This document shows positions 1 through 28,407 of a DNA stretch of 28,407 bases, piece after piece. Source of the DNA: a virus; the IMG/VR virus record IMGVR_UViG_2554235475_000003, positions 1-28,407 of that record; one strand, written 5' to 3'. The notes under the pieces were generated by a model. That model had not been told where the DNA came from. It searched no databases and saw only the letters and a list, made by a program, of their open reading frames with translations. The stretch's first letter is position 1. Each line of letters begins with the position of its first letter. The translations under genes were made by a program, and so were the position numbers.

Positions 1-453
1 ATGCCTGCCACGAGCCAACACAACGAGCAGGCGATCGCGACGCCGAACCCGTCGCCAGAGAACACCGCCGACCACGGAGAGAATCCGGCGCGATTCCTCG
101 TCGAGGAACTCACCGTCGACGATGGCGACGGGACCACGGGCGAGTTGATGCTCGCACGCATCCGCGGGTTGGAGACGGTCGCGCTGTGTCGGTTCTGGCT
201 CGGCGTCGAGCGCTACCTCGCTGCGCAAGCGGATCGCGAGCCACGCGATCGCGTCGTCGACGCCCTCGAAGCGCGCGAGGAAACCCTCCGGAAGCGAGGT
301 GAGGGGTTGGCCCAGGCCGGGCTCTCTGCAGAGGAGCGTCGCGAGCGTGCCACTGAGCTGCAGACCGAGTCGGTCGCGACGCTCGTCGACGAGGATGGCG
401 AGGAGATCTCGTGGAGTCGACAGCGCGGCGCCGTCCTGGAGGCAAGCCGATGA
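1..453 (+). CDS. Hypothetical viral protein (150 aa) with a helical domain resembling that of the 11000-11371 protein
   Basis: Acidic ORF whose stop overlaps the next ATG (ATGA 450-453). The start may lie upstream of the window. Confidence 0.7.
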   Translation: MPATSQHNEQAIATPNPSPENTADHGENPARFLVEELTVDDGDGTTGELMLARIRGLETVALCRFWLGVERYLAAQADREPRDRVVDALEAREETLRKRGEGLAQAGLSAEERRERATELQTESVATLVDEDGEEISWSRQRGAVLEASR

Positions 454-611
454 GTAGCGACGGAGCGGCGAGGTGCCACAGCTGCGGCGAGAAACACACT
501 GACTGGGAGAAAGACGGTCAGCACGCTGTGGACAGCGGTTCCCACCAAGGCATCATTACGCGCTGGGAATGTGGGCGCTGCGGAGCGATCACGGAGGCCG
601 GTCGACGATGA
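450..611 (+). CDS. Small zinc-finger protein (53 aa; CHSC...CGRCG)
   Basis: ATGA-coupled at both ends (450-453, 608-611). Two CxxC pairs, like haloarchaeal CPxCG-related one-domain Zn-finger microproteins. Confidence 0.7.
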   Translation: MSSDGAARCHSCGEKHTDWEKDGQHAVDSGSHQGIITRWECGRCGAITEAGRR

Positions 612-709
612 TCGACGACGAGTACGCCGTCCGCCGACTCCGCTGCTACGAATTCGCGTACGTCGTCCCGTGGGCTGAGCTCGTCGAAGACATGGAGGAA
701 CTGCGATGA
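608..709 (+). CDS. Microprotein, 33 aa (MIDDEYAVRRLRCYEFAYVVPWAELVEDMEELR); not in ORF track
   Basis: Exactly fills the gap between two genes, with ATGA overlaps on both sides (608-611 and 706-709). Acidic composition. Confidence 0.55.
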   Translation: MIDDEYAVRRLRCYEFAYVVPWAELVEDMEELR

Positions 710-1134
710 GCATCTTCGAAGACCTCTACGAGGTCTACTATCAGGCGGGAACTCACCGCGACCACGTCACTGGCTCGTGCGAGGCCGACACGCTCCTGGA
801 GGCGCTTCGCGCCGTCGACGCAACGACCGGCGCCGACGTGGACATCACCCGGGGCGACGTCGTCGTCATCCTCGACCGGCAGTCAGCCGAGACGATCTCT
901 GAGCGGCTCGGAGACGACGTCCACGTCGCATTCGAGGATCCACTTGTCCCTCGCGAGCACCTGTATCTCGCCCCGAGTCGGATCGAGCAAGTGCTCCCCG
1001 GGAAGACGCAGGTCCACACCGTCGGGAATCCGTCACGCTGGGGGCTCGTGATGGATCCGAACTGCGTCAGCTACGACAACGAGGTCATCGACCCTGCAGG
1101 CGTCGTCGGGATCTCGTGGGTGATCGAGTCGTGA
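706..1134 (+). CDS. Hypothetical protein (142 aa)
   Basis: ATGA/GTGA coupling and haloarchaeal codon usage. GGAGG at 694-698 upstream. Confidence 0.75.
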   Translation: MSIFEDLYEVYYQAGTHRDHVTGSCEADTLLEALRAVDATTGADVDITRGDVVVILDRQSAETISERLGDDVHVAFEDPLVPREHLYLAPSRIEQVLPGKTQVHTVGNPSRWGLVMDPNCVSYDNEVIDPAGVVGISWVIES

Positions 1135-1391
1135 CCCAGACCGTCGACGTCGCCGACCTGCCGCGCTCGACGAGAGAACACCTCGCCGAGCTCCCACCGA
1201 CGGCCACAGTCGTGTACCTCCACCTCCGCAACGAGGGGAACCCCAGGACGCTGCGACAGATCGCCTACGAGACGGTCCGTCCACAGCGGTCGATACGCCG
1301 CGCACTCCGCCAGCTGCACGAGGAGGGAATGGTCTCGTGCTCGCCGCGGCACACGGATCCGCCACAGTCGGAATGGCAGGTCAACGAGTGA
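1131..1391 (+). CDS. Winged helix-turn-helix DNA-binding protein (MarR/TrmB-like), 86 aa
   Basis: GTG start overlaps the upstream stop. Pattern PPTATVVYLHL...TLRQIAYET...RSIRRALRQLHEEGMV is a typical wHTH. Confidence 0.75.
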   Translation: MTQTVDVADLPRSTREHLAELPPTATVVYLHLRNEGNPRTLRQIAYETVRPQRSIRRALRQLHEEGMVSCSPRHTDPPQSEWQVNE

Positions 1392-1532
1392 GCGACAAAA
1401 TGGCGCTCGGGGGTCGACTTAAGCCTACGGCCAAGCAACAGATGGTCGACGACGGCACCGCCACATGGTCCCGAGCCTGAGAAGGTGATGACAGGGTCAG
1501 TCCGACAGCACCGCGCTTCTCCTCTTGCCCGC

Positions 1533-2015
1533 ATGTCTACTACGCAACAGTCACTCGATGAGTTCACGACTCGTCGCGATGTCGTGCCCGCCCGCGTGTT
1601 CGAGCGCTACCTCTGGACGAATCCCGAGGTGTGCAGCGAGTGTTTCGCCCGGATACGCACCGAACACACGATGACACGCGACCAGTGGGGAAACACCGTC
1701 ACCGAGCTCGACCGAGCAGACGCAGGCATCCAGGGGTACGACAACGTCAACGGCGGCGGCGTGTACCTCCCGCGAACGTTTTGCGAAGACTGCGGGGGGC
1801 GCGGTCACGCCGACCCCGAGACGGACTCGAAGATTCAAGCGACGCGCCGTGCCACACAGATCGTCGCCCGCCTCGACGAGCGCAACATCCCGGTCGATGC
1901 CCGAGCGCTCCGCCGAGCCACCCGCGTGCTCAAGTCGAAGCCCGAACTGGAGGCGCTGGACCGCGAGATCTACGAGCGCGCCACGAAGATCGCCGTCCGG
2001 AGGGCGCAGTCGTGA
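1533..2015 (+). CDS. Zinc-binding hypothetical protein (160 aa; CSEC...CEDCG)
   Basis: Two CxxC pairs. The ATG at 1533 (MSTTQQSLDEF) is preferred over 1485 because the N-terminus is typically haloarchaeal. Confidence 0.72.
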   Translation: MSTTQQSLDEFTTRRDVVPARVFERYLWTNPEVCSECFARIRTEHTMTRDQWGNTVTELDRADAGIQGYDNVNGGGVYLPRTFCEDCGGRGHADPETDSKIQATRRATQIVARLDERNIPVDARALRRATRVLKSKPELEALDREIYERATKIAVRRAQS

Positions 2016-2191
2016 GCCTCTCACAGTACGACCGGGTCGCGTTCGACTTCGCCGGTCGCGAGCTCGTCGGCGACGCTGTGAACTACCACCCTGCCGCCGA
2101 CGTCAACGGCCCGGACGGGCTCCTGGTCGTCGACGTCGACGGCGAGCGCTACCGGGTTGCAGAGTCGCAAGCCGAGCAGTTGGATCGATAG
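2012..2191 (+). CDS. Small beta-rich hypothetical protein (59 aa); 3' end overlaps the tRNA
   Basis: GTGA coupling at 2012-2015. Acidic sequence SLSQYDRVAFDF...VAESQAEQLDR ending TAG 2189-2191. Confidence 0.6.
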   Translation: MSLSQYDRVAFDFAGRELVGDAVNYHPAADVNGPDGLLVVDVDGERYRVAESQAEQLDR

Positions 2192-2255
2192 CGCAGTCTG
2201 GGAGCGCACGGCACTGAAGACGCCGCCTGCCCCGGTTCGAATCCGGGTCGATCCG
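2182..2255 (+). tRNA. trnF: tRNA-Phe (anticodon GAA), virus-encoded, no CCA encoded
   Basis: Full cloverleaf: acceptor GGATCGA/TCGATCC, D-arm GCGC-AGTCTGGGA-GCGC, anticodon arm CGGCA-CTGAAGA-CGCCG, variable loop CCTGC, T-arm CCCGG-TTCGAAT-CCGGG, discriminator G. Confidence 0.92.
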
Positions 2256-2414
2256 TGTCCCGTGGGGCGCGCCTTCTGATGAAGGCCAGGTCAACCCCAC
2301 GGGGATGTTGAAACTCATGAGCGACCGGCAGCCGGGAGATAGTGACTCTCTGTGTACCTTCTCGACGACGACATCGTCGCGTGAGTGGTTGCAAACCCTC
2401 AAGTCCGGTCGCCT
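2256..2414 (+). ncRNA. Candidate structured ncRNA of unknown family, between tRNA-Phe and a tRNA-like element
   Basis: Helices CCCGTGGGG(2259-2267)/CCCCACGGG(2295-2303) enclosing GCCTTC-TGAT-GAAGGC. GCGACCGG(2321-2328)/CCGGTCGC(2405-2412) closes a multibranch with three hairpins. No credible ORF. Confidence 0.5.
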
Positions 2415-2515
2415 TGCTGCGCCTGTGGACAGGTGACGGAGGCCGCTATGGGGCGGGCGAAACCAAAGCCCGTCACGCGGCTCCCCCGTCCCGGGTTCGA
2501 TCCCCGGCGTAGCGT
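2415..2515 (+). ncRNA. tRNA-like element (canonical T-arm and acceptor stem, no canonical anticodon arm)
   Basis: T-arm CCGGG-TTCGATC-CCCGG (2491-2507). 3' acceptor strand CGTAGCG (2508-2514) can pair with TGCTGCG (2415-2421) or CGCTATG (2444-2450). Followed by TTTT (2515-2518). Confidence 0.55.
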
Positions 2516-2558
2516 TTTCGAGTCGTATCGCACGCTAACCCCACCGTTTCCACTCCAA

Positions 2559-2666
2559 ATGCCCATCCCGTCTTATCGTTCGACGACCGACCAGTGCCCG
2601 GAGTGTGGCGCCAGCTACACCTCGGCGAGACCCTGCGACTGCCAGCCCCTCGCTGATGTCTCATGA
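2559..2666 (+). CDS. CPxCG-type zinc-finger microprotein (35 aa; CPECG...CDC)
   Basis: ATG at 2559. CPECG motif. Stop overlaps the next ATG (ATGA 2663-2666). Confidence 0.55.
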   Translation: MPIPSYRSTTDQCPECGASYTSARPCDCQPLADVS

Positions 2667-2977
2667 GCGCTGTGCAACCCGCTCGGGCATGGTACTGCCG
2701 GGACGACGTCGTCGACGAGTACAAGAGCACCCTCAAAGAGGACGATGAGAAGCTACCGATGCTGAAGACGCTGAAGATCATCCGGGCGATCGTCGTCAAC
2801 GTCGGGCTGTTCGCCGGGTGGATCTACGCGCTCTACCTCGGCGGTGACCCGACGATCATCACGGTCTTCGCGCTCGGTGTGGTCGGCGCGTACAACGGCC
2901 TCGAACTCGGTGACTACCTCGCACTCGTTCAGGCGTACTCCGAGATCCAAGCCGAGGCCAACGACGGCGACGACTGA
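2663..2977 (+). CDS. Small membrane protein with two predicted TM helices (possibly holin-like)
   Basis: Hydrophobic stretches IIRAIVVNVGLFAGWIYALYLGG and IITVFALGVVGAYNGL, with an acidic tail. Last gene before the packaging operon. Holin role is inference only. Confidence 0.7.
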   Translation: MSAVQPARAWYCRDDVVDEYKSTLKEDDEKLPMLKTLKIIRAIVVNVGLFAGWIYALYLGGDPTIITVFALGVVGAYNGLELGDYLALVQAYSEIQAEANDGDD

Positions 2978-3050
2978 CTGCGACCTGTTCGACACCGTGA
3001 CACTCGATCGACGCCGCTCTCGCCGTCGACGTCGTCTCCGCCCGTCCCTA

Positions 3051-3063
3051 CTTAAAATATAAG
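3051..3063 (+). promoter_or_regulatory. Archaeal TATA box region (CTTAAAATATAAG) for the packaging/morphogenesis operon
   Basis: The only AT-rich island in GC-rich intergenic DNA, 35-45 nt upstream of the terS ATG. Quasi-palindromic (CTTA...TAAG). Confidence 0.65.
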
Positions 3064-3097
3064 ACCGCCCCGAACGCTGCAGAACGCTTCCTCACTC

Positions 3098-3811
3098 ATG
3101 TCCACTCGCGACCGACGTGTCACACTCGCCCTGAAGTGGCACTATCTCGACAACCTCGACGTCGACCAGATACGGGACCGCTTCGAGGAAGAAGGGATCG
3201 GGTCGTACGCACGGTCGACGATCCGGGGCTACCTCAACGAGGAGCCGAAGGACGCGGTCATCGAGCAGATCGAGGCGGAACACGCCGACGTCCGCCTGCA
3301 GATCGCCGAGCGAGAAGAGCGGATGTACCGCCGAGCTCGCAGCGCCGAGAACGCAGCGACCGAAGACGAGCCCATCCGGCGTACCGTGCCGAAAACAGAC
3401 ACCGTCCCCGCGGATCGGGAGAGCCCGATGTCGTGGCCGGCGTGGGAGATCGTCGAGCCCGGCGATCCCGACCGTCCCGAGTGGGCCGAGGAGCGCGACA
3501 TCGTGATTCGGTTCGACGACAACCAGCAGACACAGCTACGCCCCGGAGAGCGCTACCCGGTCCGGTCGATCGACGGCTCACCGACGTACACGACCGAGAT
3601 GGTCGGCCTCGATCGCGACGTCGACGACCTACCGGGACAGGCGAGAGCCCGCCAGGAACAGTCCCAACACCTCCAGGCGAAAGGCGACGCCCTGGGCGTG
3701 TTCTCCGAGAAAATCGAACTAGAGGGCGACCTCGAACACAGCGGTGGGTTCGACGTCTCGATCACTCACCACCGCGTCACTGAGGAGGACACCGATGTCG
3801 ATAACGACTGA
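3098..3811 (+). CDS. terS: Terminase small subunit (putative)
   Basis: Directly upstream of and overlapping terL. N-terminal HTH (DVDQIRDRF...YARSTIRGYL), coiled segment, and C-terminal LGVFSEKIELEGDLEH tail typical of TerS. Confidence 0.7.
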   Translation: MSTRDRRVTLALKWHYLDNLDVDQIRDRFEEEGIGSYARSTIRGYLNEEPKDAVIEQIEAEHADVRLQIAEREERMYRRARSAENAATEDEPIRRTVPKTDTVPADRESPMSWPAWEIVEPGDPDRPEWAEERDIVIRFDDNQQTQLRPGERYPVRSIDGSPTYTTEMVGLDRDVDDLPGQARARQEQSQHLQAKGDALGVFSEKIELEGDLEHSGGFDVSITHHRVTEEDTDVDND

Positions 3812-5132
3812 GGGCGTCGCGGTCGACACCACGGGCGGCACTCTCGATCTCGACTGGGGGTTCTGGGACGCCCAACTCGACGCGATCACGGCGCTGGAGT
3901 CGGGTGCGTACGACGTCGTCAACTTCCGGGGTGGCTACGGCTCGGGAAAGACGATCCTCGGCTCGCGGTGGATCATGGAGAAGGCGACGGAGGTCGCCGG
4001 CTCAGACAACCTGATCATCGCACCCGACTCCAAGAAGGGCGGCCCGACGACGTACAAGGTCTTCTTCGAAGAGCTTCCGGGCGAGGACACCGTCCCCGAC
4101 GAGGGTGGCGATCCCGAGAACTCGCCGTTCGTCGACGAGTACAATCGGAACGAGCGCCGAATCACATGGTTCAACGGCTCCGTGGTCCGCCTCGGGAGCG
4201 CCGACGTCTGGAACCGGTACGCCGGCGGGGAGTTCAACGCCATCTGGTGCGACGAGGTCGCTCACTACGAGCACACCGACATCTTCGACCTCAACCGGAT
4301 GCTGCTCTCCCGGCAGCGCACCCGTGACGGACCGAACGTCACGCTCTGGACGTCGACGGGGAACGGGTACAACCAGTACTACGACTTCGTCGAGCGCCAG
4401 GTGACGCCAGACGATGACGACCTCCCGACGCGCCTCATAAACGTCGTCGCCGACTCGCGGAACAACCCGTTCCTCCCCGAGAAAGAGAAGCTGGTCCGGC
4501 AGTTCGAGGGAACGGAGAAGGAGGATCAGGGCCTCGCCGGCGGCTTCGCGGCCGCCGAGGGGCTCGTCTACTCGGCGTTCTCTCGGCCGACGCACGTCCG
4601 AAAGCGCGACGATGTCGAGATCCGGAGCAACTGGCGACTCTACGGGTACGACTACGGGTTCAAAGACCCGCGCGTCCTCCTCGAGATCGGCAAGACGCCG
4701 GCGGACCAGTACGTCGTTCTCGATCTGTACTACGAGAGCCAGCAGCCCGTCGAACACCTTATCGATCCGAGTGACGGCTCGGGCTGGATGCTCCGCGAGG
4801 AGAAGCCCGCGGGTGAACTCTACTCCGACCACGAGCCCGAGCACATCCAGAAGTTCCGGAACGCCGGGTACGAGGCCTACGCCGCGACGAAGGACCTCGA
4901 CGAGGGCATCGACGAGATGCGGAGCGTCCTCGACACCGACGTCGACGGTCGCCCCGGGCTCATCGTCCTCGAGGACTGCACGGAACTGATCAAGGAGTTC
5001 CAGAGCTACAAGGAGGACGATGTCGGGACGAGCCGGGCGACAGACCACGCCCTCGACGCACTCCGGTACGCCATCATGGGCGATCGGTACGTCGAGGAGG
5101 ATGACGGCGCCGGCGGTTCGGGGACCTGGTGA
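3795..5132 (+). CDS. terL: Terminase large subunit (445 aa)
   Basis: Walker A GGYGSGKT, Walker B AIWCDE, coupling motif TST, nuclease motifs YGYDYG and DHALDALRY. SD GGAGG at 3783-3787 supports the ATG at 3795. Confidence 0.95.
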   Translation: MSITTEGVAVDTTGGTLDLDWGFWDAQLDAITALESGAYDVVNFRGGYGSGKTILGSRWIMEKATEVAGSDNLIIAPDSKKGGPTTYKVFFEELPGEDTVPDEGGDPENSPFVDEYNRNERRITWFNGSVVRLGSADVWNRYAGGEFNAIWCDEVAHYEHTDIFDLNRMLLSRQRTRDGPNVTLWTSTGNGYNQYYDFVERQVTPDDDDLPTRLINVVADSRNNPFLPEKEKLVRQFEGTEKEDQGLAGGFAAAEGLVYSAFSRPTHVRKRDDVEIRSNWRLYGYDYGFKDPRVLLEIGKTPADQYVVLDLYYESQQPVEHLIDPSDGSGWMLREEKPAGELYSDHEPEHIQKFRNAGYEAYAATKDLDEGIDEMRSVLDTDVDGRPGLIVLEDCTELIKEFQSYKEDDVGTSRATDHALDALRYAIMGDRYVEEDDGAGGSGTW

Positions 5133-5137
5133 TCACC

Positions 5138-6721
5138 ATGACTGACACAGACGACACTGACGAGAGTATCGACGCTGGCGCCGGCGACGTCGACCGGACC
5201 ACCGAGGCGACGGGCGACGCCCAGGCAGAGGCGCAGGCCAGAGAGGACGAGCTGCTCGCCGCGGCGCAAGTCGACATGGCGATGCGGCAGGTCCTCCAGG
5301 ACCAGCTCGGCGCGAGCATCGACGCCGAGGGGATCAACGACTACTACGACATCTTCGACTGGGACCCGAACCCGACGGCGACGCACTACTACGCGATGGC
5401 GCTGCGGAACCCGTACGCCTTCGCCGTCACGTTCCTCCCGCCGATGACGACGTGGCGCGACCCGCCGCGAATCGTCGACGACGTCGAGAACGAGGACAGC
5501 CAGACCGACTTCGAGGAAGACGTCGAGACGCACGTCCGCGAGCACGACTTGTGGAGCTACGCCACGCGGGCGGACATGCTCGCCGGCATCGGGACGTTCG
5601 GCATCCTCGTCTTGGAGTTCGACGACGTCGACCAGAACGCGGTCGGCGACGGTGAGAAAAGCCAAGGCTTCGGCAGCGAGGTGGGCAACCCGCAGCAACT
5701 GCAGGGGCTCCGGCCGTACTCGCGTGAATCGATCGACAACGTCCGCCTCGGAGGCCCCGGGAGCGGTCGGTGGGGACAGCCGATCGAGTACCAGATCGAC
5801 CTGGGCGACGAGAACGACGAGGAGTTCGGGATCGAACAAGGCGGCCCGGACACGATGTGGGTGCACCACTCGCGCGTCATCCACATCCACTCCGACCAGC
5901 TGCTCGACGACGAACTCCGCGGCATCCCGCGCCAGCAACCCGTGTACAACAACCTCGTCGACATCGAGAAGACGCTGGGGAGCGCCGGCACGCTCGCGTA
6001 CCGCGCCAGCGCATGGGGCATCAACATCAACATCTCGAAGGACTACAAGCTGGATGAAGACGCCGGCGACAAGCTCCAAGAGCATCTCGCCCGGTGGCAG
6101 TCCGGCCTCGAGAACGTCCTCCGAACGCACGGCGCCGACGACGTCCAGAGTCTCGGCGGCGAGGACATCAACCCGCAGCCGGTGATCGACCCGAACGTCG
6201 AGGCGATCTCCGCACAGACGGGGATCCCGCAGTCGGTGCTGAAGGGCAACGAGACAGGGGAGCGCTCCACGACGCAGGACCTCAAGGAGTGGTACGGGAA
6301 GATTGGGGAGCGCCGGCAGGAGTTCGTCACGCCGACGATCGTTCGCGCGCTGATCGACCGTCTCGTCGAGTACGGCATCGTCTCGGCGCCGTCGAATGGG
6401 CCTGGTGCGTACTCGGTGGAGTGGACGCCGCTCCACGAGCTGAGCGAGAAGGACCAGGCCGACATCCAGCACACCCGAGCGCAGGCGCTCAACGAGTGGA
6501 CCGGCGGGATGCCCGAGGCGATGCTCACTCGCCAGCAGCAGGCCGACTACATCGAGGACGGCATCCTTCCGAGCGAGTTCGATGAGGTGCCCGACGACGT
6601 TGAGGCGCTCGAAGAGGCATCCGCCGCTGCCGACGGCGTTCGCGACGTCGAGGAGATGACCGCGGAGTACGGCGCCGGCGAGGAGGCCGTCGCCGATGGG
6701 GGCGAGGTGGACGATGAGTAG
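5138..6721 (+). CDS. Portal protein (DUF1073-like family)
   Basis: Position after terL, about 527 aa. Motifs ISAQTGIPQSVLKGNETG and DLKEWYGKIGERRQEFVTP...WTPL. SD GGTGA at 5128-5132. Confidence 0.85.
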   Translation: MTDTDDTDESIDAGAGDVDRTTEATGDAQAEAQAREDELLAAAQVDMAMRQVLQDQLGASIDAEGINDYYDIFDWDPNPTATHYYAMALRNPYAFAVTFLPPMTTWRDPPRIVDDVENEDSQTDFEEDVETHVREHDLWSYATRADMLAGIGTFGILVLEFDDVDQNAVGDGEKSQGFGSEVGNPQQLQGLRPYSRESIDNVRLGGPGSGRWGQPIEYQIDLGDENDEEFGIEQGGPDTMWVHHSRVIHIHSDQLLDDELRGIPRQQPVYNNLVDIEKTLGSAGTLAYRASAWGININISKDYKLDEDAGDKLQEHLARWQSGLENVLRTHGADDVQSLGGEDINPQPVIDPNVEAISAQTGIPQSVLKGNETGERSTTQDLKEWYGKIGERRQEFVTPTIVRALIDRLVEYGIVSAPSNGPGAYSVEWTPLHELSEKDQADIQHTRAQALNEWTGGMPEAMLTRQQQADYIEDGILPSEFDEVPDDVEALEEASAAADGVRDVEEMTAEYGAGEEAVADGGEVDDE

Positions 6722-7577
6722 CACCCACGCCCACAACCACACCCACCAGCTGACGGCCGCGGAGTACGCCCTCGACGAGCCGGGCCGTGTCGACCCGACG
6801 TCGACGACGTCGATCCAGCGCTCGCTCGCCCGGTTCCTCCGCGGTCGGATCGGGCACCTCAACGCGGACGTCCGCCAGCTGCTCGTCGAGGAGGATGCGC
6901 TCGGGCTCGGCGACGGCGTCGGCGGGCGATGGGCCGACCTCTCCGCGGCGGAGACGGCACGGCGCTTCGACGACTGGATCCAGCAGGCGATCCGGGTGGA
7001 GGTCCTCGACCCGATCGAGGTGCGGCAGGTCCGCGATTGGTTCGAGCGAGCGAGCCGACAGGCGCTCCGCACGGCCAACGGCGAGCTTCGGTCGTTCGAC
7101 GTCGACCCGGATCCCGTCGACGACGTCATCCAGCAGGACGCCGTCCAGGAACAGATTGACCTGCAGCAGGAAGACACCCGACAGCGCGTCGAGTCGTGGA
7201 TGGACGACTACGCGACCGACACGCGCTCGCTCGTGACCGCCGGCGTCGGCGGCGAGATCTCGAGGTCGCAACTGATGCGCGACATCTCCGAGCGGGCGCA
7301 GGTGTACAAGTCGCACGTGACGTCGACGGCGAGCGGCCGTGTCGTCAACCAGTACAACACGACGAAGCTCACCGCATACGACCGAGTCGACACCGAGATC
7401 GAACTTGACGTCGAAGCCGAGTTCGAAACGGCCGGCGACGACAGAGTGTGTGAACTCTGCCGGAGTCTCGCAGGCACCTACTCCTTAGAGGAGGCCCAGA
7501 ACCTCACCATCCCCGATGACACTCACAACCTGTGTCGGTGTCAGTGGGTGGTGACCGACGTCCGGCAGATGTTCTAG
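6714..7577 (+). CDS. SPP1 gp7 / Mu gpF-like minor head protein
   Basis: C-terminal TAGDDRVCELC...HNLCRC signature. Position after portal. SD GAGGTG upstream of the ATG at 6714. Confidence 0.85.
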   Translation: MSSTHAHNHTHQLTAAEYALDEPGRVDPTSTTSIQRSLARFLRGRIGHLNADVRQLLVEEDALGLGDGVGGRWADLSAAETARRFDDWIQQAIRVEVLDPIEVRQVRDWFERASRQALRTANGELRSFDVDPDPVDDVIQQDAVQEQIDLQQEDTRQRVESWMDDYATDTRSLVTAGVGGEISRSQLMRDISERAQVYKSHVTSTASGRVVNQYNTTKLTAYDRVDTEIELDVEAEFETAGDDRVCELCRSLAGTYSLEEAQNLTIPDDTHNLCRCQWVVTDVRQMF

Positions 7578-7580
7578 CAG

Positions 7581-7644
7581 CGCTGCCAGGCCGATGACCC
7601 CCGTGTGAATCCACGCAAGCGCGTGAGGGGCGAGGACCTGGGCG
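7581..7644 (+). promoter_or_regulatory. Structured intergenic RNA element with kink-turn-like internal loop, upstream of the protease gene
   Basis: CCAGG(7586-7590)/CCTGG(7637-7641). CC-GAT-GA-C-CCCC opposite GGGG-C-GA-GG. Apical CACGC-AAGC-GCGTG hairpin. Confidence 0.4.
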
Positions 7645-7664
7645 ACTGACCTCTTCAACATGAC

Positions 7665-9176
7665 ATGAACAACCACAACCAAGACCTGCGGGTGTCGGCG
7701 CGGTCGTGCCGACTCACTGCAGCTGCAGACAGCGACGAGGACGGCCCGCCGTGGCGCTTCGGCGGGATCGCCGTCGCCGCCGGCGACATCCTCCACAACC
7801 AACTCGGCGAGCGCGTTCTGTTCACCGCGGACGAGCTCAAGGCCGCCGCCGAGTTGCAGGCTGGCGAACCGCTCACGAAGGACCACCCTGAGGACGAGCA
7901 GGGGCGGCCGAAGTACCCGCCGGACGTCGACGAGACGTTCGGGAAGGTCGACAAGGCCGGCTGGGTCGACGACCACGAGGGCGTCGGCTACGAGGCGATC
8001 ACTCACGACGAGACGATCGCCTCCGGCGTGCAAGCGGGGAGCTACGAGGTGTCCGTGCATCCGTTCTTCAACACCGAGCCGTATGACGGTCCGGAGGCAG
8101 ACCTGAAGGCCGTCGACATCATGTTCGGCGACCTCTCGGTCGTCTCGAAGGGTGACTCGCCCAGCAACACGGCGCAGTGGGGGCCGAACCAGGCGCTCGC
8201 GAACTGGACGGCGACCGCAGACATTGGTTCGGAGCTCACCGCCGCAGCCGACGCCGACGAGGATGCCGACACCCGGTCGCTCGTCACGCGGCTAGCCGAG
8301 CGACTCGGGATACTCGACTCGCAGGACCGCCGCGGTGGCGTCTTTCTCCCCGACCAGACGACTGACGGTGAGTCGGTCGGCATCGCTGACGCGAGCTTCG
8401 AGGACGCGCCGTGGCTGATCAGCATCCATGCGCCGGGTGAGGAGTACGCCGACGTCGGCGACGGTCTCGGTCCCGAGCTTGGGATGAGCGAGCCCTACGA
8501 GCCCGGGGAGTACCCGACTGAGTCTCGGATCAGCCTCGACGAGCCGGTCGAGGAGGACGAGACGCTGTTCGCACTCTTGCGGTATCATGCGGACGGTGAG
8601 GTCTCCGAGCCGATCCCCCGGAGCGATGGCGGGCACTACCTCGACTCCGCGTTCGTCGCCGTCGCCCCGGACGGCGTGATGGACGATACGAGCGAGGCGA
8701 CGGCAGGCGCATCGAGTGACGACGAACCGGCGGAACCCGGCAGCGGCGCGGACACTGACACAGACATGGGAGACAACGACGACACGAACGACGGATCGGA
8801 CGGCCCTGACGGCGGCGACGCCGGTGGGGACGACACTACTACGCTCGCCAACATGACCGTCGACGAGCTCGGCGACGCGCTTCGTGACCAGGGCTTCGTC
8901 ACTGAAGACGACGCCGGCGACCTGGTCGACCAGGCGAGCGCCCAGGCCGAGAAGGAGGAGAAGGTCGACGAGATCGTCGCGAAGAGCGACGACTACGACG
9001 AGGAGGACCGCGAGGACCTCATGGCGTCGGCTGACCCGCTGATCGACAAGGAGCACAAGCGCGTCCGCGGAGAGACCGCAGCGAGGATGCCGGGTCACGC
9101 CGGCGCCGCTGCGTCGCTGACCACGAACGCTGAGTCGGCCGTCGACGAGTACGGCACCGGCGTCAAGGAGGACTAA
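7665..9176 (+). CDS. Prohead protease/scaffold fusion with an internal inserted domain
   Basis: Position between the gp7-like gene and capsid genes. N-terminal domain with LTKDHP, YEVSVH and FGDLSVVSKG segments resembling viral maturation proteases. Acidic helical C-terminal scaffold. Confidence 0.75.
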   Translation: MNNHNQDLRVSARSCRLTAAADSDEDGPPWRFGGIAVAAGDILHNQLGERVLFTADELKAAAELQAGEPLTKDHPEDEQGRPKYPPDVDETFGKVDKAGWVDDHEGVGYEAITHDETIASGVQAGSYEVSVHPFFNTEPYDGPEADLKAVDIMFGDLSVVSKGDSPSNTAQWGPNQALANWTATADIGSELTAAADADEDADTRSLVTRLAERLGILDSQDRRGGVFLPDQTTDGESVGIADASFEDAPWLISIHAPGEEYADVGDGLGPELGMSEPYEPGEYPTESRISLDEPVEEDETLFALLRYHADGEVSEPIPRSDGGHYLDSAFVAVAPDGVMDDTSEATAGASSDDEPAEPGSGADTDTDMGDNDDTNDGSDGPDGGDAGGDDTTTLANMTVDELGDALRDQGFVTEDDAGDLVDQASAQAEKEEKVDEIVAKSDDYDEEDREDLMASADPLIDKEHKRVRGETAARMPGHAGAAASLTTNAESAVDEYGTGVKED

Positions 9177-9179
9177 CCG

Positions 9180-9665
9180 ATGATCGCAGCACACCAAAGC
9201 ATTCTCGCACAGGTGCACAACGAGAACAGCTACCTCGAGGGCGAGGCCGACTCGGCGCTCGACCCCGGCACGGGCGCGGTCGCCTACAAGGACGCCGACG
9301 GCAACTGGCACATCCGACAGGCCACCGCCGATGAGGACACCAAGCGGATCGTCCGTGAGCAGCGGAACCCGCCCCGCGGCGGGATGACCGTCACGGACAC
9401 CGGCGACAGCCCGATCGATGACGGCTACAACGCCGGTGACAACGTCGAGACGGTCGGCTTCCACCGCTACGACCGGGCGCGGCTCCGCGTGTCGCCGAAC
9501 GCGACCGCAGACCCGACCGACACGCCGGTCGGCTTCGACGCAGATGGACTGATCACTGACGACATCGACGGCGCCGGGGCCACCCCGGCCGCGCCGGTCG
9601 GGCGTGGCATCGAGCTGATCGAGCGGGCGACTGAGGACGACCTTCTGGTCGTGGAGTTCTACTGA
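9180..9665 (+). CDS. Capsid cement/decoration protein (putative, 161 aa)
   Basis: Small beta-rich protein between scaffold and MCP. SD GGAGG at 9167-9171. Confidence 0.6.
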   Translation: MIAAHQSILAQVHNENSYLEGEADSALDPGTGAVAYKDADGNWHIRQATADEDTKRIVREQRNPPRGGMTVTDTGDSPIDDGYNAGDNVETVGFHRYDRARLRVSPNATADPTDTPVGFDADGLITDDIDGAGATPAAPVGRGIELIERATEDDLLVVEFY

Positions 9666-9667
9666 AC

Positions 9668-10834
9668 ATGAGCACGCAGAACGTTTCGAGCCCCTCCGTT
9701 TCGGGGCCCAAGGAGTTCGAGTCGAACATCCCGCTGACCGCACAGGCCGCGCTCTACAACCCGCGGCCGGACGTCCGAGAGCAGGCGCTCGCGCAGCTGC
9801 GCGCGGAGTCTGCGTTCGATCCGGACATGTGGCAGCAGCTCGACGAGGCGACCGGCGTTACGTCGACTGACAAGAAGAGCCAGCTGCAGGAACTGACCGC
9901 GGACTCGACGCTCGTCGTCGACTCGTGGGAGCAGATCACCGACATGGTGCTCGACAGCCAGTTCGTCGAGTCCACGATCGTCGACCAGCTCATCGCCGCC
10001 GGCTTCGGCGTTTCTTCGAGCCTGTCGCGGTACGCCTACTTCAACCCGATGAGCAACACCCGGCTCGAAGCCGAGACGGGGATGAACATGCGGACGCAGT
10101 CCGAACAGCAGATGACCGGCCTCGGACTGGACGGCGTCCCGCTCCCGCTGCACCAGGTCGAGTACCAGATCGACGCCCGGGAGTACCAGAACGCGCAGGC
10201 GTTCGGTGAGGACTTCGACGACTCCGTCGGAACTGAAGCCCGACGAGCGCTCAACCGCTCGGAGGCGAACATGCTCTGGGACGGCTGGGGCGGCGACATC
10301 GAGACGCAGCGTGGGCTCGTCTCGGTGGCCGGGCTCGACAGCGACATCGATCAGATCCTCCAGGCGTCCGGATCCGGCGGCTGGGTCGCCGATCCGAACA
10401 ACATCCTGGAGGACTTCGACGAGCTCCACGACACGGTCGAGAACCAGACCGACGTCGTCGACAAGGACGACGTCCCGCTCGTCTCCGAGGTGGGTGGTTG
10501 GGTGCTCGTTCCGCGCGCGATGTGGGGCGAGTACTCCCGTGAGGACTACGAGACCAGCGCGACCGACGAGCCGGTCGCCGAGCGGATCGACCGGAAGTAC
10601 GACTACCTGAACGTCGTGCCGGCGCCGCGCTTGGACTCGGACAGCCTGATCCTGATGCTGAACGACCCGCGGTACTTCCAGATCGTCAACGCGCAGGGCG
10701 TGACGAACACTACGTGGGAGTCCGACGGCGGCGCCGCGCTCAACGCTCGGCTGCTCTCCAGCCGGACGCCGTTCGTGCGCCAGCAGCCGGACGGGATCTC
10801 GGGAATCGCCCGGATGACGGGGATCGACGCCTGA
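9668..10834 (+). CDS. Major capsid protein, HK97 fold (Linocin-M18/encapsulin-like subfamily), 388 aa
   Basis: PLPLHQVEYQIDAREYQNAQAFGEDFD...ARRALNRSEANMLWDG matches the P-domain spine of this family. Viral operon context. Confidence 0.88.
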   Translation: MSTQNVSSPSVSGPKEFESNIPLTAQAALYNPRPDVREQALAQLRAESAFDPDMWQQLDEATGVTSTDKKSQLQELTADSTLVVDSWEQITDMVLDSQFVESTIVDQLIAAGFGVSSSLSRYAYFNPMSNTRLEAETGMNMRTQSEQQMTGLGLDGVPLPLHQVEYQIDAREYQNAQAFGEDFDDSVGTEARRALNRSEANMLWDGWGGDIETQRGLVSVAGLDSDIDQILQASGSGGWVADPNNILEDFDELHDTVENQTDVVDKDDVPLVSEVGGWVLVPRAMWGEYSREDYETSATDEPVAERIDRKYDYLNVVPAPRLDSDSLILMLNDPRYFQIVNAQGVTNTTWESDGGAALNARLLSSRTPFVRQQPDGISGIARMTGIDA

Positions 10835-10839
10835 ACACC

Positions 10840-11007
10840 ATGACTGCAAGTCATGACTTCGGCGAACTCGAACGTGCGGTCTCGCTTCTCAAATCTGGCG
10901 GCTACGAGGTGCTTCGAGATGCCCGCCTGCATGAGGAAACAGTGTCTGGTGAGACACAGGCCGTTGCAGATCTGAAGGTGGTTCTCCCGGAGGACAACGA
11001 TGAGTGA
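10840..11007 (+). CDS. Hypothetical protein (55 aa)
   Basis: ATG 6 nt after the MCP stop. Overlaps the next gene start. Codon usage is less GC3-rich than its neighbours. Confidence 0.55.
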   Translation: MTASHDFGELERAVSLLKSGGYEVLRDARLHEETVSGETQAVADLKVVLPEDNDE

Positions 11008-11371
11008 CGACACTATCCGCGTTCGCGTTGACCGTGGCGACTACCGTCACGAGCGCGAGCACTACACCCGCGGCGACGAGATCGACGTCGACCCGAAGGT
11101 GCTTGAAAAGCACCCGAACTCGCTCACTCGCGTTGAGGAGCTCGACGAGTCTGCGGACGACAGTGGCACGGACGCCACCGACGACAGCGACGACGAGATC
11201 GTGGTCGATCCCGATCCGTCGGAGCTGACCGTCCACGAACTCCGCGATCGGATCGCCGACGTCGACGACGCCGACCTCCTGGGCGCGATCAAGGACGCCG
11301 AAGAGGAGGGCAAGAACCGGGAGACGGCCACCGACGCCCTCGACGAGCGGATCGCGGAGCTGGAGGGCTAG
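11000..11371 (+). CDS. Head-associated protein with C-terminal HeH/Rho-N-like helical domain
   Basis: DPSELTVHELRDRIADVDDADLLGAIKDAEEEGKNRETATDALDERI is the helical motif commonly seen after the MCP in tailed viruses. Confidence 0.65.
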   Translation: MSDDTIRVRVDRGDYRHEREHYTRGDEIDVDPKVLEKHPNSLTRVEELDESADDSGTDATDDSDDEIVVDPDPSELTVHELRDRIADVDDADLLGAIKDAEEEGKNRETATDALDERIAELEG

Positions 11372-11374
11372 GCC

Positions 11375-11785
11375 ATGCCCGACTACCGGAGCAGCGTCGA
11401 CGACGTTCGCGCCGAACTGGAGCGGACGGACTTCCCGACCGCTCAACTGGCGGACGGGCAGATCGAGACGGTCGGGCTTGACCCGGCGCACCTCGTCGTC
11501 ACCGAAGACCTCGCTGACACGGACCAGTCTGACGACCGCCTCGCGCTGATCGAGCGGTACCTCGCCGGGCACAACATCCTCGCGTCCGGGATCGATGACC
11601 TCCGACAGACGACGTCGGAGCAGACCGACCGCGAGCGGAAGTCCTACGCCGGCGAGTTCGGCGAAGCGATGCGGTCGACGACGCTCGGTCAGAAGGCCAT
11701 CTCGATGGACCAGTCCGGGACGCTCGCCGATGCGGCGAAGCCGACGGCGTCGATCACTGTCCCGGACACGTCTGGAGGACACTGA
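11375..11785 (+). CDS. Head-tail adaptor (gp6/gp15-like)
   Basis: Position and size. C-terminal RSTTLGQKAISMDQSGTLA motif resembles head-tail adaptor families. Confidence 0.68.
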   Translation: MPDYRSSVDDVRAELERTDFPTAQLADGQIETVGLDPAHLVVTEDLADTDQSDDRLALIERYLAGHNILASGIDDLRQTTSEQTDRERKSYAGEFGEAMRSTTLGQKAISMDQSGTLADAAKPTASITVPDTSGGH

Positions 11786-11787
11786 GC

Positions 11788-12087
11788 ATGGCGGACCGGC
11801 CCAGCATCTACCGCGTGACGCGGACGTGTCGCTACGGTGGCGGCGAACTCCGTGGCGCCGGTAAGCTCTGGATCGACCCGCCGACCGGCGCCGTCGACCG
11901 GCTCGACCGACACCTGGAGCGCCTCGACGAGGACGGACGCCTCCCGCGTGATGAGCTCGGGACGATGCCGTACACGACGCTCCAGCAACTCGCTGCTGCT
12001 GGTGACGTCGACGACGTCAACGGAAACAGCGACGGCGAGGCGATCGTCGACGCCTACGCGCTCACCGAGGAGGGTGACGATGAGTAA
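11788..12087 (+). CDS. Hypothetical protein with small C-terminal helical (SAP/HeH-like) motif
   Basis: SD GGAGG upstream. DELGTMPYTTLQQLAAAGDVDDV motif. Confidence 0.6.
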   Translation: MADRPSIYRVTRTCRYGGGELRGAGKLWIDPPTGAVDRLDRHLERLDEDGRLPRDELGTMPYTTLQQLAAAGDVDDVNGNSDGEAIVDAYALTEEGDDE

Positions 12088-12319
12088 CGCAGTTCTCGTC
12101 GCACTCCTGCTTACGGGGTTCGTGAGTGGGTTCGTGCTGGGGTACACTCGCCGGAGCTCTCAGTCTACCCGTGGCCGTGTCGCGGACACGCCGGATACTG
12201 ATCCTCGTGGTCGCGATCTGGGGGGAGACGGCGGGTACGGCTTCATCCGGCCGTCAGCGGACGACTCTCCCGATGTGCGCGTTGAACACGTCTGCGGTGG
12301 CAAAGCCGAGGAGGACTGA
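12080..12319 (+). CDS. Small protein with N-terminal membrane anchor (79 aa)
   Basis: ATG at 12080 overlapping the upstream stop region, with GGGTGA SD. AVLVALLLTGFVSGFVLGY is followed by RR (positive-inside). Confidence 0.5.
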   Translation: MSNAVLVALLLTGFVSGFVLGYTRRSSQSTRGRVADTPDTDPRGRDLGGDGGYGFIRPSADDSPDVRVEHVCGGKAEED

Positions 12320-12322
12320 CTC

Positions 12323-12751
12323 ATGCGCGGCACACTCACTCATCTCGTCACGGTCGAGCACTACCAGGAGACTGGCGAGACCGTCGACGACGGCGCCGGC
12401 GGAACGATCCCGGTCGAGGAGTGGGTCGCGGTCGTCGACGGCGTCCCCGGGCGGTTCGAGCCGGCCGGGCAGGGGTACGTCCGTGAGGACCAGGGCGGTC
12501 GCGTCTACTCCACACCGCGTGTCTACCTACCAGCGCGTTCTGCCGGCGAGATGGTCGACACCTCAGATGACGGCGAGCCCGCCGACTACGAGTACGACGT
12601 CGCCGTCGACGAAGGCGATGACTGGCGGCTCACGATCGCCGGGATCGCCGGGGCGTTCTCCGTGACTGACGTCGACGTCCACTACGACGGGCCGGAGCGC
12701 CCGAGCCACGTCGTCATCGAGGTCGAAAGGATCGACTCGGAGGACAGCTGA
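12323..12751 (+). CDS. Head-closure protein (SPP1 gp16-like)
   Basis: Beta-rich, with N-terminal LTHLVTVEHY and C-terminal FSVTDVD...HVVIEVER. Canonical position. Confidence 0.68.
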   Translation: MRGTLTHLVTVEHYQETGETVDDGAGGTIPVEEWVAVVDGVPGRFEPAGQGYVREDQGGRVYSTPRVYLPARSAGEMVDTSDDGEPADYEYDVAVDEGDDWRLTIAGIAGAFSVTDVDVHYDGPERPSHVVIEVERIDSEDS

Positions 12752-13137
12752 TGGACACCGACTTCCAGTGGGAACGTGGCTCTGACCCGCCCGTGATGCA
12801 GGAGACGCTGGGCGAGTTCATCGACGCGCTCGGCAGCGAGCTCGAAGCCGCGATCGACCGGCTGATGGGCGACGTCCTGCAGACGGTCCAGCGCCTCGTC
12901 AACGTCGACACCGGCCAACTCCGCGAATCCTACGAGACAGAGGTTCGTGAGGCGATGGAGTCCGCGCTCGGTCTCGTCATCGAGGGAATCGTCGAGTCCC
13001 GGATTCGGTATGCCTCTTTCCAGGAGTTCCTTGACACCGGGAAGCCGCACGTCGCGCCCGCCATCGAGGAGCACCGCAGCGCCCTCGAAGCGGAGGGCAC
13101 GAAGGCGTGGAACAACGCCATCAAGGAGGTCACATGA
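12751..13137 (+). CDS. HK97 gp10-like tail completion protein
   Basis: VNVDTGQLRESY and YASFQEF motifs of this family. TGATG coupling. Confidence 0.72.
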   Translation: MDTDFQWERGSDPPVMQETLGEFIDALGSELEAAIDRLMGDVLQTVQRLVNVDTGQLRESYETEVREAMESALGLVIEGIVESRIRYASFQEFLDTGKPHVAPAIEEHRSALEAEGTKAWNNAIKEVT

Positions 13138-13649
13138 CGCGGAACCTCGGAAGCGGCCAGCTTCGGAACGCGATCCTTGCGGACCTCCGAAGCCACCAGC
13201 CGCTTCTCGACGCGCTCGACACCGCGGACCTAGCGGGCGTCGACGGCCCTGACGACCCGACCGAGCAGGTGTACAGCCAGCAGACCATCCAGGACACCGA
13301 CTTCCCGGTCGGCGTCGCCATCGGGTTGATGCGCGGCGGTGGTGGGGAGTCGACGTCCTCGTCGACGAGCGCAACGTTCCTCGTTCAAGCCACCGTCGTC
13401 GTCCGCCTCGGTTGGCGGCAAGCCGTCGATCAAGACCCGGCGCTCGGACTCTCGGAGTCGTACATGGACGACGTGTTGAGCATCGTCGGCGCCCGCGCGA
13501 ACATCGCGTTCGGCGTCCCGTACCTCAAACCGAACGGCAGCGCTGGCGGCTCCGAGATGATCGAAGCTGACGATGGCGGTCAGTGGTCGCTCCCAGCGCG
13601 ATGGAGCGTCACCCGGACGGTCGTCGGTGACGACGGTCCGCGAGCATAG
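13134..13649 (+). CDS. Tail terminator protein (putative)
   Basis: Position before the tail tube gene. ATGA overlap with GGAGGT SD at 13125-13130. Confidence 0.62.
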   Translation: MTRNLGSGQLRNAILADLRSHQPLLDALDTADLAGVDGPDDPTEQVYSQQTIQDTDFPVGVAIGLMRGGGGESTSSSTSATFLVQATVVVRLGWRQAVDQDPALGLSESYMDDVLSIVGARANIAFGVPYLKPNGSAGGSEMIEADDGGQWSLPARWSVTRTVVGDDGPRA

Positions 13650-13690
13650 CGCGCTAACCACCCGATTCGATACGACACTACACACTCATC

Positions 13691-14191
13691 ATGAGCGCAG
13701 CACCCGCAGACTACGACCCGACAGAAACGCTCTCCGGAGCATGGACCGACGTCTCGCTGGTCCAGGATCCCGGAGCGACCGAAGAGACTGAGACGTTCCT
13801 CACGCGAACGGCCGGCGAGATCTCCATCTCGCCGAACACCAACCAGTGGGAGTCCGAGCCGAACGCCTCGCGACACCGGGAGTCCGGTACCGAGCATGTC
13901 GATTACGGCGTTGAGATCCCGCTTGATCACGACGCCGAGATCGACCTCGAAGAGTTGGGCGTCGTCGACGACACCTCCAAGGAGCGCATCTTCAACGAGA
14001 TCCACGACGCCGTTCGGCTCTACGTGTTCAAGAACCGCGAGGATGCCGACGGCGAGGAGGTTATCCAGCGTGAGCTGGCACGCGTCCGCATCGAGGAGAC
14101 CGAAGAGTCGTTCGCGAGCGGTGACCCCGCGAACGCAACGATCACGCTCCGAGTGATGGGCGAGATCAAACACGAGTTCTCGACCCAGTGA
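13691..14191 (+). CDS. Major tail tube protein (166 aa)
   Basis: Position before chaperone and tape measure. Beta-rich, with C-terminal ATITLRVMG strand. Confidence 0.72.
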   Translation: MSAAPADYDPTETLSGAWTDVSLVQDPGATEETETFLTRTAGEISISPNTNQWESEPNASRHRESGTEHVDYGVEIPLDHDAEIDLEELGVVDDTSKERIFNEIHDAVRLYVFKNREDADGEEVIQRELARVRIEETEESFASGDPANATITLRVMGEIKHEFSTQ

Positions 14192-14814
14192 CGATGTCTG
14201 GAGCAGCAACGCGTGGCTCGACGGATCATCTCGACCGCTTCGAGAATGCTGACGAGGCGCGCGAGTTCGTCGACGAGCGCAAACAGGCACAGCGTGAACG
14301 CCAGCAGGAGGCCGTCGAGGTGTACGGCGCCGCCGCCGAACTGTTCGAGAACCGGGTGCTCGACACGGTCGCTATCGAGCGCCACGGCACCGAGATCGAG
14401 TTCTACCGACCCGTCGACGCGACCAATGCGGACCTCTCGGCGATTGCGGAGAACCGCCCCGAGCTCGCCGACCGACTCGAACGCGGCAGCGAACACATCG
14501 CGACGTTCGAGGCGGCACAACGAGAGGCGCTCCAGGTCATCGGCAGCGCCGGCGACCGAGGCGTCACCGGCGAGGAACTCGAGCAGCTACACGGCGACGC
14601 CATGGAGGGCACCGAGACGATCCGGAAGGCGCTCTCGTGTTTTGCCGTCGACGACTCGTTCCGCGACCCGCAGATCTGGACGACCATCTTCCAGGGAGAG
14701 GACACCGTCCGTGAGTTGTTCGAGGATTTTTTCACCGAAGGCGATCGGGAAAAGCTGGAAGACAGGCGCGCCGTGTTGCAGAACATGCTTGGGGGCGCCG
14801 ACTCGACGAACTGA
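14188..14814 (+). CDS. Tail assembly chaperone (lambda gpG analogue); start GTG 14188 or ATG 14194
   Basis: Between tail tube and tape measure. Contains in-frame slippery heptamer T TTT TTC at 14727-14733. Confidence 0.72.
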   Translation: MTMSGAATRGSTDHLDRFENADEAREFVDERKQAQRERQQEAVEVYGAAAELFENRVLDTVAIERHGTEIEFYRPVDATNADLSAIAENRPELADRLERGSEHIATFEAAQREALQVIGSAGDRGVTGEELEQLHGDAMEGTETIRKALSCFAVDDSFRDPQIWTTIFQGEDTVRELFEDFFTEGDREKLEDRRAVLQNMLGGADSTN

Positions 14815-14957
14815 ACGTTCTCTGGGGAATCGACCCGCGGGAGTTCTACGCAATGGCTAGCTGGGAGCAGGAGTTCTGGCTCGCCCGGCTGCAGGATCGC
14901 CGTGAGAACCCCGGTCAAACACTCGATGAGCGAGGCCAGCAGATGCTGAACGGCTGA
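14727..14957 (+). CDS. -1 frameshift extension of the tail chaperone (gpGT analogue); not in ORF track
   Basis: The -1 frame is open from 14727 to TGA 14955-14957 and encodes ...LDELNVLWGIDPREFYAMASWEQEFWLARLQDRR..., which resembles gpT-type domains. Confidence 0.72.
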   Translation, partial: FFHRRRSGKAGRQARRVAEHAWGRRLDELNVLWGIDPREFYAMASWEQEFWLARLQDRRENPGQTLDERGQQMLNG

Positions 14958-14973
14958 GCCTTGCCCGAGCACC

Positions 14974-14979
14974 TTATTA
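14974..14979 (+). promoter_or_regulatory. TATA box (TTATTA) for a probable leaderless transcript of the 15001 gene
   Basis: About 24-25 nt upstream of the ATG at 15001, matching haloarchaeal leaderless spacing. Confidence 0.5.
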
Positions 14980-15000
14980 CACTCATGCACACCACCACCC

Positions 15001-15252
15001 ATGGAAACGCAGCCCTGCGGCGACTGCGGCGAACCGATCCCGACAGACGTCCGGAGCTGCCCCGAATGCGGCTTCGCACCGTGGAAGCCACTCCTCGGCC
15101 TCGGCGTTCTCGGCGCACCGTGCTCGCTGTGGATCGGGTTCTTCCTGCTCTTCTTGAGCGGGATCCCGCTCCTCGCGTACGTCGTGTGGGGCATCGGCGC
15201 CCTGACACTGCTCGCGCTGCCCAGCGCGGTGTTCGCCCGCCCGACAGACTGA
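15001..15252 (+). CDS. Zinc-ribbon plus two-TM membrane protein (83 aa), moron-like insertion
   Basis: CGDCG...CPECG followed by two hydrophobic helices. Has its own TATA box. Confidence 0.7.
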   Translation: METQPCGDCGEPIPTDVRSCPECGFAPWKPLLGLGVLGAPCSLWIGFFLLFLSGIPLLAYVVWGIGALTLLALPSAVFARPTD

Positions 15253-15282
15253 CGCGGAGACGTCGCCCCCGGAGGTGTCTCG

Positions 15283-17529
15283 ATGGCCGTCGCTGACACT
15301 CTCCGCGGGATCATCACTGCGGACGCCTCAGGCGTGGAAAAGGCCGTCAGCGACGCCGATCAGCAACTCGGATCACTGTCTGACCGCGCGGTAGCGACCG
15401 GCGAGCGGATGCAGTCGGCCGGCCGCTCGATGACGATGGGGATCTCCGCACCCCTCGCAGCGATGGGTGGGCTCGCCGTCCGGCAGGCAGCCCAATTCGA
15501 CCAATCGATGCAGCAGTCGATCGCCGTCATGGGCGACGTCGACGAGGCGATGCGCGAGAAACTCGAAGCGACCGCCCGCGAAGTGGCGACAACGACGACG
15601 CGCTCTCACCAGGAGGCTGCCGACTCGTTCTACTTCCTCGCGAGCGCCGGCCTCTCTGCCACCGAAGCGATGGAGGCGATGCCGCAGGTCGCCGCGTTCG
15701 CGGAAGCCGGACAGATGAACATGGCCGACGCGACCGACGTCGCGACGAACGTGATGTCGGCGTACAACATTGAGGCCGAGAACATGTCGCGGGTGACCGA
15801 CGTGATGACCGAGACGGTCACCAACCACAACCAGACAATGGAGGGGATGAGCGCCGCCTTCCAGAACGCGGCGCCGGCGGCAGCGTCGATGGGCGTCGAA
15901 CTCGACGAGCTCGCCGCACTCACCGGGCGGCTCGGCGACGTCGGTATCCAGGGCGCCGAGGCCGGGACCGCACTGAGCAGCATCATGCGGCGGTTCGCGA
16001 AACGTTCGGGCGAAGCGGGGCAGGTCCTCGACGAGCTCAACATCCAGACGACCGACGCCCAGGGCAACCTGCTCCCGCTGACGGAGATCTTCGCGCAACT
16101 TGAGTCGGAGCAGCTGAGCGCTGCGGAGTCTGCCGCGCTGTTCGGCGAGCAGGCGGCAGCCGGGAACGCACTGTTGAACGCCGGCGCCGAGAACCTCGAA
16201 GCATACCGTACAGCGATCGATGACTCCGCCGGGGCGACACAGAGCCTCGCGGAGACACAACGCGAGACGCTGAACGCAGAGCTCCAACAGACGCGCTCGC
16301 AACTGAACGACGCCGCGATCACGATCGGCGCCGACGTCATGCCGATGGTGTCGACGCTCGCCGGCCACGTCGGCACGCTCGCTGATCGATTCGGCAACCT
16401 CTCCGACCGACAGCAGAAGGTCATCCTCGCAGCCGGAGCACTCGGTGTGGCGCTCCCACCGCTCATCTGGGGGCTCGGCACGCTCGTCACGTCGGCGTCT
16501 GCGCTCTCCAGTGCGTACGCCACCCTCGCCGGCGTGAGTCTGAGCACGCTCGTCCCGTCGCTCGGCGCCGTCTCCACCGCAGGGATCGCGACGCAGGTCG
16601 CTCTCGGCCCGATCACGGTTCCCATTTGGGCGATCATCGCCGCGATCGGCGCGCTCGTCGGTGCTACCGCTGGCCTGTGGTACGCGTGGGACAACAACGT
16701 TCTCGGGATACAGGATACGACCGAGGCAGCGTTCCAACGGATCAAGGGCTGGTTCACGACGGCGCCGGCGTGGATGCTCGTGCTGCTCGGCCCGATCGGG
16801 CAACTCTACCTCGCGTGGCGTGAGAACCTCTTCGGCGTGCAGGACGTCGTCGGCACGGTCTTCGACTGGATCGGCGACAAGATCGGCTGGCTCATCGACC
16901 GTATCGATTCGCTGCCAGGGATCAACTTCGGCGATGACGACGTCGAGATCGACGAGGGCGCTGTCGAAGCCGAGGGTGCCGCTGCCGGCGAGGCGTACGC
17001 GGCGTCGTTCGAGGGAGCGGGCGAGCCCGATGTCGCAGCCATGACGCCCGGCGCCGGGATGGGCGTCGACGCCGGCGAAGAGATCAAAGGCGAGATGACG
17101 CCCGCGATCCGCGAGGCGCTCGAAGATGGCGTCGACGGCTACGTCAGCGACCCTGACGACATCGAGGATGCGCCGACGGCCATCAACGGGGCGCTGTTCG
17201 ACGCGGTCTCCCGACAGCAGGGTGGTGCGACCGCGGAGTCACTCGGTGTCTCCGAAGCGGAGTTCAAGACGCTCATGCAGCGCTTCTCCGGAAGTGATGG
17301 GTCGACGTCGTCGACACCGTCGGCCGACCTCGTCGCCGGCGCGAGTACATCTGCGAGTCCCAGCGCTGGCAGCGCCGGGATGAGCACGCAGGAGTTCAAG
17401 ACCGCGCTTCGAGAGGTGCTCGACGGACTGCGACTCGACACACGACTCGACACCGACCAGCGCGGATTCGAACAGTTCATCGAGGAGATCGTGGATGCCC
17501 GGCTCGCTGAAGCCGGGCAGGGGAGGTGA
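15283..17529 (+). CDS. Tape measure protein (TP901/PhageMin_Tail type), 748 aa
   Basis: EAADSFYFLASAG, LGDVGIQGAEAGTAL core. Ala-rich helical body with hydrophobic and W/F periodic segments. Confidence 0.92.
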   Translation: MAVADTLRGIITADASGVEKAVSDADQQLGSLSDRAVATGERMQSAGRSMTMGISAPLAAMGGLAVRQAAQFDQSMQQSIAVMGDVDEAMREKLEATAREVATTTTRSHQEAADSFYFLASAGLSATEAMEAMPQVAAFAEAGQMNMADATDVATNVMSAYNIEAENMSRVTDVMTETVTNHNQTMEGMSAAFQNAAPAAASMGVELDELAALTGRLGDVGIQGAEAGTALSSIMRRFAKRSGEAGQVLDELNIQTTDAQGNLLPLTEIFAQLESEQLSAAESAALFGEQAAAGNALLNAGAENLEAYRTAIDDSAGATQSLAETQRETLNAELQQTRSQLNDAAITIGADVMPMVSTLAGHVGTLADRFGNLSDRQQKVILAAGALGVALPPLIWGLGTLVTSASALSSAYATLAGVSLSTLVPSLGAVSTAGIATQVALGPITVPIWAIIAAIGALVGATAGLWYAWDNNVLGIQDTTEAAFQRIKGWFTTAPAWMLVLLGPIGQLYLAWRENLFGVQDVVGTVFDWIGDKIGWLIDRIDSLPGINFGDDDVEIDEGAVEAEGAAAGEAYAASFEGAGEPDVAAMTPGAGMGVDAGEEIKGEMTPAIREALEDGVDGYVSDPDDIEDAPTAINGALFDAVSRQQGGATAESLGVSEAEFKTLMQRFSGSDGSTSSTPSADLVAGASTSASPSAGSAGMSTQEFKTALREVLDGLRLDTRLDTDQRGFEQFIEEIVDARLAEAGQGR

Positions 17530-18737
17530 CTGAGCACGTGAACATATACACCATTGACTTGCCAGACCGAACCGTCGAGATCGCCCCGCGCTCGGGTGGT
17601 CACGAGACAGCGACCGCGGCCGTCCTCGACGAGGGTACCTATGTCGAGTCCACCGGAGTGAGCGCGCAGTCGTTCGACGTCGACGTGACGTTCAACGGCG
17701 ACCGGCGCGCCACGTGGCACGCGGACGCGCTCGAAACGCTCGGGAACAACCCTGCGATCGGCGTGCTTCCGCTCGGTGGGAGTACCCACGCCGGCGTCGA
17801 CGGCTACTACGTTGCGAGCTCGACACGCCGTGACCCGCGACTCGCCGAGCCTCCTGGAGCAGACCTCGCAGCGAGTGACGCCACCGAATCGGTGACGCTT
17901 ACCCTCGAACGAGCCGGGACGCGCAAGCGGCACGTCCTCGCTGTGAAGACCGCACCAAGTCAGCCCGATCCGGGCCATCCGTTTGGAAACGACACCGACG
18001 CGATCGTCGGACTCCCAGCCGACGCCCGGCGCGTTCGGATCGTCGACGCGACGAGCTCGCCCACAGAGCGCGAGCGTCCCACTCCCGTCGCGACCGTCGA
18101 CGCCGAACACGGCGCCGTCGATCTGTTCGACGCGACCGCCGAGGCGATCGACGAGCCGGTGTACCTGTTCGATCTGGACTATGATCTGCAGGGCGACGTC
18201 GACCCCGGCGTGTGGGACACGTACGGGCAGGCGGACCGGCTCGACGAGGACGGTGTCGTCTCCTGGGGGCGCGTGTTCGCGACGGCACACGACTTCTCCG
18301 GAAGCGTGGTGTGCGAAAACGGGCTGTTGCGAGTGACGATCGACGAACCGACGAACGCAGACGAGACGGCGAGCCTCGACGTCGAGGAGTACGACGCCGA
18401 CGCCGACGCCTGGACCACAGTCGCGCTCCCGGAGTACTCCGCCGATCTCGACACCGACTGGCAGCCCACCGACGTCGATCTGACGCACATCGGGCAGGCA
18501 TCCGTCCGCGCACAGGTCGAGTTCGAGGCCGTCGCCGGCGACCAAGAGGGTGACGTCTACGCGCTCGACGTCGAGCTCGAACGCGGGCGCTCCGAGTTGG
18601 AGGTGTGGATCCCCGAGAGCGTGGACGAAGCGATTCCTGCAGATCTCAAAACAATGTTAGAGCCAATCGCAGCGACGAACCAGGTGGATAGCGGCGCCGA
18701 GCAGGGGCTTGTGGCGAGAGAGGAGGTGAGGTTGTAG
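17526..18737 (+). CDS. Tail-tip protein following the tape measure (distal-tail-like), about 403 aa
   Basis: Position directly after the TMP, GTGA coupling (alternative GTG start at 17538). Function by synteny only. Confidence 0.62.
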   Translation: MTEHVNIYTIDLPDRTVEIAPRSGGHETATAAVLDEGTYVESTGVSAQSFDVDVTFNGDRRATWHADALETLGNNPAIGVLPLGGSTHAGVDGYYVASSTRRDPRLAEPPGADLAASDATESVTLTLERAGTRKRHVLAVKTAPSQPDPGHPFGNDTDAIVGLPADARRVRIVDATSSPTERERPTPVATVDAEHGAVDLFDATAEAIDEPVYLFDLDYDLQGDVDPGVWDTYGQADRLDEDGVVSWGRVFATAHDFSGSVVCENGLLRVTIDEPTNADETASLDVEEYDADADAWTTVALPEYSADLDTDWQPTDVDLTHIGQASVRAQVEFEAVAGDQEGDVYALDVELERGRSELEVWIPESVDEAIPADLKTMLEPIAATNQVDSGAEQGLVAREEVRL

Positions 18738-20456
18738 ATGCCGAGTGAGACGCTCACTGCGGGGCAAGATTTCACGGTTCCGGATGGTATCTTTGAAGCG
18801 ACGGTAACACTTGAGGGTGAAGCCGGTGAGGATGCAGACGCGTTAGGAGGCGATGGCGGTCGTGTGGTTGGGACGCTGACTCTAACCCCGGGCGAGACAC
18901 TCTACATACGTCGCTCACTCGGCGGTAACGGATTCTCTGCTGGGGGCGGAGGGGACTCTATTGATATTCGCCAAGGAGGCGAATCACTCTCCGATCGTGT
19001 AGCCGTTGCTGCAGGCGGTGGTGGTGGTGGAGAAGGCGACTCAAACGCAGGGGCTGGCGGAGCAGGTGGGGGCGACACAGGTGAGAGTGGCTCTGGCGGC
19101 GGCGGCGCCGTATCAGGAGGTCTTGGAGGAGACCAAACATCTGGTGGTAGTGGCGGCCGTGCGCAAGACGGGTCGTTCGGAGATGGCGGCGACGGCGAGG
19201 AACGCGATCGTGATGGCGCCGGCGGTGGTGCAGGTTGGTACGGTGGTGGTGGTGGGGACGGTGACGGCGCTAGCTTTCAGGGATATGCTGGCGCAGGTGG
19301 CGGCGGCGGATCCAACTACGTCGGCGGACTGGACTCAGTCACCGCCAACGAGCGCGGGACTGGTAACTCACACAACGTCGAGATCGAGTATACAGAACAG
19401 CCGCTAGCTCCCAACAACACCGAACAGTCCGTCGACGGCGACGAAAGCATCGGCGTCACGTGGAGCGAAGATACTAGCGGCGGAGCTTCGGAAGACTATG
19501 ACGTTCAACTCAGTATCGACGGAGGATCGTTCACACAGATCACGAACACTTCCAACACGTCATACACCTACGCTGCGACGCCGTCCGACAACAACCACCG
19601 CTTCCGTGTCCGGGCGAATAACTCTGGAGGTTCGTCTGATTGGTCGTACACCGAGGCCGTCGACACAGATCCGACGAATCTCGTCACCACCGGCACTGCC
19701 CAATCAGAAATCTCGCTCGCGTGGGACGGTGTCCGAGACGCGACCGGGTACGAGGTGCTCCGCGCGGAGTCGTCAGGGTCAGACCCAGCCGACTACACGG
19801 CTGTCGCCACGCCGAGTGCGTCGCTGTATACAGACACCGACCTCGAAGATGGCGAGCAGTACTACTACCGTGTCAGGGCGATCTACTCCGGCACGCCGTC
19901 GCAGCCAACCGGAGAAGTCGACGCGACGACGCCGCTCCCGTCGCCGACGATCGACACCCTCGACACGACCACCGCACGCGAGATCTCCGTCGAGTACACC
20001 CTCCCCGACGACTCCACCGATGGCGACCTCACCATCGAGCGCTCCGAGGACGACGGCGCGACGTGGACCACGATCGCGACCGTCACGGATCTCTCAGCGA
20101 CAACGTACACGGACACGGGTCTGCTCGACGGCGAGGAGTACACTTACCGACTCACGCGTGATACGGGCGATGCGAGCGCTGAGTCAATCGATTCCGCGAT
20201 AACCGATCTCCCTGCGCCAACTGTCCTCGCCCCTGATGCGGCTGGAGACACGCATCTCGGCGTCTCGTGGGACGCAACACACAACAACGGCGACACGCGC
20301 GTCGAGTATCGCGAAGACGATAGCGGTGACTGGGTGACCCACACAACCGTTGCACGCGATACGGAGCAGGCGACGGTCGACGGCCTGCTCAACGGCCAGT
20401 TGTATGGCATCCGCGTCGTCGCTGAGACTGACCACGCAGAGTCGGAGGACCAGTAA
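18738..20456 (+). CDS. Putative adhesin/receptor-binding protein: N-terminal glycine-rich (polyglycine II-type) domain plus four FN3-like repeats
   Basis: GGGGDSIDIRQGG...RVAVAAGGGGGG and GGGAGWYGGGGG...GAGGGGGSNY motifs of the Gly-rich ALK/LTK-like family. Four FN3 units with W...Y...Y/FxxRVRA pattern. Confidence 0.8.
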   Translation: MPSETLTAGQDFTVPDGIFEATVTLEGEAGEDADALGGDGGRVVGTLTLTPGETLYIRRSLGGNGFSAGGGGDSIDIRQGGESLSDRVAVAAGGGGGGEGDSNAGAGGAGGGDTGESGSGGGGAVSGGLGGDQTSGGSGGRAQDGSFGDGGDGEERDRDGAGGGAGWYGGGGGDGDGASFQGYAGAGGGGGSNYVGGLDSVTANERGTGNSHNVEIEYTEQPLAPNNTEQSVDGDESIGVTWSEDTSGGASEDYDVQLSIDGGSFTQITNTSNTSYTYAATPSDNNHRFRVRANNSGGSSDWSYTEAVDTDPTNLVTTGTAQSEISLAWDGVRDATGYEVLRAESSGSDPADYTAVATPSASLYTDTDLEDGEQYYYRVRAIYSGTPSQPTGEVDATTPLPSPTIDTLDTTTAREISVEYTLPDDSTDGDLTIERSEDDGATWTTIATVTDLSATTYTDTGLLDGEEYTYRLTRDTGDASAESIDSAITDLPAPTVLAPDAAGDTHLGVSWDATHNNGDTRVEYREDDSGDWVTHTTVARDTEQATVDGLLNGQLYGIRVVAETDHAESEDQ

Positions 20457-23228
20457 ATGCCTATCCAAATCACTACCACGCTCCCTGACGAGGACCAGCC
20501 CGTCCTCGGGAACGGCGTCGAGGACGAGGTCGCCGTCGACCGCGAGAGCGCCCCCACCAACTACGGCGACGTCCGCATCCAGATCCGCGAGACGGGCCAA
20601 TCCGCGTGGGACGCCTCGGCAGAGGGGTTCGGCGAGTTCGTCGGCGCCTACGACACACTCTCGATGGAGTTCGTCGGCAGACTCGATGGGGAAGAGTACG
20701 AGGTTCGTGCCCGCACGGAGACCGAGCACGTCACCGGTGCGTGGACCGAGCCCGTCGCGATCACGACGAAGTTCCCGGGCGTCACCGAGCTCACGGCGAC
20801 GGCGATCTCCGAGACGGAGGTCGAACTGGAGTGGATCGATAACGCCGACAACGAGTCCGGGCAGGAAGTCATCCGCGAGCGGCGCGTCAACGACGGGTGG
20901 TGGCCCGAGCGCATCGTCGAGGACGTCGGCCCGAACACCGAGTCGTTCGTCGACGACACGGCACCGTCGGACACCGAGCTACGCTACCGTATTCGCGCCT
21001 ATACGCCGTACGCTGAAGGGGTGTCGAACACGGACACAGCGACGACCGACGACCTCGGGATCCCACGCCGGCGCATCCCGGCATCGGGGTGGCGCGTCGA
21101 GATCGAGCACCCGGACCAAGACGCCCCGCTCACGCCGACCGTGCTTGAGGGCGCCACCCCGAAGGCGATCCTCAACGACTTTCCGCGCGTCGAGATCCCG
21201 GTGCCCGAATCCGGGCGCTGGGACGACGACACGCTCGAACGCGCGGAGATGCGCGTCTGGAAGGACGGCGAGCGCCTACCGATCGAGCGGTTCGAGCGGC
21301 CGGTCCGCGAACCTGGACGGGTCGTCCTCCACGGCCGCGGTGGGATCGAACTCGACAAAGACGTCGAGTTCGACGTCGGCCAGATCGAGGACGTCGACGA
21401 CGTGGTTCGCGAGCTGCTCGACACGGAGACGCCGTACGCCAAGACCGTCGACGACCCGGCGGCCGACGTTCGCGGAGACGTGTCGGTGCTGACTGCGGAC
21501 ACGACGACGACGTACCAGAGTGCATTCGCCGAGATTGACGCGATCACGGGAAACGATGTCCCGGTGGAACTGCTACTCAACCCGTCGCGGATCGCCACGG
21601 CGCCCATCGCATGGCTGCAGTCGAGCGATGAAGCGGTCGAGACGCCGCAACTCGCACGCATCGACGAACCGGATACATACTGGCGGGGGCGAGCACACCG
21701 CCTCGAACAGAGTGGCGACGCCCTGGAGTGGGACTTCGACGTCCGGCACGCCGTGGACGCCGGCAACGTTGCACTACGAATCCGCAAAGAGCAGCCTGTC
21801 GCCGATGAAAACCCCGGCGTCAGGTTCTATCTTGACGGTACCGAGATCGGGACGTACCCTGTCGACCTGGAAGGATCGACGAGCGAGGGGGCGCCAGAGT
21901 GGTTCGACCTAGAGATAACGAGTACCGTCACGGACGACCTCGACGCCGGCACGCACACACTCCGCGTCGAAGTGATTGATGAGTCGGCGAGCTCTGACGG
22001 CGAGTGGATCGTCGACGGGTTCGGCGCCGGCGACGACGCGTACCCAGTCGATTGGTCACTCGGCAGTGGTGCCTCGGCGATCGTCGACGGCGTCATCCAA
22101 GGCCCGCCGATCTACCCCGACAGCGTCCAGATCACGACCGAGATCCAGTCCACCATCGAGCAGGTGATCGGCGGGCGGTTCACCGTCGACGCGAACAACA
22201 CTGCCGGGCAGTTCGCCGTCGAGATCAGCAACGATGGCGGCGAGACGTGGGTTTCGGCATCGAACACAGAGGAGGTGGAGGGCGCGTTCGCGAGCGGCAC
22301 GACACAGCTGCAGGGACGGGTCACGCTCTCGCGGTTCGACGAGGATGCGACCACGTCGCCCGCGGTCGGTGACGGTCGCCAGGAGATCTCGGGTGTGGAC
22401 CTGTTCGCCGATCTCGATACGACGCCCTTCGCACAGGGGTCGGCGTACGACGGGACAGTGATGGAGGTCCTCCAGCAGCTGGCCGATACGCACGGTTTCA
22501 TCTTCGAGTTAGCGTGGGACGACACCGCCGAGACGATCTCCGTCGAGTGGACCCAGCCCGGCCAACGGCAGGCGACGACGTCGGCGCCGGTGCTCGACTA
22601 CCAAACTGAGACCGACTCCGAGACTGTCGTCGAGAAGACGATCGTCTACGGCCGGTCGCGACGCGTTCGCGATCAAGAGGTTGAGCTCCCGCCGGACGGC
22701 CTGGCCGATATCGGTGACGACTACATCCAGCCCGGGACTGAGCGGGTGGCTGACCCCGACACGGGCGAGGTGTACACCATCGGCGACGACTACGAGATCC
22801 TCTTCAACGAGGGCGTGATCGGTGTTGTCGACGGCGGCGCGCTCGACGGCGGAGCCACGGTGATCATGGACTTCGAGACGCGGATCGCCGCCGAGTACGA
22901 GCTCCCCAGTGCTGATGGCTCGGGAGACACGATCCGCGAGACGGTCGAGTCGGCGTCGACGCGCCAGCTCGCTTCGCAGGCAGCCATCGCGATCACGACG
23001 CGGCTCTCGGAGCCGCAGCGCGGCGCACGGGTGACGCTTGATCGAGAGCGTGGGTTCGGCCTCGTCGGCGCGCTCGACATTGAGGACGTGCCTGCAGGGC
23101 CGCAGGTGGTTCGAGAGATCGAAGGTGCCGAGCGCGAGGTTGATGTGCGGCTCGGGGATCGTCTGTCGGCCAGAGAGGTTATCGACGACGTCCGCCAGCG
23201 TGTGGAGAGTGTGGCGCGGCGGCTGTAG
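20457..23228 (+). CDS. Large tail-tip/hub protein with two N-terminal FN3-like domains (923 aa)
   Basis: LDGEEYEVRART and VELEWIDNADNE...LRYRIRA FN3 motifs. C-terminal hub-like segments (VMEVLQQLADTHGFIF). Last gene of the tail operon. Confidence 0.72.
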   Translation: MPIQITTTLPDEDQPVLGNGVEDEVAVDRESAPTNYGDVRIQIRETGQSAWDASAEGFGEFVGAYDTLSMEFVGRLDGEEYEVRARTETEHVTGAWTEPVAITTKFPGVTELTATAISETEVELEWIDNADNESGQEVIRERRVNDGWWPERIVEDVGPNTESFVDDTAPSDTELRYRIRAYTPYAEGVSNTDTATTDDLGIPRRRIPASGWRVEIEHPDQDAPLTPTVLEGATPKAILNDFPRVEIPVPESGRWDDDTLERAEMRVWKDGERLPIERFERPVREPGRVVLHGRGGIELDKDVEFDVGQIEDVDDVVRELLDTETPYAKTVDDPAADVRGDVSVLTADTTTTYQSAFAEIDAITGNDVPVELLLNPSRIATAPIAWLQSSDEAVETPQLARIDEPDTYWRGRAHRLEQSGDALEWDFDVRHAVDAGNVALRIRKEQPVADENPGVRFYLDGTEIGTYPVDLEGSTSEGAPEWFDLEITSTVTDDLDAGTHTLRVEVIDESASSDGEWIVDGFGAGDDAYPVDWSLGSGASAIVDGVIQGPPIYPDSVQITTEIQSTIEQVIGGRFTVDANNTAGQFAVEISNDGGETWVSASNTEEVEGAFASGTTQLQGRVTLSRFDEDATTSPAVGDGRQEISGVDLFADLDTTPFAQGSAYDGTVMEVLQQLADTHGFIFELAWDDTAETISVEWTQPGQRQATTSAPVLDYQTETDSETVVEKTIVYGRSRRVRDQEVELPPDGLADIGDDYIQPGTERVADPDTGEVYTIGDDYEILFNEGVIGVVDGGALDGGATVIMDFETRIAAEYELPSADGSGDTIRETVESASTRQLASQAAIAITTRLSEPQRGARVTLDRERGFGLVGALDIEDVPAGPQVVREIEGAEREVDVRLGDRLSAREVIDDVRQRVESVARRL

Positions 23229-23554
23229 AGACTACACTGATGATCGTCCGGCGGGCGCGACGGGCGTGAGGCACCACACGCGCTCACCCATTCCCAACGC
23301 TACGACTCACCAGTAGCTACGTTCGTTGAGAACGCGACGCCGGGGATGGCGGCCCGGGTCGCGTGAATCTGCCCCCGTCTGACAAAGGGCAGGCACGGTC
23401 GACGTCGACAGAGGGCAGATCGAAGGGAGAGAAACGGGCCCGGTAGTGGGGGGAGAGAGCCCGTTTCCAGCAGGAACCAACAGTCCCTGTTGACTAATCA
23501 CGAGTCAATCAGTGAATAGGTTTTGGTTCTGTCCCAGTTCGTCAATTACTACCA

Positions 23555-24253
23555 ATGTTACTCCACGTTTCCAACACGCTGAGACGCATCGCTACCGATC
23601 CGATCGCCACAGCCGACGTCTGGGGGCCGATCGTCGTCCCACTCTTCGCGCTCCTGGCGCTGCTCGCCGCCCAGCAGTACGTCGGCCGGTGGCCCGACCT
23701 ATGGCGCTTCCGGCGGGCCGTGCTCCCGATCGTGGACCGACTCGCCGATGGCGAGTACGATGACGAGCTCGACGTCGTCGACGAGCACGTCGGCGTCGAC
23801 CTCGAGGCCGCAGCCGACCAACTCCCGGAGAAGACCGGGATGCCATTGCAGGCGAGCGAGTTCGTCGGCGTCCTTGACGCGCCGCCCGCCGTCGTTCGCG
23901 AGGAGCTCCGGTCGATGCCGAGAGTGTGGCCAAACACGCTCGCGTCGATCCAGTTTGAGGCCGTCGACGGCTCGCGGGTGTGGGAGGTCGGTAGCTACGC
24001 CTACCGACCCGAGGGCTTTCTCGGCGAGTGGCAGTATCACGTCCGTCTCACGCCTGCCGACGGCGGTCAGAAGACACGGCTGTGGGCGCACTACGAGCTG
24101 TCCGCTCTTCGGTACCCTGTGCGACACTACGACGGGGAGGGCTGGTCGAGCGAGGAAGGCGTCCACGAGATCGTGGCGCTGTTCGCGAGCGACAACCGGT
24201 TCGATCCGAGCGATCGGGCGGTCGCGCTGATCGGCGACGTCGTCGAGGCGTGA
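23555..24253 (+). CDS. Membrane-anchored hypothetical protein (232 aa)
   Basis: N-terminal hydrophobic helix VWGPIVVPLFALLALLAA. Aromatic/His-rich C-terminal domain (WEVGSYAYRP...WQYHVRL...WAHYE...RHY). Coding-like codon usage. Confidence 0.72.
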   Translation: MLLHVSNTLRRIATDPIATADVWGPIVVPLFALLALLAAQQYVGRWPDLWRFRRAVLPIVDRLADGEYDDELDVVDEHVGVDLEAAADQLPEKTGMPLQASEFVGVLDAPPAVVREELRSMPRVWPNTLASIQFEAVDGSRVWEVGSYAYRPEGFLGEWQYHVRLTPADGGQKTRLWAHYELSALRYPVRHYDGEGWSSEEGVHEIVALFASDNRFDPSDRAVALIGDVVEA

Positions 24254-24311
24254 CTCCTTCTACGGACGGATCGGATTAACCCTCCCATGTCACCTGCCAT
24301 TTTCCCGAGGG

Positions 24312-24317
24312 TTTATC
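24312..24317 (+). promoter_or_regulatory. TATA box (TTTATC) for a probable leaderless transcript of the 24342 gene
   Basis: About 27 nt upstream of the ATG at 24342. Confidence 0.45.
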
Positions 24318-24341
24318 CAGTCATGTCGATGAGACGAATGT

Positions 24342-24659
24342 ATGAATGGGAAAGGAAAGGCTGCCGCTGCCGTAGGTTCCGTAGGTGTCGTAGGTGGTGG
24401 GGCTGTGATAGCCTCGGAAGAGGCGCGGGAGAAGGCTGCTAGTGTGTCCCCAGTCGGGGGTGACGATGGCGGGAGCAGTTCGACCACGTCGAGTGGATCG
24501 ACCTCCGATGGAGGTGGCGAGACGGCTGCTGAGATCGCCGCTGATCCAACAGTCACGGAGTCGGTGGGCTCGTTCCTCACGTCACCTGAAGGGATTGTAA
24601 TTGTCCTCGCAGTATGCCTCGTTGCCGTGCTTGTCCTGAGTGCTCAGTCGGACGAGTAG
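24342..24659 (+). CDS. Small membrane protein (105 aa) with Ser/Gly/Thr-rich linker and C-terminal TM helix
   Basis: Hydrophobic N-terminal AAAAVGSVGVVGGGAVIA and C-terminal GIVIVLAVCLVAVLVLSA. Lower GC3 than the viral core genes. Confidence 0.6.
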   Translation: MNGKGKAAAAVGSVGVVGGGAVIASEEAREKAASVSPVGGDDGGSSSTTSSGSTSDGGGETAAEIAADPTVTESVGSFLTSPEGIVIVLAVCLVAVLVLSAQSDE

Positions 24660-24854
24660 GTCAGAGGTCTGAGCAGGAAGTGCCTATTTGTCGGGATAAA
24701 CTCAGTAATCTCGGAATCTGGAGGGCCACTCGTTAAGGTTGAGATTGTCGACATCCTCCTCTCGCAGTAACAGCTTCCGTTTCGAGTCACCCCAGCGACG
24801 GCCACGCCGGCTTCCTCCCGAACACTCATACTGGCGGCCACACGTTCCACGAGT

Positions 24855-25409
24855 ATGCCGTACAGCGACGGGGATCTCCTCGCAGAGATTCGGCGTGTTG
24901 CCGACGTCGTCGACGCCGAGGACGGACCGACCCTCCAGCAGTTCAAAGACCACGGCGAGATCGCACACACCACGGTGACGCGTCGATTCGGCTCGTGGAA
25001 CGACGCCGTCGAGCGCGCGGGATTCGACTCACGCCCACCAGAACCCGAGATCCCGGCGGCCGACCTCCTCGACGAGCTCCACCGACTCAGTGATGAGCTC
25101 GGTGAGCGGCCCACGGTCACAACGATGAACGAGCACGGCGAGTACTGGGCGTCGACGTACAAGCGCCGATTCGGGACGTGGAACGACGGGCTTGAGGCGG
25201 CGGGGTTCGAGCCGACACCGCCGCGAACCGAAGAGCGAATCACGGACGACGAGCTGCTCGCCGAACTCAAACGGCTCGCCGGCAGCGACGGCCGGCCGCC
25301 GACGTTCCAACAGATGTCTGAAGAGGGCGCGTACGCGGCGCGCACGTACGTGAACCGATTCGGATCGTGGAACGCGGCGATCGACGCAGCGTTCAACGAC
25401 GTCGCGTGA
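24855..25409 (+). CDS. Homing-endonuclease-associated repeat protein (three ~60-aa repeats, no nuclease domain)
   Basis: Three copies of L..EL.R......PT.......G......Y..RFG.WN.A...AGF, the haloarchaeal HNH_repeat pattern. Confidence 0.85.
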   Translation: MPYSDGDLLAEIRRVADVVDAEDGPTLQQFKDHGEIAHTTVTRRFGSWNDAVERAGFDSRPPEPEIPAADLLDELHRLSDELGERPTVTTMNEHGEYWASTYKRRFGTWNDGLEAAGFEPTPPRTEERITDDELLAELKRLAGSDGRPPTFQQMSEEGAYAARTYVNRFGSWNAAIDAAFNDVA

Positions 25410-25700
25410 TCACGCTGGGAGTGAGAAGCGGAGATCCGATAGCGAGCGCGGTAGCTCACGAGTGTGAAAACCAGAAGGGCAACGCGAGTCCCCTACCCAG
25501 AGAACAAGTGCGTCGCCCCTCAGCGGGCCCATATGAATACACTCCGGCAAGCGCTGTAAGCGTTGCGGCTCGGTCGCGAGAGAACGTGTCGGGTAGTATG
25601 AAGTTCCAGGAGAAGTCTGGTGAATCGTACGATTCGAGAACGGGCGCCTGACGAGCGTATGCCGCCGTTTGGTAGGTTTTCACACGCTCGGTGATAGACA

Positions 25701-25711
25701 CAAAGTATTTA
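25701..25711 (+). promoter_or_regulatory. BRE plus TATA (CAAAG-TATTTA) of the S-layer gene promoter; implies a 5' leader of about 150 nt
   Basis: Canonical archaeal BRE/TATA arrangement about 175 nt upstream of the ATG at 25885. Haloarchaeal csg mRNAs are known to carry long leaders. Confidence 0.6.
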
Positions 25712-25884
25712 CCAGAACCGATGCGTGTTATGGATGCAGTACCCCTATCCGATCCGATGCAACGCGTGGTACGTAACTATCCACAGCCGAGTCCGGTTGC
25801 GCCCTCGACGCAGTGTAGGTCGATGACGGTCGGGCGAGAGGCGACGGAGAAAGCTGCCAGCGCGACGCAGACCAGAAACTAACA

Positions 25885-28407
25885 ATGACAAACGAAACAA
25901 ACTATCGCACGAAGGCCAACGCGGTCTTCTTTGCGGCTATCATGGTCGTCTCCATGGTTGCAGTCGGCTTTGCGGCAGCACCTGCTGCTGCAGCCGGCTC
26001 CGACGAAGTGACGATCTCTTACGACGCTCCTACTGACGGAGCGACGATCATTACAGGCGCATCGCCAGATCCTCAAGTAACCGTCTCTGTTGACTCCGAC
26101 GCTTCGGAGAACTTCAATTCCAGCAATGTTGGTGGAGATAACCTCTCCTTCATCGTTGATGGAACTGGAGTCGTTGAGACGATTGATATTACCGGAGATA
26201 ACATCACGCCCGGAGATAGCCAGACGTACACCTTCGATGGTGGCGACGCGTCCACGGCTATCAGCGGTCTGGATGCAGGCAGTTACGAACACCAAGTGGC
26301 AGTCACTGATTCCAACGGAGACATCGTCTCCGACAGCAACGGTGAGTACACGTCTGGTCTCATCACGCTGAATGTTGTAGACGAAGGCTACTCGCCTGAC
26401 AACCCGTTCCAGGGCCAGGAAGTGACCTTCACGAATGATACGATCGACGCTGGTGAGGAGTACGACCTGCGCCGTGTGACTGCCTCCGAGGGCGGAGAGG
26501 TCACCAACAGCCAGTTCGTTGACACCCTCGTTGCTGACGAGGACGACAGCGTCACCATCGACACGGAAGGTCTCGAAGCTAACGACTACTTCGTGCGCGG
26601 TGGCTCTCTCGAAACCCAGCCGAGCCTGTCGGACACCTTCGAAGTTCGTGTCCAGACGCTCACCACGGAGTTCGAAGACGACACTGTTGAGGACGACGAA
26701 ACCACGAACCTCGAAATCGACTCCAACCGCGGCGAGTACTCGCTTAACGTGAGCGCCGACGGCGACCTCGACGACGAGGAGCTCGAAGCGATCTTCAACA
26801 CGACCGGCGACTTCACGGTCGAGAATCCTGAAGACGACGACGACGAGATCACTCTCGTTGACGTTCAGGATAGCGACGAACTCGAAACGAACTTCACTGA
26901 CATCGACACGGGCGAATACGAATTCACCTTCGAGTCGGTTGACACTGACGCCGAGGACACCGCTTCGATCGAAGTGGTCGCAGCAGGTGAAGGCGGCGTT
27001 GAATTCGCAGAGAGTTCCTACGATGTCTCGCAGGGCGACATCGCTGAGATTACTGTCGAACTCGAAGACACCCAGAACGGCTACGTCGTGATTGGTGACG
27101 CCGAGGACGACAACTACCAGGCAAACATCTCCATCACTGACGGCGTCGACGATGCAGATGACGCCGACGGTGAAGTGACGATCCTGTTCAACACATACAC
27201 CGCTGGCGACGATGATACCTCAGTCACCATCGTCGAAGCGGAGGACGAAGATGACGAGGCCGTTCTCGAGGACCAGGATAGCGATGCTCAGTCGCTTGAG
27301 CAGATGCTCGACACTGGTGACTACGAGATCATCTCCGCGGCACAGGACAACCCTGAAGACGCCTTCGACAACGAGGACGACGTCTCGTCGCTCCTCATCG
27401 AAGAGCGCACGCCGGCCGAGATGAACCTGTGGCGCACCACTGGTGACGCACAGGACGACCTCGCCGATGCGCTCGACGATGACGACGAAGACGCTGTCGA
27501 AGCAGTGAACACAGCGGTCGAAGATGGTGCGGTCACCGAGACCGACACGATCGCGATCGACGCTGAAGACAACAGTCGCAGCGACATTCTCGTCCACCAG
27601 ATCACCGCTGGCGGTCTGGAGGGCGTCCTCTCGTCCACTGATGGCGAGACTGCGACCGAACAGCTCTACGAGGCAATCGCTAACGTCGACTCCGGTGCTG
27701 ACGGCGACAACGCGACGAGCCTCGTCCTTGAAGAGCAGAACCCCGGCCGGAACGCCGACCCGAAGACGGTCGATGTCAGCGCTCTGAGTGACACCGAATT
27801 CGAGGACGCGTTCACGGTCGTCTACGACGACGAAACGAGCAACTACTACGTCCTCCTCGATGTCGACGAGCTGCCCGAGAGCCAGCTCGAGAAGTTCGAG
27901 GATGGTGACGAGTACGAAGTTGAGTTCACCGTTCAGGACGAGCGCCTGCTGCAGGGCTCGGGCGATGAATTCGAAGATGACGAGCACGAAGACGCGTACG
28001 AATCGGCAAACGGCTCCTTCGACGTTGAAGAGGCCGAGGCCGACTTCGACGTGAACAACGACGACGAGATCGAAGCGACGGCCACGGAGGACGCAACTGT
28101 GACGGGTACGGCGAACGTTGCCCCGAGCACGGAATTCTCTGTCCGCCTGCGCTCGACCGACGACACGTCGCCGCGCTTCACGCTCACTGACGACGAAGTG
28201 ACCCTCAACGACGACGGTACGTTCGAGGCGTCCTTCGACCTGAGCGACCAGGCTGCGAACGACACCTTCGAAGCTACGTTCCGTCAGGCTGCCTTCGACG
28301 ACCAGGACGCCGTTGACGGCGTCATCGTCGAGGACACCACGGACGACGACTCCACGGACGACGACTCCACGGACGACGACTCCACGGATGACGACTCCAC
28401 GGACGAT
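25885..28407 (+). CDS. csg: Cell-surface (S-layer) glycoprotein, 3'-truncated by window (>841 aa); not in ORF track
   Basis: Frame open from ATG 25885 to the window end. Haloarchaeal surface-glycoprotein signal peptide (MTNETNYRTKANAVFFAAIMVVSMVAVGFAAAPAAA). Extremely acidic beta-sandwich sequence with 11 N-x-S/T sequons, a DDGTF (BGTF-type) domain and a Thr/Asp linker. Could be a paralogous surface glycoprotein rather than the main S-layer subunit. Confidence 0.9.
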   Translation, partial: MTNETNYRTKANAVFFAAIMVVSMVAVGFAAAPAAAAGSDEVTISYDAPTDGATIITGASPDPQVTVSVDSDASENFNSSNVGGDNLSFIVDGTGVVETIDITGDNITPGDSQTYTFDGGDASTAISGLDAGSYEHQVAVTDSNGDIVSDSNGEYTSGLITLNVVDEGYSPDNPFQGQEVTFTNDTIDAGEEYDLRRVTASEGGEVTNSQFVDTLVADEDDSVTIDTEGLEANDYFVRGGSLETQPSLSDTFEVRVQTLTTEFEDDTVEDDETTNLEIDSNRGEYSLNVSADGDLDDEELEAIFNTTGDFTVENPEDDDDEITLVDVQDSDELETNFTDIDTGEYEFTFESVDTDAEDTASIEVVAAGEGGVEFAESSYDVSQGDIAEITVELEDTQNGYVVIGDAEDDNYQANISITDGVDDADDADGEVTILFNTYTAGDDDTSVTIVEAEDEDDEAVLEDQDSDAQSLEQMLDTGDYEIISAAQDNPEDAFDNEDDVSSLLIEERTPAEMNLWRTTGDAQDDLADALDDDDEDAVEAVNTAVEDGAVTETDTIAIDAEDNSRSDILVHQITAGGLEGVLSSTDGETATEQLYEAIANVDSGADGDNATSLVLEEQNPGRNADPKTVDVSALSDTEFEDAFTVVYDDETSNYYVLLDVDELPESQLEKFEDGDEYEVEFTVQDERLLQGSGDEFEDDEHEDAYESANGSFDVEEAEADFDVNNDDEIEATATEDATVTGTANVAPSTEFSVRLRSTDDTSPRFTLTDDEVTLNDDGTFEASFDLSDQAANDTFEATFRQAAFDDQDAVDGVIVEDTTDDDSTDDDSTDDDSTDDDSTDD
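28339..28407 (+). repeat. 15-bp tandem repeat ACGGACGACGACTCC (TDDDS), at least 4.6 copies, in the S-layer linker
   Basis: Directly visible. Runs off the window end. Corresponds to the Thr-rich spacer before the C-terminal anchor. Confidence 0.9.

Follow-up and report, generated by a model that had tools for sequence, protein, structure and literature searches.

The window, by which we mean the whole 28,407-nt stretch of viral DNA that was analysed, carries a tRNA-Phe gene, a folded RNA of about 160 nt and a tRNA-like structure (TLS), in the order given by the original prediction, and this cassette occupies the only sizeable gap in a long co-directional gene array (Table 1). The 5' end of the tRNA-Phe overlaps the stop codon (2189-2191) of an upstream 59-aa gene. 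The trailer behind the cassette is kept in about 10 of 12 relatives, where it lies ahead of different genes. No AT-rich TATA-like box was seen in 1395-3049, and the supposed position of the cassette right before the late operon did not hold, as two small genes and a separate TATA-like box (3056-3062) intervene downstream of it. A search of its own genome returned no second copy of any part of 2182-2518.

Table 1. Features of the tRNA-bracketed cassette and its surroundings (positions in the window).
Feature	Position	Strand	Basis or detail
tRNA-Phe(GAA), 5' bracket	2182..2255	+	Rfam RF00005 53.8 bits; Aragorn
P1, long irregular hairpin	2258..2304	+	basal helix 2258-2267/2295-2304, upper hairpin 2271-2286
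UGAAGGCCAGGUCAAC	2280..2295	+	P1 3' bulge AGGUCA (2288-2293, family-invariant) and adjoining strand
Linker, single-stranded, conserved (..UGUUGARAC..AYGAG)	2305..2320	+	alignments A3, A6
P2 5' strand GCGACCGGC	2321..2329	+	RNAalifold pairs, columns 108-116 with 248-257
P2 interior, variable	2330..2402	+	three hairpins in the window; gap-rich alignment, length varies
P2 3' strand G-U(bulge)-CCGGUCGC	2403..2412	+	within near-invariant CAAGUCCGGNCGCCUUGC
TLS, 98 nt, four arms	2416..2513	+	covariation; model R1
TLS acceptor	2416-2421/2508-2513	+	6 bp
TLS GG hairpin	2422-2433	+	loop UGGA
TLS long arm	S1 2435-2439/2486-2490, S2 2442-2446/2477-2481, S3 2452-2458/2468-2474	+	
TLS long-arm loop GAAACCAAA	2459-2467	+	
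TLS T-arm	2491-2495/2503-2507	+	T-loop UUCGAUC
TTTT tract	2515..2518	+	window-only; GCC-CTTCGAG in most relatives
Trailer (..CCCCNCCGTTTCCACTCCARATG), conserved	2519..2561	+	reaches start codon of following gene
35-aa CxxC..CxC gene after trailer	2559-2666		

All helices named beforehand were seen in the minimum free energy (MFE) fold of 2256-2414, which has an energy of -66.1 kcal/mol (z = -2.79 versus shuffles). In this fold the P1 basal strands CCCGUGGGG/CCCCACGGG pair at 2259-2267/2295-2303 below the upper hairpin GCCUUC-UGAU-GAAGGC (2271-2286), while the P2 closing helix GCGACCGG/CCGGUCGC pairs 2321-2328 with 2405-2412. The inner P2 hairpins are present in the window but are not conserved, since the P2 interior differs in sequence and length among relatives, and an AAAC motif near its 3' end is the sole part kept in the alignment. 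Similarly, the second acceptor stem exists but starts at 2416 rather than at the expected 2415, as the U-G pair 2415-2514 is found in the window only and is U/C in most relatives; the TTTT at 2515-2518 is present as described but is not a feature of the family. A hammerhead or C/D-box reading of CUGAUGA (2276-2282) was rejected, because the motif is window-only and has no Rfam match.

The locus is not a chance feature, as about 45 distinct copies were gathered from relatives, namely the Halorubrum viruses BJ1 and Humcor1, Halorubrum proviruses, IMG/VR contigs and hypersaline metagenomes. Homologous DNA is present in 10 of 74 genomes of the window's genus, and homologous copies lie on 23 viral contigs and about 20 metagenome contigs; the named hosts and sources of the copies are all Halorubrum, and genome matches are confined to the window's own genus. 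In BJ1 and Humcor1 the homologous DNA follows directly after the tRNA and is unannotated, the papers on both viruses having annotated the tRNA alone at this locus. Model R1, for the TLS, scores 116-145 bits on viral and metagenome contigs, and model R2, for P1, matches 41 loci including the window (25.4 bits), while the pattern matches L225, L227 and L251 fit neither model and a genome-wide scan with a loose loop pattern gave mostly chance matches in bacteria. As had been anticipated, the RNA matches no Rfam family: Rfam 15 at gathering thresholds returned only the tRNA-Phe over the whole window, the cassette RNA being without a match, and at E <= 10 (551-nt search) the other matches were at chance level.

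The proposed collection of homologs and check for covariation bore the structure out, with compensatory base changes in P1, P2 and the TLS. For the TLS, 96.3% of cells are paired versus about 42% with the partner slid, both sides change in 15 of 32 pairs, and the 6-bp acceptor and 5-bp T-arm are each 100% paired with compensatory changes, the T-loop occurring as UUCGAUC, UUCGAAA or UUCAAUC. P1 is 90.8% paired with 9 of 16 pairs altered on both sides, counts that rest on a model-fitted alignment, and 35 of 35 sequences fold alike individually. P2 and the TLS were recovered independently by RNAalifold; three of the nine P2 pairs are compensatory, and those three are changed in 8-10 of 35 sequences. 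The many G-U pairs, which would give A-C mismatches on the opposite strand, point to a structured RNA on the + strand. An inner alternative acceptor (2444-2450 with 2508-2514) is window-only and not complementary in relatives, and inspection of alignment A3 by eye gave no consistent covariation for loop-loop or pseudoknot partners of the AGGUCA bulge, the U-rich P1 loop or the TLS loop. The stretch 2182-2513 is best explained as a single transcribed cassette of a BJ1-like (Graaviviridae) Halorubrum provirus, made of a tRNA, a two-domain ncRNA (P1 and P2, about 160 nt) and a four-armed TLS.

The second bracket resembles a tRNA in part, with a tRNA-type acceptor stacked on a 5-bp T-stem with a UUCRANY T-loop, and it could be asked whether it is a real tRNA gene, intron-containing or decaying, with the 160 nt as an inter-tRNA spacer of a viral tRNA array. 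Aragorn run with introns and a lowered threshold does call a tRNA-His(AUG) with a 25-nt intron, and a tRNA-Leu in a relative; default Aragorn finds the tRNA-Phe only. With an RF00005 covariance score of at least 29 bits taken as the mark of a canonical tRNA, 2416-2513 gave no match to the tRNA model even at E <= 10 (551-nt search). The element departs from a tRNA in having a D-like hairpin of 4 bp with a 4-nt loop and a long arm with a 9-nt loop, and it lacks a 7-nt anticodon loop with U33, a D-arm, an 8/9 linker and a tRNA variable loop; nor is there a stable anticodon, as the would-be triplet varies among close relatives (AUG, AUU, AUC) and would require A34. An intron-containing archaeal tRNA was rejected, because the S2-S3 loop has 5-6 nt on the 5' side and 2 nt on the 3' side with no opposite bulge (alignments A2, A3), where a bulge-helix-bulge would have a 3-nt bulge, a 4-bp helix and a 3-nt bulge at the exon-intron borders. 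Moreover, the arms are under purifying selection with covariation rather than decaying, and the supposed spacer covaries as well, so that a genuine tRNA gene here is highly improbable.

Other identities were also considered. An attachment-site reading of the TLS was rejected, as there is no second copy in its own genome and in BJ1 and Humcor1, too, the TLS is internal to the virus. RNase P RNA was considered because CAAG-U-CCGG resembles helix P4 (in the host RNase P RNA, P4 is AAAGUCCCCC/GGGGGCUU), and was likewise rejected for CAAG-U-CCGG and GCCAGGU.A.CGCC, with no RNase P match at E <= 10 and a shared 8-9-mer expected by chance. Of all Rfam models, only the mascRNA-menRNA model RF01684 gives any signal on the TLS (22.1 bits, E = 0.05, with the middle of the model skipped), and since the gathering score is 42.5 bits the TLS is not a member.

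In 43 of 45 copies the RNA starts directly after the 3' end of a tRNA or minimal tRNA-like element, the remaining copies being cut off by a contig end. The 5' bracket is tRNA-Phe in 28 copies, tRNA-Asn in three, tRNA-Trp in one and a non-decoding mini tRNA-like element in about 11, the last being a covarying fold of acceptor, hairpin and T-arm. This swappability argues that the 5' tRNA serves as a processing signal. At the other side, only 3 nt separate the end of the P1-P2 RNA from the TLS, which retains a T-loop, a GG hairpin and an acceptor stem. Both brackets therefore have the form of t-elements, in which an acceptor/T-arm fold lies directly at another RNA's end.

In Haloferax volcanii, a tRNA-like t-element lies upstream of 5S rRNA, as stated in passages of PMC4326828 and PMC4946936 that cite Holzle 2008 and 2012, and in engineered constructs RNase P and tRNase Z cut a crRNA out from between two t-elements in vivo (PMC4326828, PMC4946936). 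The viral arrangement equals that of the engineered two-bracket construct, and as in haloarchaeal t-elements its acceptor and T-arm folds sit directly against another RNA, whose ends tRNase Z and RNase P would thereby set. The viral cassette differs in being natural, in bracketing a conserved structured RNA, in its cleavage being predicted, and in a four-armed 3' bracket with a 55-nt conserved long arm. In the host here, 5S rRNA is preceded by an element of acceptor, long hairpin and T-arm, the same three-arm build as the viral mini element; no sequence similarity was found between this host element and the TLS, and model R1 matches only the provirus in the host genome.

From the cassette anatomy and the Haloferax t-element precedent, a processing route can be proposed. 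The cassette would be transcribed within a long rightward early/middle transcript, as suggested by the overlap of the upstream stop codon with the tRNA and the absence of a TATA-like box in 1395-3049. Host tRNase Z would cut 3' of the tRNA, or of the mini element in some relatives, and host RNase P would cut 5' of the TLS, yielding a discrete P1-P2 RNA of roughly 2256-2415, while a tRNase Z cut 3' of the TLS would free the TLS as an RNA of about 100 nt and give the downstream message its 5' end. Host tRNA-cutting enzymes thus probably release the ncRNA. The TLS acceptor has 6 secure pairs, not 7, and the junctions hold 0, 1, 0 and 0 nucleotides where linkers would normally be; RNase P and tRNase Z would thus not necessarily cut here.

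The same anatomy could serve punctuation and nothing else, with cuts at the tRNA and TLS splitting early from downstream messages and setting the next mRNA 5' end, and with P1-P2 as a stable spacer or exonuclease block without trans function. The place of the cassette in the one sizeable gap of the gene array, a trailer that is kept as far as the next start codon although the genes behind it differ, and the t-element precedent are all in keeping with this. A passive spacer, however, would not retain invariant unpaired motifs such as the AGGUCA bulge and the linker along with compensatory changes over about 45 copies, and pure punctuation is accordingly judged unlikely. The idea in the original prediction that two tRNA folds act as punctuation is supported by the swappable 5' bracket, whereas the TLS, which is conserved best and has an intricate invariant long arm, appears to be more than punctuation. 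The observation itself is confirmed, and the earlier interpretation of the cassette is partly supported.

A possible function for the released P1-P2 RNA is suggested by the complementarity of 2280-2295 to the 5' end of the predicted early rightward transcript, G000:C16:7332-7347, which lies on the separate contig C16 that we infer to belong to the same provirus. The duplex, which the original prediction does not mention, has 16 contiguous pairs (15 Watson-Crick and one G-U), and across 11 virus pairs the RNA and the leader can form 14-22 pairs. In 11 viruses the leader core TTGACCTGGCC does not vary, and a TATA-like TTATTTGTA precedes it by about 22 nt; the early transcript is predicted to start at or next to GUUGACCUGG. 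In BJ1 no other non-self site in the genome makes a better duplex than the leader (-38.8 kcal/mol, z about -5.3), although in the window's provirus the energy scan does not set it apart (-40.7 versus -40.3 kcal/mol for the next site). Variants of the RNA site are mostly C-to-U, preserving a G-U pair with the leader, and cognate RNA-leader pairs bind slightly better than non-cognate ones (permutation p = 0.04); with a leader that hardly varies, true RNA-to-RNA covariation is weak.

The RNA and the leader occur together in 12 of about 14 informative genomes, while no homologous leader was found in G344 (a viral contig rated 95% complete) or G170 (a near-complete genome), both of which keep AGGUCA. 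Short BLAST searches for other antisense targets in the window and BJ1 gave chance-level matches only, the leader excepted, and no convincing divergent target was found for the divergent P1 of L043 and L081 or for L045. A 17-nt match at 23331-23347 was rejected as a tRNA fragment, being a chance match, and a scan for bacterial-type promoters and terminators was uninformative, the DNA being archaeal.

Complementarity and conservation together suggest that the released RNA may be an antisense riboregulator, in which the AGGUCA bulge would seed pairing with the first 16-20 nt or so of the early rightward transcript. The released RNA would there compete with a near-identical internal leader strand (GGCYGGGUC), and the leader of about 95 nt would be remodelled, with feedback on early gene expression. 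A tRNA-bracketed cassette processed by host enzymes, whose P1-P2 RNA is an antisense regulator of the early leader, is the reading we tentatively favour, at a little less than an even chance.

The match might instead reflect a DNA-level motif of 11-16 bp, a repressor operator or recombination site that stands inverted at the early promoter and in the RNA gene and involves no RNA pairing. It would fit that each virus has only two copies, inverted, with a core invariant at both sites, and that one of them falls on the early promoter's predicted +1, next to a gene for a winged-helix repressor. However, the copy in the RNA gene coincides exactly with a bulge and a helix strand in a hairpin that covaries, its C-to-U variants are compensated within P1 and tolerated as G-U against the leader, and the complementarity outruns the core via G-U pairs; as P2 and the TLS are also left unexplained, a DNA motif is considered quite improbable.

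The long arm of the TLS, the site of the strongest conservation, is left unaccounted for by the antisense reading. Within the cassette, conservation is highest in the TLS (77-81% identity versus about 69% overall), and the long arm of the TLS has the invariant unpaired motifs CUAUNGG, ACG and the loop GARACCMAA, which would be needless for punctuation alone. The processing could thus be the same and the active product be the TLS, alone or with P1-P2, as a tRNA mimic or decoy, the leader match being incidental; the partners proposed are a CCA-adding enzyme, a synthetase, a modification enzyme or a tRNA-targeting defence nuclease, of host or viral origin. The tRNA-elbow elements retained in the TLS and the presence of the cassette in the two relatives without a leader found would agree with such a role, but no partner protein is at hand, the neighbour genes belong to no known RNA-binding families, and the invariant P1 bulge and the 16-nt leader match would be unexplained. 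A mimic in place of the antisense regulator is therefore regarded as rather unlikely, though not negligibly so. More speculatively than the antisense reading itself, and well short of an even chance, the two functions could be combined: a BJ1-like virus riboregulator, cut by tRNA enzymes from the early transcript, would pair with the 5' ends of new early transcripts and displace the look-alike leader strand as a self-timing RNA feedback switch between early and later development, while the TLS mimic would form another product with a separate function.

Several known systems share parts of this architecture. For MALAT1/mascRNA and MEN-beta, RNase P makes the 3' end of the upstream RNA and RNase Z frees a small tRNA-like RNA; mascRNA (RF01684) is likewise a reduced cloverleaf at an ncRNA 3' end, but the family is vertebrate and nuclear and is without an upstream tRNA bracket. 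The C4 RNA is cut from a transcript bearing its own target, with RNase P making one end, and controls early or immunity functions. This antisense RNA of phages P1 and P7, reportedly described by Citron and Schuster in 1990 and by Hartmann et al. in 1995, would be alike, if the cassette regulates as predicted, in being an antisense cut out of a target-bearing transcript; it differs in being bacterial, with no similarity in sequence or fold and no flanking tRNA genes, and the regulation by the cassette is predicted only. GOLLD and ROOL are also structured ncRNAs without an assigned function beside tRNAs in phage and prophage genomes, but the cassette RNA, which as foreseen is neither of them, is archaeal, has no Rfam match, is far shorter at about 260 nt including the TLS and is built otherwise. 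In addition, tRNA or tRNA-like folds act as processing signals or mimics in mitochondrial tRNA punctuation, plant-virus 3' tRNA-like structures and the tRNA-like domain of tmRNA, in different hosts and systems, none with the P1-P2-TLS architecture.

Hardly any regulatory RNAs are known from archaeal viruses, and early-to-late control in haloarchaeal tailed viruses is poorly grasped. Here is a well-defined family of about 45 members with clear covariation and no Rfam entry, for which a concrete target and processing route are predicted; BJ1 is an isolated virus, and the cultivated Halorubrum coriense Ch2 carries Humcor1, a provirus seen induced in a virus stock. For annotation, the stretch should be neither left blank nor called a second tRNA. 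The cassette offers natural parts for haloarchaeal RNA expression and, if the proposal is true, would be a natural counterpart to the engineered t-element expression system. It would also extend tRNA-like punctuation, as in haloarchaeal 5S rRNA, mitochondria and MALAT1, to viruses making a discrete ncRNA, and would place this RNA among the first structured trans-acting regulatory RNA families of an archaeal tailed virus.

Judged from its sequence relationships, the window (C15:11005-39411 of its genome) is a provirus related to the Halorubrum viruses BJ1 and Humcor1 (Graaviviridae), probably the one listed for Halorubrum aidingense contig_15 in the legend to Figure 7 of PMC7911831, and the arrangement described in the original prediction, a tRNA-Phe followed by a folded RNA and a second tRNA-like element, is present. 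All of the helices listed there occur in the sequence and in its minimum-energy fold (z = -2.79), and the statement that the RNA could not be assigned to a familiar family agrees with the Rfam search, in which the tRNA-Phe is the sole match at gathering thresholds. At E <= 10, a weak mascRNA-type match on 2444-2514 (22.1 bits; cut-off 42.5) was the only other notable signal. The cassette constitutes an RNA family that is new and undescribed. Its non-coding span is 2192-2558, as delimited by the upstream stop codon and the next start codon. Downstream of the cassette lie two small genes, then a TATA-like element, and then the packaging genes. In BJ1, one large gap alone interrupts the stretch from the MCM helicase block to the terminase genes, and the cassette fills it. 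Near the cassette, strong AT-richness is confined to 3049-3098, and TACTTAAAATATAAG is found some 35 nt ahead of the ATG (3098) of a 237-aa gene (phrog_23205) directly preceding the large terminase subunit gene. This motif looks like the TATA box of a leaderless packaging operon and, if it is one, a promoter of their own, distinct from the cassette, probably serves the late genes.

Features of the cassette and its surroundings in the window
Feature	Position	Remarks
Winged-helix regulator gene	1116-1391	among small early genes upstream of the cassette
tRNA-Phe(GAA)	2182-2255	Rfam 53.8 bits; Aragorn
Stop codon of upstream 59-aa gene	2189-2191	overlaps tRNA-Phe
P1, irregular hairpin	2258-2304	
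P2, closing helix	2321-2329/2403-2412	
tRNA-like structure (TLS)	2416-2513	four-way junction
TTTT tract	2515-2518	
35-aa CxxC..CxC (zinc-ribbon) gene	start codon 2559	next start after the cassette
TATA-like AAATATAA	3056-3062	
Large terminase subunit gene	3744-5132	packaging genes, downstream of the cassette

Immediately 3' of tRNA-Phe, BJ1 and Humcor1 have DNA of about 69% identity that bears no annotation, and the papers on both viruses annotate the tRNA alone at this locus. Searched at the DNA level, 257 genomes of the taxonomic family gave strong matches only within the window's genus, in 10 of the 74 genomes that represent it. A covariance model built on the tRNA-like part detected, at 116-145 bits, 23 copies among IMG/VR viral contigs and roughly 20 in contigs from hypersaline metagenomes, and across 151 genomes sampled from the class it matched the window's genus only. 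Removal of duplicates left 45 distinct copies, 37 of them with less than 96% mutual identity, and compensatory pairs were present in the TLS, P2 and P1; the original prediction had named covarying helices as support.

The TLS is built of four arms: acceptor stem (6 bp), hairpin (4 bp, loop UGGN), long arm and T-arm, the last with a canonical T-loop. Conserved internal loops (CUAUNGG opposite AC) divide the long arm into three helices, and GARACCMAA caps it. Among 11 sequences, 96.3% of cells were paired versus about 42% with the 3' partner slid, and 15 of 32 pairs had changed on both sides. The same TLS helices, together with P2, were recovered independently by RNAalifold from 35 full-length sequences. 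A decoding tRNA was rejected, as the TLS matches no tRNA model, lacks a D-arm and linkers and carries a terminal loop of 9 nt, and close relatives differ in the triplet that would best serve as anticodon. An intron-containing tRNA was likewise rejected (no bulge-helix-bulge motif), as was an attachment site, for which a second copy is absent from the host genome and the TLS is internal to the virus in BJ1 and Humcor1. An inner alternative acceptor stem is present in the window only.

In P2, GCGRCCGGC pairs with G-U(bulge)-CCGGYCGC, and three positions are compensatory in 8-10 sequences. The three hairpins predicted inside P2 do form in the window's fold, but the P2 interior varies in both sequence and length, and they are therefore not family features. 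Folded singly, all 35 P1 sequences give a like structure. Its basal helix leads into an internal loop of tandem G-A/A-G, in whose place the window's subclass has Watson-Crick pairs; a second helix comes next, then the 3' bulge AGGUCA, which is invariant, and an upper helix that carries a terminal loop, in most cases U-rich. P1 pairing is 92.3% in a MAFFT alignment; in 41 copies it is 90.8%, with 9 of 16 pairs changed on both sides, in a model-fitted alignment that leans towards structure. The frequency of G-U pairs assigns the RNA to the + strand.

The 5' bracket is tRNA-Phe in 28 copies, tRNA-Asn in three and tRNA-Trp in one, and in about 11 copies it is a non-tRNA mini element of about 58 nt, in which a single hairpin and a T-arm accompany an acceptor stem of 6 bp (covarying U-G, U-A, C-G). 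In ten loci where the mini element replaces the tRNA (L078, L067, L036, L047, L237, L235, L009, L006, L069 and L263), the stop UAG of the upstream gene lies inside its hairpin loop (UAGG). P1 starts directly 3' of the bracket, and the TLS 3 nt (CUU) 3' of P2, each in 43 of 45 copies, which are all copies intact at the contig end. The interchangeability of the 5' bracket argues that its role is recognition by tRNA-processing enzymes. A t-element with three arms, built like the mini element, precedes the 5S rRNA in the host genome (contig C19; L347:1620-1760, minus strand); it has acceptor CCGAC/GUCGG, an 11-bp hairpin and T-arm loop UUCGAGU, in agreement with the arrangement described in Haloferax. 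When a crRNA was flanked by two t-elements in Haloferax volcanii, RNase P and tRNase Z freed it in vivo with exact ends (PMC4326828, PMC4946936), and excision of the viral RNA by these enzymes would therefore be feasible in this clade.

On the 3' side, the predicted T-tract exists in the window but is confined to it, most relatives having GCC-CTTCGAG, and their conservation extends along the trailer as far as the next start codon, whichever gene that codon opens. Read-through after the TLS is thus more likely than termination. The trailer, about 40 nt (2519-2561) reading ..ACCCCNCCGTTTCCACTCCARATG, is kept right up to the start codon and has no Shine-Dalgarno motif; the gene that follows encodes a 35-aa zinc-ribbon protein in the window and a 492-aa exonuclease in BJ1, and Humcor1 has no ATG there. 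Trailer CACUCC could pair with GGAGUG on the 3' side of P1.

A candidate target of the RNA is the leader, the predicted 5' end of an early rightward transcript whose start position we infer. In BJ1, GAGGCCAGGUC of P1 is a perfect complement of 9562-9572. The winged-helix repressor gene ORF20 and ORF21 diverge from the intergenic region that holds this site, and a TATA-like box lies about 22 nt upstream of it. In the window's genome the homologous region is on another contig, the early-gene contig C16, whose sequence runs collinear with a section of Humcor1, and RNA 2280-2295 is predicted to pair with C16:7332-7347 over 16 contiguous positions. This 20-kb contig (L324, L306) carries the early region of a Humcor1/BJ1-like provirus, in which, at ~6860-7430, a leftward winged-helix repressor is followed by a TATA-like box and a rightward leader, conserved and structured, of roughly 95 nt. 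A single leader and a single cassette occur in this genome, so C16 and the window's contig are probably parts of one provirus. In 11 virus/provirus pairs, the leader core TTGACCTGGCC is invariant and at constant distance from the TATA-like box, and the predicted RNA-leader duplexes span 14-22 bp. In a scan of the BJ1 genome, self matches aside, the 3' half of P1 paired best with the leader, at -38.8 kcal/mol (mean -17.4, sd 4.1); a pairing scan over the window's own provirus was not discriminating for the leader. Cognate RNA-leader pairs had a small advantage over non-cognate ones (p = 0.04). Variants of the RNA site are mostly C-to-U, keeping G-U pairs with the leader and being compensated inside P1. 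The shared motif might also represent a DNA-level operator or recombination site common to the leader and RNA-gene sites. In BJ1 (L303), the 9-mer GACCTGGCC or its complement has two further copies, at 4657 and 35182, inside genes and without shared flanks, giving four in all versus 0.45 expected. As for the predicted RNA-leader pairing, the leader 5' end also pairs internally with GGCYGGGUC in the predicted fold, closing a three-way junction, and this strand is a near copy of the RNA's GGCCAGGUC, which suggests that the RNA and the internal strand may compete for the leader 5' end. In two relatives, G344 and G170, the P1 motif is kept and the leader was looked for and not found. As well, the viral record G347 (rated 96% complete; loci L081 and L043) keeps tRNA-Phe, P2 and the TLS, and has a short, unrelated P1 without AGGUCA and no conserved early leader.

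The proposal that two tRNA folds serve as punctuation for release of a viral RNA is backed by comparative anatomy and precedent, and is well supported but unproven. The principle of tRNA-like processing signals releasing non-coding RNA is known already, while the cassette architecture, its viral and archaeal setting and the predicted early-leader target are new.

Follow-up and report, generated by a model that had tools for sequence, protein, structure and literature searches.

Several RNAs that resemble tRNAs without decoding are known to direct the maturation of the RNA beside them. The acceptor/T-arm minihelix, together with an elbow formed by a GG loop and the T loop, comprises the features recognized by RNase P, tRNase Z, and CCA-adding enzyme. 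In the MALAT1-mascRNA system, cleavage by RNase P makes the 3' end of the upstream RNA and releases a small tRNA-like RNA, and in the TMERs of murine gammaherpesvirus 68 a tRNA-like structure lets the host tRNA-processing enzymes free a neighboring RNA. Plant mitochondrial t-elements are tRNA-like structures likewise used for liberating neighboring RNA (PMC1920247). Haloarchaeal t-elements, known from Haloferax, are tRNA-like, are cut by RNase P and tRNase Z, and in one instance (upstream of 5S rRNA in Haloferax volcanii) mature the 5' end of 5S rRNA (PMC4326828, citing Holzle 2008, 2012); they have also served to flank engineered crRNAs. The attP sites of the HF1/HF2 group of haloviruses are partial copies of host tRNAs and serve as DNA recombination sites (PMC8707807).

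Here, we analyze a tRNA-like element at positions 2415 to 2515 of a 28,407-nucleotide stretch of DNA (the window; IMG/VR record IMGVR_UViG_2554235475_000003). The parts of the element and of its cassette described below lie on the + strand of the window. The window is a tailed provirus of the haloarchaeon Halorubrum, with coordinates 11005 to 39411 on contig 15 of a 3.1-Mb genome, and it corresponds to the Halorubrum aidingense provirus named in the figure 7 legend of PMC7911831. The large terminase (3744 to 5132) shares 97% identity with its counterpart in Halorubrum virus Humcor1 and 51% with the one in BJ1, and portal and Mu-F-like genes lie downstream of the terminase gene. The AT-rich sequence CTACTTAAAATATAAG (3049 to 3062), one of only four AT-rich sites within the first 4 kb of the window, lies about 40 nt upstream of an open reading frame (ORF; 3098 to 3811) that itself precedes the large terminase, and is likely the TATA box of the packaging operon.

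The element folds as a four-way junction, whose parts are an acceptor stem of 6 bp, a mini D hairpin of 4 bp, a long arm built from three helices, and a T arm of canonical form. The acceptor joins GCTGCG (2416 to 2421) to CGTAGC (2508 to 2513) in six Watson-Crick pairs, and its 3' strand continues with G2514 and T2515, without an encoded CCA. A TTTT run (2515 to 2518), the only stretch of at least four T in the interval from 2000 to 2700, starts at the last base of the element. The mini D-like hairpin, CCTG-TGGA-CAGG (2422 to 2433), is 100% paired in homologs and has two covarying pairs, and both G of its loop are invariant. In place of an anticodon arm, RNAalifold and the alignments place a long arm of about 55 nt (2435 to 2490) built from stem A (GACGG/CCGTC; 2435 to 2439 with 2486 to 2490), stem B (2442 to 2446 with 2477 to 2481, within GGCCGC/GCGGCT at 2441 to 2446 and 2477 to 2482), an internal loop in which TATGG (2447 to 2451) faces AC (2475 and 2476), and stem C, GGCGGGC-GAAACCAAA-GCCCGTC (2452 to 2458 with 2468 to 2474), whose apical loop GAAACCAAA is 9 nt long (2459 to 2467). 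The T arm, CCGGG/TTCGATC/CCCGG (2491 to 2507; stem, 2491 to 2495 with 2503 to 2507), closes the junction. All of the pairings listed by a first-pass annotation of this DNA are present at their coordinates (the T arm, CGTAGCG at 2508 to 2514, TGCTGCG at 2415 to 2421, CCTG-TGGA-CAGG, and the long arm). Its description of the T arm as canonical, with loop TTCGATC, also holds, and this arm covaries in homologs.

Several of these parts are constant among homologs. The GGTTCGA of the T loop (GTTCGANNC) and the GG of the 4-nt D-like loop are invariant in the alignment, and the discriminator position is variable. In the elbow of a tRNA, G18 and G19 contact residues 55 and 56; thus, the invariant GG loop and the GGTTCGA T loop match what a tRNA-type elbow requires. 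T2415, just before the acceptor, is also invariant, and at this seventh acceptor position the U faces a C in 15 of 17 homologs; it forms a U-G pair (with G2514) only in the window and one other sequence. In the long arm, the internal loop (C)UAUNGG/AC and the apical loop are conserved across genera, the apical loops being of GA..AA form (GAAACCAAA in the window, GACAA in the distant contigs L140 and L141). The UAUGG sequence (2447 to 2451) matches one strand of the well-known 11-nt receptor for GAAA tetraloops, and this internal loop and the GA..AA apices hint at tertiary RNA-RNA contacts. A K-turn was considered for the UAUGG/AC loop and set aside as off consensus, by eye only.

Conservation of this fold was established by comparison with related viruses. 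An unannotated gap after tRNA-Phe in BJ1 and Humcor1 aligns with this region of the window, and RNAalifold recovers the four-way junction independently from three sequences, with compensatory changes in 12 of 32 pairs. A first scan of viral contigs with the 14-mer CCGTTTCCACTCCA gave at least 118 matches, mostly due to chance, and because it was too unspecific it was replaced by a structured-pattern scan of IMG/VR, which yielded 17 contigs; 17 distinct sequences were aligned. Standard pairs fill 97.0% of the pair cells in this alignment, versus 40 to 45% in slid controls, every helix covaries, and 15 of the 32 pairs show compensatory changes. A covariance model built from the alignment found 30 instances, 26 of them distinct. 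With these 26 homologs, the proportion of standard pair cells is 98.1% (versus 35 to 42% in slid controls), the number of pairs with compensatory changes rises to 24 of 32, and covariation supports each of the six helices. The homologs come from BJ1, Humcor1, IMG/VR viral contigs, the genomes of seven Halorubrum species, and three other genera of the family. Many pairs are G-U, and the RNA is therefore assigned to the + strand. Judged from these alignments, the element is genuine and subject to selection.

Only viruses and proviruses carry the element, and its distribution is sporadic. The covariance model matches 4 of the 151 genomes of the family that were searched, and the element occurs in seven Halorubrum species genomes. 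When 185,579 species representatives were screened with a strict apical-loop pattern, only Halorubrum genomes passed the model, and 31 bacterial pattern matches, none of which gave a score with the covariance model, were dropped. HRTV-DL1 and HRTV-28, whose large terminases are 55 to 61% identical, have no element in the stretches around the terminase (9.1 kb and 2.2 kb, respectively). A search of the host genome with the model returned, besides the element, only a normal tRNA-Arg, and the element has no detectable sequence or profile relation to t-elements.

The element is part of a cassette with a conserved order: a small ORF, tRNA-Phe, a structured RNA of about 160 nt, the tRNA-like element, a leader, and the next gene. 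The small ORF (2012 to 2191) encodes a 59-aa protein of unknown function (phrog_37636), which is a candidate partner of the RNA, and its TAG stop codon (2189 to 2191) lies inside the 5' end of tRNA-Phe(GAA) (2181 to 2256; detected by ARAGORN and Rfam), the 5' bracket of the cassette. All 18 viral contigs found via this ORF also carry the element, downstream of the ORF. Searches of the flanking small proteins against Pfam and PHROGs returned families of unknown function only.

Between the tRNA-Phe and the element (2257 to 2414) lies the unannotated structured RNA of about 160 nt, with conserved blocks CCAGGTCA (2287 to 2294) and ACGAGCGNCCGG. Its domain I (2258 to 2305) consists of helix Pa (2258 to 2267 with 2295 to 2305), which begins 2 nt past the end of tRNA-Phe, and hairpin Pb (2271 to 2286), and helices 1 to 3 of the domain covary. 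The long-range helix P2 joins GCGACCGG (2321 to 2328) to CCGGTCGC (2405 to 2412); its 8 bp are 100% paired in 17 sequences, with three covarying pairs, and it ends 3 nt upstream of the acceptor, separated from it by an almost invariant 3-nt linker (CTT, 2413 to 2415). Both P2 and Pa are retained in the divergent contigs L141 and L142. Across the full cassette, an alignment with 51 pairs in 10 helices is 97.2% paired, versus 38 to 47% in slid controls. A permissive Rfam search with the whole cassette in six homologs found no known family for the RNA of about 160 nt, and no covariation was found between the element and the upstream RNA domains. A crude exact-match test of whether an exposed part of the RNA corresponds to the start of an early mRNA gave no direct or complementary identity of at least 14 nt elsewhere in the contig, and the shorter matches were few enough to be attributed to chance. 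Two other readings of this region were rejected. A hammerhead or box C/D RNA had been prompted by CTGATGA (2276 to 2282), a motif that is unconserved in homologs, and coding by a small ORF across 2306 to 2436 or by a 93-aa ORF (2385 to 2666) conflicts with homolog indels that are not multiples of three and with conservation that tracks the helices.

The tRNA-like element is present in every cassette, whatever the 5' bracket, and the 5' bracket itself can be exchanged. Most relatives have tRNA-Phe in this position, L123 has tRNA-Trp, and no bracket is detected in L141 and L142; L122, L127, L133, and L140 have instead a mini element of acceptor and T arm, with weak Rfam matches to mascRNA and tmRNA-TLD. 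The mini element (L133, 1700 to 1750; L122, 1860 to 1910; L140, 1277 to 1322) combines an acceptor, a small hairpin with a GG loop, and a T arm and has no anticodon arm; in the tRNA-Phe slot, it likewise overlaps the stop codon of the upstream ORF.

Downstream of the element, a conserved leader, ACCCCACCGTTTCCACTCCAAATG (2538 to 2561), terminates with the start codon of the gene that follows. It is near-invariant before different genes, namely, an ORF for a 35-aa zinc-ribbon protein in the window (2559 to 2666) and the ORF43 exonuclease in BJ1. The leader, ACCCCNCCGTTTCCACTCCA(G/A)ATG, is preserved in Humcor1 although the start codon there is lost (ATA), and it contains CCUCC, which resembles an anti-Shine-Dalgarno sequence. 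No AT-rich TATA-like element occurs between positions 1395 and 3049 of the window. Because of this, and because the stop codon of the 59-aa ORF lies inside the tRNA, the cassette is probably transcribed with the upstream genes, and we consider it probably cotranscribed with the genes that flank it.

Weighing these features together, we tentatively favor the explanation that the element is an RNase P/tRNase Z processing module, tRNA-shaped but non-decoding, that forms the 3' bracket of a viral RNA cassette, and we put its probability at slightly less than even. The features read by these enzymes are conserved, those needed for decoding and charging are absent or variable, and haloarchaea have t-elements, all of which makes a processing module the most likely explanation. 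The first-pass annotation had proposed a processing signal, a conformational switch, or a decoy, and the first of these is the best supported by inference, given the conserved minihelix and elbow and the position as the 3' bracket. The structure has what defines a t-element, an acceptor set on a canonical T arm with no decoding function, and both the 6-bp acceptor and the 5-bp T stem covary. The viral element and the haloarchaeal t-elements also share a host group, and each is a non-decoding tRNA-like fold beside an RNA whose end it would define. The viral element differs in having the three-helix long arm and the mini D hairpin, and its cleavage here is only putative. The TMERs and plant t-elements belong to other domains of life and depend on other polymerases, and in them the released RNA follows the tRNA-like part, whereas the invariant element described here is located 3' of the RNA that it would free.

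We infer the following course of events. Host RNase P would cut at the 5' side of the element and thereby create the 3' end of the structured RNA, 2 to 3 nt past P2. A tRNase Z cut after the discriminator would free the downstream mRNA, and the element would come free as an approximately 100-nt RNA that probably receives a CCA end. MALAT1-mascRNA and the haloarchaeal t-elements follow this same logic. The variable discriminator argues against specific aminoacylation of this product. The U-C mismatch that follows the 6 bp of the acceptor, or the placement of P2 only 3 nt upstream, could hinder RNase P or point to an element that remains attached to the RNA upstream.

A bare processing signal needs the minihelix only. 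The long arm and its loops are conserved across genera, and processing alone is therefore insufficient as an explanation of the whole element. This conservation suggests a second role for the long arm or a lasting connection between the element and the upstream RNA. Under the latter alternative, the element would be the uncut 3' domain of one continuous non-coding RNA (about 270 nt, approximately 2257 to 2515), in which the tRNA shape would serve folding, protection or CCA tagging of the 3' end, or recruitment of a protein. It gains from the way P2 adjoins the element through the linker and from long arm and loops conserved as strongly as the upstream domains, and the GA..AA apical loops and the UAUGG internal loop might form tertiary contacts within such a molecule. 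However, the acceptor, T arm, and elbow are exactly the set that RNase P targets, known modules of this type (t-elements and mascRNA) are cleaved, and the absence of detected covariation between the element and the upstream domains weighs in the same direction. We regard a single uncut RNA as unlikely, while still giving it real weight.

A broader interpretation is also conceivable. The element and the RNA of about 160 nt may belong to an undescribed class of riboregulator or ribonucleoprotein of archaeal viruses, in which the tRNA frame would provide processing by host enzymes and stability, and the conserved long arm, through its UAUNGG/AC loop and GA..AA apex, would be the binding site of a specific partner, of viral or host origin, that governs the switch to packaging and late gene expression. 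The 59-aa protein, or a translation or packaging factor, might be such a partner. This is a speculative proposal, to which we assign a low probability.

Retention of the top half of a tRNA without a decoding function, in an element confined to viruses and proviruses, would also be expected of a decoy or sponge for proteins that bind the tRNA elbow or acceptor end, such as defense nucleases, toxins that act on the acceptor end, CCA-adding enzyme, or modification enzymes. Against this, the element lacks an anticodon loop, is present in one copy per genome in the middle of an operon, and has no link to any defense or antidefense gene. The lack of an anticodon loop makes mimicry of anticodon-nuclease substrates impossible, and the suggestion of the first-pass annotation that the element is a decoy for such nucleases is thus unlikely. 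We consider the decoy explanation as a whole improbable.

The same annotation had drawn two alternative acceptor stems, one giving the form of about 100 nt and the other a 72-nt form, and it had raised the possibility of a conformational switch. The larger form is conserved, with an acceptor of 6 bp rather than 7 bp. The smaller form is not conserved. Both 7-bp pairings are possible in the window copy, but the pairing of CGCTATG (2444 to 2450) with 2508 to 2514 is complete in that copy only. Over 17 homologs, it has 59.7% paired cells, a value equaled in 281 of 500 shuffles, and shows no useful covariation; at one pair position, 15 of the 17 sequences have C-C. Folded alone, the 72-nt form has a z score of -1.3, no better than shuffles. 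By this comparison, the 72-nt acceptor is a chance feature of the window copy. As the second pairing is unconserved and no better than shuffled sequence, the switch idea fails, and we judge it very improbable.

The element is also distinct from the described families of tRNA-like molecules. ARAGORN and Rfam detect only the tRNA-Phe(GAA) at 2181 to 2256 and nothing at 2415 to 2515, where the Rfam tRNA model is silent even in a permissive search; that ARAGORN makes no call there had been anticipated. Membership in the tRNA family (RF00005) was rejected on this basis, with no call by ARAGORN in standard mode or by Rfam. With canonical tRNAs, including intron-containing tRNAs and tRNA-Sec, the element shares a T arm, an acceptor, a four-way junction, and GG in a D-like loop. 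It differs in its 4-nt D loop and 6-bp acceptor, and the alignment contains no 7-nt anticodon loop, U33, conserved anticodon, variable region, or residues 8 and 9, and no bulge-helix-bulge, which bears out the initial observation that an anticodon arm is missing. That annotation had allowed that the homologs might be ordinary tRNA genes and the window copy simply decayed. All 26 of the 26 distinct homologs instead share the noncanonical design and the same fold, with compensatory changes in 24 of 32 pairs, and the element is thus not a decayed tRNA or tRNA pseudogene. A tmRNA was rejected as well, since ARAGORN finds none and the acceptor strands are about 90 nt apart with no tag ORF between them. 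The Rfam matches that fall below threshold are all to tRNA-like families (mascRNA-menRNA at 22 bits; tRNA-Sec at 22 to 26 bits in homologs). The best resemblance, though weak, is to MALAT1-mascRNA/MEN-beta-menRNA (RF01684), which scores 22.1 bits at 2444 to 2514 against a gathering threshold of 42.5 and was rejected as a family assignment. Those systems likewise consist of a structured non-coding RNA followed by a tRNA-like element, but they are vertebrate nuclear RNAs, the likeness is convergent and not homologous, and the match spans the nonconserved 72-nt form.

An unusual decoding tRNA with an archaeal intron in the anticodon arm is similarly very improbable. In intron mode, ARAGORN calls a tRNA-Leu(GAG) with a 24-nt intron in contigs L128 and L131, and the 3' strand of stem C in Humcor1-type sequences, CUGAGAC, resembles an anticodon loop. 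That stretch, however, is one strand of a covarying helix, stem C, and its sequence is CCUCUAC in BJ1 but CCGUCAC in the window, such that the identity of the "anticodon" would differ between close relatives, without a U33 or a variable region. The proposed splice site falls within a helix, and the internal loops (2 by 4 nt and 5 to 6 by 2 nt) are 5 bp apart, whereas a bulge-helix-bulge has 3-nt bulges separated by 4 bp. Whatever is excised, the loops left behind lack U33 and carry "anticodons" that are not conserved. The same mode calls neither the window copy nor 14 other distinct homologs, and the Rfam tRNA model is also blank. The tRNA-Leu(GAG)-plus-intron label on L128 and L131 is a false call that automatic annotation could propagate.

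Finally, "tRNA-like" sequences in haloviruses such as HF2 are usually explained as attP. Although tRNA-like attP sequences are shown in halovirus papers (PMC8707807 and PMC7230728) and viruses of the BJ1 type carry integrase genes and use tRNA genes as integration targets (PMC8651126), we consider it extremely improbable that the element is a viral attP site copied in part from a host tRNA, because it is intact and single copy in the host genome, where its only match is itself and no host tRNA, lies about 4.6 kb inside the provirus by the published coordinates (PMC7911831) and about 6 kb from the integrase in BJ1 (PMC2194725), and evolves as an RNA structure, its stems covarying with G-U pairs included, which indicates an RNA and not a DNA site. 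A possible integration site is the host tRNA-Thr(CGT) at 7662 to 7734 of contig 15, which precedes the published left boundary of the provirus by about 1 kb. No repeat matching this tRNA occurs within the window, and contig 15 ends inside the provirus.

To our knowledge, very few non-coding RNAs have been reported from archaeal viruses. Neither the element nor the cassette has a family in Rfam. Only the tRNA-Phe is mentioned in the BJ1 and Humcor1 papers and in a survey of archaeal tailed viruses, and we found no description of the element in the literature. For genome annotation, the element carries a warning that such sequences are not pseudo-tRNAs, intron-containing tRNAs, or attP sites.

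The element family combines unusually clean covariation with the availability of a cultivable virus, BJ1, and an inducible provirus, Humcor1 of Halorubrum coriense. The processing model predicts defined RNase P and tRNase Z cuts, and these are testable by ordinary RNA mapping. If confirmed, they would mean that archaeal viruses punctuate polycistronic transcripts by tRNA mimicry and in this way mature a dedicated structured RNA. The element would then be a natural viral case of the t-element principle, which is already a tool of Haloferax genetics.
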